A stretch of 64,000 nucleotides of DNA. Origin: Candidatus Poribacteria bacterium. Its GTDB lineage: Bacteria > Poribacteria > WGA-4E > WGA-3G. Positions 1 to 64,000 of this stretch are shown piece by piece. The translations under genes and the position numbers were made by a program. The stretch lies in contig CAXXLX010000001.1 of the NCBI GenBank assembly GCA_963665235.2, forward strand, positions 3,040,001 to 3,104,000, in the 5' to 3' direction. The first letter of the stretch is position 1; the number at the start of each line of letters is the position of its first letter. Below the pieces are notes generated by a model that saw only the letters and a list, made by a program, of their open reading frames with translations, was not told where the DNA came from and made no database searches.

Positions 1-60
1 GACTACCAATAGAGAACAGAGTATCGCGATTGCGATACCGATTGATTTCAATCCTATCAT
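1..60 (-). CDS. N-terminus (signal peptide) of a secreted protein running off the window start
   Basis: ATG at 60 reads MIGLKSIGIAIAILCSLLVV; upstream TTGACA-17-TAGAAT promoter on the minus strand. Confidence 0.55.
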   Translation of the reverse strand, partial: MIGLKSIGIAIAILCSLLVV

Positions 61-182
61 TTTTTTCTCTTTTGCTATATAGCCTATAGTCCTGTTTAGG
101 GGTCCCTATCCTTGTTCGGTAGACATTCCATCCGAAGTTAAGAAGGGATTGGGGTACCCTGTCAACATGGTAAGTTATCGAT

Positions 183-211
183 ATTCTAAAACGTTTTCAT
201 ATTTCTGTCAA
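183..211 (-). promoter_or_regulatory. sigma70-type promoter TTGACA-N17-TAGAAT
   Basis: near-consensus boxes with 17-bp spacing, pointing at the partial CDS at 1-60. Confidence 0.6.
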
Positions 212-232
212 CAATTTTTTTGAAAGTCCTGT

Positions 233-362
233 TATAGTAAGGCTTACAATTATTTATACATGGCAATGTGGCAAAAACGCCCGGTTTTCCTCTCCCCCCG
301 CCTGCGGGGGGATAAAGGGGGGTCTTAAAGTCAATGTCCATTTATTTTCCAACTTTACTATA
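233..362. mobile_element. MITE-like element with TATAGTAA(A/G)G terminal inverted repeats carrying a C-rich/G-rich palindrome
   Basis: tatagtaagg ... ctttactata; internal ccccccgcctgcgggggg hairpin; subterminal gtccatttatt resembles the acatttatt motif of other elements in the window. Confidence 0.5.
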
Positions 363-451
363 TTTAGCACGATTTTCGCTATTTTCTGCAAAATGAATTG
401 GGTATTAGCTCCATCCGGGCGAAAAGTTTCATGCGCGAAAACCTCTTCTTT

Positions 452-515
452 CCGCGTTCTCCGCGCTAATCCGCGATTTGTGGCGGACTCGCCCAAATGC
501 GACGTGCATTCATAA
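452..515 (+). repeat. dispersed CCGCG-rich repeat (ccgcgttctccgcgctaatccgcgatt...catt(c)ata/cagacaa family)
   Basis: related copies at ~9040-9235, inverted at ~18443-18490, ~47012-47095 and ~63870-63906. Confidence 0.7.
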
Positions 516-595
516 AATTCCGGATTGAAAATCCTCTTGCCAAAATTTCGGAAGTACGCTATTATCTTTTTATCACTAAAAAAAAGGAGCAAAAC

Positions 596-1018
596 ATGGC
601 AGTTTTTTTACATACACGTGTTCGCGTAAGCGATCTGGACAACTCTATTAATTGGTATTGTGACCATCTGGGGTTCAAAGTGCTCAGCCGCAGCGATAAA
701 TCCCCAGCGGGTAACCAAATTGTACATCTTGAGCTTCCGGGAAACGACCATACGTTAGAATTAACCTATTCACCCGATTTTGAACTTCAGGTGCAGGAAG
801 ACCTGATGCACTTCGCTATTGGTGTCCCAGATCTGGTTGCGTTTTGCGACGGTTTAGAGAAAGCCGGTCTGGAAATTTGGCCAGATGGGTGGCGTAAGCA
901 ATTTACATCCGGTGGCATGAAGATGGCATTCATCACCGACCCAGATGGATACGAGGTTGAACTACTAGAACGCAAAGATGCCACCGGCGACCCGCTCAGC
1001 GTGCTGGAAGAGTCGTAA
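596..1018 (+). CDS. VOC/glyoxalase family protein (lactoylglutathione lyase-like)
   Basis: FLHTRVRVSDLDNSI...HFAIGV...FITDPDGYEVEL motifs; start moved to ATG 596 after an AAGGAG RBS. Confidence 0.88.
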   Translation: MAVFLHTRVRVSDLDNSINWYCDHLGFKVLSRSDKSPAGNQIVHLELPGNDHTLELTYSPDFELQVQEDLMHFAIGVPDLVAFCDGLEKAGLEIWPDGWRKQFTSGGMKMAFITDPDGYEVELLERKDATGDPLSVLEES

Positions 1019-1059
1019 AGGGGCGGTTGTGAGCAGAGAGACCTGGCCCTCTTCTACTG

Positions 1060-1876
1060 TTAGACATAGGGCCAGAACTGATTCCATGCCGTCATCCAGT
1101 CTCGCCCGCGGCTTTCAACAGTGACGGGGCCCGTTATTTCAACCCCCGGTCTTCCCTTGAATTCTGCGACTTTATCAGCACTTGCCACCTCAATTTTGAT
1201 TGTTGTCGGCTGTGTGGGGACGTACGGTGTGACGCGTGTTAAATCTGTGAGTGCCGCTCTCGCAGCGTCTTCTATCAGTTGACGGGCGCGGACAGGCGAA
1301 AGTTGCCGCGCGCTAAATCGGCTCAATCCTTTCTTAACAGCGACCGTTGGCAGTTCCTCGCCGAGGAGGGATTTCGCTTCTCGGCAGACTGCCGTGTCGC
1401 CTGTGACAAGCGCGATAGGAACGCCATAGTGACCGTTGAGCGCTGCATTTACACCAGTTTCACCGACAAGTTCATCGTTGAACCAAAGATTTCTATACCG
1501 GACACTACTAATCGTATGACACAACACGCCATCGGGCGTACCGCTGCGGGCATGCATTCCAATCAGCAAGCATGCATCACAGCCATCCTCCCACATCTCA
1601 TCATAGCGGCCCCAGCCGTGGTGTGCCACCCATTCGCAATCCGGATGAATTTTATCTGGCACGAGTGAGTTGAAGGTCCAGCCTTCGCCTGCCCCGTGGC
1701 AATCTACGACGACAATCTCTGTCGCTCCTGCTGCTTTCGCTCCGCGCACCGCAGCGTTAATTTCTTCGGTATAGAGGTGCCGCCCCTCTTCGAACATCGC
1801 AGCTCCCTCCATTAACCTGCTCCCACACGACAATACCGCTTACACCCTCCATATCAGACATGATTAGCACTCGCAT
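1060..1876 (-). pseudogene. M55 family D-aminopeptidase (DppA-like) with an apparent +1 frameshift near 1803-1810
   Basis: N-terminal MRVLIMSDMEGVSGIV (SxDMEG motif) starts at 1876 in a different frame from ORF 1060-1833, which carries VVDCHG, IGMHA and HT motifs; genuine pseudogene or sequencing indel. Confidence 0.8.
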
Positions 1877-1897
1877 TTTTCTTTTCTCCTATTCATC

Positions 1898-1921
1898 GTA
1901 GGGGCGAGGTGACCTCGCCCG
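1898..1921 (+). repeat. GTAG-type REP hairpin
   Basis: GTAG followed by the palindrome GGGCGAGGT-G-ACCTCGCCC. Confidence 0.6.
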
Positions 1922-2004
1922 CTAAGTCTCACTCTAAATCCCATTATCACTTAGATTTAGTATAGCCCCGTTATCCTTAAAATACAAGCACAAATGCTAG
2001 AATC

Positions 2005-2033
2005 TTGACTTATCGCGTCTATTGTGGTATAAT
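2005..2033 (+). promoter_or_regulatory. sigma70 promoter of argS (TTGACT-N17-TATAAT)
   Basis: near-perfect consensus about 35 bp upstream of the start codon. Confidence 0.7.
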
Positions 2034-2067
2034 TCATTTAGAAAAAACACTCCGGAAATAAAGCAAA

Positions 2068-3831
2068 ATGGAGAATACACATTTTAATTCTATAGACAGG
2101 GACGCAATTAAAGCGGAAGTTCACGCCATGCTGCAAGCTGCAATTGCTGCTGCTATTGCGGAAAACTGTTTGCCCGCAGCAGGAGACCTCCCGACGCTCG
2201 ACGTGCCAGATATTCCGTTTTCGCCGACCAAAACCCCTGAACATGGCGATATTGCGACCCCGGTCGCATTGGGACTGGCGAAAAAAGCACGTCTAGCCCC
2301 GCGCTGTTGCACAGTAGCCGAAATAATTGATAAGCATATCGAACGGGATAAATACCCGAGTATCAGCGAGCTTAAAATTGCAGGACCGGGTTTCATCAAT
2401 ATCCATCTTTCCAAAACGTGGCTTTACGACACCCTCCGGCGGATTGCAGCCGAGACGACAGAATACGGCAAATCCGACAAAGGCGCAGGCTCTAAAGTCC
2501 AGGTTGAATTTGTCAGTGCGAACCCCACCGGACCGCTTAACGTCGTCAGTGGACGTGCCGCAGCAGTTGGGGACACCCTCGTCAATTTGCTAAATGCCGT
2601 AGGTTATCAGGCGGTCCGTGAATACTATGTCAATGATGCGGGGGGGCAGGTGGACCGACTTGGTGAATCCATAGATATCCGCTATCGACAAGCACTCGGT
2701 GAAACCGATTTGGAAATTCCGGAAGGCGGGTACCATGGAGAATATTTACAGGATTTCGCAAATACTATCATCGCAGCGGAAGGCGACATCTACCTTAAAC
2801 TTGACACACCTGAGCGGGTAGCACGTTTCCGGGATAAAGGAATTGGACACCTGCTAGAACAACAAAAAATCGCTTTGGAACGTTTTCGGGTTAATTTTGA
2901 TGTTTGGACCAGTGAAAAAGCAATCCGTAACAGCGGAAAACCTGAAGAGATTATTGAGCTGTTTCGTCAAAAGGATTACCTCTACGAAGCAGAAGGCGCG
3001 ACCTGGTTTCGCATGACGGATTTCGGCGACGACAAAGATTGCGTTGTCATACGGAGCAATGGCGAATACACCTATTTCGTACCAGACGCTGCGTATCACC
3101 GCGATAAATTTGACCGGGGGTTCAATAAGGTCATCGACCTGCTCGGCCCTGACCATCAGGGGCACGTTATGCGACTAAAAAATTTCGTGAAGGCTCTCGG
3201 TTTATCCGACGACTGGTTGGAGGTCGGCATCATTCAGCAGGTCAACCTTGTCGATGCAGATGGCACTCGGCGCGATATGTCCAAACGGAGCGGACAGTTC
3301 TTTACGCTTGACGCACTCATCGACGAACTAGCCGCGACTGTTGGAGAACGGTTCGCTGTGGATGTCGCCCGGTACTTCTTTCTGATGCGTGGCAACAATA
3401 CACATCTCGATTTTAATCTTGAGCTTGCTGTCACACAGGCAACTGAAAACCCCATCTTTTATATTCAATATGCCCATGCAAGGTGCTGCAGCATCTTGCA
3501 GCAAGGCCGAGAAGAACAGATTCAGCCAAAACCTATTGAGGATGTATCATTGGAACTGCTTGCAGAACCGATTGAACATGAACTGATTCGAAAATTGGCG
3601 GATTTTCCATCAATCGTGCTCTCTAGTGCTGAAGAACGCGAAGTACACCGTATCGCCCATTATCTAAACGAGTTAGCCGGACAGTTTCATCCATACTACA
3701 ATAAACATCGCGTCCTTGAGGCATCAGATATGGAACGGACACACGCGCGCCTCATCCTTGTCCAAAGCGTGCAGACTGTATTAGCAAATGGTTTGAGGGT
3801 GTTAGGCATTTCGGCACCGGAGTCAATGTAA
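2068..3831 (+). CDS. argS: arginine--tRNA ligase
   Basis: VEFVSANPTGPL, EYYVNDAGGQ, MSKRSG, YIQYAHAR motifs and C-terminal LGISAPESM. Confidence 0.97.
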   Translation: MENTHFNSIDRDAIKAEVHAMLQAAIAAAIAENCLPAAGDLPTLDVPDIPFSPTKTPEHGDIATPVALGLAKKARLAPRCCTVAEIIDKHIERDKYPSISELKIAGPGFINIHLSKTWLYDTLRRIAAETTEYGKSDKGAGSKVQVEFVSANPTGPLNVVSGRAAAVGDTLVNLLNAVGYQAVREYYVNDAGGQVDRLGESIDIRYRQALGETDLEIPEGGYHGEYLQDFANTIIAAEGDIYLKLDTPERVARFRDKGIGHLLEQQKIALERFRVNFDVWTSEKAIRNSGKPEEIIELFRQKDYLYEAEGATWFRMTDFGDDKDCVVIRSNGEYTYFVPDAAYHRDKFDRGFNKVIDLLGPDHQGHVMRLKNFVKALGLSDDWLEVGIIQQVNLVDADGTRRDMSKRSGQFFTLDALIDELAATVGERFAVDVARYFFLMRGNNTHLDFNLELAVTQATENPIFYIQYAHARCCSILQQGREEQIQPKPIEDVSLELLAEPIEHELIRKLADFPSIVLSSAEEREVHRIAHYLNELAGQFHPYYNKHRVLEASDMERTHARLILVQSVQTVLANGLRVLGISAPESM

Positions 3832-4174
3832 TACCATTTCTAATTGGAAATGTCTCTTTATTGTAGCATAAACTTCCAGTTTGTGCGTTGTAGCATAAAC
3901 TTCCAGTTTGTGCGTTGTAGCATAAACTTCCAGTTTGTGCGTTGTAGCATAAACTTCCAGTTTGTGCGTTGTAGCATAAACTTCCAGTTTGTGCGTTGTA
4001 GCATAAACTTCCAGTTTGTGCGTTGTAGCATAAACTTCCAGTTTGTGCGTTGTAGCATAAACTTCCAGTTTGTGTGCTTTATTGTAGCATAAACTTCCAG
4101 TTTGTAGCATAAACTTCCATTCTCCGTTTCATTTCTAACAAACGGTAATGATAGAATAATTAATAAAAATGGTA
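3832..4174. mobile_element. MITE-like shell (TACCATTT...AAATGGTA, TAA duplication using the argS stop codon) containing a REP tandem array
   Basis: TAA|taccattt ... aaatggta|TAA; the right end plus flank is duplicated again as a 41-bp unit (4141-4181 / 4182-4222). Confidence 0.6.
3861..4118 (+). repeat. 27-bp tandem array (TTGTAGCATAAACTTCCAGTTTGTGCG, ~8 copies plus partials) of a GTAG-REP hairpin
   Basis: identical units with no spacers; GCATAAACT/AGTTTGTGC form an imperfect stem. Confidence 0.92.
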
Positions 4175-4254
4175 TAACTTCAACGGTAATGATAGAATAA
4201 TTAATAAAAATGGTATAACTTCAGCCAACACATACCTTCGGAGAGTTATCAGCA

Positions 4255-5601
4255 ATGGCAATAGATTACAAAAAACTTGATAAAGCCCATGTGTGGCATC
4301 CACTGTTTCAGCATCAGCAGCTTGATGCAACCGATTTAGTTGTTTTTAAATCTGCACACGGCACAACGCTTATCGATGCGGATGGACGCGAATACTTAGA
4401 TGCCTACTCCGCTTTGTGGAATGTCAACGTCGGGTACGGTAGAAAAGAGATTGCTGATGCTGTCTACGCACAGGTACAGGAGTTGGCTTACTATCCGCAC
4501 TCACAAATTAATGTTCCAGCGACTTTGCTAGCGGAACGGTTAGCAACGTGCCTACCGGGCGATTTGAACCACGTCTATTTTTGCAACAGCGGCTCTGAAG
4601 CGAATGAAACAGCTATCAAAATCGCGCGCCAGTACGGCAAACAAGCCTATCCGGGGGAGAATCGCTACAAGATTATCAGCCGATATCGTGGTTACCACGG
4701 ATTCACCTACGGCGCGCTGGCAGCCACAGGACAAGCACGCAGACGCAAACCGTTCGAACCGCTGGCACCAGGATTCCATCACGTCCACCCGCCCTACTGT
4801 TATCGATGCCCACTCGGTTTGGATGAACGCTCCTGCAATATTGCATGCGTTCAGGAAATCGAACGCGTCATTCAGGCTGAAGGGCCCGAAACCGTCATCG
4901 CTGTTATTGCTGAACCGATCATCGGTGGCGGCGGTGTGATTGTCCCGACAGATGAATACTTTCCAAAATTGCGAAAAATCTGTGATGACTACGGGCTACT
5001 TCTTATCCTTGATGAGGTTATTACCGGCTTCGGACGGACAGGAAAACTGTTCGCTTGTGAGCATTGGAACGTACAACCGGACCTCATCACCCTCGCCAAG
5101 GGTTTGACGAGCGGTTATATTCCCCTCGGGGCATGTGTTGCATCAACAGCCGTATTTGAGACGTTCCTTGGTACCCCCGACGAAAATCGAGAATTTGCCC
5201 AGGTCTGTACCTACGGCGGACATCCTGTCGCTTGTGCTGCGGGGCTCGCGAACCTTAACATTCTCCAAGAGGAACAGCTTTCAGAGAATGCAGAAAAAAT
5301 CGGGACCTATCTATTAGAGAAATTAAAGACGTTACACACTTTACCGATTGTCGGGGATGTCCGCGGCAAAGGATTAATGCTCGCTGTGGAACTCATCGAA
5401 CCGGATGGGGCACACCTGCAAACAGCCCAGACGAACCGAATCGTCGGTCAGCTGAGAGAAAAAGGGGTAATCGTCGGTAAAATTGGGCACGCCGTAGACG
5501 AACCAGAAAATATCATCTTTATCGCACCACCCCTCATTCTCAAGAAAAACGAAGCAGACCGAATCTTTGAAACGTTACGAGATGTACTTATCCAGCAGTA
5601 G
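4255..5601 (+). CDS. class III PLP-dependent aminotransferase (omega-amino acid/BioA-like)
   Basis: [36 protein letters not shown] motifs. Confidence 0.93.
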
Positions 5602-6438
5602 ACCTAACTTGTGTCGGGTCGTTTGCGGTATTTTGCTTGCATCGGTAGCAATTGCATACTGAAGCGCATTTGAACACCCACACCCGCGCTCCTCATCCGG
5701 AATCCTAGCGACAACCGCCCGGACAGTCCGTTTTGAGGTTGACACATTCGCAAGGAGGTTCTCAAGAATCATCTCAGTGGTTACGTTGTCGTGTTCAGGA
5801 TGCCAGCAGTCGTAATCGGTTGAACAAGCGAGAACAGCATAACAGATTTCCGCTTCACGCGCTAATTTCGCCTCTTGTGCAGCGGTCATCCCGATAATAT
5901 CGAACCCTAATTGCCGATACACGTTCGATTCTGCTTGTGTGGAAAATGCCGGCCCCTCCATACAGATGTAGGTACCGCCGTTATGAACAGATGCACCGGC
6001 TTCGGTCGCAGCCGCGTATAAAAGATTACCTAAAATCGAACAGAACGGGTGTGCAAGACTAATATGTACCGCAATTCCCTCACCGAAAAAGGTTGACACC
6101 CGATTTTTGGTATGGTCATACAACTGGTCTGGAACAACGAAATGGCGTGGTTCAATCGCCTCTCTTAAACTGCCTACGGCACTGACAGAGATGAGCCACT
6201 CTACACCCAACGATTTTAAGGCATAAATATTGGCAGGAACATTTATATCAGCGGGGAGTAGCCGATGCCCAACACCGTGACGCGGCAAAAAAACAACCGG
6301 CCGCCCATCAAGGTTGCCTAAAACAAGGGCATCGCTCGGAGCTCCAAACGGAGTCTCAACCGTTATCTCTTCGATATCGGTTAAACCCTCCATTTGGTAA
6401 AAACCGCTACCCCCAATGATTCCTATTTTGACACTCAT
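5575..6438 (-). CDS. mtnP: S-methyl-5'-thioadenosine phosphorylase
   Basis: IGIIGGSG, TPFGAPSD, LPRHG, EGPAFSTQAES, TDYDCWH motifs. Confidence 0.93.
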   Translation of the reverse strand: MSVKIGIIGGSGFYQMEGLTDIEEITVETPFGAPSDALVLGNLDGRPVVFLPRHGVGHRLLPADINVPANIYALKSLGVEWLISVSAVGSLREAIEPRHFVVPDQLYDHTKNRVSTFFGEGIAVHISLAHPFCSILGNLLYAAATEAGASVHNGGTYICMEGPAFSTQAESNVYRQLGFDIIGMTAAQEAKLAREAEICYAVLACSTDYDCWHPEHDNVTTEMILENLLANVSTSKRTVRAVVARIPDEERGCGCSNALQYAIATDASKIPQTTRHKLGLLLDKYIS

Positions 6439-6491
6439 ATATATCTATTCTCCAAAGGAAAAGCGAAGCAGCAAACTGCTTTTGATTCATT

Positions 6492-7313
6492 ATGGCATTG
6501 CTAAACTGTGGAAATTGGACACTTGAAGGAAAATCTAGCTCAGCTGTCGCTACATACATTCGCGTGAGAGAGCTTGACCTAATTTTTGACCTCGGCAGGT
6601 GTCCAATGCATTTTATAGGGACAGACAACGTCTTTATTTCCCACTTCCATCTCGACCATTATTTTGGGTTACCTATCTATATCAGTCAACGGTGGCTTGC
6701 AGGAATGCCCCCAGGCAATATCCACGTACCAGCAAACGGTTTTAAGCAGCTACAGAATATTCTCGATCGAATTTCTGCCCTCGATTCAAGTAAGAATTGG
6801 AGCTATCAGATTACACCCGTGCAAGTTGGAGACGCTATTCCCTTTAGGCGAAATCTCGTTGCACACATCTTACCGAGTGAACACAACGTTCCTGCTGTGT
6901 CCTATCTCATTTGCGAAATTCGCAAAAAACTGAAACCCGAATATCATAACTTACCGGGACCTGACATCGCCGCACTCAAACAGGAAGGCGTTGAAATTAC
7001 AAACGAGGTGCAGTTACCGCTCATAGCATATTTGGGCGACACGCGCAGCATTCCGATGGACGCGCACCCCTTACTTAAGCAGTGTAAACTCCTTATATGT
7101 GAGTGCACTTTTGTTACACCTGAACACCGAGAACGCGCCAAAAGGACAATGCACCTCCACCTAGACATGTTACCGCCACTCCTATCGCAATTTGAGAGTG
7201 AGCATATCGTCTTGATGCACTTCTCACGCCGCTATACACCGGAACTCATCCAGCATCAAGTTTTCGACCGTCTACCGGTTTCTGAACATTCGCGCGTTCA
7301 GCTATTTTTGTAA
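6492..7313 (+). CDS. metallo-beta-lactamase fold hydrolase, short tRNase Z-like
   Basis: SHFHLDH, flexible-arm KLKPEY..LPG, YLGDT, CECTF, HFSRRY motifs. Confidence 0.8.
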   Translation: MALLNCGNWTLEGKSSSAVATYIRVRELDLIFDLGRCPMHFIGTDNVFISHFHLDHYFGLPIYISQRWLAGMPPGNIHVPANGFKQLQNILDRISALDSSKNWSYQITPVQVGDAIPFRRNLVAHILPSEHNVPAVSYLICEIRKKLKPEYHNLPGPDIAALKQEGVEITNEVQLPLIAYLGDTRSIPMDAHPLLKQCKLLICECTFVTPEHRERAKRTMHLHLDMLPPLLSQFESEHIVLMHFSRRYTPELIQHQVFDRLPVSEHSRVQLFL

Positions 7314-7352
7314 CTTGTAACCTTCAACGCTCAGCTAAACCCACAAACTGCA

Positions 7353-8756
7353 TTAGTTTGCTGCACCGGGATAAGATTTCGGATCTTGATCGGACGTGCC
7401 GTGTTCTTGTTCTACATAGAACTTATAGCCATCCTGGTCCTGGTCAAGTTCATATTGCCGGACCCGCTGTTCCGCTTCGCGAAAGTAGGATGAATCTCCT
7501 TTTGAGAGGCTCATATACGTTTTGAACCCTTCATAAGCATTACTAAATTCCCGAATAGCACTAAAGCAGATGGCTTGTTGGTAGACCCCTTCGTTCCGCC
7601 AGATGGACTCCGGTGCCTTGTCGAACAGCTCCTCGTAGGATTCAATAGCACGTTGATAATTTCCATTTTCCTGGTAAAGACGACTTTTTTGGAACAGTGC
7701 ATCCGCAGCAGCGTATTTCCTATATGACAGGTTTGTAGCCAGGGTCGCGTAGGTTTGAATGGCAAACGGGTAATTGCGCAGTTTCACCCAATTTCTAGCA
7801 ATTTGCTGAAAACACTGCACGACAAGATCGGCACTGCCCATCAAATATAACTCACTTGGTAGCACCTCACGGCCCGCTGCTTGGAATTCTTTTGCCTTTT
7901 TGCTCGTATTCTGCTGAATCTCAGCTTGGAGCTGATCATTTTCGGTCAAAAGGTCCGCAGTCTTCTTCAGCAACGTTTCCGCTCGAGATGCCTCGTAAGA
8001 ATCCGGAAACTTTTGAACAACCGCTACAAACGCACCCCAACCCCCACTGTTCGTATAGTCATACATTTCGTAAAAGTAGATGTTTCCGATCTGGAATTGG
8101 GATTGTGAAGCCTTTTCGTGTTCCGCGAATTCTGCAACCACTCTCTTATAGGTCTCAATCGCTTGCGGATAATTCTCTAAAGACTCATAAGCTTGGGCAA
8201 CTCTATAAAGTGCCTCAGCAGCAATATTAAAGGTTTCTTCTGTCGGCTCAGTATCGTAAATTGCTTTGTAGTTTTGATATTCTGCTCGCTTAGCGTTGAT
8301 AATCTCGCGGTTCCGCCGAATACTATCTATACCGCTCTTCGCCTCACTCGCGTAGTATCCAGTAGGGTCAAGGGTAACGATAGCCTCATAATGCTCAGTG
8401 GCTTGATCCCATTCATAACGCTTTTTGTAGATTGCGGCGATTTGATAATGGGCGCGCTGCGCGTATTTTCCCCCGGGGGCTTTTTCAAGCACCTCTATGT
8501 AAAGTGTCATCGCTTTATCGTAAAGTTCCTGTTTCTTGGCGCGCTGCTTCTTCAAAACTTCCGGCTCATCGGAACGAACTACCACAGCTTCAGCCTTCTC
8601 AAACGCAGTATCAGCATTCTGAATCCTTGCACTCAGTGGAATAATGTCAATCCCACCCTGGCAACCGATAAGCGTCACTGCCAGAAAACCGAATGCAAGC
8701 AGAAGCAGATAGCTTCGATGTATTCCCAGCCTTAAGCCGGGTATGAAACGGGTCAT
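7353..8756 (-). CDS. TPR-repeat lipoprotein (BamD/CpoB-like repeats) with a C-terminal DxDxDG Ca-binding motif
   Basis: signal peptide ending LIGC, multiple TPR-like helical repeats, DQDQDG..EQEHGTSDQDPKSYP tail; start 8756 after GGAGG. Confidence 0.8.
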   Translation of the reverse strand: MTRFIPGLRLGIHRSYLLLLAFGFLAVTLIGCQGGIDIIPLSARIQNADTAFEKAEAVVVRSDEPEVLKKQRAKKQELYDKAMTLYIEVLEKAPGGKYAQRAHYQIAAIYKKRYEWDQATEHYEAIVTLDPTGYYASEAKSGIDSIRRNREIINAKRAEYQNYKAIYDTEPTEETFNIAAEALYRVAQAYESLENYPQAIETYKRVVAEFAEHEKASQSQFQIGNIYFYEMYDYTNSGGWGAFVAVVQKFPDSYEASRAETLLKKTADLLTENDQLQAEIQQNTSKKAKEFQAAGREVLPSELYLMGSADLVVQCFQQIARNWVKLRNYPFAIQTYATLATNLSYRKYAAADALFQKSRLYQENGNYQRAIESYEELFDKAPESIWRNEGVYQQAICFSAIREFSNAYEGFKTYMSLSKGDSSYFREAEQRVRQYELDQDQDGYKFYVEQEHGTSDQDPKSYPGAAN

Positions 8757-9039
8757 GTTGTTAATCCTCCTCAAAAGTAAATAGTAAAAACTTACCGGGG
8801 TGTTCATTAAACCTACCGGCTTTCCGTATTTTCATTAAGTATAACAGATTCAAAAAAATTGTCAAGAAGAAATTTGTTTTTTTACACTTTTTTTAAGGCT
8901 GTCTAATTCTGAGTATTGAATAGGTTGCCGAACAATATTAAATTTAAAATATTAAAGGATGCGTAAAATTTTTGTGCTTAACGGGTTATGTCCGAGCGTG
9001 CTGTGCAAGCGATACCTTTCTATATAGGCGGACACCTCT

Positions 9040-9297
9040 TAAACTCCGCGTCTTCCGCGTTCTCCGCGCTAATCCGTGATTCAGACAAAAAACGCTAAAA
9101 CTATAATCACAAAACTTTGATTGTTACGCACCTTAAACTCCGCGTCTTCCGTGTCCTTCGCGCTAATCCGCGATTCAGACAAGGCGGATAATCCGCGCCT
9201 TCTGCGTCCTCCGCGCCTTCCGTGATTCAGACAACACACGCGAAATCCACTCTGCCCCCCTCCACGCTTCCACCCTTCCGCCCTTCCATCTAACCCT
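9040..9297 (+). repeat. composite intergenic repeat: three ccgcg...atccg(c/t)gattcagacaa units plus a (CTTCCxCC)n tract
   Basis: the same composite occurs inverted at ~63814-63906. Confidence 0.75.
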
Positions 9298-9336
9298 TTG
9301 ACAAAAACTTTACACACTCAATATTAAAAAACCTAC

Positions 9337-9365
9337 TTGACAAATCAGATTAAAATATGTAAAAT
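9337..9365 (+). promoter_or_regulatory. sigma70 promoter TTGACA-N17-TAAAAT
   Basis: consensus boxes upstream of the 9442 gene. Confidence 0.6.
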
Positions 9366-9441
9366 AGACGTGTCATACAAATTATGGAGGGAGTAAAATG
9401 TCCCTCTTCGGTAAACATAAATTATCGCAAGGAGGCAAATT

Positions 9442-10344
9442 ATGGAAAACGCAGCTTACAAAATTGGCGTTGTGGGGGTCGGACGGATGGGCGCGAACAT
9501 TGCCCGACACCTCAATGACGAAGGATTTGATGTAGTGACCGTATATGATGTCGCAAGCGAACGCGCACAAGAACTTGCAACGGAACTCGGGGCAACAGCG
9601 ACAGACGAACTCGCGCAGGTCACCGCACTTGCAGATTATATCATCACCGTTGTTACGGACGACGCAGCGATGCGCCAAATCTTCTCCGAAGATGCTGATG
9701 ACAGTCTACTCAAAAACGCATCCGGAAAACTCTTTATCAACTGTGCCACAATTAGTCCACAGGTACATGTGGATATTGAACAACTCGCTGAGAAGCACGG
9801 CGCGGAAAGCCTTGAAGGCTGCATGGCGAGCAGCATTACACAAGCAAGGGAAGGCACACTCTATCTGATGTGTGGCGGTAAAAAGGCAACCTTCGATAAG
9901 GCACACCCAATTCTCGATTCAATGAGCGTTTCCCTACGGTACATCGGCGAAGCAGGAAGAGCAGCACAAGTCAAGGCATTGGTAAACATGGTTATGAATA
10001 TTAACACTGCCGGGCTGGCAGAAGGACTCGGCTTGGGAGCAGCACTCGGATTGGATTTGGAGATGTTGCAAGAAGTATTTGCACAGACAGGCGCAAACTC
10101 CCGCGTTTTGGAAACAGATGGCGAGGATATGCAGATTCGCGACCATGAATGCTATTTCTCGTCCGCACATGCATCTAAAGATTCCGGTATTGCACTTGAC
10201 TTGGCAAATGCTGAAGGCATTAACCTTCCGCTTGCACAGGCAACCAAAGACCAATACGACCGCATGATTGAACTCGGATTGGGCGACCTAGATAAGTCCG
10301 GCATCGCTGAATTGACGTTCCCCGGACGCGGCGAAAATAAATAG
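9442..10344 (+). CDS. NAD(P)-dependent oxidoreductase, 3-hydroxyisobutyrate dehydrogenase family
   Basis: GVGRMG Rossmann motif, AQVKALVN catalytic Lys region, HASKDSGIA. Confidence 0.9.
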   Translation: MENAAYKIGVVGVGRMGANIARHLNDEGFDVVTVYDVASERAQELATELGATATDELAQVTALADYIITVVTDDAAMRQIFSEDADDSLLKNASGKLFINCATISPQVHVDIEQLAEKHGAESLEGCMASSITQAREGTLYLMCGGKKATFDKAHPILDSMSVSLRYIGEAGRAAQVKALVNMVMNINTAGLAEGLGLGAALGLDLEMLQEVFAQTGANSRVLETDGEDMQIRDHECYFSSAHASKDSGIALDLANAEGINLPLAQATKDQYDRMIELGLGDLDKSGIAELTFPGRGENK

Positions 10345-10405
10345 GGGGCAGCGCATAAAGCGGCTCTGTCGAAATTTTTCGGTGCGTAAAACAAGGAAAG
10401 AAGCA

Positions 10406-11131
10406 ATGCTCAAAGGCGTAATTCTGGCCGGGGGCTTAGGCACCCGTTTGCATCCGCTCACAAAGGGCATCAGTAAACATCTCTTGCCTGTCGGCAATGA
10501 ACCGATGGTGTTTCACAGCGTCAAGCAGCTCACAACAGTAGGAATTACCGATATCTTGATTGTGACGAATCCGCCGTACGTCGAGGATTTTGTGAACGCG
10601 CTCGGAAGCGGAAGCGACTTTGGGTGTGAATTCACCTATCGCGTACAGGACGAGCCAAAAGGCATTGCCCATGCACTCGCGTTAGCTGAAGGGTTCACCG
10701 CCGATAGCAGAATCGTTGTCCTGCTCGGCGACAACATCTTCGAAACCTCTATTCAGCACGCCGTTACCGATTTTCATGCACAACAGGCCGGGGCCCGTGT
10801 GCTGCTCAAACAGGTGAATGACCCTGAACGTTACGGCGTGGCCACCCTGAATGGAAACCGTATTGTCGCAATTGAGGAGAAACCAACGCACCCTAAAAGC
10901 AATTATGCGGTGGTAGGTGCCTATTTCTACGATGCCGAGGTATTTGACATCATTCGCACAATTGAACCCTCAGCGCGGGGTGAATACGAAATAACCGCGG
11001 TCAATAACGTCTATATACACCGCGGGCAGCTCGAATACAGCCACGTGAAGGGCAGATGGGTCGACGCTGGAACCCCGGAGTCCCTCGCTGAAGCGAATCA
11101 GATCCTTTTGAATCGGGAGAACAAACTTTGA
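10406..11131 (+). CDS. sugar-1-phosphate nucleotidyltransferase (short RmlA/SpsI-like)
   Basis: GVILAGGLGTRLHPLT, LGDN, EEKP, SARGEYEIT, WVDAGT. Confidence 0.92.
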   Translation: MLKGVILAGGLGTRLHPLTKGISKHLLPVGNEPMVFHSVKQLTTVGITDILIVTNPPYVEDFVNALGSGSDFGCEFTYRVQDEPKGIAHALALAEGFTADSRIVVLLGDNIFETSIQHAVTDFHAQQAGARVLLKQVNDPERYGVATLNGNRIVAIEEKPTHPKSNYAVVGAYFYDAEVFDIIRTIEPSARGEYEITAVNNVYIHRGQLEYSHVKGRWVDAGTPESLAEANQILLNRENKL

Positions 11132-12339
11132 AACCAACGCAAAATCCGCTCCTCTCAATTGTTGTCCCGGTCTATAACGAGGAGGAGAACGTCCTGCCCC
11201 TATTTGAAAAAATAGAGACGGTATGTGAGACAATTGACGAAACTTATGAGGTGCTGTTTGTGGACGACGGAAGCCGAGATAAAACCTTTGACGTGCTTAC
11301 CGAATTGCACGAGCGGGCACCGCAAGTCGTCGTCATCCGATTTGAGGAGAATGCCGGGCAAACCGCAGCGATGGCCGCAGGATTTCAATTCGCACGCGGA
11401 CAACGGATTATCAGCATGGATGGCGACCTGCAAAATGACCCCGCTGATATTCCAAACCTGCTTCGGAAACTTGACGAGGGGTACGACCTGGTGTGCGGAT
11501 GGCGAAAAGAACGGCACGATAAATTCTGGAGCCGACGCGTCCCCTCAATCGTTGCCAACTGGATAATTGCAAAGGTAACAGGTGTCCCAATTCACGATAA
11601 CGGCTGTTCACTCAAAGCCTATCGGTCAGAAATGATCAAACAGGTACCGCTTTACGGAGAGATGCACCGGTTTATTCCGGCTATCTCCACAGTAGCGGGC
11701 GCACGCATCGCTGAAATTGTGGTCACACATCACCCGCGACGCTTTGGCACAAGCAAGTACGGACTCGGCAGGGTCTGGCGTGTCATGCTCGATATTATCG
11801 CCTTTAAGCTGATACTCTCAGTTTTTACACCGAAGTCGGCATCGCAAGACGATTCTGCACAGCAACAGACATGTGACAACCGAGGCCGCCCAAAAATCCG
11901 GGCCTTTCTCGCTTTTCTGTTCTTCAGCACCCTTTTCTTCGTGCTCGGATGCCTGTTATTTGATGTCGCTATGCTTGCAGCATTCAGCACTATTGGATTG
12001 GGGGTAGCGTTGATAGGGCTCGGTTTGATTGCCATATCCACGCTTGCCAAGGCGCAGCAAGAATCAGCGGAGTTGGGCAGCCTTGCGCGTTTTTTCATGT
12101 CTCGCTGCGCAAGACGACCGAGCCGCTGTTTCGGACCTGTTGGTGCAATGCTGTTCTTGATTGGTATAGGACTGACAATTTGGATGCTGAACCTCGGAGC
12201 CGTTTTAATGAACATCGGTATTTTGATATTCTGCACCGGTTTACTCGGGGAACTCATTGCCTTTGCCAACGCCAAGCGGGTTACAGATTATAAGGTCAAA
12301 ACCCTTTTGAGCACCCCTGAACGAGGTGAAACATTTTGA
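11128..12339 (+). CDS. GT2 polyprenol-phosphate glycosyltransferase (ArnC-like) with an extended membrane C-terminus
   Basis: VVPVYNEE, VDDGSRD, MDGDLQNDP, HRFIP; several TM segments. Confidence 0.9.
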   Translation: MKPTQNPLLSIVVPVYNEEENVLPLFEKIETVCETIDETYEVLFVDDGSRDKTFDVLTELHERAPQVVVIRFEENAGQTAAMAAGFQFARGQRIISMDGDLQNDPADIPNLLRKLDEGYDLVCGWRKERHDKFWSRRVPSIVANWIIAKVTGVPIHDNGCSLKAYRSEMIKQVPLYGEMHRFIPAISTVAGARIAEIVVTHHPRRFGTSKYGLGRVWRVMLDIIAFKLILSVFTPKSASQDDSAQQQTCDNRGRPKIRAFLAFLFFSTLFFVLGCLLFDVAMLAAFSTIGLGVALIGLGLIAISTLAKAQQESAELGSLARFFMSRCARRPSRCFGPVGAMLFLIGIGLTIWMLNLGAVLMNIGILIFCTGLLGELIAFANAKRVTDYKVKTLLSTPERGETF

Positions 12340-13472
12340 AGAACTCTCTTGAGAGCTGGCGAGCCGAATTTCCGGTAACCGAAACCTATATCTATATGAA
12401 TCACGCTGGCGTTGCCCCGTTGTCACGGCGGGTGCAGGATGTGATGGGAGCATTTATAGAGGATGCCACTGTCAACGGCGCGGTCAATGCCGAGCGTTGG
12501 GCTGAAACTGCTGAAGCCTGTCGGGCAGTCGCTGCACAGCTCATCAATGCCGATACAACAGAAATCGCGTTTATGAAAAACACAACGCAAGGCATACTCA
12601 TCGCGGCAAACGGTATTGACTGGCGAGAAGGCGACAACGTCGTCACAACGGCGGTAGAGTTTCCCGCAAACGTCTATCCCTGGTGGAGTCTGAAAGAACG
12701 GGACGGTGTGGAAACGCGGATGGTCCCCGAACGTGATGGATGTATTCATCTTGAAGACATCGCTGCAGCCATCGACAGGCGGACGCGCGTTGTAACAATT
12801 AGCCATGTAGAATTCGCCTCCGGCTATCGGAACGATATTCAAGCGATTGGAAACTTGTGTCGAGAACGCGATATCTGGTTTGTTGTCGACGCAATTCAGA
12901 GCCTCGGTGCAATTGAGGTGGATGTGAAAGCGTGCCACGTTGATATTCTCGCCGCCGATGGACATAAGTGGTTGCTAGCCCCAGAGGGAGCGGCGATTTT
13001 CTATTGTGCCGACGAAAAACGGGAACGGCTCATCAATACAAATGTTGGATGGGCAAGTGTCGTTAACCCGCGCGATTTTCTCAACTACGACCTTACCCTC
13101 AAACCGGATGCTACCCAGTTTGAGGAGGGCTCATACAACAGTGTCGGTTTATACGGACTCAACGCAGCGATCGAATTAGTCCTTGAGGTTGGCATTGCTA
13201 ACATTGAGACGCACATTTTAGACCTCACTACCCGTTTAATCACAGGATTGGAAGCCAAAGGATATCGGACTATCACACCCAAAATGGAGACTGAGCGAGC
13301 AGGCATTGTTATCTTTGAAAGCGTGAAGCAGACACCCGCTGAAACATATAAGGCACTCCTTGAACAGCACATAATCACTGCCGAACGGGGCAGCGGTGTC
13401 AGGGTCTCGCCACATTTTTATAACACCGAAGCGGAAATCACACATCTGCTCGATGCTTTACCCGCTTTGTAG
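12336..13472 (+). CDS. class V PLP-dependent enzyme (cysteine desulfurase/isopenicillin epimerase-like)
   Basis: YMNHAG, VDAIQSLG, DGHKWLLAPEG, RVSPHFYNT. Confidence 0.88.
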   Translation: MKNSLESWRAEFPVTETYIYMNHAGVAPLSRRVQDVMGAFIEDATVNGAVNAERWAETAEACRAVAAQLINADTTEIAFMKNTTQGILIAANGIDWREGDNVVTTAVEFPANVYPWWSLKERDGVETRMVPERDGCIHLEDIAAAIDRRTRVVTISHVEFASGYRNDIQAIGNLCRERDIWFVVDAIQSLGAIEVDVKACHVDILAADGHKWLLAPEGAAIFYCADEKRERLINTNVGWASVVNPRDFLNYDLTLKPDATQFEEGSYNSVGLYGLNAAIELVLEVGIANIETHILDLTTRLITGLEAKGYRTITPKMETERAGIVIFESVKQTPAETYKALLEQHIITAERGSGVRVSPHFYNTEAEITHLLDALPAL

Positions 13473-13477
13473 GTCAG

Positions 13478-13586
13478 TTTGGCTGTTAGCTTATGGAAAC
13501 CAGAGTGACACTGAAGCGCGTCAGAAACCTGTTTAGCTTCAAAAACTCTTGCTAATCGCCAATTGCTAATTGCTAATCGCTAATTA
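13478..13586. repeat. inverted heptamer repeat element (TTGGCTG...//...CTCTTG(CTAATTG)n)
   Basis: gctaatc/gctaatt units; related elements at ~33547-33680, ~42983-43019 and ~43403-43511. Confidence 0.6.
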
Positions 13587-13601
13587 CCTAGGAACGAAAA
13601 A

Positions 13602-15023
13602 TTGCGTATACACACACAAAACAACATCAAACAGGTTATAACAACCTGCTTCTGGTTTATCATCGGATTTTTGATAGTCCTTAGCGGATGCATGCCCCCC
13701 GGGGGTAGACAGAAAGTCAGTCGGATCCGGTTCTCTGTTCAGAATACGTTGCCTATCCCCCGGAAAAATGTTCCGATTGTGCTGACAAGCGAGCAACTCC
13801 GAAAAGTTAATCCCGATTTCTCCTTCAAAGCCTTTTCTGTTGTTACCGGAGAAGCCCCAAAGGAGGTACCAATTCCTGCCCAGGCCGATGACCTCAACTA
13901 CGATGGCGAACGGGACCAGATCAGCTTTCTGCTCACCCTGGAGCAGGGGGAAACGAAAGAGATTTCAATCCTTTATGACCCGACTGTGCCGACAACGCTA
14001 ACGCTTGATATTAATAAACAGACGCGCGCGGGGATTTTTCCTGAGCTGAACGCGGTCGCCGCCCTGGAATCTAATCTGATTGCCTACATCTTGAAACCGA
14101 ACGGGGGTGTTATCGCCTACGGCAAAAAGCGGGCAGAACTTTTTAGTGTTGATGCAATGTTTCAAGGCGAATTAGGATACGGCAACACACTCTCGCCGGA
14201 GTTCAGACTCCATTTTGAAACCAACAGCGTCCCGCTTTCCCAAAACCCGCAGGCATTGAGGATAGAGGTTAAAAAACCTGAACAGCAGTGGATAATTCAT
14301 GACCTTGAGAATCAGGAGAGCTACTTCATCCGTAAATCCGAAGAGCAGCTTGATCTCTCCAAATCCATCGGTTTATCGCTAAACGCGCTCCTTGACCCTG
14401 AAAATACAACTATGGTCGCACTAACACCCGAAGATGGGGTAATTGGATGCGGAGGGTTTGCCTTATGGGATAAAGAGAAATCGGTATTCATTCCGATACC
14501 CGATGAAGGCGATTATGTCCGTATCCTCGCCGACGGTTCCATCCGTTCCATTGTTCAACGAATTCTTCCGGAATGGAACGTCAACGGCAAAATCCTGCGG
14601 TTAACCTCAACAACTTTTATCTATGGCGAAAATCCGTGGCTTGAACATCAGCTCCATGTTGATGGAGACCTACCGGCGGAATATGCTATTGTCGCCGGCA
14701 TTCCGAATATAGGTGGGACCTCCGGTACCGATGGGGAATTAGGGGCAATATGGAGTTGGGGAACAGCGGGGGCAGGCGTGGCACTGATTTATCCAACCAC
14801 AACTGCCAGTGAATTAATTTCCACTGATGAACCTTTTTTCCCAGTGACTTTAAACCTTGATACGGAAGGACGACTCAGTTATCGCGCCTTAGCTGTCTGG
14901 CGTGGCGGCATTGATGGAATAGAGACCGAAACCGAGTTCGCGGACTATGTCCAAGTTACAGCAACCTCAATGCAGAACCCGCCGCGAATCAAATTTTTGC
15001 CCCCAGAGGACGTGGAAAAGTAG
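13602..15023 (+). CDS. lipoprotein, DUF4861-like
   Basis: lipobox LSGC; QADDLNYDGERD, LESNLIAY, GCGGFALW resemble DUF4861 proteins. Confidence 0.55.
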   Translation: MRIHTQNNIKQVITTCFWFIIGFLIVLSGCMPPGGRQKVSRIRFSVQNTLPIPRKNVPIVLTSEQLRKVNPDFSFKAFSVVTGEAPKEVPIPAQADDLNYDGERDQISFLLTLEQGETKEISILYDPTVPTTLTLDINKQTRAGIFPELNAVAALESNLIAYILKPNGGVIAYGKKRAELFSVDAMFQGELGYGNTLSPEFRLHFETNSVPLSQNPQALRIEVKKPEQQWIIHDLENQESYFIRKSEEQLDLSKSIGLSLNALLDPENTTMVALTPEDGVIGCGGFALWDKEKSVFIPIPDEGDYVRILADGSIRSIVQRILPEWNVNGKILRLTSTTFIYGENPWLEHQLHVDGDLPAEYAIVAGIPNIGGTSGTDGELGAIWSWGTAGAGVALIYPTTTASELISTDEPFFPVTLNLDTEGRLSYRALAVWRGGIDGIETETEFADYVQVTATSMQNPPRIKFLPPEDVEK

Positions 15024-15034
15024 TGCTATCTTCT

Positions 15035-15057
15035 GTAGGAGCGTGCTGTGCACGCGA
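15035..15057 (+). repeat. GTAG-type REP (GTAGGAGCGTGCTGTGCACGCGA)
   Basis: identical copies at 43191 and 43244; degenerate copy near 8994. Confidence 0.7.
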
Positions 15058-15079
15058 CCTCTTATAAAAAATTCACGGG

Positions 15080-15703
15080 ATGGAGAAAACTATGCTAAAC
15101 AAGGAGAAATGTCTACAGCTTATCGCTGCACAACGCACCGACGACATCGTCGTTACGACGATGGGAACAGCCGCACCGTGGGGCAAATTGTCCACGCATC
15201 CGTTGGATTACGCATCTGTCGGCAGTGCTATGGGGCACGCCGCTGACTTCGCACTCGGCATTGCCCTTGCCAAACCTGAAAAAAAGGTCGTCGTACTCAA
15301 TGGCGACGGAAGCATGTTGATGTGTCTAGGCACACTTGCAACCATTACAGGTTTGAAAAATCCGCCTACCAACTATCTCCTTTTCGTTTGTGATAACGGA
15401 ACTTATGAGGTAACCGGCAATCAACCGGTGCCACGAAGTCCTAACTTTAGCTGGACAACTATAGCGAAAGGTGCCGGTTTCCAGCAGGTTTACGAATTTG
15501 ATGAAGCGGATGCGTTTGAGAAGGCACTGCCAAAAATTTGGAATCAACCGGGCCCGCTCTTCGTGAACCTCAAAATCGCAATAGCCCATGAACCGCCCCC
15601 GAATCGATGGGGTGCGTTTCCGTATCCATATTTGCAGGAGTCGCTTGCAACATCAACGCACAAGCTGCGAAAAGCACTTGCTGCCAAAGGGAAAAAATTA
15701 TGA
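15080..15703 (+). CDS. TPP-binding protein, sulfopyruvate/phosphonopyruvate decarboxylase beta-subunit-like
   Basis: GSAMGHA, NGDGSMLM...DNG TPP motif, VTGNQP; C-terminal domain only. Confidence 0.82.
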   Translation: MEKTMLNKEKCLQLIAAQRTDDIVVTTMGTAAPWGKLSTHPLDYASVGSAMGHAADFALGIALAKPEKKVVVLNGDGSMLMCLGTLATITGLKNPPTNYLLFVCDNGTYEVTGNQPVPRSPNFSWTTIAKGAGFQQVYEFDEADAFEKALPKIWNQPGPLFVNLKIAIAHEPPPNRWGAFPYPYLQESLATSTHKLRKALAAKGKKL

Positions 15704-16599
15704 CACAGAAATTAGAGACCCGCCGAATGGGACGCACTGAAATGAAACCGAATGCGCTTGCACTTGGGGCTGCATGGTTACCGGGAAAACCGGACGCTGA
15801 AGTCATCGGCGCAATACGACGCGCTGTTGAACTCGGTATCAACTATCTCGACACCTACCCCGGCCATGCTGAACATCTCTGGGGAGAAGCCCTCTCCGGC
15901 GGTTTGAGAGAAAAGATATATTTGCAAGCCAAGGTCGGCACACACCCTGAGCGTAGAAAAGATTTCTCAGCGGATGGCACAAGGTGGAGTGTCACGAATA
16001 GCCTCAAAGACCTCCGAACGGACTATCTGGATGCCGTGCTAATCCACGACCCGATAGACATGGAGAGTGTGTTGGATAAGGGACGCGCATTGGATACGCT
16101 TGTAGAAATGAAAGCGGAAGGTCTAATCCGAAACATCGGCGCGGGGGTGCGTTCCCACGAGTTCCATAGAGAACTGATTGAAACGGGACATATTGACATT
16201 ATACTCACCTTTTTGGACTATACGTTGTTATCCCAAACCGTAGCGAAGACAACGTTGCCGTTGGCACGCGAACACGATGTCGGCATTATCCTCGCGAGCC
16301 CGTTAGGTATGGGTAATCTGACCGGTGCGGAACCGAACCTTGAAGACGAACGTCGCCGGAATCCCGATGCTGAACCGAAGGCGCACGCGATGTGGAGATG
16401 GTGTCAGGAACATGGGGTTAATATACGTCATCTGGCGATGCAGTTCTGTCTTGCCGCGCCGATAGAGGGTGTCGTCATGTTCGGGCCCGCAGACAAAGCA
16501 CAAGTGGAGGATGGATATGAAGCGGCGACAGCGGACATTCCAGAGCAGCTCTGGGAAGCCTTTGAGGCGGAATTCGGCATTCAGCGCGGTATGATGTAG
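15700..16599 (+). CDS. aldo/keto reductase
   Basis: GINYLDTYPG, SLKDLRTDYLD, LIHDP, ASPLGMG; start 15700 overlaps the upstream stop. Confidence 0.9.
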   Translation: MTQKLETRRMGRTEMKPNALALGAAWLPGKPDAEVIGAIRRAVELGINYLDTYPGHAEHLWGEALSGGLREKIYLQAKVGTHPERRKDFSADGTRWSVTNSLKDLRTDYLDAVLIHDPIDMESVLDKGRALDTLVEMKAEGLIRNIGAGVRSHEFHRELIETGHIDIILTFLDYTLLSQTVAKTTLPLAREHDVGIILASPLGMGNLTGAEPNLEDERRRNPDAEPKAHAMWRWCQEHGVNIRHLAMQFCLAAPIEGVVMFGPADKAQVEDGYEAATADIPEQLWEAFEAEFGIQRGMM

Positions 16600-16622
16600 A
16601 ATATTTCTGTGAAGGAGAAAAG

Positions 16623-16934
16623 ATGATGGAAACAGTTGAAAAGCTCGCTGAAAGACTGACTGCGGTAGAAAAGATGTTGACAGGGGTAACACGCCAACTC
16701 TCTCTGCTAATTGAAGAATTAGCACTCTACCGTCAGGAAGCAGATGTAGGTAAACCTGTCTATGCAGATAAGCAAGAGGCAGCGAAAATCCTACAACCAT
16801 TTTTTGAGCAGCTCGGAATTCTAGAGCTTGACCCTATATCTATTGAAGAACTCCATGAAAGTATGGAGCGTAACGGCATTCCTGCTGATGGCAATGAGTT
16901 TAGTCGCGCCATTATCGAAGAACGGGAGAAATAA
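16623..16934 (+). CDS. small acidic hypothetical protein (possibly antitoxin-like)
   Basis: GGAG RBS; coiled-coil N-terminus; C-terminal FSRAIIEERE. Confidence 0.6.
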   Translation: MMETVEKLAERLTAVEKMLTGVTRQLSLLIEELALYRQEADVGKPVYADKQEAAKILQPFFEQLGILELDPISIEELHESMERNGIPADGNEFSRAIIEEREK

Positions 16935-16941
16935 CTGTGTA

Positions 16942-17547
16942 TTATGCCTTTTGTGTCACCATGCTTGCGAGAATGCCCAGAATTTTGTCACATCGGTCAA
17001 GCATATAGGCTGCCATGTCGATATGGAGCTGTTTCCCTTCCAATTTGAGGAAAAGCCAATTTATTCCTGTTGTAGTGGCCCCATAAACGCGCGGAATGTC
17101 GTTCCCCTTTTCGGTATTAAAACGTTGCGCGGCTACCATCTCGGCAACACACTGTCCGAGCCCAGTTGTTAAGTCATCTTTCTTCGCCTCAACAAGCATA
17201 ATGACCGGTGCCTCCAGATAATATTGTTCGGGGGAGAGGCTCACGAGGAAATCGCAAACACCTGTCAAACCGTTTTCTGTATCAACATTGAAATCGATAC
17301 CCGAAAAGAGGCTGATACGGTGTTCAAAGTGTTCCCGAAGTTCAATCAGCACATCGGCGACGATCATCTCTGATTTCGCCTTTTCTGTCCCGATTGCAAC
17401 GGCTAACGGCACCTTTTTCACTAAGGCTTTAGTAAGCTCCGCGCTCGGTTCAACCCGCTCCGTTTCAGAAAACATGCCTACGGATTGTACCGTTTCGAGC
17501 TGAAATGCTTTTCGCACTGTTTCCAGAGTGAAGTTGCTATAAGCCAT
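16942..17547 (-). CDS. conserved hypothetical protein with a putative PD-(D/E)XK nuclease fold
   Basis: MAYSNFTL start; GVCDFLVS...VEAKK...GQCVAEM...YGATTTG..WLFLKL pattern. Confidence 0.7.
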   Translation of the reverse strand: MAYSNFTLETVRKAFQLETVQSVGMFSETERVEPSAELTKALVKKVPLAVAIGTEKAKSEMIVADVLIELREHFEHRISLFSGIDFNVDTENGLTGVCDFLVSLSPEQYYLEAPVIMLVEAKKDDLTTGLGQCVAEMVAAQRFNTEKGNDIPRVYGATTTGINWLFLKLEGKQLHIDMAAYMLDRCDKILGILASMVTQKA

Positions 17548-17548
17548 A

Positions 17549-18349
17549 TTATCCCTTTACACCTGCTGCCAACTCCGAACCGAATTGTTTCACTGCATCG
17601 AGCAATTCCGCTTCATTTTCCATATTCTCTTCGATAACATTGATGATGGCACTCCCGACAATTACGCCATCGGCAATTTGAGCAACCTGTGTTGCCTGTG
17701 CAGGCGTTGATACACCGAACCCTACACTAATCGGTTTTTCTGTGTGATTCCGCAGCTCAGTCAGCATCGGTGCAATTTCGTCTGATAAAGTCGCCCGTGC
17801 CCCTGTCACGCCTGTTACCGAGACGCAGTAAATAAACCCGGTACTGACAGCGGCAATGCTTTGCATCCGTTCCGGTGGACTGGTCGGTGCGACGAGAAAG
17901 ATAGTGGCGAGGTTATACTGCGGGGCAACTGCCAAAAGGGGTGCCGCCTCCTCCGGGGGCAGGTCTGGCACGATGACACCGTCGACTCCTGCGTCTTGTG
18001 CAGCCTTACAAAACGCCTCCTCTCCCATCCGAAAGATTGGGTTATAGTAGGTCATCAGTGCAATCGGGATATCTGTCTGTTGGCGGAGGTCTGCCACCAT
18101 TCCCAATATTTGCTGGAGCGAGATACGGTGTGTTAGCGCGCGTTCACTTGCGCGTTGGATAGTAGGCCCATCGGCTATCGGGTCCGAAAACGGCACACCG
18201 AGTTCAATGAGGTCTGCACCTGCTTCCTCAAGTGTAAGGAGGAGTTTAGAAGTCAATTCTGGGTTTGGGTCTCCAGCGCAGAGGTACGGCATAAATGCGC
18301 TAACCCCTTCGGCGCGGAGTTCCTGAAATTTTTTGTCAATACGATTCAT
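17549..18349 (-). CDS. trpA: tryptophan synthase alpha subunit
   Basis: IELGVPFSDPIADGPTIQ, MTYYNP, PDLP, GVTGAR, GFGVS, GVIVGSA. Confidence 0.97.
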   Translation of the reverse strand: MNRIDKKFQELRAEGVSAFMPYLCAGDPNPELTSKLLLTLEEAGADLIELGVPFSDPIADGPTIQRASERALTHRISLQQILGMVADLRQQTDIPIALMTYYNPIFRMGEEAFCKAAQDAGVDGVIVPDLPPEEAAPLLAVAPQYNLATIFLVAPTSPPERMQSIAAVSTGFIYCVSVTGVTGARATLSDEIAPMLTELRNHTEKPISVGFGVSTPAQATQVAQIADGVIVGSAIINVIEENMENEAELLDAVKQFGSELAAGVKG

Positions 18350-18594
18350 AAATATAATTGCGTTTCAGCTTTCTGATAATAGTTTTTCTCAATTATACCT
18401 TGCATGGGGGGGATTGTCAAGGGGAGTTTTTTGGGAAGGGTTTGTATGAATCGCGGATTATCGCGGAGGACACGGATTTCGCGGATTTTAAGAGGTTTAT
18501 GCATCCTTATGCATCATGGTCTTATGATTACGGGTATTGCGTCTTTGTAGAATTTGTTCATAATTTCAAATTTGTGCTATTAGCATCGTCAATA

Positions 18595-19134
18595 TTATCT
18601 TTTACCTTGGACAGCCTTAGAAAGTTCGCTAATTCTATTTAAAACGAAGTACCATATAACTGTTACAATGTACAATATTAACAAACTAAATGGGATTGTA
18701 ATAACAAGGGACAAGATTCCTATCAAAACTGCGATTTTAACAACATCTGATTCTGTTTTATACTCCTTAAGGCTTTGTTCAATGGTATTAAGATCGCTGG
18801 AATACTCTGAGGTCTTAACCTTGACTCTCGCCATGGCAATTTGTCTATTGTAGTTTGACAAATAACCTTTCCAACGGGGGTATCTCCAGTTACCTGAGCC
18901 TATTGATCTTGGTGATCCATCGTATCCAATGTTATCAATATCACTCCATGTGAGAGATCCTTCACTCAGTGTATTTAACAAATCCGCCACATGTTTTTCT
19001 ACTCGTATAATTTCTTCTTTAGTATCAGCGGTATCAATTTGGCCTGAATAATACCCACCTGCAATTATCGTTGATAACAAAATACCTATGACGCTTGATA
19101 TTATACACCGTGCCTTAGTATAGAATTTTGCCAT
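18595..19134 (-). CDS. hypothetical membrane protein (AT-rich)
   Basis: 179-aa ORF with N- and C-terminal TM segments. Confidence 0.6.
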   Translation of the reverse strand: MAKFYTKARCIISSVIGILLSTIIAGGYYSGQIDTADTKEEIIRVEKHVADLLNTLSEGSLTWSDIDNIGYDGSPRSIGSGNWRYPRWKGYLSNYNRQIAMARVKVKTSEYSSDLNTIEQSLKEYKTESDVVKIAVLIGILSLVITIPFSLLILYIVTVIWYFVLNRISELSKAVQGKR

Positions 19135-19241
19135 AATAGGACCTGTTTATCTACAAATATTTACGCAACAAGTGGTTTCGGACTCGCAAGAAATTTCAAA
19201 ATTGCTTTAAACCTTGATATAGATTATAGTTCTTGGAGGTG

Positions 19242-19269
19242 AAATTGGGAGACTTTGAAATCTCCCAAT
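19242..19269 (-). terminator. hairpin, probable terminator after the small basic ORF
   Basis: attgggaga-ctttgaaa-tctcccaat inverted repeat. Confidence 0.5.
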
Positions 19270-19281
19270 CGGTTTCGCAAG

Positions 19282-19425
19282 CTACCTACATTTTTTACTG
19301 CGGCGTTTGCGTGGTTTGACAGTTTCTTTAACCGTTGTAGCGGGACGCTTTTTATCTGTTCCTTTGGGCAGAAAACGTCCTGTTTTAGCATCGCGTACGC
19401 GAGTGCCAGACGATTTTTTACTCAT
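19282..19425 (-). CDS. 47-aa highly basic protein with an RDAKTGRF motif
   Basis: GGAGGAG RBS before ATG 19425; MSKKSSGTRVRDAKTGRFLPKG..RPATTVKETVK. Confidence 0.7.
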   Translation of the reverse strand: MSKKSSGTRVRDAKTGRFLPKGTDKKRPATTVKETVKPRKRRSKKCR

Positions 19426-19503
19426 AGCAATCACTCCTCCAATATAGAGTAAGATTATTGTGTAGGCGGTCCTCCACCGTTTATAGGCGTGCATACAAAC
19501 ACT

Positions 19504-19851
19504 TTACACAGAATCATCATGTTTCCTGAACCTTGCTGACATAACGTTGAATCCACGTATTCCAAAATAAACGAATACAAACCAAATACCCGTCGCGACC
19601 AAGACAATAAGCAACCTTTCAGCATTTAGAAGTAATCCAAAAAATAATATAAAAAGGCAACACCCCTTAATCCAACCCCGTTGCGTCGTAAGATAAGTAT
19701 ATATGCTCGGAAGAAACAACACTTGACAAATATCTGTTAGAACTCCCTCACCCCTTACTATGTCCCAGAGAGCTTCAAAAGGAATACCGTATTTTACACC
19801 TTCAAATAAAAGATATATTATAAATCGATAGTAACGATAGAAATCCTCCAT
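19504..19851 (-). CDS. hypothetical membrane protein
   Basis: 115-aa hydrophobic ORF with a GAGGGG RBS. Confidence 0.55.
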   Translation of the reverse strand: MEDFYRYYRFIIYLLFEGVKYGIPFEALWDIVRGEGVLTDICQVLFLPSIYTYLTTQRGWIKGCCLFILFFGLLLNAERLLIVLVATGIWFVFVYFGIRGFNVMSARFRKHDDSV

Positions 19852-19917
19852 CTACTGCCCCTCTCATATCTGGTCCCGCTAAACTCTTTTGCAATACCGT
19901 TTCTTCTTAATTGATTC

Positions 19918-19977
19918 AATCTTAGCGTCCCTAAAACCGATTACTTGCCAAGCAGAAAATTACCGGCACGCTCACAT
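19918..19977 (-). repeat. partial copy of the island leader element
   Basis: tagcgtccctaaaaccgattacttgccaagcagaaaatt shared with 20708-20845 and 23663-23800. Confidence 0.85.
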
Positions 19978-19999
19978 GGAGAAACCGCCTAATGTTAAA

Positions 20000-20449
20000 T
20001 CACGGAACGCTTGAAACAAAGTGATTTTCGGGAGTTTTGTGATTATTGGAAATAGGTTTGGTTTCTACTATCCCTTTTGAATAACTAATAGTGGTATCAA
20101 AATTGCACAGAAAATCCAAACCTAATATGGCATCTGTAGTTATATCAGGAGCCAATTGATGAAGTATAATATCCATATCATTTACCGATTCACCAATTGC
20201 TTCAACTTTTGAAACTCTTATAATCTTACTCCATCCTGAACCATAAACCCCAGAAAACGCCGCCATCTCTTTAGGTTTCGAAATATCATAACCTAAATTT
20301 GAAGCGACTTTTGGAGGTATCACACTACGCGCTGCACCAGTGTCCAGCACTGCACTCATTGTTAAAGAAGATTCAAGTGTCTCACTATATACAGTCAAAT
20401 TCAAGATGATTAACTTATCTCTAGAAATATTGAAACGAATACATCCCAT
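20000..20449 (-). CDS. retropepsin-like aspartic protease
   Basis: AVLDTGA catalytic motif and ILGLDFL. Confidence 0.88.
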   Translation of the reverse strand: MGCIRFNISRDKLIILNLTVYSETLESSLTMSAVLDTGAARSVIPPKVASNLGYDISKPKEMAAFSGVYGSGWSKIIRVSKVEAIGESVNDMDIILHQLAPDITTDAILGLDFLCNFDTTISYSKGIVETKPISNNHKTPENHFVSSVP

Positions 20450-20676
20450 TAAAGTATGAACAATCTATCTTCAGGCATTTTGCCGGTATAGTGTATCGCT
20501 GCTCCTCCTATAAATCCGCCTAATGCATCATAGACATCATCACGGACTCTGCTATGAACAGAAACGATACCGCCTAGGAGTTCAGTATTCTCACTGATTT
20601 CAGGTTCTATAATAAACAACCACTCATTTGGATATTTCCGTTCCATTTCTGCTATCGTTAAACGTTCAGCATCCAT
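20449..20676 (-). CDS. small protein (DUF5678-like) translationally coupled to the aspartic protease
   Basis: ERKYPNEWLFI..GIVSVHSRVRDDVY..HYTG; TAATG stop/start overlap. Confidence 0.7.
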   Translation of the reverse strand: MDAERLTIAEMERKYPNEWLFIIEPEISENTELLGGIVSVHSRVRDDVYDALGGFIGGAAIHYTGKMPEDRLFIL

Positions 20677-20707
20677 TTTATAATAGTCTCCTCAAATCTG
20701 GAATTGG

Positions 20708-20845
20708 ACGAATACGGTCGGGTTACCGAAAAACTCGACAGCAAACGATTTTAGCGTCCCTAAAACCGATTACCTGCCAAGGAGAAAATTGCCAACACGC
20801 TATTATTAATTATACACCCCAGAAAAGCATTTGTCAAGTTAAAAT
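20708..20845 (-). promoter_or_regulatory. promoter (TTGACA-N17-TATAAT, 20809-20837) plus ~95-nt structured leader, copy B
   Basis: highly similar to 23663-23800; long imperfect hairpin with compensatory changes. Confidence 0.8.
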
Positions 20846-20941
20846 TCAGAAAAATGTCATTTTTTTGAATTTTAAGGGTTTTTGCACCTTTCCAAATCCT
20901 CCGAAACGGGTAAAACCCATCGTTAGCATTTCGGATAACGA

Positions 20942-20990
20942 CAAACTGATTACTTACCAAGAAGAAAATTACCAGCACACTCACGATGGG
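20942..20990 (-). repeat. degenerate partial copy of the island leader element
   Basis: aaactgattacttaccaagaagaaaattaccagcacactcac, resembling the 19918-19977 copy. Confidence 0.7.
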
Positions 20991-21103
20991 AAATCTTCTA
21001 ACCGCGCCCCCTACGCGAAGCGAGGCTACAAACTTTACCTATGAGACTGGGGTGTGGCTGCCTTCTACAAACAAAATGTGGCATATAGAAATTGTCCAAT
21101 ATC

Positions 21104-21469
21104 TCACCCAACTGTCTTATCTTTTCGCTGATGTACAATAACACGATTGCCATCGGGGTCTTTAATAATTGCCCAAAAGCATACAGCGGATTCTCCTAAA
21201 GGCGAAAGAGCATGAATTCCTGCCTGCTCTAATTCTTCCACGGTAGTCTGCGCGTCCTCAACAGCAAGCGCGACTGTTCCGCCACCGGGATGTGTGAAAT
21301 CATAACCCTGTCCTAATACCAATGTGCCGGGGTTTATCTCAAATTCTGCCCATGTGCCTTCATGCACCAAACATGCTAGTGGGATTCCAAGCAGGTCACG
21401 ATAAAAGGCGAGTGATTTTTGCATATCGCTCACCGCAAAGAAAGTAAAGTCAATGCCTAATATATTCAC
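21104..21469 (-). CDS. VOC/glyoxalase/bleomycin-resistance family protein
   Basis: AVSDMQKSLAFYRDLLG...KDPDGNRVIVH. Confidence 0.88.
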   Translation of the reverse strand: MNILGIDFTFFAVSDMQKSLAFYRDLLGIPLACLVHEGTWAEFEINPGTLVLGQGYDFTHPGGGTVALAVEDAQTTVEELEQAGIHALSPLGESAVCFWAIIKDPDGNRVIVHQRKDKTVG

Positions 21470-21507
21470 AACTAAAGTCTCCTCTATTCACGCTTAAAGT
21501 GATATAC

Positions 21508-21663
21508 TAACCCAAGTTGCTACTTATAAGTTTTTAGACTTGGAAACACCGTCTTTAATGAAAATATGCTGAGAATTAGCTAATATTTGTCCCGTTCCCT
21601 TCCAATTCGCACACAAATATGCACAATCTGGAAGATTATGCTACTATGTGGCAACTTAGGTTA
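21508..21663. mobile_element. MITE with 16-bp TIR TAACC(C/T)AAGTTGC(C/T)AC and a 3-bp TAC target duplication
   Basis: TAC|taacccaagttgctac ... gtggcaacttaggtta|TAC; same TIR family as 51771-52293. Confidence 0.75.
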
Positions 21664-21665
21664 TA

Positions 21666-22622
21666 CTAGGCAGCAAGGGTTTGGATGGGGTATTCAAGAG
21701 GCTCGGGTGCTGTCCAGAACGGATGCCAATCTGTGGCGCGCTCCGTTCCGATGTAAAGCGTTTTTCCAATGACTGCCCACGCTGTTCCCTCGGATGTAAA
21801 CGCAATATAGCCTGTCCTAATCCGATCCGTGGAGTTTGTGAGCTGATCGTTGAGTTGAGTCCACGTCGCGCCGCCATTCTCCGAACGGCAGAGCCAAGCA
21901 CCCCCGCCTCTCGGTCCGTTCTGGACTGTGGCAATTAGTAGGTCTGGGTCTGCTGGATGTACGGCAATAGCGGTACCGTAGCGAACCGGCAACCCTTCAA
22001 TCCGATTTACCCACGAGTCCCCTCGGTCTGGACTGATATAGACACCGTTGGCGGTGTTCGCATACACCTGATAATCGTTCGCAGGACACGTAGCGACCTG
22101 ATGAACATCTTTATGAAGCTCTGGCGTGACGGGTTCCCAAGAAATCCCTTCATCGTGGGAACGCATGATACTTCCGACGTGGATATCTGCGTAACAAAAA
22201 CCGTCTTGGGTTTTGGCAAAAGTTCGGACAGCTGGAGGACCGCCCCACGGGGTATACCAATCTTTCCGACATTCTAATTCGTCAAACGCGATGACCCGCT
22301 CAGCCGGTCCTTCTGTTCCAACGAGGCGATAGACATAAGCTCCCTCATCCGTTCCGATGAGCAGTGTCAATGGCTCTTCATTAACAACGAGCAGCGAAGC
22401 GATTGGAGCTTCTATACCCGTTGGAATTCGTTTTTCGTCATCTTCTGATAAAATTAGTAGCGTTCCATCGGATAGGGCAGAGACCACGGCTTGACCTTTT
22501 GACAGTGAAACCATTGTGCCGTGTGCATTCCTTCCGCTGTCTGTGCCTTTATAGATTTGGATGGGTTCACCGTTTCCATCATCTTCAACAGCGTAGATAG
22601 CGTCATAAGTGGCGATAAACAT
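21666..22622 (-). CDS. BNR/Asp-box beta-propeller protein
   Basis: repeated SxDxGxSW boxes (SHDEGISW, SPDRGDSW, SENGGATW); WYTPWGGPP; start 22622 after AAGGAG. Confidence 0.8.
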   Translation of the reverse strand: MFIATYDAIYAVEDDGNGEPIQIYKGTDSGRNAHGTMVSLSKGQAVVSALSDGTLLILSEDDEKRIPTGIEAPIASLLVVNEEPLTLLIGTDEGAYVYRLVGTEGPAERVIAFDELECRKDWYTPWGGPPAVRTFAKTQDGFCYADIHVGSIMRSHDEGISWEPVTPELHKDVHQVATCPANDYQVYANTANGVYISPDRGDSWVNRIEGLPVRYGTAIAVHPADPDLLIATVQNGPRGGGAWLCRSENGGATWTQLNDQLTNSTDRIRTGYIAFTSEGTAWAVIGKTLYIGTERATDWHPFWTAPEPLEYPIQTLAA

Positions 22623-22974
22623 TACGTAATCTCCTTTTGATAATTTCGCCATTATATCAATCCAAGTTATCGGCAAGGCGATAGTATTTCCGTAGGTCAC
22701 CAGCCGTATAAATTTCAACGTTGTCTTAATTTTGCGGATTTACGGCAAAATTAAACCAGAGTCGCTGTGATTTTAATGCAACTTCCACATTCTGTCAAAT
22801 CAAAATTCGCGCCCGAGTGTGTAGGTATTTCATCAAAATGTTGCATGGCAGGCGGGCCTGAAGCGCAAATTATCTCGGATGAGGCAAATTCATAGTTAAT
22901 TTAGCATAGACACAGCAATAGGTCTTAATAGTCAAATTTCTTCACGACACCAATGCCTCCCTATTCGGCAGCGG

Positions 22975-23406
22975 TTAGTCCTTTATGCTATTGCCATTCG
23001 CTGTGACTCCCGGCGTGCTGTTTTGTGAAGGCGGTGCTTCGTCAAAGGGAAGGCCTTTTGCCTCTGCCTCCAACCGGCGAGTATTCCAAGCAGCTATCTC
23101 TTTATATACCTCGGCTTTAGCGGCAGCGGCAAGTGCTGCATCATGCTTTTCTATTTGCCGTTTCATCAAATTCCAGAATAACATAAGTAATGAACCTCCT
23201 ACATCTAAACAAAATGTTAGAAAGAATGCGGTAGGTATCGCGTCTGTGACATCAGCGGCTATCAGGCGAACCCGTTCAGAAAAACTGTTCACCTCAACAG
23301 GCGGTGCCGTGAAAAGATAGCTCACTACCGCTACAATAAAAAAAATCGCGTTCCCTAATCCAATATCTTGAGTGAAACTGAAGAGAGGTGCCCGCTTCTT
23401 TTTCAC
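22975..23406 (-). CDS. hypothetical membrane protein
   Basis: GTG start after AAGGAG; two TM segments; WNTRRLEAEAKGLPFDEAPP tail. Confidence 0.65.
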   Translation of the reverse strand: MKKKRAPLFSFTQDIGLGNAIFFIVAVVSYLFTAPPVEVNSFSERVRLIAADVTDAIPTAFFLTFCLDVGGSLLMLFWNLMKRQIEKHDAALAAAAKAEVYKEIAAWNTRRLEAEAKGLPFDEAPPSQNSTPGVTANGNSIKD

Positions 23407-23482
23407 ACTATGCTCCTTTTTTATTGTATAAGTTAACGTGATTTCGAAAAAACTACATCCTTCTATGCAATAAACCCCTTCG

Positions 23483-23664
23483 CCTATTCCTGGCACTTCA
23501 AAGGCACATGTGCACTCAGCGGAATGTCGGTTTCGGCAACACCCTCCGCTTGTAGGTTTCAATTCCCTTCAAACAAGCAAGTAGATGTGCACGCGCAGAG
23601 TTATCTGCAATTGCAGTATGCACTGAATTTCAATTCCCTGATCTGCCGGCGGCCACAATTTTAC
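23483..23664 (-). CRISPR. degenerate, cas-less CRISPR-like mini-array (one clear 37-nt repeat, two degenerate repeats, two spacer-length intervals)
   Basis: minus strand: GTAAAATT...CAGGGAATTGAAAT (23627-23664), 34 nt, GTGCACATCTACTTGCTTGTTTGAAGGGAATTGAAAC (23556-23592), 40 nt, GTGCACATGTGCCTTTGAAG... (from 23515); directly follows promoter plus leader. Confidence 0.5.
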
Positions 23665-23800
23665 GAATACGGGCAGGTTAGCGAAAAACTCGACAGCAAA
23701 CGATTTTAGCGTGTCTAAAACCGATTACTTGCCAAGCAGAAAATTGCCTGCACGTTATTATTGATTATACACCCTAAAAAAGCGTTTGTCAAGTTAAAAT
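23663..23800 (-). promoter_or_regulatory. promoter (TTGACA-N17-TATAAT, 23764-23792) plus ~95-nt structured leader, copy A
   Basis: perfect sigma70 consensus followed by a long hairpin 23666-23759. Confidence 0.8.
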
Positions 23801-23831
23801 GAGGGTTTTTGCAATTTGTTGCGTTCTTTAT

Positions 23832-25004
23832 CTATGTCAGTGCAGGCAGCTCCGGCAATTCCATCCATCTGCGATTTTTCCAAGATTCCATGCCCTTTTC
23901 TGCTAACTGAACCCCTTTCGCTCCTTCAAGCAGCGTCCACGGAAACGGTTCATCCGCAACGACATGTCGAAGGAAGAGCTCCCACTGTGCCCGAAACGCA
24001 TTTTCGTACGTTTCCTGTTCAGGAATTTTGAGCCATCCATCAAAAAATTTAATCGGTTGTTCAATGTCGGGATTCCAGACAGGTCGGGGGGTACCAGAGA
24101 GTGGTTGAATCCAACAATCTCGCAAACCGGCAATAGCGGACCCGTTCAAACCGTCTACCTGTATTGTCAACAGGTCATCTCGGCGGACACGGACTGCCCA
24201 GGAGGAGTTGAAATGTGCAACAATTCCATCCGCGAGTTCAAAGGTAGCATACGCGGCATCTTCAGCCGTGCATTGATACGGTTCGCTGTTTTCATCCCAA
24301 CGTTGTGGGAGATGCGTCGTGGCGATACAGGAGACACCTTTGACAGCACCGAAAAGGTTGTCTAAAACATATCGCCAGTGGCTAAACATATCGAGAATAA
24401 TACCGCCGCCATCTTCGGCGCGGTAGTTCCATGAGGGACGCTGGGTCGGTATAGCGTCGCCTTGGAAAACCCAATATCCGAATTCTCCCCGGATAGCGAT
24501 AATTTTACCGAAAAAGGCTGCATCTATCAACCGTTTCAGTTTCCGAATACCGGGCAGCCAGAGTTTATCCTGAACCACTCCGTTTTTAAGTCCTGCTTTC
24601 GCCGCCCGTTCATAGAGACGATATGCATCGGCGGTTGTGGTAGCCGTCGGTTTTTCACAATAGATGTGTTTACCAGCGGCTATTGCCGCTTCAACTGCAG
24701 CGACGCGAAGTGACGTGACCTGTGCGTCAAAATAGACAGTATAAGTGCTGTCAGCCAAGGCAGCGTCTACATCCGTACTCCACTTTTCAACCCCCGTCAC
24801 TTTGGACAATTTTTCAAGTTTCGTCGGATTTCTGCCGACAAGGAACGGGTCGGGCATGATGACTTCACCATCCCCGATTGGAATGCCGCCGTCTTCGGCA
24901 ATTGCTAAGAGAGAACGGATGAGGTGTTGGTTCGTTCCCATCCTCCCGGTGACACCGTTCATGATAATACCGACTCGGTGTGTTTTCTGCACATCATTTG
25001 TCAT
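23832..25004 (-). CDS. Gfo/Idh/MocA family oxidoreductase
   Basis: IIMNGVTGRMG, HIYCEKP, GEFGYWVF, GGGIILDMFSHW. Confidence 0.92.
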   Translation of the reverse strand: MTNDVQKTHRVGIIMNGVTGRMGTNQHLIRSLLAIAEDGGIPIGDGEVIMPDPFLVGRNPTKLEKLSKVTGVEKWSTDVDAALADSTYTVYFDAQVTSLRVAAVEAAIAAGKHIYCEKPTATTTADAYRLYERAAKAGLKNGVVQDKLWLPGIRKLKRLIDAAFFGKIIAIRGEFGYWVFQGDAIPTQRPSWNYRAEDGGGIILDMFSHWRYVLDNLFGAVKGVSCIATTHLPQRWDENSEPYQCTAEDAAYATFELADGIVAHFNSSWAVRVRRDDLLTIQVDGLNGSAIAGLRDCWIQPLSGTPRPVWNPDIEQPIKFFDGWLKIPEQETYENAFRAQWELFLRHVVADEPFPWTLLEGAKGVQLAEKGMESWKNRRWMELPELPALT

Positions 25005-25006
25005 AG

Positions 25007-25459
25007 TTAATCCTTTACGGGTTTGTCAGTGCATTGAGATGCTGCACCTTTGGGGAGTGGTGGGGCATCGACACCCGCTTTCGGCAGTGTGCCGGCTAAT
25101 TCCTGTTTCCAATGTTCGACATCGCCTGCTGGCCCATAGCAGTATACCATCTTCATAGGGGTGTCGCCTGTGTTTGTCAACTGGTGGAAAACCCATGAAG
25201 GGATAAAAACGGTCTGACCTGCGGAGAGTGTTTGCCGTTCCTCGCCGAGACACATTTCGCCTTCCCCTTCAACGATGAAATAAATCTCTTCCTGTTCGTG
25301 GTTATGCCATGGAACTTGTCCACCGTTCGGCTCTAAGACGACAAATCCCAAACAAAATTCATCTATCTGAATTGGGGATGCACCACCGACAAGGTTTTTG
25401 GTTGTTCTACGGGCGGGATAGGTGCGTCCATCCATTTTGTTGACATCTGCAATAAGCAT
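25007..25459 (-). CDS. cupin domain protein
   Basis: PWHNHEQEEIYFIVEGEG...FIPSWVFHQLTNTG. Confidence 0.9.
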   Translation of the reverse strand: MLIADVNKMDGRTYPARRTTKNLVGGASPIQIDEFCLGFVVLEPNGGQVPWHNHEQEEIYFIVEGEGEMCLGEERQTLSAGQTVFIPSWVFHQLTNTGDTPMKMVYCYGPAGDVEHWKQELAGTLPKAGVDAPPLPKGAASQCTDKPVKD

Positions 25460-25492
25460 GATATAATCCTTTCAAAGTAAATTGGGTGAAAC

Positions 25493-26089
25493 CTATTCAA
25501 AGAGTTCAGCCACCTGACAAGAAAATCCTTCTATAACGTCCTCACCGGTGAGTGTGTCATTCCGCGTTAGTAATGTGATGTCTGTCTCCGAACGATAAAC
25601 CGTCACTGTTTTTGATGTGGGTTGAATAACCCATACGAGCTGTGTGCCTGCCTCAAGGTATGCTAAAACCTTTTCATCAATACGGTAGATCGTATCTGTC
25701 GGTGAAACCACCTCAACAGCGAGGTCCGGCGGGAACTGAAACGCTTTACTCCGGTCAGCGGGGAGCCGGTCTGTTGAAACGAAGGCGATATCAGGGATTA
25801 GCATCCTTTCACCAATCCAGAAGCTTGTATTCGCTATATAGACACGTCCTAATTGGTTTTCACGAACATATAGGTGTAACGGCGAAATTAGGTTCAGGCT
25901 AATTTCACTGTGCTCTCCTGGAGTAGGGAGCCTCGGCACTAATTCTCCTTCGATGTATTCATAACCCTCTAAATCGGTTTTAAGGAATTCCTCAAACGTC
26001 ATCGTGATTTTAGAAGGGTACTCCCCTTGTAGCAAGGAGACGGTGGCAGGTGTGTCGGGAGGCAGTGCGTCGTATTCTTTTGTGTTCAT
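25493..26089 (-). CDS. Uma2 family putative endonuclease
   Basis: YEYIEGEL, IPDIAFV, PPDLAVEVVSP, YLEAGTQLVWVI. Confidence 0.92.
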   Translation of the reverse strand: MNTKEYDALPPDTPATVSLLQGEYPSKITMTFEEFLKTDLEGYEYIEGELVPRLPTPGEHSEISLNLISPLHLYVRENQLGRVYIANTSFWIGERMLIPDIAFVSTDRLPADRSKAFQFPPDLAVEVVSPTDTIYRIDEKVLAYLEAGTQLVWVIQPTSKTVTVYRSETDITLLTRNDTLTGEDVIEGFSCQVAELFE

Positions 26090-26131
26090 GTTTCGTTCCC
26101 CGCTATTTTGATTAAAAGTGTTGTTTCAAAC

Positions 26132-26165
26132 ACTGCTCTCCCACCGTTTTAAGGGGGAGAGCAGT
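26132..26165 (-). terminator. hairpin, probable terminator downstream of ppdK
   Basis: actgctctccc...gggagagcagt stem. Confidence 0.6.
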
Positions 26166-26188
26166 GCAGAAAATATTTTGGATTAAGC

Positions 26189-28816
26189 TTAGTCCTCAAT
26201 AACAGCTTGTGCTGCAGCGAGCCGTGCAATTGGAACACGGAACGGGGAGCAGGATACGTAATTGAACCCTAATCCGTAGCAGAATTTTACGGAGCTGGGT
26301 TCGCCGCCGTGTTCACCACAGATGCCTACTTTCAGGTCAGGTCGTGTAGCGCGTCCCTTTTCACATCCCATTTGCAGGAGACTGCCGACACCCTCCTGAT
26401 CGAGAATTTGGAACGGGTCGTATTCGAGCACGCCGTTTTTGACATATTCGCCAAGGAATTTTTCCGCGTCGTCGCGGCTCATACCGAAGGTTGTCTGTGT
26501 GAGGTCATTAGTGCCGTAGGAGAAGAACTCGGCTTCCGCAGCGATTTTATCGGCGGTCAGGGCTGCCCGCGGTAGTTCAATCATCGTCCCGACGAGATAG
26601 TCGACGCGTGTGCCTGTTTCTTTGAAGACGGTTTCGGCTGTTTGAACGACTACTTCGCGCTGTAACGAGAATTCATTGAGATGTCCGACGAGCGGAATCA
26701 TAATTTCGGGCAGAACTTCAATACCGCGTTGTGCTACATCGACAGCGGCTTCAAAGATAGCGCGTGCCTGCATTTCGGTTATCTCTGGGTGAACGATACC
26801 GAGTCTACATCCCCGGTGTCCGAGCATCGGGTTAAATTCGTGTAATTCCTCGACGCGTTCGCTTAGTTTTTGTGCCGAGACCCCGAGTCGCTCCGCAAGT
26901 TCATTGATTTCGGTTTCATTTTTCGGCAGAAATTCGTGAAGCGGTGGGTCAAGCGTTCGGATAGTGACGGGGTAGCCTGCCATTGCTTCAAAAATACCGA
27001 TGAAGTCGGAGCGTTGATGCGGTAGCAATTTTGCGAGTGCTGCTTCGCGTTCTGCTGTTTCATCAGCGAGGATCATTTCTCGGACAGCGTCGATACCTGT
27101 GCCGAAGAACATGTGTTCAGTTCGGCAGAGTCCGATGCCTTCCGCGCCAAATCCGATTGCGTTTTGTGCATCCTCCGGGGTATCCGCGTTAGTACGAACA
27201 TCCAGCGTACGGACTTCGTCAGCCCATTCCATCAAGATGCCGAATTGTCCGCTGAGTTCCGGTTGGATAAGCGAGACCTCCCCACTAAGCACATCACCTG
27301 TGGAGCCGTTGAGTGTAATGAAGTCACCTTCAGCGAATCGTTTACCGCTTGCGTAAAATTCAAGATTTTCTTCGTGGATGAATAGGTCGGCGCAGCCAGC
27401 AACACACGGTTTTCCCATGCCGCGTGCGACGACAGCGGCGTGGCTGGTCATACCGCCGCGGGCAGTGAGTATACCTTGTGCGGCATCCATGCCGCCGATA
27501 TCTTCGGGTGAGGTTTCGGAGCGGACGAGGATGACCTTCTCCCCTGCGGCTGCCATCTCTTCAGCGCGAAGCGCGGTAAAAACGACCTTACCGACAGCGG
27601 CACCGGGCGAGGCGGGTAAACCTTGTGCAATAATATCAACTTCCGCTCCCGGGTCAACCCTTGGGTGCAACAGTTGGTCCAGGTCATTTGCTGGGACGCG
27701 TGTGAGGGCAGTAGGTTTATCGATTAACCCCTCTTCGACCATTTCAACGGCGATACGGACAGCGGCTTGACCGGTACGTTTCCCGTTACGCGTCTGGAGC
27801 ATGTAGAGTTTGCTTTCCTGAATAGTAAACTCAACGTCTTGCATTTCGTGATAGTGCTTCTCAAGCCTTAACCCGATATCGACCAATTCATCGTAAGCAT
27901 CGGGCAAGATATTTCTTAATTCTGCGACCGGCAGCGGCGTGCGGATACCCGCCACAACATCTTCACCCTGCGCGTTGATGAGGAATTCGCCGTAAAATTG
28001 GTTCGCGCCGGTGGATGGATTACGCGTAAAGGCGACCCCTGAGCCGGAGGTACCCCCCAAATTTCCGAAGACCATGGCTTGAACGTTGACAGCCGTGCGT
28101 CCAAGTTCTTCTGAAATGTCGTTAAGGCGGCGATAGGTAATCGCGCGCGGGTTGCCAGAGGATTCAAAAACGGCATCGCGTGCCATGTCTAATTGCTGCC
28201 GAGGTTCATCAGGAAAATCGCTGCCAGTGTGCTGCTTGACAGCACTTTTGAATTCGTGGACGAGTTCGATTAAATCGGCGGCTTCTAATTCGGTATCTAA
28301 TGTGACACCTTTTGCCTCTTTCTTTGCTTCGAGTAAGTGCTCAAACTCATCATGCTCGACGTTAAGTACAACGTTCCCGAACATCTGGATGAAGCGTCGG
28401 TATGAATCGTAAGCGAAACGTTCGTTTTCCGACTTGGCGATAAGTCCTTTCACTGTGTCGTCGTTTAGCCCCAGGTTGAGAATAGTATCCATCATTCCGG
28501 GCATGGATACAGCTGCACCGGAGCGAACGGAGAGGAGCAATGGGTTTTCGGTACCGCCAAATTTCGCGTTCATAGCGGATTCTAATTTGTGCAGGTTTTC
28601 CTCAATCTGCTTATCAAGTCCAGTCGGGTACTGTTGTCCGTTGTCGTAGTAGAATTTGCAAACCTCTGTGGAGATAGTGAAGCCGGGGGGTACGGGTACG
28701 CCGAGGTTGGTCATCTCAGCGAGGTTTGCACCTTTACCGCCGAGTAGTGTTCGCATTGTGGCGTTTCCTTCACCTTCACCGGCACCAAAGAAGTAAACAT
28801 ACTTCGGTTGTGACAT
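26189..28816 (-). CDS. ppdK: pyruvate, phosphate dikinase
   Basis: LGGKGANLAEM, SVRSGAAVSMPGMMDT, GGMTSHAAVVARG, GTNDLTQ, CGEHGG. Confidence 0.98.
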   Translation of the reverse strand: MSQPKYVYFFGAGEGEGNATMRTLLGGKGANLAEMTNLGVPVPPGFTISTEVCKFYYDNGQQYPTGLDKQIEENLHKLESAMNAKFGGTENPLLLSVRSGAAVSMPGMMDTILNLGLNDDTVKGLIAKSENERFAYDSYRRFIQMFGNVVLNVEHDEFEHLLEAKKEAKGVTLDTELEAADLIELVHEFKSAVKQHTGSDFPDEPRQQLDMARDAVFESSGNPRAITYRRLNDISEELGRTAVNVQAMVFGNLGGTSGSGVAFTRNPSTGANQFYGEFLINAQGEDVVAGIRTPLPVAELRNILPDAYDELVDIGLRLEKHYHEMQDVEFTIQESKLYMLQTRNGKRTGQAAVRIAVEMVEEGLIDKPTALTRVPANDLDQLLHPRVDPGAEVDIIAQGLPASPGAAVGKVVFTALRAEEMAAAGEKVILVRSETSPEDIGGMDAAQGILTARGGMTSHAAVVARGMGKPCVAGCADLFIHEENLEFYASGKRFAEGDFITLNGSTGDVLSGEVSLIQPELSGQFGILMEWADEVRTLDVRTNADTPEDAQNAIGFGAEGIGLCRTEHMFFGTGIDAVREMILADETAEREAALAKLLPHQRSDFIGIFEAMAGYPVTIRTLDPPLHEFLPKNETEINELAERLGVSAQKLSERVEELHEFNPMLGHRGCRLGIVHPEITEMQARAIFEAAVDVAQRGIEVLPEIMIPLVGHLNEFSLQREVVVQTAETVFKETGTRVDYLVGTMIELPRAALTADKIAAEAEFFSYGTNDLTQTTFGMSRDDAEKFLGEYVKNGVLEYDPFQILDQEGVGSLLQMGCEKGRATRPDLKVGICGEHGGEPSSVKFCYGLGFNYVSCSPFRVPIARLAAAQAVIED

Positions 28817-28872
28817 AAAAATCCTCCTATTATCGTTTATCGGCTGTCGGAGACTTCGGTCCCCAAGTGCTG

Positions 28873-30234
28873 CTATATTGAGTAAATCATACGACTTGCT
28901 TCTTCAAATTCTGGTTCGAGTGGGTCAGTAGAGAGGTAGAGTTTCTGGTACGGTTCATAAAGTTGGATGTAGCTCCAGTTCACGCCACAAAGGATTTTAC
29001 CGGTATTAACGAGTTTGATGAATCTGCCTCGGAATTTTGCGCGGGTTCGTTCAGGTGGGGAGTGCATTGCGCGGCGAATCTGTGCATCCTCCACAATCCG
29101 CTCTATCAAACCGCGTTTTTCTGCTTTATAGTAAACGCTGTTATCCGGGCGGATGTTGTGATATTCGAGGTCAAAACGTTTCACCTCCGCTGAATCCCAG
29201 TCGACAGAGCGGCGGTTTACATAAGCTTCAATCCATTTTCGCTTGATGACCCAATCGAGTTCGCGTTCCAGTTGCATCGGGTCATCTTGTAGGCAGGTCA
29301 TGACATATTCCCATCGTGCCATAACTTCATCGGTTGTCGGGTCGGATTCTGCCTGTTCGAGGTACCGTTTAGCACACTCAAAGTATTCCCATTGGAGTTC
29401 TACGGCTGAAAGTCGTTTGCCGTTTTCAAGTTCGATAAGTCGTTTGCAGGTGGTATCCTCAGAGATTTCCTTTATCGCTTGGACCGAGTTTCGCAATGCG
29501 AATCGCTTTTGAATGAAGTGGTCTTCAATCATTCGGAGCACGATTCCGGTTGTACCGATTTTTAGGAATGTTGAAAATTCGGACATATTGGAATCGCCGA
29601 CGATGACGTGAAGGCGTCTATATTTTTCTCTGTCGGCGTGCGGTTCGTCGCGCGTATTAATAATTCCACGTGCAGTAGTTGTGGCGATGGAGACCTCTTC
29701 CCGAATGTGTTTGGCACGTTGGGAAATTTCATAGGTGCCTTGGTCGCTGGGTTTGACTTTTCCTGCGCCTGCAAAAACTTGTCGTGTAACGAAGAACGGA
29801 ATAAGCTGTGAGGCCAATTGTCGGAAGCTCACTTTATTTCGTTCCATGAGGTAGTTTTCGTGACATCCATAAGTGTTTCCGACGGTATCGAGGTTATTTT
29901 TGAAGATTGAGATTTTTCCTCGGAATCCATCAGCTCGCATCTTCCGTTCGGCGGTGGTTGCAAGTCTTGTCACGATGCGTTCCCCCGCCTTATCGTGTGC
30001 AACGAGTTCAGCGACATCATCGCATTCCGGGGTTGCATATTCAGGGTGGCACCCAATATCTTGATAAAACCGGGCACCGTTTTCTAGAAAGACATCGGGG
30101 TACATCCGTCCGGAAATAATTTCGTGAAACAGGTACATGACTGCGTTTTGAACTGTGAGCGTTTTTCCCTTACTGTTCTCGGGGGTACAGATGATACCGT
30201 ATTCGGTTTCTAATCCATATATTCTACGATGCAT
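28873..30234 (-). CDS. pafA: Pup--protein ligase
   Basis: RRIYGLETEYG, FLENGARFYQDIGCHPEYATPEC, YGCHENYL, RGIINTRDEPHAD, RRLHVIVGDSNMSE. Confidence 0.92.
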   Translation of the reverse strand: MHRRIYGLETEYGIICTPENSKGKTLTVQNAVMYLFHEIISGRMYPDVFLENGARFYQDIGCHPEYATPECDDVAELVAHDKAGERIVTRLATTAERKMRADGFRGKISIFKNNLDTVGNTYGCHENYLMERNKVSFRQLASQLIPFFVTRQVFAGAGKVKPSDQGTYEISQRAKHIREEVSIATTTARGIINTRDEPHADREKYRRLHVIVGDSNMSEFSTFLKIGTTGIVLRMIEDHFIQKRFALRNSVQAIKEISEDTTCKRLIELENGKRLSAVELQWEYFECAKRYLEQAESDPTTDEVMARWEYVMTCLQDDPMQLERELDWVIKRKWIEAYVNRRSVDWDSAEVKRFDLEYHNIRPDNSVYYKAEKRGLIERIVEDAQIRRAMHSPPERTRAKFRGRFIKLVNTGKILCGVNWSYIQLYEPYQKLYLSTDPLEPEFEEASRMIYSI

Positions 30235-30934
30235 GGTTTAAAACCTCTGTGAGCTGTTCCGTGGAAAATCTACGAAATTTGCGCCGTCCATTGTTTAGGT
30301 CAAGGCAGGCAACTTCTATAGTTTCTGGGGTTATCTCGTAAGGTTCAGGTTCGTCAGTCTCGATGATGTGAAAAGTTCTCGCTGCAAGTTGGACCGCTTC
30401 CGGTAATGCCATATTTTCGTTGTATCTCTCTTTAAGGATAGTCTCGATTGCCTCGGCTCTGCCGCCGATAACGGCAAACTTTTCCTTTTCTTCGTAGGTA
30501 CCATCAAAAACAATCTGGTAAATCTGGCTTCCCCCGGTCGGATTTTCGTCGATGCCGCAGACGAGCAGTTCAATCTCAAGCGGTTTCGTGTCCCAGGCCT
30601 GCGCGATTACCCCCATGTGTTGTGAGTAGAGATTGGTTAACCATTTTGCGGTGACATCTTCCCTATCGTAGGTGTACCCTTTGACTTCCGCTTCCCTTAT
30701 ACCTGCCACCCGGAGTGTCTCATATTCAGAGACGCGCCCGGCTGAGGCGAGTGCGATTCTGTCATAAATTTCGGACACTTTAAAGGTAGTTCTACGTGGA
30801 TTCTCTGCCATTATCAGAAGGCCGGTTTCATATTCTAAAGCGATTACCTCTTTTGCTTGTTCAATTCCGAGGCGAACGAACTCTCTCTTATCTTGGCGTA
30901 TCTGTTCAGGGGATACATAATAGGGTGTTGACAT
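30224..30934 (-). CDS. prcA: 20S proteasome alpha subunit
   Basis: PYYVSPEQ N-terminus, KVSEIYDRI, YDREDVTA, KPLEIEL; position in the operon. Confidence 0.93.
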   Translation of the reverse strand: MSTPYYVSPEQIRQDKREFVRLGIEQAKEVIALEYETGLLIMAENPRRTTFKVSEIYDRIALASAGRVSEYETLRVAGIREAEVKGYTYDREDVTAKWLTNLYSQHMGVIAQAWDTKPLEIELLVCGIDENPTGGSQIYQIVFDGTYEEKEKFAVIGGRAEAIETILKERYNENMALPEAVQLAARTFHIIETDEPEPYEITPETIEVACLDLNNGRRKFRRFSTEQLTEVLNHAS

Positions 30935-30978
30935 GCCAGCCTCCTTAACGGTCTATTTTGCACGCTTCGCTCCCGTGC

Positions 30979-31773
30979 CTACGGTTGATGTTCTAGGCGG
31001 GATATCAACTCCCGATACAGTTCAGCCACAGTTTCATCAGGTATTTCAGAGACACCGCTCTCCGTAATGACCGTCAATGTTGGAAAAATTTTCCGGATTA
31101 GGTCGGGTCCACCGGTGGCAATATCCTCATCGGCTGCGTCCCAGAGGGCTTCAACGATCACTTTTTGTGCAGTCTGTTCAGACATCCCCGGCTGGTATAG
31201 CTTTTTTAGGGTGCTGCGTGCATCTTTTCCGCCGGAACCGATGGCGTAATAGGTGTCTTCCTCGTAACGTCCGCCGAGGGCATCGTATTTGAAGATGCGG
31301 CCCTGCTTACGTTTTAGGTCGTATCCTGCGAAGAGTGGCAAAACAATCAACCCTTGCATAGCCAAGCTCAGATTTGTTCGGACAAGACTGGACAGATAGT
31401 TGGCTTGCCCATCTAGGCTGAGAGATGTCCCCTCAATTTTTTCATAAAATTCCACTTGGACTTGAAAAAGTTTCGCCATTTCGATACACGGGCCAGCAAC
31501 GCCGGCGACAGCGATGGCAGCGTGTTTATCTATTTTATAAACCTTCTGAATTCGCCGTTCACCAACCTGATTTCCTTCGGTAGCTTGCCGGTCGCCAGCG
31601 ATAATGACCCCTTCATTGTATACAGCGGCGAGGACGGTAGTTCCCTCCAAATAGTTGTGCGACATAGTTTCGCGTAAACTGCTTAGATGGTTCCAGGCCC
31701 CTACCTGGTCCGGGGCACGATTTTTCAGAATTTGTAGGAAATCGGTGGACTCGTAGTCCTGGAGTTTGAGCAA
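30979..31773 (-). CDS. prcB: 20S proteasome beta subunit with propeptide
   Basis: EG|TTVLA Ntn processing site, AGDRQAT, GSGG, DAADEDIATGG. Confidence 0.94.
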   Translation of the reverse strand: MLKLQDYESTDFLQILKNRAPDQVGAWNHLSSLRETMSHNYLEGTTVLAAVYNEGVIIAGDRQATEGNQVGERRIQKVYKIDKHAAIAVAGVAGPCIEMAKLFQVQVEFYEKIEGTSLSLDGQANYLSSLVRTNLSLAMQGLIVLPLFAGYDLKRKQGRIFKYDALGGRYEEDTYYAIGSGGKDARSTLKKLYQPGMSEQTAQKVIVEALWDAADEDIATGGPDLIRKIFPTLTVITESGVSEIPDETVAELYRELISRLEHQP

Positions 31774-31775
31774 TC

Positions 31776-31973
31776 CTACTGCCCTCCCCGTTGGATATAG
31801 TTTTCCACGAATTCCTCGGAATCCTCTTCCAAAATCTCATCTATTTCATCAAGGAGTTCATCCAAACCTTCTGTCCACTCGTCAGCATTTTCCTTGAGTT
31901 CGGGATTGGGTTGGATCTCCTCGGTTTCGTTCACAGTGGGTTCTCGGTGTTCTTGCTGTTTTTCGCGTGGCAT
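31776..31973 (-). CDS. pup: prokaryotic ubiquitin-like protein Pup (C-terminal GGQ)
   Basis: 65 aa, acidic; LDELLDEIDEILEEDSEEFVENYIQRGGQ parallels the actinobacterial Pup C-terminus. Confidence 0.93.
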   Translation of the reverse strand: MPREKQQEHREPTVNETEEIQPNPELKENADEWTEGLDELLDEIDEILEEDSEEFVENYIQRGGQ

Positions 31974-32009
31974 ATTCTACTCCTTTTCAAATTAGCTATG
32001 CGTTATAGG

Positions 32010-33497
32010 TTATTGAGAATCGGTTCGAAGTTGCGTAACAAGTTCGGCTGCTGTGCAACTGTTTATCAGTTTACCGACAATTTCTTGTGTGCCAAAATGT
32101 GGACGTTCCATCATAATTTTATCGAAACCTGTTGGGCCGTTAAAGATTATTGAATTCCAACTTGCGCTGTGGATATCGTTAGGAAATTTACGCAGACAGG
32201 TGCCTCGGAAGTATGCGCGCGTGTCTACGGGTGGATGCTGCATTGCATGAACGATTTCTTCATGGCTTAGCAGCTGTTCCACGTGTCCGTTTTTAAGGAG
32301 CCGTGCGTAAAGTCCTTTATCCGGACGCAGGTCATGATATTGCAAATCGAGCATTCGAACGCGCGGGTCGCTCCATTTAAAGTTGTGGCGGTTTACATAA
32401 GCATCTATAAGCCGTTTTTTGATAATCCAATCTAAATGGTGCGCTAAGCTCATCGGTTCGGTTTGTAAACCCTTTAGCACATATTCCCATTTTTCTAGGA
32501 CATCTTGCACTATAGGGGTTCGTTCTTCAGTAGATAGGTGTTGATGTGCAAGTTCAAGGTACGCTTTTTGGAGCTCTATTGCGCTCCACTGTCTGCCATC
32601 TTCCAGTTCAAATTTGTTTTGGCAAGATAGGTCGCGTGACACTGCTTTTATCGTTGCGACTGGGTCTTTTAGGCGGAACTGTTTTCCGACAACCCCCTTC
32701 TCAATCAATTGTAGCACGATATTTGTGATTCCGATTTTCAGGTAAATTGTGAATTCGGACATGTTTGAGTCACCAACGATGACGTGGAGCCGGCGGTAAA
32801 GTGTTGCGTCGGCATGCGGTTCGTCACGTGTGTTAATGAGCGGACGTTCAACCATTGTGCTAAGTCCAACCTCTTTTTCAAAGAAATCGGCGCGTTGTGA
32901 GATTTGGTACTCGGTGTCAGTCGTTCCGTTTTCAGCACCCACTTTTCCGCTGCCAGTGATAATCTGACGTGTTACGAGAAATGGGGTTAATCCATCAACG
33001 ATATCTGCGAAGGGCACCGCTCGTGACATGAGGTAATTTTCATGTGACCCGTAGCTGTGTCCTTTGTAATCCGTATTATTTTTGTAGATGATGAGTTCTT
33101 GGTTATCGAGTAAAAGTTGTTCTGCGGCGAGGCGGCTCAGGTCTAAGATGAGTTCTCCCGCCTTTTCGTATTTGAGCACATCTCGGGCATTTGTGCATTC
33201 AGGCGTGCAGTACTCCGGGTGTGCGTGGTCGACGTAATATCTGCCGCCATTTATCAAAATATCATTGATAACGCTGCTATTTACAGTGTCCACCGATATA
33301 TGCTCGCCTTCAGCCACGAATCCGCGTGCGTCCATTAGCGGACTTTCTTGCGCGTAATCCCACGAAATTGTTGTGAGATTTTGGCTTTTGTAGGCGTTGA
33401 CGACCAGCGTTGACGCTGCAATAGGGTCCTGTTCACGCGCATTTTTGACAGAGATACCGAATTCAGTTTCGGTTCCGATAATTGTTGGTACTGCCAT
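32010..33497 (-). CDS. dop: Pup deamidase/depupylase
   Basis: IIGTETEFGI, WDYAQESPLMDARGF, NGGRYYVDHAHPEY, SQRADFFE, PPVDTRAYFRG. Confidence 0.92.
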   Translation of the reverse strand: MAVPTIIGTETEFGISVKNAREQDPIAASTLVVNAYKSQNLTTISWDYAQESPLMDARGFVAEGEHISVDTVNSSVINDILINGGRYYVDHAHPEYCTPECTNARDVLKYEKAGELILDLSRLAAEQLLLDNQELIIYKNNTDYKGHSYGSHENYLMSRAVPFADIVDGLTPFLVTRQIITGSGKVGAENGTTDTEYQISQRADFFEKEVGLSTMVERPLINTRDEPHADATLYRRLHVIVGDSNMSEFTIYLKIGITNIVLQLIEKGVVGKQFRLKDPVATIKAVSRDLSCQNKFELEDGRQWSAIELQKAYLELAHQHLSTEERTPIVQDVLEKWEYVLKGLQTEPMSLAHHLDWIIKKRLIDAYVNRHNFKWSDPRVRMLDLQYHDLRPDKGLYARLLKNGHVEQLLSHEEIVHAMQHPPVDTRAYFRGTCLRKFPNDIHSASWNSIIFNGPTGFDKIMMERPHFGTQEIVGKLINSCTAAELVTQLRTDSQ

Positions 33498-33546
33498 TTG
33501 ACTCTTTCTTTGCCAGAGCAGTGGTGCTGCAATCACTCAATGGAGA

Positions 33547-33680
33547 TTGGCTGTTGGCTTCGCTGGCTAATGGCTGTTAGCAAGAGTAAAGAAACAAAAA
33601 GGACGCTTCTCTTTCTTATATTTCTTCTCTTCTCTTATATTTCTTGCTAATTGCTAATTGCTAATTGCCAATTGCCAATT
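33547..33680. repeat. inverted heptamer repeat element between arc and dop
   Basis: (TTGGCTx)n-CAAGAG ... CTTG(CTAATTG)n. Confidence 0.6.
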
Positions 33681-35490
33681 ATAGATACGTTCCGCCTTTG
33701 CTCACGCGCATGTCTGGCTTTCTCCGAGATTCGGGTTGATTAATCAGGGCACGAATGTTGACGATTTTTTCGCCTTTTCTGCCTGAGATTTTTGCCCAGT
33801 CATCTGGATTCGTGGTATTCGGGAGGTCCTCGTTTTCACGGTATTCTTCCCGGATAGCTGTTTTAAGGTCGTCAAGGGAGATGCCTTTCTCTTTTCCATC
33901 TGAATTGATTAAACGTTTAATCGCCGCTTTCTTTGCGCGTGAAACGATGTTTTGAATCATAGCACCGCTGACAAAGTCTTTGAAAAAGAGCACTTCGCGT
34001 TCACCCCGTGTGTATGTGACCTCAATAAATCGATTTTCGTCTGTCGTTGCGTACATCTCATCTACCGCTTCAGCGATGAGGAACTCAGACAGGGTATTCG
34101 TGTTGCCGTCGAATTTCTCAAGTGCCGCTTCGGCAAACGGGAGCTCCGGTGTTAAGTAGATAGCGAATATATCCTTTGCTCCCTCAAGACCGGGCCGGTC
34201 AATTTTAATCTTTATATCAAGCCGTCCTGGTCGGAGAACTGCGGGGTCAAGGAGGTCCTGCCGATTGCTTGCACCGATGACAATAACATCACGCAGGTTT
34301 TCAACGCCATCAATTTCTGCAAGAAATTGTGGGACCAACGTAGATTCCATATCTGATGAGATGCCCATGCCTCTGGACCGGAACAGCGAATCCATTTCAT
34401 CGAAGAAGATGACGACTGGGAATCCCTCTTTAGATTTTTCGCGCGCCTTCTGAAAGACCTCTCGAATCTTCCGCTCCGTTTCCCCTACGTATTTGTTGAG
34501 CAGTTCGGGTCCCTTAATGTTGATGAAATATCCTTTGACTTCATCTCTCCCCGTCTGTTGGCGTACCCGTTCGGCGAGGCTGTTCGCTACAGCGCGGGCT
34601 ATCAAGGTTTTGCCGCATCCGGGCGGGCCGTAAAGTAGGACTCCCTTTGGGGGTGTGAGGTCAAATTCGCGATATTCCTCTGGGTACAGGTACGGCATCT
34701 CAATGGCATCGCGAATGGCACCTATCTGTTCATCTAGACCGCCAATGTCATCGTAACCGATATCAGGTACTTCCTCGAGGAGTAGGTCATCAAGTTCGCG
34801 TTTGGGCAGTTTTTCCAGAACTATCCCGCTTGTATGATTCAGCAGGACGTTGTCGCCTGTTTTTAGGATTTCGTCTTTCAATGCGGCAGCGACTCGGACA
34901 ACCCGTTCTTCATCGGTTCTGAGGCTCACAATGACCCGTTCCGATTCCAGGACCTCTTTAACCTTAACAACGTCGCCGTGTTTGTCAGGTGTTTTGGTCC
35001 CAACGACGTTCAAACCGCTATTTACGATGACTTCTTGCCCTGTGTACAGCTGTTCGGCTTTTAGCGTAGGGTCAAGATTGACACGCCATTTTTTACCGCT
35101 GATATCGACATCGACAGTCTTATCCTCATTTGTTCTGAGGAAGATGCCGTAGTTGTTGGGGGGCGCGCTAAGCTGCTTGACCTTTTCGCTGAGCAGTTCC
35201 AGTCTTTCTTTCGCTTCCTGAAGTTTGTTCATCAACTTTCGGTTGCGTCGGTGTGCCTGCATGAGTTCGCGTGTCATGCTGTAGAGTTGTGCATCAACAT
35301 CGTCATCAGGGGCAGCTCTGAGTTGCCTTCGCAGGTCAGTCACCTCATTTTGGAGCATCTCTATTTGCCAATTGAGCTCACGAATCCGCTGTGGATAATC
35401 CGCTGTATCTGATGCGGTTTCCGTAATATCGGACCCTTTCGCTAACTCCTGAGAGGTCTCTCTTTTGGTAGCCATAGGAGAAGTTCTCAC
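33679..35490 (-). CDS. arc: proteasome-associated AAA ATPase ARC/Mpa
   Basis: N-terminal coiled coil plus PP motif, GPPGCGKT, IKGPELLNKYVGETER, FFDEMD, DLPNTTNPDDWAKISG, C-terminal GTYL (GQYL-like). Confidence 0.94.
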   Translation of the reverse strand: MRTSPMATKRETSQELAKGSDITETASDTADYPQRIRELNWQIEMLQNEVTDLRRQLRAAPDDDVDAQLYSMTRELMQAHRRNRKLMNKLQEAKERLELLSEKVKQLSAPPNNYGIFLRTNEDKTVDVDISGKKWRVNLDPTLKAEQLYTGQEVIVNSGLNVVGTKTPDKHGDVVKVKEVLESERVIVSLRTDEERVVRVAAALKDEILKTGDNVLLNHTSGIVLEKLPKRELDDLLLEEVPDIGYDDIGGLDEQIGAIRDAIEMPYLYPEEYREFDLTPPKGVLLYGPPGCGKTLIARAVANSLAERVRQQTGRDEVKGYFINIKGPELLNKYVGETERKIREVFQKAREKSKEGFPVVIFFDEMDSLFRSRGMGISSDMESTLVPQFLAEIDGVENLRDVIVIGASNRQDLLDPAVLRPGRLDIKIKIDRPGLEGAKDIFAIYLTPELPFAEAALEKFDGNTNTLSEFLIAEAVDEMYATTDENRFIEVTYTRGEREVLFFKDFVSGAMIQNIVSRAKKAAIKRLINSDGKEKGISLDDLKTAIREEYRENEDLPNTTNPDDWAKISGRKGEKIVNIRALINQPESRRKPDMRVSKGGTYL

Positions 35491-35650
35491 TTTCCATTAA
35501 AAGAATTGATGGTATACAGTGTCGGCCGGTTTTGATTATGTCCAGCTCAACCTTTACTTATTAGAGTATAGCATGCTACAAATAGTGCGTCAAGAAGAAA
35601 TCGAAGGTGTTCAATTTTTGTGCCGCTGCAGCAATCACCTAAGCAGCTGT

Positions 35651-36730
35651 CTACTCTTCATCAACGTTTTCAGCGTCTATTGAGATATCCTCGAACTCAT
35701 CAACCTCGTCTTCAGGAATTTCACCTGCGGTAGATTGCGAAAATGAGGTGAGACTTTCCCGGATTTTGCTCTCAATTTCCGCTGTGATTTCAGGATTCTC
35801 CTCCAGATAGGTTTTGACAGTATTCCGTCCTTGGCCTATCCGCTCGTTGTTATAGGAGAACCATGACCCACTTTTCTGCACCAAACCTTCCTCAACAGCG
35901 ATGTCGAGGAGATTGCCCTCTTTGGAGATGCCTTTCCCAAACGTCACGTCGAATTCGGCTTCTCTGAACGGTGGGGCGACCTTATTTTTCACAACTTTGA
36001 CACGGACTCGGTTTCCAAGTATATCGGTGCCATCCTTAATTTGTTGGGCGCGCCGCATTTCCAACCGAACGGAAGCGTGGAACTTTAGCGCAAGTCCACC
36101 GGGGGTCGTATCCGGATTGCCGAACGTCAACCCAATTTTTTGCCGAATTTGGTTTGTAAAGACAACGCACGTGCGGGATTTGTTTGTCACACCGGATAAT
36201 TTCCTTAATGCCTTAGACATTAACCGGGGCAGCAACCCGACGTGTGCGTCGCCCATTTCGCCTTCAATTTCTGCCTGCGGTGTTAAAGCAGCCACTGAGT
36301 CAATGACAACGATATCAATGGCCCCACTTCTGATGAGGTGTTCCACAATTTCGAGGGCTTGTTCGCCAGCATCGGGTTGCGAAATCAACAAATTTTCTAG
36401 GTTGACCCCAATATTGCGTGCGTAGGTTGTATCTAGGGCGTGTTCGACATCAATGAAGGCGGCAATTCCACCGAGTTTCTGTGCCTCTGCAACGATGTGG
36501 AGTGCCAATGTTGTTTTTCCTGTGGCTTCATGTCCAAAGACTTCAATAATTCTACCGCGTGGCACACCGCCGACCCCAAGTGCTAAATCGAGGGCAAGGG
36601 CCCCGGTCGGAATTGTTTCTACAGGTACAACGTCGCTGTCGGAGAAACGCATAATCGCCCCTTTTCCGTATATGCGTTCTACCTGTGCAATTGTTTGGTC
36701 GAGTGCTTTCTGTTTTTCTTCTGTTGCCAT
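35651..36730 (-). CDS. recA: recombinase A
   Basis: [45 protein letters not shown]. Confidence 0.98.
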
Positions 36731-36731
36731 T

Positions 36732-37316
36732 TTAGGCTGTCTCCTTTTCGAGTTGACAAGTTTTTAGCGGGGTATAGACAGCGCCCGTAGGATGCATCTC
36801 ACTTCTGATGAGTGCAATTTCGTTGACTGTGAAAGACCCCCTATCAAGGATTTCGTACTGTTTAAATGAATCGGTAAAAGGTTTCAAATTTATACGGTTT
36901 TTTAGACGTGCTAACGTTAAGTGTGGATGAAATCGTGTATCTGCTGGGTATTCCAGTTTAGCGAGTCCCTTGTTAACCGTTTCTGCCAATGTTGACACTG
37001 CTGACGCGCCATGTTTTAGTCCTATCCATAGCACACGAGGGCGCGTCAAATTTGGGAATGTCCCGATACCCCCAATTTCAACAGGAAAAGGCGTGCGAGT
37101 TGCGGCAACACGTTGAAGGGCGGCACCAATTTTCGGAACCCGCTGCTTTTCTATATCCCCTATGAATTTCAAGGTGAGGTGGAAGTTCCCATGTCGCACC
37201 CAGGATGCCTTGCCGATTTTCGGACGGAACGCGTCCTGCACCGTTGTGAGTAAATTTTGAATCGGGTCCGGTATCTCAATAGCAACGAAACATCGTATCG
37301 TATCCGCACGCATCAC
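36732..37316 (-). CDS. thpR: RNA 2',3'-cyclic phosphodiesterase
   Basis: two HxT motifs ([14 protein letters not shown]); usual position next to recA. Confidence 0.92.
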
Positions 37317-37333
37317 GTCTGGCTCCTGACACC

Positions 37334-37945
37334 CTAAGATTTTGAAGGTTGTACCAAATTAAAGACCGCCTCGCGGTTTCTGAACACAAATTCTGACCCG
37401 GAGACCACTGTTAACACTAGGGGAAGATACATCATAAAATAAATTGGGCCGTGATGCCGTATAACCCGTTCTGAATCGTTTGGGAAAAGGGCAAGCAACC
37501 CTAAACTAATTAAAATCACGATGAACTGAGAGGCAGTTTTGTATTTTCCCCATCGATTCGCAGCGACAACTTTCCCATTTTTGACGACAAACACGGTTCG
37601 CAATAAGGTAACAACGAACTCCCGTCCTAGGATAACCAATACCATCCACATCGGTATTAAGCCACCTTCAAATCCTAACCCCTCGTCTTTGAAGAGGGTG
37701 AGGCAAATTAACGCGGCACCGACCAACAGCTTATCAACGAAGGAGTCCATGAAAGCACCGAAGTTGGTCGTTCCATATTTCCGCGCGATTCTCCCATCGA
37801 GCGTGTCTGTCAACGCTGCAGCACCGAAAAAAATGTTGGCGAGCATCATTGACTTTGCACGAAAATAGAACGTGAACGGCAGTATCAGCAAAAATCGCAA
37901 AAATGTTAAAAGGTTTGCTAACCGTAAAAGACTACGAAGATTCAT
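37334..37945 (-). CDS. pgsA: CDP-alcohol phosphatidyltransferase (PgsA-like)
   Basis: TDTLDGRIARKYGTTNFGAFMDSFVDK motif; position in the pgsA-thpR-recA cluster. Confidence 0.8.
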   Translation of the reverse strand: MNLRSLLRLANLLTFLRFLLILPFTFYFRAKSMMLANIFFGAAALTDTLDGRIARKYGTTNFGAFMDSFVDKLLVGAALICLTLFKDEGLGFEGGLIPMWMVLVILGREFVVTLLRTVFVVKNGKVVAANRWGKYKTASQFIVILISLGLLALFPNDSERVIRHHGPIYFMMYLPLVLTVVSGSEFVFRNREAVFNLVQPSKS

Positions 37946-37951
37946 AAATTC

Positions 37952-38647
37952 CTAATTATCGGAAACGTCAATCACCTCAGCATCTTCAGGAATAACAAAC
38001 TTGAACACGTCAGGAGGTAGTTTTTTGTCCCGTTCAATTTTGGATAAGGTAACAATGACGCTCCGCTGCTGACCATCTTCAAATTTAGTCGTAGTGCCAA
38101 ATTGCACAGGGAGCCATTCATCTTTTTTGACCCAGATGTATAGTGTTTCCTTCACCGTACTGGTCACCATGTGCGGTTTGAAGGTCAACTGAATTTGATA
38201 AACACCTTTCGGATTCGCGGCTTCATCTGGAACAAGTTTCATATTATAGTTTTTTCGTACGTCCTCAAGTGAGGCTCCGATTCCCGGTAAAATCTCCCGC
38301 CGTTTCCGGGCATCCCACTTCATTTTGTTCACCTGCTCCAGGAGGGGTACATAAGACCAAGCATATTTGCCATCCAAAACGATGACTTTTTCAACCTTGC
38401 TGCGGTCTTTGCGGGCCACGTACTCTTTACGGAGTAGGTTCGGTTTGCCAAATGTAAACCGCCCGCGAGCCGTGCTTTTCCCATGCGGAAATAGAGTCGT
38501 TTCCTCGAACTCTGCACTGAAATTCTTAGATTTTTCATAAGCTGCCTTGAAATTCTCAAAAATTTCGTCAACCGTATAGGTAGCACCATCGCTGGCAAAG
38601 CCTATTGACAGGCATATCAAAATTAAACTCCAATAGAGGCGTTTCAC
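37952..38647 (-). CDS. lolA: outer-membrane lipoprotein carrier LolA family protein
   Basis: signal peptide; FSAEFEE..GRFTFGKPNLLRKEY..VLDGKYAWSYVP..FKFVIPEDAEVID; GTG start after AAGGAG. Confidence 0.75.
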   Translation of the reverse strand: MKRLYWSLILICLSIGFASDGATYTVDEIFENFKAAYEKSKNFSAEFEETTLFPHGKSTARGRFTFGKPNLLRKEYVARKDRSKVEKVIVLDGKYAWSYVPLLEQVNKMKWDARKRREILPGIGASLEDVRKNYNMKLVPDEAANPKGVYQIQLTFKPHMVTSTVKETLYIWVKKDEWLPVQFGTTTKFEDGQQRSVIVTLSKIERDKKLPPDVFKFVIPEDAEVIDVSDN

Positions 38648-38725
38648 TGTGTTTCTCCTTTTCGAAAACGAGATGGAAGATTTATTATGTATATAGTATA
38701 GCATTAACTTTTTTATCTGTCAATG

Positions 38726-39175
38726 CTATTTTTTAATTTTTTCGCTGTTGATAATTTTTTCGACCTCTGTTTCCGAAACGTGTAATCGCGACCAGTTTGT
38801 CAGCGCGACCTCTAACTCGTTTGGTGCCTCTAATGCATGTATGACAAGCCGTTCCAAAGTTTCCGCAACCGCTGTCTCTCTAAATATCGCCTCAAACCAT
38901 ATCCCAAATGTTTTGATTGCATCCGAAGATTCAGAAAAAACCCAAAAAATGACACGACAAAAATCGAGACCTTCGTCTACTCGCTTCTCTGAAATCCACA
39001 CCTCTTCAGGAAATCCATGAAAAAATTCTAACAGATTCGCGATTAACACGGGTAATTCCTGATTGAGATAGGAAATTTCCGGATAGATGTCGAAATGAAC
39101 CGCGTATTTGTGAGCATAAAGCCGCCGCGCTGCATCCTCGGTGCGTTCAACGGTTGTTTTTGTGTCAGATAACAA
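38726..39175 (-). CDS. hypothetical protein
   Basis: 149-aa ORF with an AGGAGG RBS. Confidence 0.6.
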   Translation of the reverse strand: MLSDTKTTVERTEDAARRLYAHKYAVHFDIYPEISYLNQELPVLIANLLEFFHGFPEEVWISEKRVDEGLDFCRVIFWVFSESSDAIKTFGIWFEAIFRETAVAETLERLVIHALEAPNELEVALTNWSRLHVSETEVEKIINSEKIKK

Positions 39176-39306
39176 GGGGTACCTCCTTTAAATAGATGGA
39201 CAAAGGCTGCTTGCACATGGTATACTATACTAGAAATGTATTACAAATTGATGCCCGAGGTGCTAGGCACTGTGGGCGCGTCTATCAAGAGAGGACAAAT
39301 ATATCT

Positions 39307-42300
39307 ATGGCGGATTCCGAACGGATAACATATCTTAAAAACGAACTAAAAAAACGCATACTACTTCTGGATGGGGCAATGGGGTCGCTGTTACAGACGT
39401 ATCGACTCACGGAGACGGATTTCCGAGGCGACCTATTTGCCAATCATCCGTGTGACCTCAAAGGGTACAATGACCTGCTCTGCTTAACGCAGCCGGATAT
39501 TGTGCATGAAATACACACAAACTATTGTCGCGCGGGTGCCGATATCATCGAAACGAATACCTTTACGAGTACATCTGTTTCAATGGCGGACTATCAACTT
39601 GAAGAGCTAACATATCAGATTAACGCTGCGGCAGCGCGTATTGCGCGGAAAGTGGCCGATGAATGGACATCCCCTGAAAAACCACGTTTCGTCGCGGGGA
39701 GCATCGGCCCTACCAATCGCAGCTGCTCCCTCTCCCCTAACGTAAATGACCCAGGCTATAGAAATATCACCTTCGCACAGTTGGTCTCCGCTTACACAAC
39801 GCAAGCGGAGGGTTTAATCGATGGCGGTGCCGACCTTCTCCTCGTTGAAACCGTTATGGACACCCTTAATTGTAAAGCAGCCCTCTTTGCAATTCAAACC
39901 CTTTCCGAAAAACGCGGTATTGACATACCGATTATTGTCTCCTCTGACAGAAGCGGAGGCGGCGGACGCAACCTTTCAGGACAAACGGTTGAGGCTTTCT
40001 GGAACTCCGTTCGGCATGCAAACCTACTCGCTGTAGGATTAAACTGCGGTTTTGGGGCTCAACAGATTCGTCCCTATCTCGCCGAAATGGCGAAAATCGC
40101 TGATGTCCCGGTTATCTGTTATCCAAATGCAGGGCTGCCTAACGAGCTCGGACAGTACACACAGACTCCAGCAGAAATGGCAGATTGGATACACGAATTC
40201 GCACAAAACGGCTACGTGAATATTGTCGGCGGATGCTGCGGAAGTCAACCCGAACATATCGAAGCCATTGGCAAAGTCGCAGCAGAATATCCACCCCGCC
40301 AGCCTGCACCCCAAAAATCGGCATGCAGACTCAGCGGCTTAGAACCGTTTAACATCACACCCGACTCTCTCTTTGTTAACGTTGGAGAACGTACAAACGT
40401 AACAGGTTCGCGAAAATTTTCAACGCTTATTAAAAAAGGGGACTATGAAACCGCCTTAGAGGTCGCAAGGGACCAAGTGGAAAACGGCGCGCAAGTTATC
40501 GATATTAATATGGACGCGGGTATGTTAGATGCAAAAACTGCAATGGTCAAATTCCTCAACCTTATTGCAGCGGAACCGGACATTAGCCGAGTGCCTATTA
40601 TGTTGGACTCAAGCAAATGGGACGTAATAGAGGCAGGTTTAGCATGTATACAGGGAAAAGGGGTTGTTAACTCTATTAGTTTAAAGGAGGGGGAACAGGA
40701 TTTCTTAGAAAAGGCAAGACTTATCAGACGGTACGGGGCAGCGGTTATCGTGATGGCGTTTGATGAGAAGGGCCAAGCGGACACCTATCAACGGAAAGTG
40801 GAAATATGCAGGCGGGCATATCGTCTTTTAACAGAGACGGTTGCATTCCCACCGGAGGATATCATCTTCGACCCGAATATCTTCGCTATCGCCACAGGTA
40901 TTCCAGAACACAACGAATACGCAAAGGCGTTTATAGCAGCATGTAGCGAGATTAAATCTACTTGCCCACACGCTTTAGTGAGCGGGGGTGTGAGCAATAT
41001 TTCGTTCGCGTTTCAAGGCAACAACACGGTGCGAGAGGCGATGCACGCCGCATTTCTCTATCACGCTATCAATGCTGGAATGGATATGGGTATCGTCAAC
41101 GCCGGACAACTCGCTGTATATGATGACCTGCCTAAACCCCTATTAGAGGCGGTAGAGGATGTCCTGTTTAATCGCACCGAAGATGCAACCGACCGCCTCG
41201 TTAAGCTCGCCAGCACACTGCAAGGCACACGAAAGAAAAAACGCGCTAACAAAGCATGGCGGAAATTACCGGTTGAAAAACGACTCAGCCACGCACTTGT
41301 GGAAGGAATCGTTGAACATATTGAATCGGATACGGAAGAAGCACGGCTCCGGTATGAAAGACCTATACAGGTAATTGAGGGACCTCTGATGGATGGGATG
41401 GACCGGGTCGGTGAACTCTTCGGAGATGGTAAGATGTTCCTCCCGCAGGTCATGAAAAGTGCACAGGTGATGAAAAGGGCTGTTGCACATCTGATTCCCT
41501 ATATTGAAAAGGAGCAGGCTGAAGGGGTCATACAGTGTAGGGGAAAAATTGTTATGGCAACGGTGAAAGGCGACGTTCACGATATCGGTAAAAATATCGT
41601 AGGGGTGGTGTTGGGATGCAACAATTACGACATTATTGACCTCGGGGTGATGGTGTCAGCGGAGGACATTTTGGAAACGGCACGCAAGGAAAACGCGGAT
41701 ATTATCGGTTTGAGCGGGCTCATTACGCCTTCATTAGATGAAATGGTGAACGTCGCTGAAGAGATGGAGCGTGATGGATTCCAAATTCCGCTCCTCATCG
41801 GCGGGGCAACTACCTCAAAGGTGCATACGGCTGTTCAGATTGAACCTGCTTACAGCGGCCCGACGATTCACGTCAAAGATGCCTCACGCAGCGTAGGAGT
41901 CGTCGCCAATCTTATGAGCGATGAAAACCAGGACCGGTTCGTTGAGCAGGCACGCGAAGAATACGCGGACATCAGAGCACGCCGTGAAAAAAATCGCCAA
42001 CAAACCAACTTACTCCCTTATGCTGTTGCCCAACAACGCAAATTTACTCCTGATTGGAAAAATTACCGTCCACCTAAACCGCATAACATAAATATTAAGG
42101 CGTTTGACGATTATCCGTTAGCGGAACTTGTTGATTATATTGATTGGACACCTTTTTTTACCACATGGGGGTTGACAGGAAAATACCCGAATATTCTAAA
42201 AAATCCGGAAATTGGAACAGAAGCGCGGAAACTGCTCACCGATGCCGAAACCTTACTCCAGAGAATCGTCGAACAGAAAAGGTTTCAGGCACGAGCCGTT

Positions 42301-42981
42301 GTGGGAATCTTTCCCGCAAACGCGGTCGGTGAAGGAACAGAAATATATGCTGACGAAGAGAGAACAGAGATTATCGCTACGCTGCATCACCTGCGTCAAC
42401 AGACTGAACAGCCCTTCTCCAGACCTAACCTCAGCCTTGGCGACTTCATCGCACCGAAGTCGACTGGCCTCCCGGACTATATCGGCGCGTTCGCTGTTAC
42501 AACAGGCATCGGGGTCCCCGAACTCTGTGCCGAGTTTGAGAATCAACATGACGATTACAACAGTATTATGGCGAAGGCGTTGGCAGACCGATTGGCGGAG
42601 GCTTTTGCTGAACGGATGCATCAGCATGTCCGCACTACCCTCTGGGGATATGCTACTGACGAAACGTTAGACACTGCTGCCCTGATTGCAGAGAAATACC
42701 GCGGAATACGACCGGCCCCGGGATATCCCGCATGTCCGGACCATACTCAGAAACATGTCCTATTTTCGCTGCTGAACGGTACGGAGAACACAGGCATTTC
42801 TCTCACCGAAAATCTTGCGATGTTCCCTGCAGCGTCTGTAAGTGGGTGGTATTATTCACACCCGGACGCACGCTATTTCAGTATCAGCAGAATCGGTGAG
42901 GACCAGGTTGCTGATTATGCATCGCGTACCGGTATGAACTTGGAAACAGCGAAACGTTGGCTGAAACCCTTGTTGAGCTAG
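39307..42981 (+). CDS. metH: cobalamin-dependent methionine synthase
   Basis: [29 protein letters not shown]12 motif, [12 protein letters not shown]. Confidence 0.98.
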
Positions 42982-43036
42982 TTGGTTATTGGCGATTAGC
43001 AATTAGCAATTGGCAAGAGATGTTGTGATTCTAATA

Positions 43037-43170
43037 ACTTGAGCTTGATAATAAATGTCCGTGCAATCGACGAGCAATCAATGGTTTCCCTACTACGAGC
43101 CCTTATATTTAGTATTCGGGCAACCAGCCCGCTCCTCATACTAGGGGAAAACTTTTTTTCAAACTCATGT
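43037..43170. mobile_element. MITE, inverted relative of the 58335-58711 element
   Basis: acttgagcttgataataaatgtccgt ... tttttttcaaactcatgt; shares the internal gtattcgggcaa..agcccg hairpin. Confidence 0.65.
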
Positions 43171-43181
43171 ATATATGTATA

Positions 43182-43270
43182 TCCTCTTCAGTAGGAGCGT
43201 GCTGTGCACGCGATATTGCGTCCGTTCCCTTCTGTCCTCTTCAGTAGGAGCGTGCTGTGCACGCGATATT
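43182..43270 (+). repeat. two direct copies of a GTAG-REP (tcctcttcagtaggagcgtgctgtgcacgcgatatt)
   Basis: exact 36-bp duplication; the same REP occurs at 15035. Confidence 0.8.
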
Positions 43271-43402
43271 AAGGAGGGGACGGATTGCCCGAATCCTAGA
43301 AGAGGTCTGTTGAACAACCGGCGAAAAATATGGAGAACTAAATACCTCTGAGGGAGTCGGCAAAAAAATTGCCATGTTTTGTCAAATTGTGTTATACTAA
43401 AA

Positions 43403-43511
43403 TGGCTATTGGCTATTGGCTATTGGCTGTTGGCAAGAGAAAGAGGGCTCTGACGTGCTTCAGATATGTGCTTAGAATCGCAAACCTCTTGCTAATTTGC
43501 TAATTGCCAAT
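43403..43511. repeat. inverted heptamer repeat element
   Basis: (TGGCTAT)3-TGGCTGTTGGCAAGAG ... CTCTTGCTAATT..GCCAAT. Confidence 0.65.
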
Positions 43512-43970
43512 ATGCATAACCAACACGAAACAACTATTACAAAAGAATTGGTAAACATCCTACGACAGATGCGCCACGGCTGGAACATTGAAACGGAGGT
43601 CAAAGCCTTCATCAAAGGCAATAGCGGTCTAGATGCACTCGTAATTGAACGCGGGAGAGAGCCGGTCGGCATTGAAGCAAAATTCGCCACTACCACTAAC
43701 GCCAAAAAACTGCTCGAGCAGGCAGAAACACGGCTTATGTTCGAACTTGAAACTGGATACCAGACCGCCAGCGAAACCCTTGATAACGTTATCGCAATCC
43801 TCTATCCCGACCGCTTTAAAACGGTGCCAGGGCGCGATATTCAGGCAAAACTACGCGCGGCACTTGACATAGACTTGAGACAGAATAGTCCGGTTGTCCA
43901 TCCGCTACTTTTGGTATCGATAGACGCAATTTTCGGTCTATCAAAACGCTTGTCATGCCTGCCCGGTTAG
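43512..43970 (+). pseudogene. truncated N-terminal fragment of a probable PD-(D/E)XK restriction-enzyme-like gene
   Basis: LDALVIERGREPVGIEAK nuclease-like motif; the ORF runs into the convergent HAD gene with a 155-bp overlap. Confidence 0.5.
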
Positions 43971-44553
43971 CACCAATAATATCATTTTGGATAGAATCAC
44001 CGACGAACACAGCCTCTTCAAACAGCACGGCAGCACGTTCACAAGCCGCTTTGAAGATTCCGAATTTCGGTTTCCTGACACCGATTTCACCGGAAATTGT
44101 TAGCGACTGAATCCGTTCACTTAGTCCAAGGTGTCTCACTTTAGACAGTTGACTGTCAGTATGTTCATCATGCGCGCCGTTAGTGATGATACCGACATGA
44201 TATGCTTGTAGCTCTGCAAGTACTGTGACATCTGCGTAAAGGCGTAATCTTGTGAGGTAGCGCGTGCTGAGAAAGTCATTGAGTTCTTCCGTAAATTTAT
44301 CTGGCGGCAAATTGAGTTCTTCGAATAAACATTGGAAACGTAAGTCTCTCACTTCTGCCATGGAGCATTTCCCTGCGTCAAGTTGCTGAAAGAGTTTCCG
44401 ATGAACTGTTGCCCAGGCATTTGTGAGCGTCTCTTCCGAAATATCTGACTTGTATGTACGGAATAGGTGAAAAGTATCTTTTTCTGCAATACGCCATGCT
44501 GTATCGGAATCACAGAGTGTACCATCAAGGTCGAAGAATATTGCCTTAATCAT
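43816..44553 (-). CDS. HAD-superfamily hydrolase (YjjG/NanP-like)
   Basis: FFDLDGTL, ITNG, RKP, VGDSIQNDIIGANRAG. Confidence 0.92.
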   Translation of the reverse strand: MIKAIFFDLDGTLCDSDTAWRIAEKDTFHLFRTYKSDISEETLTNAWATVHRKLFQQLDAGKCSMAEVRDLRFQCLFEELNLPPDKFTEELNDFLSTRYLTRLRLYADVTVLAELQAYHVGIITNGAHDEHTDSQLSKVRHLGLSERIQSLTISGEIGVRKPKFGIFKAACERAAVLFEEAVFVGDSIQNDIIGANRAGMTSVLIDRKLRLSIPKVADGQPDYSVSSLCQVPRVVLPEYRALAPF

Positions 44554-44614
44554 AAGGGGAGAGGGGCAGCGCGGCCACAAACGTTAGGGCCGGCCGGCGC
44601 GTTTACAAGTAGTT

Positions 44615-45700
44615 TTACGGGGTTTTCCCTAATTTTACGGTATAGTGTTGGTCGCGGCCGTCTCTATGGATTTTCAGGCGGATTTCTGTATCTGGCGCAG
44701 TGCCACCGACACACCGCAAAAGTTCACCGTAGGTTTGCACCGGCGCGTTGTTAAATTCAAGGATAATGTCCTCCGGTGAGATACCGACCTTATCTGCGGG
44801 CCCACCCTTTATAACCTGCGTAACGCCGATTCCGAGTTCACTCACTTCAATGTGAACGCCGAGCCAGCCTCGCGTCACCTTTCCATGTTTTATGATTTCA
44901 GTTGCCACAGATTTGACTGTCTCTATCGGGATAGCAAACGTAATATCCTGATTGTTCCGTGGCTGCAGTGACGGATGCCTGAGAAGTTGTACTATGTCGC
45001 CATTTGTGCCTTCGGACAAAATAGAATCAACGAGGGCATCCAACGGGCCAGGTTCGGTAAGGACAGCGAGTATCATTCCAACGATTTCTCCCCCCGTGTT
45101 TACGACTGCCCCGCCACTATTACCAGGCGTAACCGGGGCATTGATTTTGATGAAGTTCTTGCAGAGATGGTCGGGCAAGGTGTCCCAACCGCTGACAATC
45201 CCGAAGGAGACGATAGGACTCTTACCGTAAGAGCTCCCGATTGTGGCAACCCAAGACCCCGTCCCAATTTTTGAGGAATTGCCCTGCTTAACCTGTACAG
45301 AGGGTTTGTGTTCTGTCTGAAGCACAGCCAGCTCCATCAGGTTATCAACGCCAAGTAGCTTGGCAGGTGATACCTTGCCATTACTGAAAATAACTTCAAT
45401 CCTATTGACATCCATATCAAACGTTGTTGTTACCACATGGCCGGCGGTATCAATAACAATTCCGGAGCCAATATTTTGGCGTGTTATTAGCAATTTGTCC
45501 GGTGGCAATTGGGGTGTTGGTATGACCTGTGTCGCTACCACTTTAACGACAGCGGGACGTGCCGCCGTGACGAGCTTTTGAAATTCTTTTTCAAGCAACT
45601 GTAAGATGTTTTCTTTTGCCATACCAGGTAAGACAAAATAGAAAAGCAGACTGAACAGTGCTGTTATTAATAGTATCTGTTTCGATTTTTGTAGACGCAT
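44615..45700 (-). CDS. HtrA/DegP-like trypsin plus PDZ protein, possibly catalytically inactive
   Basis: GSGIVID, PGNSGG, C-terminal PDZ domain; TNxH position reads TTTF and DLA reads ELA. Confidence 0.88.
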   Translation of the reverse strand: MRLQKSKQILLITALFSLLFYFVLPGMAKENILQLLEKEFQKLVTAARPAVVKVVATQVIPTPQLPPDKLLITRQNIGSGIVIDTAGHVVTTTFDMDVNRIEVIFSNGKVSPAKLLGVDNLMELAVLQTEHKPSVQVKQGNSSKIGTGSWVATIGSSYGKSPIVSFGIVSGWDTLPDHLCKNFIKINAPVTPGNSGGAVVNTGGEIVGMILAVLTEPGPLDALVDSILSEGTNGDIVQLLRHPSLQPRNNQDITFAIPIETVKSVATEIIKHGKVTRGWLGVHIEVSELGIGVTQVIKGGPADKVGISPEDIILEFNNAPVQTYGELLRCVGGTAPDTEIRLKIHRDGRDQHYTVKLGKTP

Positions 45701-45721
45701 GTGTTTACCCTCTAAAAAAAA

Positions 45722-46270
45722 TTATAACCCACCACCGGTCAACGTATCGGTGTAGCTGACGCGCTTTAACATATAGTGCTGTTGCGTCGGTTGCGATGCA
45801 AATGCACTGCGACGCGCTAACGGTATTTGAAGCGACAGTGGGTTCCGGGATGTTTCGAGCTGCCCGTCACCCTGTAAACGTGAGTTGATAGCACTTTCCC
45901 CCGTAGGTCGGTGTTCATCGTTGAAAACGCCTCCCTGATACAGGTAAGTACCGGCTGTAATACAAATCAACACCATGACGCTAGCGAATACCCATCTGGG
46001 CCAGCTCAACGTGTATAAGAGACGTTGCCAAAAATTAGGGGGCTCGCGGGACTCTTCGGCGAGCCGTTGTTGTAATGTCGGCATAAAGTGAGGCGAAGGG
46101 TCAATCTGCGGTAACTGCTGTGCTGCCTTCACGGTCTCCTGGAATAGGGTGTACTCCTGCTGACAGTTATCGCATGTCGAGAGGTGTGCCTCAAAACCTT
46201 GTAGGTGTTGATAATCCAGTTCATCTTCAAAATGAGCGGAGAAGTGTTCCGTGGCTTGTAAGCAATTCAT
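45722..46270 (-). CDS. zf-HC2 zinc-binding anti-sigma factor
   Basis: N-terminal C..HLSTCDNC (HxxxCxxC) plus a TM helix. Confidence 0.88.
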   Translation of the reverse strand: MNCLQATEHFSAHFEDELDYQHLQGFEAHLSTCDNCQQEYTLFQETVKAAQQLPQIDPSPHFMPTLQQRLAEESREPPNFWQRLLYTLSWPRWVFASVMVLICITAGTYLYQGGVFNDEHRPTGESAINSRLQGDGQLETSRNPLSLQIPLARRSAFASQPTQQHYMLKRVSYTDTLTGGGL

Positions 46271-46875
46271 AGGGGCTCCATAAAAGATTTTAATTTATCC
46301 TTAAGCATTAATCGGGCTCGGTTGATTCGGGATTTGGTTGTGCCGCTCCGTAGTTCGAGTATCTCACTGATTTCGTCGTAGCTAAATCCTTGGAGATCCC
46401 GAAGTATGAGCGGGACTCTATACTGTTCTGGCAATTCCGCTATCGCAGTATGGATAGCTTTGCGTAATTCTTTGCGTTGTAGTGCAACTTCAGGTTGAAA
46501 AGCGACATCAGCAGGTGCACTTGCGATGCGGTCAATTTGTTCACCTTCCTCATCAAAGCTATCGCTATTATTAACGATATTGTCAACCCGGTATCTGTCG
46601 CGACGACTTCGGTTTCGCAGTTCATTTTTGCACAAGTTTTTCGCAATCTGATACATCCATGTGTTAAAACGAGCTCGCCCCGGTTGGTAGCGGTGCACTG
46701 CTTTAAACACCCGAATGAACGTCTCTTGTGCTAAATCTTCAGCGGCATCCCTATCATCGATATACCGGGCGATGAAATTGATAAGCGGCTGCTGATGGCG
46801 GCGCACTAAGAGCGTAAAAGCACTCTCATCTCCTTTTTGAAAACGTTGTATTAATTCATCGTCTAATTCGGGCAT
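46267..46875 (-). CDS. ECF RNA polymerase sigma factor (RpoE/SigW-like)
   Basis: AEDLAQETF, FNTWMYQIAKN, SYDEISEIL..GTTKSRINRAR. Confidence 0.93.
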   Translation of the reverse strand: MPELDDELIQRFQKGDESAFTLLVRRHQQPLINFIARYIDDRDAAEDLAQETFIRVFKAVHRYQPGRARFNTWMYQIAKNLCKNELRNRSRRDRYRVDNIVNNSDSFDEEGEQIDRIASAPADVAFQPEVALQRKELRKAIHTAIAELPEQYRVPLILRDLQGFSYDEISEILELRSGTTKSRINRARLMLKDKLKSFMEPL

Positions 46876-47011
46876 CAGATTCCTCCAAAGGCACTTTATG
46901 TGTTAATATACACCAAACTGTGGATTCGGTTGCATTTTTTTAATTTTCACATATTTTTTGTTTTGAACGGATAGATGTCGGATGCTAATGGGAAGGTTTT
47001 TGGGATGTTTA

Positions 47012-47097
47012 TTGTCTGAATGCACGTCGCATTTGGGCGAATACGCCGCAAATCGCGGCGTATCGCGGAGAACGCGGAGAACGCGGAGAACGTGGAA
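47012..47097 (-). repeat. inverted copy of the CCGCG/CAGACAA dispersed repeat
   Basis: tgtctgaatgcacgtcgcatttgggcga...(gcggagaac)3 is the reverse complement of the ~452-515 copy. Confidence 0.75.
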
Positions 47098-47216
47098 TTA
47101 AGAAGTTCTTTGTTCCGGATCCGTTTCTTGCGAAAGGAGATGTCTGGGACACAAAATCATTTTCCGTGTTCTCTGTGTTCTCCGTTTTGTGGGCTTTTTA
47201 GAGACCTATTTGCTTC

Positions 47217-48167
47217 CTATTGTGTGCTATTTCCGTTGAGGTCAATATCCTCAAAAGTTTTCGCGTTGAGTATCTGCTCGAAGAGTGTATCAAGCCGTGA
47301 GAATTCCGTGATTTCTTTGATTTCCGCTAGAACGGTATCAGAGATTTCAGGGAATTGGTGCGTCAACAATTTGATAACATACTCCTGTTTGGTTCGGAAC
47401 TCACCTTGTTCGAGGCCTTGTTCGAGGCCTTGTTCGAGACCTTGTGTGATGCCGCGTTGATAACCTTGTTCATCGCCTTGTGCGATGCCGCGTTTCATGA
47501 CCTGTTCGTAAAAAGGAGATTCTTGCATGATTGCCTCCAATCTAGGTTTTTGAAAAAGTTCGTTTGGATGGGCTAAACTCCCGAAAAGCGAGAGTGCAAA
47601 TAAAAGGTTCGCCCGCATTTCTCGGCTGACATCGGCCGCCTGGGTCGTCTCTATACACTTCTCAACCCAAGCTTCAGGTGTCATATCCGCTGGCGGTTCC
47701 ATCAAAGCCGTGAAAGGGAGCAACCCTATAGCTGTAGGGTCCAAAAACGCTTCACCCGGCAAATCATAAACACGGATGACGTTATACTGGAAGTACCCAC
47801 CGCCACGCTGTTCGTTTCCATACCTATAGACACCGGTGTCGTTTTGACCCGCTGGACGGCGGAGATAGAACACCGTTGAATAGACGTTCTTGCCGTGTTC
47901 AAGGGCAAGGAGACTTGAATACGCCAGCATCCGGAGGTGCATCGGTTTATGTGTGCTGTCGTCGGTTTGTGCCTCTATATGTAGGATAGCCTCCTCATCC
48001 GGCAGTTGGACATGAAACGTCATATCACTATGATGCACCCGAAGCGTGACGTGCTCGGTGTTCAGCTGCGCTAAGATTTTCACTTTCGATGTTCCGAGTG
48101 CCAACGCTGCTAAAGAATCCGGGAACCACCCCGTAATGCGTTTAAAGATTTTATCAAAAAATGCCAT
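47217..48167 (-). CDS. Rpn/YhgA-like recombination-promoting nuclease (putative transposase)
   Basis: HHSD..ILHIEAQT..RMLAY, LLPFTALM, MQESPFYE, (EQGL)n repeats. Confidence 0.8.
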   Translation of the reverse strand: MAFFDKIFKRITGWFPDSLAALALGTSKVKILAQLNTEHVTLRVHHSDMTFHVQLPDEEAILHIEAQTDDSTHKPMHLRMLAYSSLLALEHGKNVYSTVFYLRRPAGQNDTGVYRYGNEQRGGGYFQYNVIRVYDLPGEAFLDPTAIGLLPFTALMEPPADMTPEAWVEKCIETTQAADVSREMRANLLFALSLFGSLAHPNELFQKPRLEAIMQESPFYEQVMKRGIAQGDEQGYQRGITQGLEQGLEQGLEQGEFRTKQEYVIKLLTHQFPEISDTVLAEIKEITEFSRLDTLFEQILNAKTFEDIDLNGNSTQ

Positions 48168-48304
48168 AATGAATATTATACCTATATTGTAGAGATATGT
48201 CAATATGTTTAATCAGGGAAGAAAAATCTTGACCTGAAAACGATTTTTGTGTATCCTTTAAAAAATACCATATATGCGAAAAATTGTCAAATTTGGAGGT
48301 TTAC

Positions 48305-48874
48305 ATGTTCGAACAGGTTTTACAAGAGGTTGAGGCGCAATGTAGAGAAGAGCGAATTCCGATGCTGGGACCAGAAAAGGCGAAATTTCTCGCCGCATGT
48401 GTTGAGAAGGCAAAACCGTCCCTGATTGTGGAGTGTGGTACCGCCATCGGTTATTCCGGGCTGTGGATGTTACGCGTGTTGAAGACTGAGAACACCGGGC
48501 GACTGATAACGATCGAAATAGATGAGAACCGCGCCCAGCAAGCCCGCGCTAATTTTGAACGGGCCGGGCTCGACGGCCTCGTGGATTCACGCATCGGCGA
48601 TGCACAAGAGGTCCTGAAAACTATCCAAGAGCCGGTCGACTTCCTACTCCTTGATAACAATTTCAACAACTATTTCCCCTGTTTTCAAGCAATTGAATCA
48701 CAACTAACTAACCCGGCAACCGTTGTAGCGGACAACGTCGGTATCGGGGCAGAGGCAATGGCGGATTATCTTGAACACGTACGCGCTCGCTATGAATCTG
48801 AAACACACTGGTTTGACATAGACCTGCCCTGGGTGAAACAGGACGCAATTGAGGTTAGCATTTACTGCCGTTGA
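48305..48874 (+). CDS. class I SAM-dependent O-methyltransferase
   Basis: VECGTAIGYSG, TIEID, GDA, DFLLLD, VADNV. Confidence 0.9.
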   Translation: MFEQVLQEVEAQCREERIPMLGPEKAKFLAACVEKAKPSLIVECGTAIGYSGLWMLRVLKTENTGRLITIEIDENRAQQARANFERAGLDGLVDSRIGDAQEVLKTIQEPVDFLLLDNNFNNYFPCFQAIESQLTNPATVVADNVGIGAEAMADYLEHVRARYESETHWFDIDLPWVKQDAIEVSIYCR

Positions 48875-48982
48875 ACAAAAACGGCACAAAGTAGCAGTTT
48901 ATGCTCCACTCATCTGCTGTTTTCGCAGTGTCTATGGTAAACCAACGGACATTTATTATCAAGGTTAGCATTTACTGCCGTT
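48852..48982. repeat. 21-bp direct repeat (aggttagcatttactgccgtt) flanking a decayed REP/MITE relic
   Basis: copies at 48852 and 48962; the insert contains a degenerate inverted GCATAAAC REP and the acggacatttattatcaa MITE end. Confidence 0.65.
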
Positions 48983-49082
48983 CAAAAGTAAGCCCAAGCA
49001 ACGCGCCGGGCTGGTTATATGGCGAGGGATATTTCTCAGGAAACCCTCTTATCAAACCGCAAGGAAATATCAAAAATTAAAA

Positions 49083-51758
49083 ATGGACTATAATTTTACC
49101 GATGTGGCTCGGCTGCCTGCACCGGGCGATAATGTTGCTATTGCAACGCAAACATTGGCAGGTGGCACACGCATTCACTACGATGGACACGAATTTCAGC
49201 TATCACATACCGTTCTGGAAGGACATCGGTTTGCAATTCAATCAATTCCGGAAACTTCAGCACTCCTGTCGTGGGGATTGCCGTTTGGTTTCGCCACACG
49301 TTCCATTGCCATTGGCGATTATGTCTGCAATCAGAAGATGCTCGATTCGTTGTCAATTAGAAATTTAAGCTTTGCCTTACCGGAGGTGCCAAACTTTAGC
49401 GATAAGTTGTCGCCATATCTGTTAGATGAGACAGAATTTCGTCCGGGGAAGCAGGTAGCACGGTATAGGGACGAGCGTCTGTTCCTCGGTTACCATCGTC
49501 CTGGGAACCGTGGCGTTGGCACGCGAAACTATGTTGTGGTCATGAGCACAACTGCGCGTACCGCCGGCTTCGCCAGGCGGCTTGCCGAAAAGTGTGCAGG
49601 ACATACTGACGCTTATCCGAACGTAGATGGTATCGTTGCCGTAACGCACACGGAGGGCGGAGAAGGCAAAACGCCCAATAACGTTGAAATGCTGCTCCGA
49701 ACCCTCGCCGGTTTCACTGTGCACCCGAATATAGGCGCAATCTTGGTGGTTGACTACGGTACCGAGGCGGTCACAAATGAGATGCTCAAGACATATATGC
49801 ACCGTGAAGGATACGCCCTGGACGATGTTACCCACCGTTTCTACCAGCGACAACGCAGCTTTGATGCAGATTTAGCCAATGGGACAGTGATTCTTAACCG
49901 ATGGCTGCCGAACGTGAATCGGGTGCCGCGCACCGAGCAATCGTTAGCACATATCAAAATCGCCTTGCAGTGCGGTGGCTCGGATGCGTTTTCGGGCGTA
50001 TCGGGCAATCCGCTCGCCGCTTACGTAGCAAAGGAGGTTATCCGTTATGGCGGATGCGCAAACCTTGCGGAAACCGATGAACTGATTGGGTCGGAGGAAT
50101 ATGTACTACAAAACGTTCGCGACCTGCCGACAGCGCGCACGTTCCTGAAGACAATTGAACGTTTCAAGGAACGCGCCGCATGGCATGGACACTCCACAGA
50201 AGGAAATCCCTCCGGCGGCAACAATTTCCGAGGGCTCTACAACATCGCCATTAAATCTATTGGCGCAGCAATGAAACGACACCCAGATGTCTGTCTTGAC
50301 TACGTTATCAATTACAGCGAATTGATGGAACAGCCGGGCTACTACTTCATGGACAGCCCAGGTAACGATTTAGAGAGCATCGCAGGGCAGGTAGCCTCCG
50401 GAGCTAACATGATTTTCTTTGTGACAGGCAACGGCTCAATTACCAATTTCCCCTTCGTACCGACAATTAAGATTGTCACGACCACCGGACGGTATGAGAT
50501 GCTTACGAAGGATATGGATGTGAACGCTGGCGCGTATCTCGATGGGATGCCGATGGAAGAACTTGGGAACGCTATGCTCGACTTGACAGTGAATGTTGCA
50601 TCGGGGGAACGCTCAGTCGGAGAGAAGGCTGGCCACTCGCAGGTCTCGTTGTGGCGCGATTGGAAACAGACCGGCCCTGTAAATTTGAAACCGCTCTTAA
50701 CCGACTCTGAATTGCGGTCCGGTGAACCGATTCCGATTGATACTGCTACGACACAGCAACGTGTGCCTACCGCCTTGCAATTTCGTGCTCTCCAAACGGA
50801 AACGGGGTACCGCACAGAGCAGGTCGGACTCATCTTGCCCACTAGTCTCTGTTCCGGACAGATTGCACAGATGATTGCACACCGTTGCAATGAACGAGAA
50901 ATTGGCAAAGCGCAAGGCGTATCCCGTTTTGTGGCACTCCCGCATACAGAGGGGTGTGGTGTTTCCAGTGGCCGTTCTGAGGAAATTTACACCCGCACGA
51001 TGATTGGACATCTCACACACCCAAAGGTTGCACTCGGTCTACTCCTCGAACACGGTTGTGAAAAGACACACAATGACCATGTCCGCCATGAAATTCAGAA
51101 ACTCGGTATATCCCCAGAACGCTACGGGTGGGCAAGCGTGCAATTGGATGGCGGCATTGATGCTGTTATTGAAAAGGTGCAGGACTGGTTTCTGGAAACG
51201 TTTGCGGATAAACCTACCCCCCCGGTTGTCGATGCAGATTTGAAACATCTCTGTATAGCCGTAACATCAACCGGAGAGGGGACAGAAGCAGTCTCACAGG
51301 CTTTGACGCAATTGACTCACGAAGTCGTCGCTGCGGGGGGAACGGTTGTTGTACCAGCAAACGCGACCTTCCTATGTTACGAAAACCCACAACGTGTTGC
51401 ACCTACTTTAGCCTATGGGCAGCGGATTGAAAAAGCAGGTTTCCACATCATGGAGACACCGACCGACCAGCAGACAGAAACGTTGACAGGCTTGGGAGCG
51501 ACAGGTGTGGAATTAGCACTTGCATACATCGTTGGGGCCCCCATGCAATCCCATGTGATGGTCCCGCTGATTCAGGTCTCTACGGATGCTACAACGCAAG
51601 CAAACTACGGGGCCGATTTGGACCTAATGACCGCCGATGCTAACAACATGTTAGCCTTGATTGTGGAGGTAGCATCGCGTCGGTATACCCCAAAGCTGCA
51701 CGGTAAGGGAAACACAGATTTTCAGTTAACGCGCGGGTTATTAGGGATTTCAATGTAA
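49083..51758 (+). CDS. UxaA/GarD family sugar-acid dehydratase with a duplicated C-terminal module
   Basis: SAF domain (GDNVAIA), GTRNY, LQCGGSDAFSG, PSGGN; second PHTEGCG/HGCEKT module after ~aa 580. Confidence 0.88.
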   Translation: MDYNFTDVARLPAPGDNVAIATQTLAGGTRIHYDGHEFQLSHTVLEGHRFAIQSIPETSALLSWGLPFGFATRSIAIGDYVCNQKMLDSLSIRNLSFALPEVPNFSDKLSPYLLDETEFRPGKQVARYRDERLFLGYHRPGNRGVGTRNYVVVMSTTARTAGFARRLAEKCAGHTDAYPNVDGIVAVTHTEGGEGKTPNNVEMLLRTLAGFTVHPNIGAILVVDYGTEAVTNEMLKTYMHREGYALDDVTHRFYQRQRSFDADLANGTVILNRWLPNVNRVPRTEQSLAHIKIALQCGGSDAFSGVSGNPLAAYVAKEVIRYGGCANLAETDELIGSEEYVLQNVRDLPTARTFLKTIERFKERAAWHGHSTEGNPSGGNNFRGLYNIAIKSIGAAMKRHPDVCLDYVINYSELMEQPGYYFMDSPGNDLESIAGQVASGANMIFFVTGNGSITNFPFVPTIKIVTTTGRYEMLTKDMDVNAGAYLDGMPMEELGNAMLDLTVNVASGERSVGEKAGHSQVSLWRDWKQTGPVNLKPLLTDSELRSGEPIPIDTATTQQRVPTALQFRALQTETGYRTEQVGLILPTSLCSGQIAQMIAHRCNEREIGKAQGVSRFVALPHTEGCGVSSGRSEEIYTRTMIGHLTHPKVALGLLLEHGCEKTHNDHVRHEIQKLGISPERYGWASVQLDGGIDAVIEKVQDWFLETFADKPTPPVVDADLKHLCIAVTSTGEGTEAVSQALTQLTHEVVAAGGTVVVPANATFLCYENPQRVAPTLAYGQRIEKAGFHIMETPTDQQTETLTGLGATGVELALAYIVGAPMQSHVMVPLIQVSTDATTQANYGADLDLMTADANNMLALIVEVASRRYTPKLHGKGNTDFQLTRGLLGISM

Positions 51759-51770
51759 CCGCGCGTCCTA

Positions 51771-52293
51771 TAACGCAAGTTGCCACATAGTAGCACAAAC
51801 TTCCTAGTTTGTGCCATAAGCGTCCAAAGTAGCATAAACTTCCTAGTTTGTGCCATAAGCGTCCAACATAGAAGTTCACGATAGTAGCATAAACTTCCTA
51901 GTTTGTGCCATAAGCGTCCAACATAGAAGTTCACGATAGTAGCATAAACTTCCTAGTTTGTGCCATAAGCGTCCAAAGTAGCATAAACTTCCTAGTTTGT
52001 GCCATAAGCGTCACGATAGTAGCATAAACTTCCTAGTTTGTGCCATAAGCGTCCAACATAGAAGTTCACGATAGTAGCATAAACTTCCTAGTTTGTGCCA
52101 TAAGCGTCCAAAGTAGCATAAACTTCCTAGTTTGTGCCATAAGCGTCCAACATAGAAGTTCACGATAGTAGCATAAACTTCCTAGTTTGTGCCATAAGCG
52201 TCCAACATAGAAGTTCACGGTACAATTATCAGCAGTTTTTCACTAAAAGCGACGTTTACAAGTCTAAAAATTGATAGGTGGCAACTTAGGTTA
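51771..52293. mobile_element. MITE (TIR TAAC(G/C)(C/T)AAGTTGCCAC, 3-bp CTA duplication) filled with a REP array
   Basis: CTA|taacgcaagttgccac ... gtggcaacttaggtta|CTA. Confidence 0.75.
51788..52219 (+). repeat. irregular tandem array of GTAGCATAAACTTCCTAGTTTGTGCCATAAGCGTC (~9 copies) with recurring linkers
   Basis: linkers are CAAA, CAACATAGAAGTTCACGATA or ACGATA, reused rather than unique; the core nearly matches the 3861-4118 unit. Confidence 0.9.
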
Positions 52294-52311
52294 CTATAGG
52301 GCCCGGTGCAG

Positions 52312-52662
52312 CTAAACCTTTGCCTCAACGGTGAACCCACCTATCAACGAAAAATTCGCTGCAAACTGATACAGTTTCGCGTTATTCCTCTCAATCGTGG
52401 GCGGGTTGTAATGCTCGCCATCTTTCGACCACACAGCGTTGTTCGCCTCAACGCTCTCCCACAACGTAATCCAAGCGTAATCGTAGTCCGATGTAGCAAC
52501 ACCTTCAAGACCACCCTGATACCCTTTGAGAAGTTCAACAGCGAGACACCCCGGTAGTGAACGGACCGCCGGAAGATAGTGCTGTAACATGAAATCCTCA
52601 AAGACTTCATGTTCGACCATCGGTTTGAGTTCAATCGTATGAATTGCACGAAAATGTGACAT
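52312..52662 (-). CDS. hypothetical protein, dimeric alpha-beta barrel (ABM-like)
   Basis: LPGCLAVELLKG..YAWITLWESVEA pattern; AAGGAG RBS. Confidence 0.65.
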   Translation of the reverse strand: MSHFRAIHTIELKPMVEHEVFEDFMLQHYLPAVRSLPGCLAVELLKGYQGGLEGVATSDYDYAWITLWESVEANNAVWSKDGEHYNPPTIERNNAKLYQFAANFSLIGGFTVEAKV

Positions 52663-52686
52663 ATCTCGTAACTCCTTAGGTCGGCT

Positions 52687-53757
52687 TTAGCGGCCGCCGA
52701 TAAATGCCTCTAATTTCTCCTTCGCATCCGCATCAGAATATTGGACAGGGGGCGATTTCATAAAGTAGGCGCTTGGACCGTAAAGAGCACCACCTATACC
52801 TCTATCTATAGCTAATTTACAACAACGGATTGCGTCTATGGCAACACCTGCGGAATTTGGAGAATCCCAGACCTCTAATTTTAACTCAACCCGCACGGGC
52901 ACATCGCCAAATTCGGTGCCATCAAGATAGAGATAACACCATTTTCTATCATCTAGGAACGGAACGTAATCGCTCGGGCCGATATAGACATTTTTCGGTG
53001 CAACTTCGTGGTTGAGCTGCGAGACAACGGCATCGGTTTTTGAAATCCGTTTCGATTCAAGCCGTTCTTTCTCCAGCATATTTTTGAAGTCCATATTTCC
53101 GCCGACGTTCAGCTGCGAGGTGCTTCCAAGTTTTAACCCACGGTCGCTCATCAACTTCGCCAATGCGCGGTGAACGATTGTTGCCCCGAATTGGGCTTTG
53201 ATATCATCACCAACAATTGGTAAACCTGCCGCTTCAAATTTCGCACGCCACTGCTCATTTTTTGCGATGAAAACTGGCATGCAATTGACAACCGCACAGC
53301 CCGCATTCAACGCCGCTGTAATATACCATTTCGTCGCCTCTTCGCTACCGACAGGCAGATAGTTGATAAGAATATCCACCTCATTTTCCTGTAAGACTTC
53401 AGCAACATCTACCACATCCGCAGTCGATTCTTGCACCGTTTCGTGATAGTATTTCGCAAACCCATCCATTGTCGGGCCCCGCTGAACCGTTACGCCTGTC
53501 TCTGGAACGTCTGAAAACTTAATGGTGTTATTCGGTTCACACCAAATCGCTTCAGCCACATCACGGCCCACTTTGCTGCTATCCACATCGAATGCAGCAG
53601 CGACTGTAATATCACTTAGATGATAGGGGCCAATTTTCACGTTCATCAGTCCCGGAACGAATTCGTCCTCTTCCGCTTTTTGATAATAATGGATACCTTG
53701 AATCAGCGAGGAGGCACAATTTCCGACTCCGACAATCGCGATACGAATCTCTGACAT
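52687..53757 (-). CDS. ino1: myo-inositol-1-phosphate synthase
   Basis: [48 protein letters not shown]. Confidence 0.95.
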
Positions 53758-54017
53758 AACTCTCTCCTATTTCTTTATAGAATGAAAAATAAATTACTCC
53801 AGTCCACCATTTTTGGCAAGGTGTTTCGTTCTCTTTTCGTAGTATTTCGGTTAAATGTTGACATCGTAGGAGCGGATAAAAAACTTTCCGGAACGTGCTC
53901 CTAAAACCGTCTCTTAACAGGGTAATACTTTTTGGGGAAAAAGTCAAATTAAAAATGTGTATGAGTCAGGACTATTTAGAAAACACGACTATCCCACGAC
54001 CTAGCCCCACAAACGTG

Positions 54018-55082
54018 TCACGACAACGGCAATGAAATCGGCGCGCCGATTTGGGAGGAACGATATGTCGCCTCTGCTAATTCAATACCATCTCTGCCGA
54101 TGCGGCCGTGAGTTGTCGGCTGCGCTTCACCGGCGATACAGGCAAGCCAATGGTCAATGCTTGCCCCTTTCGCTGCGACACCCCAATAACGTTGACTCCG
54201 CTGCGATTCTGGCAGAGTGCGGTAGGTGTCATCGTTCGGAACTGTGGCACTGAACTCTTCTGGAGCTGCCATATCGTGAGTTTTCCAACGCACGCCATGT
54301 CGAATCAACGTTGCGGAGCCTTTGCTAGTCACGAGACCGTTCCCGCTATTCCCGATTTCCGCGGCCCAACTCTTAATCATCATGCCGACACCCCCGTTTT
54401 TGAAATGCACGGTCAGCACAGCGTTGTTCTCCACTGCCTCATCAGCAGGCGGGTAGGTCCCCCCAAGCGGCACATGGCTCGTGAAACCGTAGACACTCGT
54501 AGCAGGCCCATAGAGCCATAACCACAAATCGAGGTTGTGAATAGCTTGCTCCACTAACATGCCCCCGGATTCAGCTTTGACAAAAAGCCACGGATGCCGT
54601 TCCGGTGAAAACCAACCCACCTGATTGGAATACGCCATCTGTAGTGTACCAAGTGTCCCATCGTCTAATAGCGATTTCAATTTCATGTAACCCGGGTCAA
54701 ACCGCATCATATAGGCTACCATCAGGAGAACACCTGCATCTTCAGCAGCAGCTACCATTGCATCACCCTCGGTGACGTTGCAACACATCGGTTTTTCCAT
54801 CAAGATATGTTTACCCGCCCCAGCGGCGGCAAGGGTGATTTCAAGGTGCGGCCGCGGATGGACACACACGTCGACTGCGTCTATATCTTTTCTGTCAAGA
54901 AGGGCACGGTAATCCGTGTATGCGTCTGCACTAAACCGCTCAGCCTGTTCGTTTGCGGATGCCGCGTTGATGTCAGCGATTGCGACAATGTCAGCGCGAC
55001 GGGTCGGTTCAAAGTAATACGGGGCATGGAGGTTGCGAAAAATGCCCCCACTGCCGATAATACCGACTCTAATCTTATCCAT
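54018..55082 (-). CDS. Gfo/Idh/MocA family oxidoreductase
   Basis: GIIGSGG, HILMEKP, SGGMLVEQAIHNLD. Confidence 0.9.
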   Translation of the reverse strand: MDKIRVGIIGSGGIFRNLHAPYYFEPTRRADIVAIADINAASANEQAERFSADAYTDYRALLDRKDIDAVDVCVHPRPHLEITLAAAGAGKHILMEKPMCCNVTEGDAMVAAAEDAGVLLMVAYMMRFDPGYMKLKSLLDDGTLGTLQMAYSNQVGWFSPERHPWLFVKAESGGMLVEQAIHNLDLWLWLYGPATSVYGFTSHVPLGGTYPPADEAVENNAVLTVHFKNGGVGMMIKSWAAEIGNSGNGLVTSKGSATLIRHGVRWKTHDMAAPEEFSATVPNDDTYRTLPESQRSQRYWGVAAKGASIDHWLACIAGEAQPTTHGRIGRDGIELAEATYRSSQIGAPISLPLS

Positions 55083-55141
55083 ACATTTCCTCCCTGTCGT
55101 TGTTCGTAGTAGGGAAACCATTTATTGCCCGTTCCCCCCGC

Positions 55142-55852
55142 CTAATGTCCATCCCTGACATTAAGAATAGGGGGTTTCCTTGTATCCTCTAAAAGCGCGA
55201 GTGCCTCCAATATAATCGCATGTTGCAATGCTGGATTGTTCGGCTCCCCAAGAGGGTAACCGAAACGATACGGAACCGCTAACGCACGCGGCGGCTTAAC
55301 CCGCTTTGTAATGCTTTCATCAAGCGTTATAGAAACAGTCGAGACTCCCGCCGATTCAACGGCGCGTTGTATCAATCCTACTGACTGATTGCACATCGGT
55401 CATACAGGCGTTAAAAATGCTACATCAACACCATCCGCTTTGAGCTTCTGTCCTACCTCCGGTGCAGTTTTTTCAATAAGCCGTTTCGGTTTTGTAATTG
55501 AGCCCATGAAACTGAAGTGTCTATCGTTGAGTGAACCGATTTTACCTTCTGTCTCTAGCTCCCTGAATCTATCAAGTGGGAACGCAAGGTTTACATCAGT
55601 TTCGATACCGCGTTCATCATAAGCCGCACTTTTATGTCCGTTTATAAGTGTTTGAGTCTGAATGGAATTTGGAATTTCGCGGTATGAACAATCACCGCCA
55701 TTATAAGGCTTCTGTTCTCGAAGATGTAATCCAGCCGTTGTAATTAGCGCGACACGGCATCGGCTTAATTCCTTTTGCAAAGGTGTGTTAGGCGTTGTAC
55801 TATAAGACCTGATTGGGTATGCCTGCATAAAGAATCGGTATAAATTGTCCAA
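55142..55852 (-). CDS. GrdB/PrdB-family reductase selenoprotein B-like, with in-frame TGA (Sec) at 55400-55402
   Basis: ALITTAGLH, GDCSYREIP, DVNLAFPLDRFREL, FLTPV-TGA-PMCNQSVGLIQRAVESAGVSTVSI..VKPPRAL..GYPLG; ORFs 55400-55852 and 55142-55396 are in frame. Confidence 0.88.
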
Positions 55853-55864
55853 TTTGAAAATGTC

Positions 55865-56890
55865 CTACCCGTTCGCAAAGATAAGCCGTTCCCTGTTTTG
55901 GCAGGGGAGTTGTATCGTCTGCCCGGTAATACTGCTTTCAATAGCAGCAAATCCGATTTCGTTCACAGCGGTGTAGTCATCGCGAGCACAGTGGGGAAGC
56001 GGCCCGCCATCAAGATAATCTGTAATCTGTTTATACGCAATTTTGAACGGACTGGCGTTTTCAGGTAAATCGAGCGTTGCGTTATCTATCAACTTACCCT
56101 CCTTATGCACCGTTGCGCCGCTATAAAATCCGGTTTGGACTGTGCCTTCACTGCCGATGACATCCACAGAAAATGCCCCTCGGACCCCATGTTTTCCGAC
56201 ATGGCAACCGATAACACCGCTTTCATATTGGATAGTTGCCCCGACAATTGCAGGTTCAGGTTCGTAAGGTGTCGGAACATCACCACCCCCTTCAACAAAC
56301 CCTGTTACCGCGCTTGGGTCGTAACCGGCGAACTGGCAAATCATATCCGTTGTGTGGATAGCAAAAGAGAGCACACCGCCGCCACAATAACCGATGACGG
56401 TTTGTACCTCACCGATGAGGCCATCCTTGATAAGGGATTGGAGCCGTATCAGATGCGGCCCCCAGTGCCGTGTGTAATCCACGATGATTGGGATGCCCTT
56501 TGCGTCAGCCCCCGCTGTCATTGTGTCTACCTCTTCGAGGGAACATCCAGCTGGTTTTTCGAGAAAAATGGCTTTAATGTCCGCCTTCAAGACGTTCTGC
56601 GTCACCGCGAAATGGTGAGGGCCCCGCACACAGACAGCGACAATGTCCAACTTTTCACTTTCGAGCATCTGTGTGTCTGTTTCATAGTAATTGATGGAGT
56701 TGTCAGGAAAACCGGGCCCCCATGTTTTTTTAAAGTCTGCTTGGCGTTCAGCAGACATATCGGCAACTGCCACTAATTCGGTTGTCTCACAAAAACGGAT
56801 GCCACCTGTGTGGCAATACGGATAAGCGTCATCTGGCGTTGAATAACGGGAGGCAATACTGCCTAACCCAATAATACCGACACGATACAT
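55865..56890 (-). CDS. Gfo/Idh/MocA family oxidoreductase
   Basis: GIIGLGSIA, IFLEKP, FAIHTTD. Confidence 0.88.
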   Translation of the reverse strand: MYRVGIIGLGSIASRYSTPDDAYPYCHTGGIRFCETTELVAVADMSAERQADFKKTWGPGFPDNSINYYETDTQMLESEKLDIVAVCVRGPHHFAVTQNVLKADIKAIFLEKPAGCSLEEVDTMTAGADAKGIPIIVDYTRHWGPHLIRLQSLIKDGLIGEVQTVIGYCGGGVLSFAIHTTDMICQFAGYDPSAVTGFVEGGGDVPTPYEPEPAIVGATIQYESGVIGCHVGKHGVRGAFSVDVIGSEGTVQTGFYSGATVHKEGKLIDNATLDLPENASPFKIAYKQITDYLDGGPLPHCARDDYTAVNEIGFAAIESSITGQTIQLPCQNRERLIFANG

Positions 56891-56922
56891 AAGAATTGCT
56901 CCTTTGTTTGAGGGGTGTAACG

Positions 56923-58059
56923 TTACGCCTCTTCAATCGCTTCAACATTCGCACGCGGTAAGATAATTTTCAGGTCGTCCTCAAGTTCAACCTGCAACAC
57001 CCGTACCTGTGCTTCTGTCTCCAATTTCTGAAGAGGTACAGGCAGCTCGGTGACACGTCCCAGTTTTCCGAAATAGGGTTCACGAATAATTCGGACTGCG
57101 CTGCCGACCTCCAAAACGCCTTCGGTTGTCCTAGCGGACGTATCAGCTTCTGTCTCTAAAGTTTCCTGTGTGAGCGGAATAAGAATTTCTGGTCTGACAA
57201 CGCCAGCGCGAATCTGTGTAGCTCCATTGATGGAGGTCTTCATGCCTTCCCGTGCTTTTAGCAGTTCGAAGGTACGTTCGGCCATGGAGATACTCCCGAA
57301 CCCTTCGGTGATTACTAGAGTAATGCCGATGTTTTCGGAACCTGTAATAGCAACACCGAGCTCGTACCCTAAAAATTCCCGCAGGTCAGCATCATCAATA
57401 CCGCCGGCAATGATACCTTTGACACCGTGCTGAATTGCCTTCTGAATCGCCTCTGTTGTGACGAGAGCCCCGCCAACAAGGATTTTATCCCGGTGTTCCT
57501 CCGATATTTGGGCTTCAGTCAACCTATCACTGGCAGTTTCTACTACCACAACTAAGGGACCAATCTTTTCATTGCCGACACCAAAAATGCCTTGGATGTA
57601 AGTTCCATAAGTCTCAACGATGACACCTTCATCCGGCACCGTTTCGAGCACCTTTCCATCTATATATGCCTTCACTTCGACCGGAATTGGCGGTTCGCGA
57701 AGGATAACCTGCCCCGTAACATCGGATACCGTTTCAATTGTGCCATCAATCGGTGAACGTGCTTGAGATTTGAAAAGCCCAAAAAGTCCTTTAGTTGTGG
57801 CAATAATTTCATCTTTGGCGACAGTTTCGCCTACAGGTTTGAGCATGTATTCCGCGATTTCGTTCGGCGGTATACTGAGCAGATTAGCAACGTTTAGCAG
57901 TTGCACGTTGCCTGGCAGGTCCGCCTTTGCAACGACATCTTCCGCCGCAACCGTGTTCCCGACCTGGACGAGGACCTCACCTTCAAGAGGAAGCATCCGT
58001 TTTTTGTCAATCGTCATCCCCTCGGTGACCTTCAGTCCTGGGGTATATGCATGTGCCAT
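56923..58059 (-). CDS. conserved hypothetical protein (MAHAYTPGL family; barrel-sandwich-like repeats, C-terminal KOW-like segment)
   Basis: GEVLVQVG..V..EDVVA, SPIDGTI, TEGFG, GATQIRAGVVRPE, VRIIREPYFG. Confidence 0.75.
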   Translation of the reverse strand: MAHAYTPGLKVTEGMTIDKKRMLPLEGEVLVQVGNTVAAEDVVAKADLPGNVQLLNVANLLSIPPNEIAEYMLKPVGETVAKDEIIATTKGLFGLFKSQARSPIDGTIETVSDVTGQVILREPPIPVEVKAYIDGKVLETVPDEGVIVETYGTYIQGIFGVGNEKIGPLVVVVETASDRLTEAQISEEHRDKILVGGALVTTEAIQKAIQHGVKGIIAGGIDDADLREFLGYELGVAITGSENIGITLVITEGFGSISMAERTFELLKAREGMKTSINGATQIRAGVVRPEILIPLTQETLETEADTSARTTEGVLEVGSAVRIIREPYFGKLGRVTELPVPLQKLETEAQVRVLQVELEDDLKIILPRANVEAIEEA

Positions 58060-58216
58060 TAACTGACCTCAATTTTTATGGTGAAAAGGTTTAAAACCTC
58101 TGAAAAAGACCTATTCATCAAGCACTTGTAAGAAAGCGGTGAAATTAGACACCGAGACCGCAAGCGTGTGCAGCTGGGTGATGTGTGTAACAACAGGGTC
58201 AAATTGTCGCATAAAT

Positions 58217-58245
58217 AGTATACCTCTATCTTTCTAAAAAGTCAA
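58217..58245 (-). promoter_or_regulatory. sigma70 promoter TTGACT-N17-TATACT for the 58059-54018 gene run
   Basis: consensus-like boxes with 17-bp spacing. Confidence 0.55.
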
Positions 58246-58302
58246 CTGTTTTTCAAATCTCACAAAAATTGTCTACAGTTTAGTTTAGTAATTGTTAAGC
58301 AC

Positions 58303-58331
58303 TTGATATTTTCTCAGAATTCGGGTATAAT
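58303..58331 (+). promoter_or_regulatory. sigma70 promoter TTGATA-N17-TATAAT
   Basis: consensus-like; a MITE is inserted immediately downstream. Confidence 0.6.
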
Positions 58332-58334
58332 AAA

Positions 58335-58711
58335 ACGTGAGTTTGAAAAAAAGTTTCTTTAGTCCCGTAGGGACGATATATTTATAGAAGCAGCGGTTTC
58401 CGCCCCAGCGGTTTCCGCCCCACTCTTAGTCCCAGTATTCGGGCAAATAGCCCGTTCCTCAAGGACGATATGTTTATAGAAACGTGAGTTTGAAAAAAAG
58501 TTTCTTTAGTCCCGTAGGGACGGGACGATATGTTTATAGAAACGTGAGTTTGAAAAAAAAGTTTCTTTAGTCCCGTAGGGACGATATATTTATAGAAGCA
58601 GCGGTTTCCGCCCCACCTCTTAGTCCCAGTATTCGGGCAAACAGCCCGTTCCTCAAGGACGATATGTTTATAGAGGTTAGTGAAAACGGACATTTATTAT
58701 CAAACTCACGT
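58335..58711. mobile_element. MITE with ACGTGAGTTTGA TIRs, a 7-bp TAATAAA duplication and an internally re-duplicated left end
   Basis: TAATAAA|acgtgagtttga ... tcaaactcacgt|TAATAAA; left end repeated at ~58482 and ~58542; gtcccgtagggac hairpins inside. Confidence 0.75.
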
Positions 58712-58744
58712 TAATAAAACAAACATCTAATAAGGAGCACGAAG

Positions 58745-59206
58745 ATGAAAGTGCAAATAATATTCAGTACATTGATATGTCTTCTCTGCTGTGTGCCAGC
58801 TTTTGGCGACTTGACCGTTGACGATTTAGGGAAAATCAACACGATGCTCAGAGAATCTGAAAAACGCATGCAGGAATTTGTCGCCAGAGAAACAAAGCAC
58901 ATACGAGAATTCGTCGCCAAGGAAACAAAGCACACGCGAGAATCCGTCGCCTTAGAAATAGCACCCGTCACGACTAAAATTGACGAGGTAAACAAACGGT
59001 TGGATATTGCCTTTATGCTAATCATTGCACTGATGGCATTAATTGGCGTTGTCATCGGAATTCCACAGATTATCGTTGCGATACAGAGCAGAAAGGAACG
59101 CTTACAAGATAAAAAGATTGCTGAACAAGATGAAAAGATTGCAGAACAGGAACAGCAACTTGAAGCTATGCGGGCAGAATTAGAAGCAATCAAACAGCAC
59201 TTGTAA
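58745..59206 (+). CDS. secreted/membrane coiled-coil protein
   Basis: signal peptide (PAFG|DLT), coiled coil with an 11-aa internal repeat, TM helix ending GIPQII, C-terminal coiled coil. Confidence 0.75.
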   Translation: MKVQIIFSTLICLLCCVPAFGDLTVDDLGKINTMLRESEKRMQEFVARETKHIREFVAKETKHTRESVALEIAPVTTKIDEVNKRLDIAFMLIIALMALIGVVIGIPQIIVAIQSRKERLQDKKIAEQDEKIAEQEQQLEAMRAELEAIKQHL

Positions 59207-59257
59207 TAGGTGTCAACTTAAGAAATCAGCATCAGGTAGCTATTTCGGGGCTGCGGT

Positions 59258-60286
59258 TTATCCTTGTGCTAATTTCTGCTGGAATTTCAGGCTATCTATA
59301 ACCTCTCGGTTTACGATCCACAACGGTATTTTTCCAGAAGCCACGCTAATGATACTCTCACATGCACTTCTACCGTTTCCTTCGAAACACTCATCAGTCC
59401 AGCAAATACTATGCGGTGTAACGATAACGTTATCTAGTGTCAAGAGCGGCTCATCGTTGCGAATCGGCTCCTGCTCAAACACATCAAGGCCTGCCCCCCG
59501 AATTTGTCGGTTTTGGAGGGCAGTTGTGAGGGCCTTCTGATCGACAATTGGACCGCGTGCGGTGTTAATCAGGTAAGCTGTCCGTTTCATGAGTCCGATG
59601 CGTTTCGCATCTATAAGTCCTCGCGTCTCTTCGGTTAGCGGGCAGCACACACAAACAAAATCAGCCGTTTTCATCAAGGTTTCCAGGTCAACCTGTTCCA
59701 CGTCAAGCTCAGCTGCATCAGCCGGTGTAATGTATGGGTCAAAGGTGATATGGCGCATTCCGAAGGGTTTGGCGAGTTTAAACACCTCTTTTCCGATGTT
59801 GCCCATACCGACGAGTCCAAGCGTTCTCCCGACCAATCCCATACCCATATAGTCGTTTTTATCCTCCCATCTACCCGTACGCGTCAGTTTATCTTTTATC
59901 AACAATTGATGGCTCAGAGATAAGACGAAAGTCAGGATAGAGGTAGCAACCGGTCTACGAACGCCGTCGGGTGCAATCGTCAGGAGCACCCCATTTTCAG
60001 TGCAAGCTGGCACGTCCACCTTATCGTACCCGACCCCGAATCTAGCAATGATAACCAACTTGTCCGCTCCAGTGAGTGTTTCCGCCGTAATGCCTGTTCC
60101 TAACACAAGGAGCGCGTTGTAATCTTGCACCTGTTGTGCGGTTAATTCAGGTGTATCTTCCGCAATATATTCCCAGTCCAGCCCCGCTTCATCAAACATC
60201 GGCCCGGCTATCGGTTCTAAATCGGAGGTGCCATCCGGTTTCAGAAAGTCCCGCGTGATACCCACGCGAAATACAGATTTATCCAT
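59258..60286 (-). CDS. D-isomer-specific 2-hydroxyacid dehydrogenase
   Basis: RFGVGYD, GMGNIG, INTARG, LDVFEQEP, TPH. Confidence 0.93.
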   Translation of the reverse strand: MDKSVFRVGITRDFLKPDGTSDLEPIAGPMFDEAGLDWEYIAEDTPELTAQQVQDYNALLVLGTGITAETLTGADKLVIIARFGVGYDKVDVPACTENGVLLTIAPDGVRRPVATSILTFVLSLSHQLLIKDKLTRTGRWEDKNDYMGMGLVGRTLGLVGMGNIGKEVFKLAKPFGMRHITFDPYITPADAAELDVEQVDLETLMKTADFVCVCCPLTEETRGLIDAKRIGLMKRTAYLINTARGPIVDQKALTTALQNRQIRGAGLDVFEQEPIRNDEPLLTLDNVIVTPHSICWTDECFEGNGRSACESIISVASGKIPLWIVNREVIDSLKFQQKLAQG

Positions 60287-60320
60287 TTGTTACTCCATTT
60301 CAAATTCACATACACGTTGT

Positions 60321-62042
60321 CTACTCCGGTGTAAGCGACACGTGGCGGAGATATTTCCATCCGACCGGTGCAAGTTTCAGGTTCTGCACCCTTCTATTGA
60401 CAACCAACAACCGTTGTGCGTGTGCCAATGGCACCCACGGTACATCTCTATGGAAGATTGCCTGTGCTTGCTGATAGAGTTCGATGCGTTCGTTCCGATT
60501 GCTGCTCATTCTGGCGCGTTCCAACACATCCTGCATTTCATCGCTTCGGTAAAACGCCAAATTCAGTGCGGGTTTCTGCGCAGTAGTTTTGCTCAAAAGA
60601 TAATAGAAAAAATTATCCGGGTCACCCCCAGCACTCCACCCTATCATTACTATATCGTGTTCACCATTTTCTATCTTCTCAATATAGGTTGCCCAGTCAT
60701 AAGTTACAATTCTTGCTGTAATACCGACGTTTTGAAGGTCGGATTGTAGCATTTCCGCAAGTGCGTTCCCATCTGGAATATAGGGACGCGGGACTGGCAA
60801 TGCCCAGAGCGTTGTTTCAAACCCATCAGGATAGCCAGCTTCCGCAAGCAGTTGTCTTGCAAGTTCCGGGTCGTAGGCGTAGTCCTCAATAGTATCGTCA
60901 TAACTCCAGAGCGTGGGCGGAATTGGTCCCTTCGCGGGAATCCCTAATCCTTGGTATAAGTGTTCAACAATTTCAATTTTGTTAATAGCATAATTCATAG
61001 CGAGCCGCACCTTAGGATTGTCGAACGGGGGTTTCTCCATGTTCATCGCGAGATAACCAACATTTAACCCCGGTTGTCTCGCGAGTTCAAGCTGTGCATC
61101 GCTCTGAATCAGGGGTATATCATCAGGATTAGGAAATTCCATCACATGCAGGTCGCCTTGCTGGAGTGCCATAAGTCGTTCACCGTTATCAGGAATGGAA
61201 CGAAAGATAAGCCTATCTAACGCGGGTTTTCCTGTCCAATGCGCGTCGTTTGCGGTAAGGACAATTTTATCGTCTCTATCCCACTGTAGGAACTTGAAAG
61301 GGCCCGTGCCTACAGGGTTAGTCCCAAAGTTTTCGCCAAAATGCTCAATTGCTGCAGGGCTCACCATAGCAAATTGCGTTTGTGTCAACGCACTGATAAA
61401 AGGCGCGTACGGCGTTTCAAGCGTGATTTGAACCGTGAACGCATCTAGCGCAATAACCTGAGTGATAAGATAAACATTATTGGATAGCGCGATAGCTCTA
61501 TTCAGTGAGAAAACAGCTGCCGCCGCGTCAAACGGGGTGCCATCATGGAATTGGACACCTTGTCGCAAGTGAAAGGTCCACGTTAATCCATCGGCAGAGC
61601 TGTCCCATGCTACTGCTAGGGCGGGTTCGATATCGGTCGTATCTCCTCTATATTGGACAAGCGTATCGTAGATAAGCTCGCAGACTTTCGCTGATTCACC
61701 ATCAAGGATTCGCGGGGGGTCAAGCGTAATAGAATCGCCGCCGCGTCCAAAAATCAGGGTGCTGCTTGTAGGGGCAGGCTCCGATCCGCTGCGGCTTATA
61801 ATATTAGCAACAAGGACAAGATCCAGGATATTCACCGTCCCGTCTCCGTTGACATCGGGATTCGGCATCTGTGTTGGTTCGCTGCGTTCGCCAAAATGCG
61901 AAGCGACAAACGTCAAATCTAGGATATTCACGGTCCCATCTCCGTTGACATCCCCCCTAATGTTCATATCTTGTGCGCTACTTCCTATCAAAAGTAGGAG
62001 AAACCCACCGAGTCCTATTGTCGTGAAAGCCAGTTTCCTCAT
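60321..62042 (-). CDS. dockerin-like repeat fused to a family 5 (DppA-like) ABC substrate-binding protein
   Basis: two DVNGDGTVNILDL repeats, then GRGGDSITLDP, PVGTGPFKF, PRPYIP. Confidence 0.9.
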   Translation of the reverse strand: MRKLAFTTIGLGGFLLLLIGSSAQDMNIRGDVNGDGTVNILDLTFVASHFGERSEPTQMPNPDVNGDGTVNILDLVLVANIISRSGSEPAPTSSTLIFGRGGDSITLDPPRILDGESAKVCELIYDTLVQYRGDTTDIEPALAVAWDSSADGLTWTFHLRQGVQFHDGTPFDAAAAVFSLNRAIALSNNVYLITQVIALDAFTVQITLETPYAPFISALTQTQFAMVSPAAIEHFGENFGTNPVGTGPFKFLQWDRDDKIVLTANDAHWTGKPALDRLIFRSIPDNGERLMALQQGDLHVMEFPNPDDIPLIQSDAQLELARQPGLNVGYLAMNMEKPPFDNPKVRLAMNYAINKIEIVEHLYQGLGIPAKGPIPPTLWSYDDTIEDYAYDPELARQLLAEAGYPDGFETTLWALPVPRPYIPDGNALAEMLQSDLQNVGITARIVTYDWATYIEKIENGEHDIVMIGWSAGGDPDNFFYYLLSKTTAQKPALNLAFYRSDEMQDVLERARMSSNRNERIELYQQAQAIFHRDVPWVPLAHAQRLLVVNRRVQNLKLAPVGWKYLRHVSLTPE

Positions 62043-62043
62043 A

Positions 62044-63702
62044 TTAATTCTCCAACGATATATGGCGTAGGTATTTCCAATTCAGTGGATGGAGTGTAAG
62101 ATTTTTCACCTTTTTGTTAATCACTAAAATCTGTTGTGCATGTGCCAACGGGACCCAGGGGACATCTGTATGGAAAATTGCCTGTGCTTCTTTGTAAAGC
62201 GCGACGCGTTTCTCACGTTCGGTGATTGCCCTTGCCCGTTCTAGGACATCTTGCATTGCATCGCTGCGATAAAAGGCGATATTTCCAGCCGGTTTCTTCG
62301 CCGCCGATTTACTCAAAAGATAATAGAAAAAGTTATCGGGGTCGCCTAAGTCCGCAGACCATCCTAACATTGCCATATCGTGCTCGCCATTTTTGGTTTT
62401 CTCAAGATACGTGCTCCACTCATACGTTTCTATGTCGGCGCGTATACCGACATTTCGGAGTTCGGATTGGATCACCTCCGCGAGGGCACGTCCATCCGGA
62501 ATATAGGGACGTGGCACTGGCAATGCCCAGAGCGTTGTCTCAAACCCATCGGGGTATCCCGCTTCAGCGAGCAGCTTTTTTGCCAATTCGGGATTATAGG
62601 TGTAGTCCTCAATAGAATCGTCATAACTCCAAAGTGTGGGCGGAATCGGATTCTTGGCGGGGATACCCATGCCCTGATATAGGTGCTCAATAATCACCGC
62701 TTTGTTTATTGCATGATTTATCGCCTGTCTGACTTTCAGATTACCGAACGGTTCTTTGTCCATGTTCATCGCCAAATACCCGATGCTCATGCCGGGTTGT
62801 GTTATCAGTTCAAGCCTTGCGTCGTCTCGAATCCGTTGCAGATCGTCCGGGTTCGGAAATTCCATCGTATGAAGGCTCCCATCCTGTAGCGCGATGAGCC
62901 GTACCGAGTTATCCGGAATAGAACGGAAAATAACCCTATCTAAGAGCGGTCGTCCCCCCCAATACGCCTCGTTCGCTTCCAACACAATCTTATCGTTCCG
63001 ATCCCATCGGACAAACTTGAAAGGGCCGGTCCCGACAGGGTGATTGGTAAAATCTGCCCCCCATTTTTGAACTGCTGTTGGGCTCACAATCGAAAACGGG
63101 GTTATCGCAATCGTATAGATGAAAGGCGCGTACGCCGATTTGAGATGAATCTGGACAGTAAACTCATCAACTGCCGTGATTTTATCTACAATTTGGGCTA
63201 AACCTGTATCTATCCAATAGTTATAGACACCGCTACCTTTATGGAACGGGTGGGCCTCCTCATGCTGCCGGTTAAGCGAAAAGAGTACCGCTTCGGCATT
63301 GAAGGGGGTTCCATCATGAAACGTGACTCCCTTGCGGAGATGGAAGGTCCAGGTTAATCCATCTTCCGAACTTTCCCAACCGGTCGCGAGAGCGGGTTCC
63401 AGTTCCGTACTGTCGCGTTTATATTGCAAGAGCGTATCGTAAATGTTATCACACACTTTGAAGGATTCACCATCTACTTCCAACGCGGGGTCAAGCCCGA
63501 CAGAGTCGCCGCCGCGTCCAAAAATTAGGGTGCCGCCCTTACTGTGCGAATCGGCTTGCACCCCCATAGAAAGCAAAACTATGGGAAACGTCAAGAGTGC
63601 TAACCAACCAATTAGTAAAAACGTTCTAGAAGACAGCCCGCGAACAATATCAACGCCGCTACTTGCCTTATGGATGAACCGTATAAAAACTCTATTTTTC
63701 AT
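62044..63702 (-). CDS. family 5 (DppA-like) ABC substrate-binding protein
   Basis: GRGGDSVGLDP, FHDGTPFNAEAV, PVGTGPFKF, PRPYIP; close paralogue of the downstream gene. Confidence 0.92.
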   Translation of the reverse strand: MKNRVFIRFIHKASSGVDIVRGLSSRTFLLIGWLALLTFPIVLLSMGVQADSHSKGGTLIFGRGGDSVGLDPALEVDGESFKVCDNIYDTLLQYKRDSTELEPALATGWESSEDGLTWTFHLRKGVTFHDGTPFNAEAVLFSLNRQHEEAHPFHKGSGVYNYWIDTGLAQIVDKITAVDEFTVQIHLKSAYAPFIYTIAITPFSIVSPTAVQKWGADFTNHPVGTGPFKFVRWDRNDKIVLEANEAYWGGRPLLDRVIFRSIPDNSVRLIALQDGSLHTMEFPNPDDLQRIRDDARLELITQPGMSIGYLAMNMDKEPFGNLKVRQAINHAINKAVIIEHLYQGMGIPAKNPIPPTLWSYDDSIEDYTYNPELAKKLLAEAGYPDGFETTLWALPVPRPYIPDGRALAEVIQSELRNVGIRADIETYEWSTYLEKTKNGEHDMAMLGWSADLGDPDNFFYYLLSKSAAKKPAGNIAFYRSDAMQDVLERARAITEREKRVALYKEAQAIFHTDVPWVPLAHAQQILVINKKVKNLTLHPLNWKYLRHISLEN

Positions 63703-63813
63703 TAATCTCTCCGATGTTCGTTGTTAAAAATATATTTCATGATACAGATATTTCTGGTAGATGTCAAGTGAATTATGCAGGCGGGTGTGTAAAGTTTTTG
63801 TACTATGATAGAG

Positions 63814-63906
63814 GGAAGGATGGAAGATTGGAAGATTGGAAGGGGGGAAGGATGGATTTCGCGCGTGTGTTGTCTGAATTGCGGATTTATCGGATTTATC
63901 GGATTT
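63814..63906 (-). repeat. inverted copy of the 9040-9297 composite repeat
   Basis: (GGAAGxTx)n tract followed by gtgtgttgtctgaattgcggatt(tatcggatt)2. Confidence 0.7.
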
Positions 63907-64000
63907 TAAGATGCGTAACAATAGAAGGTTTGTGATTATGAGCTAGTGTGTTGTGTTTTCTATAAATATACCGCCCCGCTGGGGCTAGCTTGTCTGGCCC

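Follow-up and report, generated by a model that had tools for sequence, protein, structure and literature searches.

The closest described counterparts of the locus reported here are the degraded mini-arrays surveyed by Shmakov et al. in 2023 (PMC10120712). The survey reports mini-arrays near 10-14% of type III loci, without conservation or targets, and judges them degraded and non-functional. The present locus resembles them in having two to three eroded repeat-like units of its host's type III repeat, no detectable target and no conserved position. The degraded mini-arrays are found close to a cas locus or an array. The present locus, by contrast, is on a different replicon from the cas genes and at a synteny breakpoint; a consensus promoter precedes it, and an unrelated repeated element is joined to it.

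The orphan arrays of Anabaena sp. PCC 7120 are reportedly likewise distant from cas genes, have a repeat that matches a Cas6 encoded elsewhere and belong to a CRISPR-rich genome (bioRxiv 10.1101/2020.04.14.041012). Their repeats are intact, whereas only one of the three units of the present locus is recognisable, its stem is damaged and no leader precedes it. Listeria RliB (PMC3886909) is another small cas-less array, and it is expressed as a non-coding RNA. For the present locus, conservation is seen in one further strain only. RliB is reportedly conserved across strains and is said to be processed by PNPase.

Divergent repeat variants that flank a spacer-like segment also characterise CreA/CreR and CreTA, which the survey (PMC10120712) places inside type I (or V-A) cas loci, with a partial match to a nearby promoter; the present locus, unlike these, has no cas neighbourhood, goes with a type III system and gave no match. 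Phage RNA anti-CRISPRs and viral crRNA-like RNAs share with it the presence of repeat-like units outside an array, but they are reported to come from phages or other mobile elements and to imitate the portion of the repeat that Cas proteins bind (bioRxiv 10.1101/2024.10.29.618823), whereas the locus is chromosomal and has lost that part. Our literature searches, on mini-arrays, orphan arrays and Poribacteria CRISPR, turned up no functional type III mini-array far from cas genes.

Results

Layout of the locus

The window, that is, the whole 64-kb stretch of DNA analysed, corresponds to C1:3040001-3104000 of a 5.3-Mb genome in four contigs; positions without a contig name refer to the window. 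The locus occupies 23792-23479 on the minus strand and consists of a promoter that matches the consensus at 12/12 positions, a hairpin element, three repeat-like units and two intervals of 34 and 40 nt, here called S1 and S2. A motif scan found a 12-nt motif, TTTCAATTCCCT as read on the plus strand, in two copies at 71-nt spacing. A first-pass annotation of this DNA had seen a promoter, a hairpin, repeat units, the two intervals and the 71-nt spacing, and all of them lie on the minus strand where it had placed them. The features are the following.

23832..25004, minus strand: upstream gene for a GFO/IDH/MocA oxidoreductase, the last syntenic gene ahead of the breakpoint
23792-23764, minus strand: sigma-70-type promoter TTGACA-N17-TATAAT, 12/12 match to the consensus
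23632..23757, minus strand: L element, a repeated element with an imperfect hairpin of ~50 nt (the "structured leader" of the first-pass annotation)
23737-23688, minus strand: L hairpin, then a U5 run at 23688-23684
23627..23639, minus strand: unit 1 remnant by alignment, the last 13 nt of the repeat only, AGGGAATTGAAAT
23593..23626, minus strand: interval S1, 34 nt, spacer-like
23556..23592, minus strand: unit 2, a 37-nt degenerate repeat that carries the tag ATTGAAAC
23516..23555, minus strand: interval S2, 40 nt, spacer-like, GC 57.5%
23479..23515, minus strand: unit 3, a terminal degenerate unit by alignment to the repeat
22975..23406, minus strand: downstream ORF for a hypothetical protein of 143 aa, GTG start preceded by an AAGGAG ribosome-binding site
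20702..20845, minus strand: copy A of the promoter and L element, 89% identical, no repeat units

The genome's own CRISPR-cas systems

Contig C2 carries an array (array 1) of 44 identical 37-nt repeats and a degenerate terminal one, 45 repeats altogether, with spacers of 34-43 nt. Directly upstream of it are encoded Cas1, a group-II-intron-type reverse transcriptase, a 355-aa Cas6-like protein (C2:263614-264678), Csx19, Csx7 and Csx10, together with a Cas10-like protein (a weak match) and a TIGR03986 RAMP fused to an RNA-binding domain; a TM1812/DxTHG protein is encoded downstream. The open reading frames of this operon are full-length, and its gene content marks it as type III-D-like, not Cascade. 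Contig C1 carries array 2, with four copies of a related repeat, and a solo repeat at C1:656.9k. Arrays 1 and 2 have ~330 nt of leader in common, the proximal ~190 nt of which are also found at the solo repeat. Searches with the Cas1 and Cas6 families returned further loci on C2 and at C1:2737k, ~300 kb from the locus, and a k-mer scan indicated several more large arrays in the genome.

The locus had been called Cas-less at first pass. This is true of the 64-kb window, in which a search with 12 cas-locus proteins gave no homolog; it is not true of the genome, which has a type III-D-like operon on C2. The same annotation had named, as grounds for dropping its proposal, a genome and relatives with neither a related repeat family nor cas6, and units without conservation at orthologous loci. 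Both a repeat family and cas6 homologs are present, so the first of these grounds falls away; the locus was not found in the 60 relatives searched, all of other genera.

Repeat homology and erosion

We aligned the repeat family from 16 distinct repeats of five arrays in three genomes, namely the locus genome and two relatives. The 5' 12 nt of these 16 repeats differ from array to array, and there is almost no variation in the 3' 25 nt: none at all at T14, T15 and C16, with conservation of at least 90% at C17 and C18. Positions T14-C18 make up the 5' arm of a TTCCC/GGGAA stem. The stem reaches one base into the tag, and its end is the expected Cas6 site.

Comparison of the 37-nt unit with bona fide repeats, as had been proposed at first pass, gave identity at 32 of 37 positions between unit 2 and the array-1 repeat. 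By our own arithmetic ~7e-10 matches of this kind are expected in 128 kb, so unit 2 lies far beyond chance. Its 3' 19 nt, including the 8-nt tag ATTGAAAC, are unchanged, and all five changes fall within the 5' 18 nt, for which we calculate a probability of ~0.03 if changes were placed at random. TGCTT replaces TTCCC, that is, T15, C17 and C18 are changed; two of these three stem changes are C>U facing G and retain wobble pairs. The repeat hairpins are predicted at -8.3 kcal/mol, whereas unit 2 folds at -2.5 and both hairpins are lost. Judged by the alignment, the erosion falls exactly where the repeat family is most conserved.

A covariance model of the family scored real repeats at 44-52 bits, terminal and solo repeats at 35-50 bits and unit 2 at 25.3 bits (E 4.8e-4 in the window, 0.039 in the genome). 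Unit 2 is the sole match under E 0.01 in the whole window, and it ranks 59th of the 60 genome matches at E<=1. Units 1 and 3 were not detected by this model at E<=10, and in BLAST searches merely 12-13-nt pieces of them match the repeat. Unit 1 had been described as a 38-nt repeat, but the match is confined to its last 13 nt, 12 of them identical and the final one a C>T change within the 8-nt tag; the rest belongs to the repeated element, and the 5' arm of the Cas6 stem is lacking. Unit 3 retains the first 11-12 nt of the repeat and a TTTGAAG sequence, the 5' arm of the stem being deleted. A resemblance of its tail to the trailer of array 1 was rejected as homology, since 16% of shuffles equal its score.

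The locus has the period of an array, 71 nt as against 71-80 nt in array 1, and intervals of fitting length, 34 and 40 nt as against 34-43 nt; it is without three other features looked for: at least two recognisable repeats, a conserved leader, and an intact Cas6 stem-loop ahead of the 8-nt tag. No Rfam family covers the leader or the units, and nothing in the window attains a gathering score; the best match, CRISPR-DR2, lies on the opposite strand and reached 17.6 bits (E 8.2), where 37 is the gathering score. The proposal, made at first pass, of a decayed array remnant is supported by these data, given the related repeat family in the genome and units eroded at its most conserved positions.

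Promoter and L element

The promoter is part of a ~40-nt cassette, near-identical copies of which occur at ~7 further sites in the genome, one of them ahead of a 16S rRNA gene. The genome contains 125 perfect consensus promoters where 0.9 are expected, so that the promoter of the locus is very likely real and strong, yet not special.

The L element is present in six copies genome-wide, and two copies additional to that of the locus lie inside the window within 4 kb, at 20702-20845 and 19919-19992. Copy A has the same promoter and leads, without a repeat unit, to a 75-aa ORF and an aspartyl-protease gene. In the alignment, copy B and the locus share sequence as far as 23632, i.e., into unit 1, which places the junction between L and the array fragment inside the first repeat. 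In copy C, alignment and folds show a compensatory double change, G-C>A-U, as well as G.U>A-U, and the stem is preserved. With its ~50-nt hairpin followed by a U5 run, L looks like a terminator or an attenuator.

The "structured leader" of the first-pass annotation is a different matter from a CRISPR leader. The full 363-nt leader or UTR folds no better than its shuffles (z = -0.98), and L is a repeated genomic element that is not detectably related to the real CRISPR leaders. An HMM of the L element did not match them, and an HMM built from the leaders of arrays 1 and 2 only gave no match at the locus while recovering the leader of the solo repeat at C1:656.9k; the comparison with bona fide leaders suggested at first pass was therefore negative with either HMM. 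A gapped local alignment of the L region to the array-1 leader did score 42 against 26.8 +/- 4.1 for shuffles, but we attribute this to composition, neither HMM confirming it.

Folds and targets of the intervals

The lengths of S1 and S2, 34 and 40 nt, are inside the 34-43-nt range of the 44 spacers of array 1. S2 folds at -13.5 kcal/mol with a 6+6-bp hairpin, which beats all 44 real spacers and is matched by 4.2% of 1000 shuffles; S1, at -8.3, is equalled by 4 of the 44 real spacers and by 4.7% of shuffles. The self-folding of the intervals, which had been taken as atypical of captured spacers, is so only moderately.

In the genome, S1 and S2 find at best 13-14 nt of exact identity or 17/18 (E>=0.43), no better than the 16-17 nt over which the 47 real spacers match by chance. 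Across the genome, including the cas region, the promoters and the small contigs, neither interval shows complementarity above chance, and short seed-type matches are indistinguishable from it. Against 50,697 phage and 72,556 plasmid records there was no match at E<=1. The searches of genome promoters and phage databases advised at first pass thus brought nothing beyond chance. None of the 47 real spacers matches the locus. The 17/18 match of S2, at C1:3342864, was discarded as a target and taken as chance: its E is 0.43, and it corresponds to the sense of the mRNA, not to a guide-complementary sequence.

Neighbourhood and synteny

The locus stands among genes that Pfam assigns to an oxidoreductase, a cupin, a Uma2 protein, a BNR protein, a glyoxalase and PPDK. 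Three neighbour proteins searched in PADLOC showed no phage or plasmid hallmark; two had candidate-defence matches and the BNR protein had none. The neighbours beyond these three were judged by Pfam only. The 143-aa ORF belongs to a multi-copy family with 17 matches in its own genome and has no Pfam or PADLOC family. Metagenome scans, of a collection that may leave out close kin of the locus genome, recovered its protein at only two distant paralog loci and gave no match to a 27-nt variant-repeat pattern.

Of 41 family genomes, 40 have the upstream oxidoreductase as a single-copy ortholog. In seven of nine relatives' loci it is followed by a gene of ~490 aa (next but one in one of them), the other two giving no match, and in none of the nine is it followed by the genes found downstream here. 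This gene order in relatives puts the locus at a synteny breakpoint. The ortholog of the ~490-aa gene is found 279 kb off in the locus genome, at C1:3342615-3344081. The C1:3342864 match of S2 falls in this gene.

DNA searches of the 60 relatives detected neither the L element nor the intervals. The promoter cassette is present in 11 of these genomes, and real arrays of the same repeat family in two.

A second strain and public sequencing runs

Among seven public runs from three studies, of which four were aligned to the window, ~90% of the sampled words are present in four runs that come from a single study, and the source sample may be one of these. A run from another study yielded a 523-nt contig that belongs to another strain, spans 23271-23792 and shows 25 differences (~95% identical), so a second strain retains the whole unit. 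Among the differences listed, 23627, 23584 and 23503 are positions at which the other strain has the canonical repeat base and the locus genome the deviant one, which suggests recent unconstrained substitutions in the locus genome. The deviation at 23627 is the final base of the tag of unit 1. The only difference listed within S1, at 23614 in the other strain, costs the small hairpin one pair.

One contig from an RNA library of the same study covers 23292-23507, that is, the start of the ORF and the UTR into unit 3, and shows at most the presence of RNA or contaminating DNA; in such contigs neither ends nor strand are visible, and DNA can be present. At S1 and S2 the RNA-library contigs gave just pieces belonging to real repeats, and the adjoining depth of only 3.4 makes this uninformative. 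In run X5, a joint that skips 23300-23758 was considered as a deletion allele and rejected; it joins a 30-nt side to 16 foreign letters, and we take it as another copy of the repeated element.

Discussion

With its repeat homology, eroded stem, missing leader, lack of targets and breakpoint position, the locus is probably an array fragment that decays neutrally and is transcribed passively as a 5'UTR. Such a fragment would originate from a type III-D array of the genome's own repeat family and would comprise, in order, a repeat tail, a spacer, a repeat, a spacer and the terminal degenerate repeat. Recombination may have carried it to the main chromosome at a rearrangement breakpoint, where it would have been fused, within its first repeat, to the repeated element of promoter and L hairpin, and it would since have decayed at about the neutral rate. 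Transcription would run from the consensus promoter past the L hairpin, through the fragment and into the 143-aa ORF. Because the promoter is the perfect consensus promoter of an rRNA-operon cassette, the fragment is probably transcribed, and read-through into the ORF would make it today probably just a part of the 5'UTR. Neither growth nor normal processing is open to it, since a leader, a Cas1 site and intact Cas6 stems are all missing.

Some of the data sit less easily with decay. The untouched tag and 3' 19 nt of unit 2 could reflect selection on the tag that precedes S2. The unit also survives in a second strain. The intact tag and 3' half of unit 2, the strong promoter and the stability of S2 above that of the 44 real spacers keep functional readings alive next to pure decay.

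Among these readings, a working orphan mini-array is unlikely, though several observations suit it. Unit 2 would be cut, perhaps inefficiently, by the Cas6-like enzyme of C2, and the resulting S2 guide, with its intact ATTGAAAC tag, would serve type III-D immunity against an unsampled mobile element. Type III guides require Cas6 only for their 5' tag, so that even a weakly processed unit 2 could still yield an S2 guide. The intact tag and 3' half of unit 2, intervals as long as real spacers, a cognate cas operon of full-length open reading frames, the strong promoter and the retention of the unit in the second strain are all consistent with such a role, and cyanobacterial orphan arrays are reportedly processed in trans by Cas6 (bioRxiv 10.1101/2020.04.14.041012). 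The repeat itself argues the other way: the 5' arm of its Cas6 stem is altered at three of five positions, one of them invariant in the family, and its covariance score is half that of real repeats. With the tag of unit 1 mutated and its Cas6 site gone, S1 can hardly mature. The L hairpin and U-run stand between the promoter and the units, and no protospacer was found in the phage and plasmid collections or in the small contigs of the genome.

We see a slim chance that the fragment, with its rRNA-grade promoter and the 8-nt tag retained in unit 2, has been exapted as a crRNA-like module. It would then supply an S2 guide to the type III-D complex encoded on the other replicon, or a leader recognised by Cas6 or the effector. 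In either case the state of the CRISPR system might be linked to expression of the downstream membrane-protein operon, or to tolerance of an element not yet sampled, at a similarly slim probability.

Very unlikely, in our view, is an exapted 5'UTR that acts in cis, in which chiefly the hairpin of S2 and the palindrome that opens unit 3 would determine how stable the mRNA of the 143-aa ORF and of the genes behind it is, or how well it is translated; whether with or without Cas6, we give such action the same low probability. The position of the fragment would suit this: the consensus promoter is on one side of it, an ORF that has a good ribosome-binding site is on the other, and the promoter scan found no other promoter-like site between the two. 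The unusual stability of S2 is in line with it, as is the RNA-library contig at 23292-23507, which may however be DNA and whose ends are not visible. The fold of the whole UTR (z = -0.98) speaks against it, as does the S1 difference in the other strain, which breaks a pair and does not compensate one. The units are unique in the genome, and the paralogous ORFs elsewhere have no such leader.

The first-pass annotation had also put forward a CRISPR-derived RNA that uses Cas6 or Cascade in trans for regulation, or an RNA anti-CRISPR; a type III-D-like system on the other replicon, the lack of a target and the broken stem do not bear this out. In current terms this would be a CreA/CreR-like crRNA-like regulator, which represses a gene through partial complementarity, or a decoy that titrates Cas6 or effector subunits in the manner of Racr, the phage RNA anti-CRISPRs. 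The locus does have a strong promoter, and according to the survey (PMC10120712) degenerate repeats around a spacer are the hallmark of such mini-arrays and their partial targets are hard to detect computationally. The survey found no functional type III mini-arrays, and the system cognate to the locus is type III. The locus is neither in nor beside a cas locus but on another replicon; complementarity to the cas region or to any promoter stays within chance, and the three PADLOC-tested neighbours carry no phage or plasmid hallmark. A decoy should retain the protein-binding stem, here the most damaged part, and of the two properties of RNA anti-CRISPRs, encoding by a mobile element and a Cas-binding repeat structure, the locus has neither. 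We consider this reading highly improbable, and it fits worst of all, because no cas genes are nearby, the system is type III and not Cascade, no target is seen and the stem has suffered most.

Should the exapted crRNA-like module be real, the locus would be the first case of a type III mini-array with a function outside a cas locus. If an S2 RNA that bears the tag is real and loaded, crRNA-like regulation extends to type III systems and to loci distant from cas genes. Read as a decaying array fragment, the locus adds another eroded CRISPR piece to a genome already very rich in CRISPR and matters little. It also carries a caution, as a 3' tag motif and a period of ~70 nt are insufficient to make a regulator. 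What it would offer is a clean, datable example of how pieces of arrays disperse and decay, with a junction within a repeat at a repeated element, a synteny breakpoint and three recent substitutions relative to the sister strain.

Neighborhood of the mini-array fragment

The gene downstream of the mini-array fragment, a probable eroded CRISPR remnant in the window, is a 143-aa ORF belonging to a multi-copy family: the source genome contains 17 matches, and as many as 33 occur in a relative. Similarity among the paralogs is found mainly in a C-terminal segment of ~40 aa, and no Pfam or PADLOC family was found for them. On the other side of the fragment, synteny breaks downstream of an oxidoreductase gene: the gene that follows it in the loci of 7 of 9 relatives lies 279 kb away in the source genome. 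Two further ORFs near the fragment match PADLOC candidates and are possible defence genes. Positions with no prefix refer to the window; C1 is the main chromosome and C2 another replicon.

22975-23406, 143-aa ORF
~23800-23830, synteny breakpoint (counterpart at C1:3342615-3344081)
20000-20676, aspartyl-protease ORF (PDC-M08B, E 1.9e-11), behind a 75-aa ORF and copy A of the L element
25493-26089, Uma2-family ORF (PDC-S03, E 1.7e-17)

The L element, the hairpin that follows the fragment's promoter, is present in six copies in the genome and was not detected in the 60 relatives searched. It consists of a ~50-nt hairpin followed by a U5 run, and one compensatory double change was seen between copies. 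Their 3′ ends differ, and four copies have in common a different upstream hairpin sequence. Candidate identities for the L element are an attenuator, a small RNA, and a mobile element.

23632-23757, 20702-20845 (copy A), and 19919-19992, L element copies in the window
C1:2603330-2603453, C1:3925729-3925803, and C1:4257336-4257399, L element copies elsewhere

Across the whole genome, perfect TTGACA-N17-TATAAT promoters were observed 125 times, compared to 0.9 expected (examples at 23764-23792, 20809-20837, and C1:1263766). Near-identical copies, ~40-90 nt long, form two promoter-cassette families, the first with ~65 matches to the CRISPR-leader HMM and the second shared with a 16S rRNA gene.

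CRISPR arrays and macro-units with a repeat core

Array 1, which lies beside a type III-D-like cas operon on C2, shares the proximal part of its leader with array 2 and with a solo repeat. The trailers of the latter two are near-identical, and the pair resembles the product of a locus duplication after which one copy was reduced to a single repeat. Further interspaced-repeat arrays reach 117 and 96 copies, with additional Cas1 and Cas6 matches nearby, and dozens of short repeat clusters, tandem or interspaced, have TCTATAAATATA / TAGGGACGATAT-type words in common. An RNA-binding domain (RRM-like, NF058537) is present at the N-terminus of a TIGR03986 type III RAMP protein; in the same operon, a stand-alone reverse transcriptase adjoins Cas1.

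C1:459735-459995, array 2 (4 repeats)
C1:656941-656977, solo repeat
C1:1689051-1696566, C1:2733944-2735322, C1:3934999-3935777, and C2:140432-156178, further large interspaced-repeat arrays
C2:272083-274500 (L002:14783-17200), TIGR03986 RAMP protein

Array 1 is followed downstream by six or seven macro-units, which are 193-269 nt long; three share the same 253-nt sequence. Every macro-unit begins with a perfect or near-perfect 28-nt copy of the hairpin core of the array-1 repeat, with an altered, ATGCGAAA-type tag, and is flanked by imperfect, GCCAAT/GGCGAA-rich inverted arms. At C1:1565.3k, macro-units come after a copy of the CRISPR-leader promoter.

C2:250409-254218 (L001:15910-19719), macro-units downstream of array 1
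C1:1565593-1565830 and C1:4289235-4289271, further macro-unit sites

The Cas6 stem is retained in the macro-units, which score 19-30 bits with the covariance model of the array-1 repeat family. The macro-units are therefore better candidates than the mini-array fragment for Cas6-bound non-guide RNAs.
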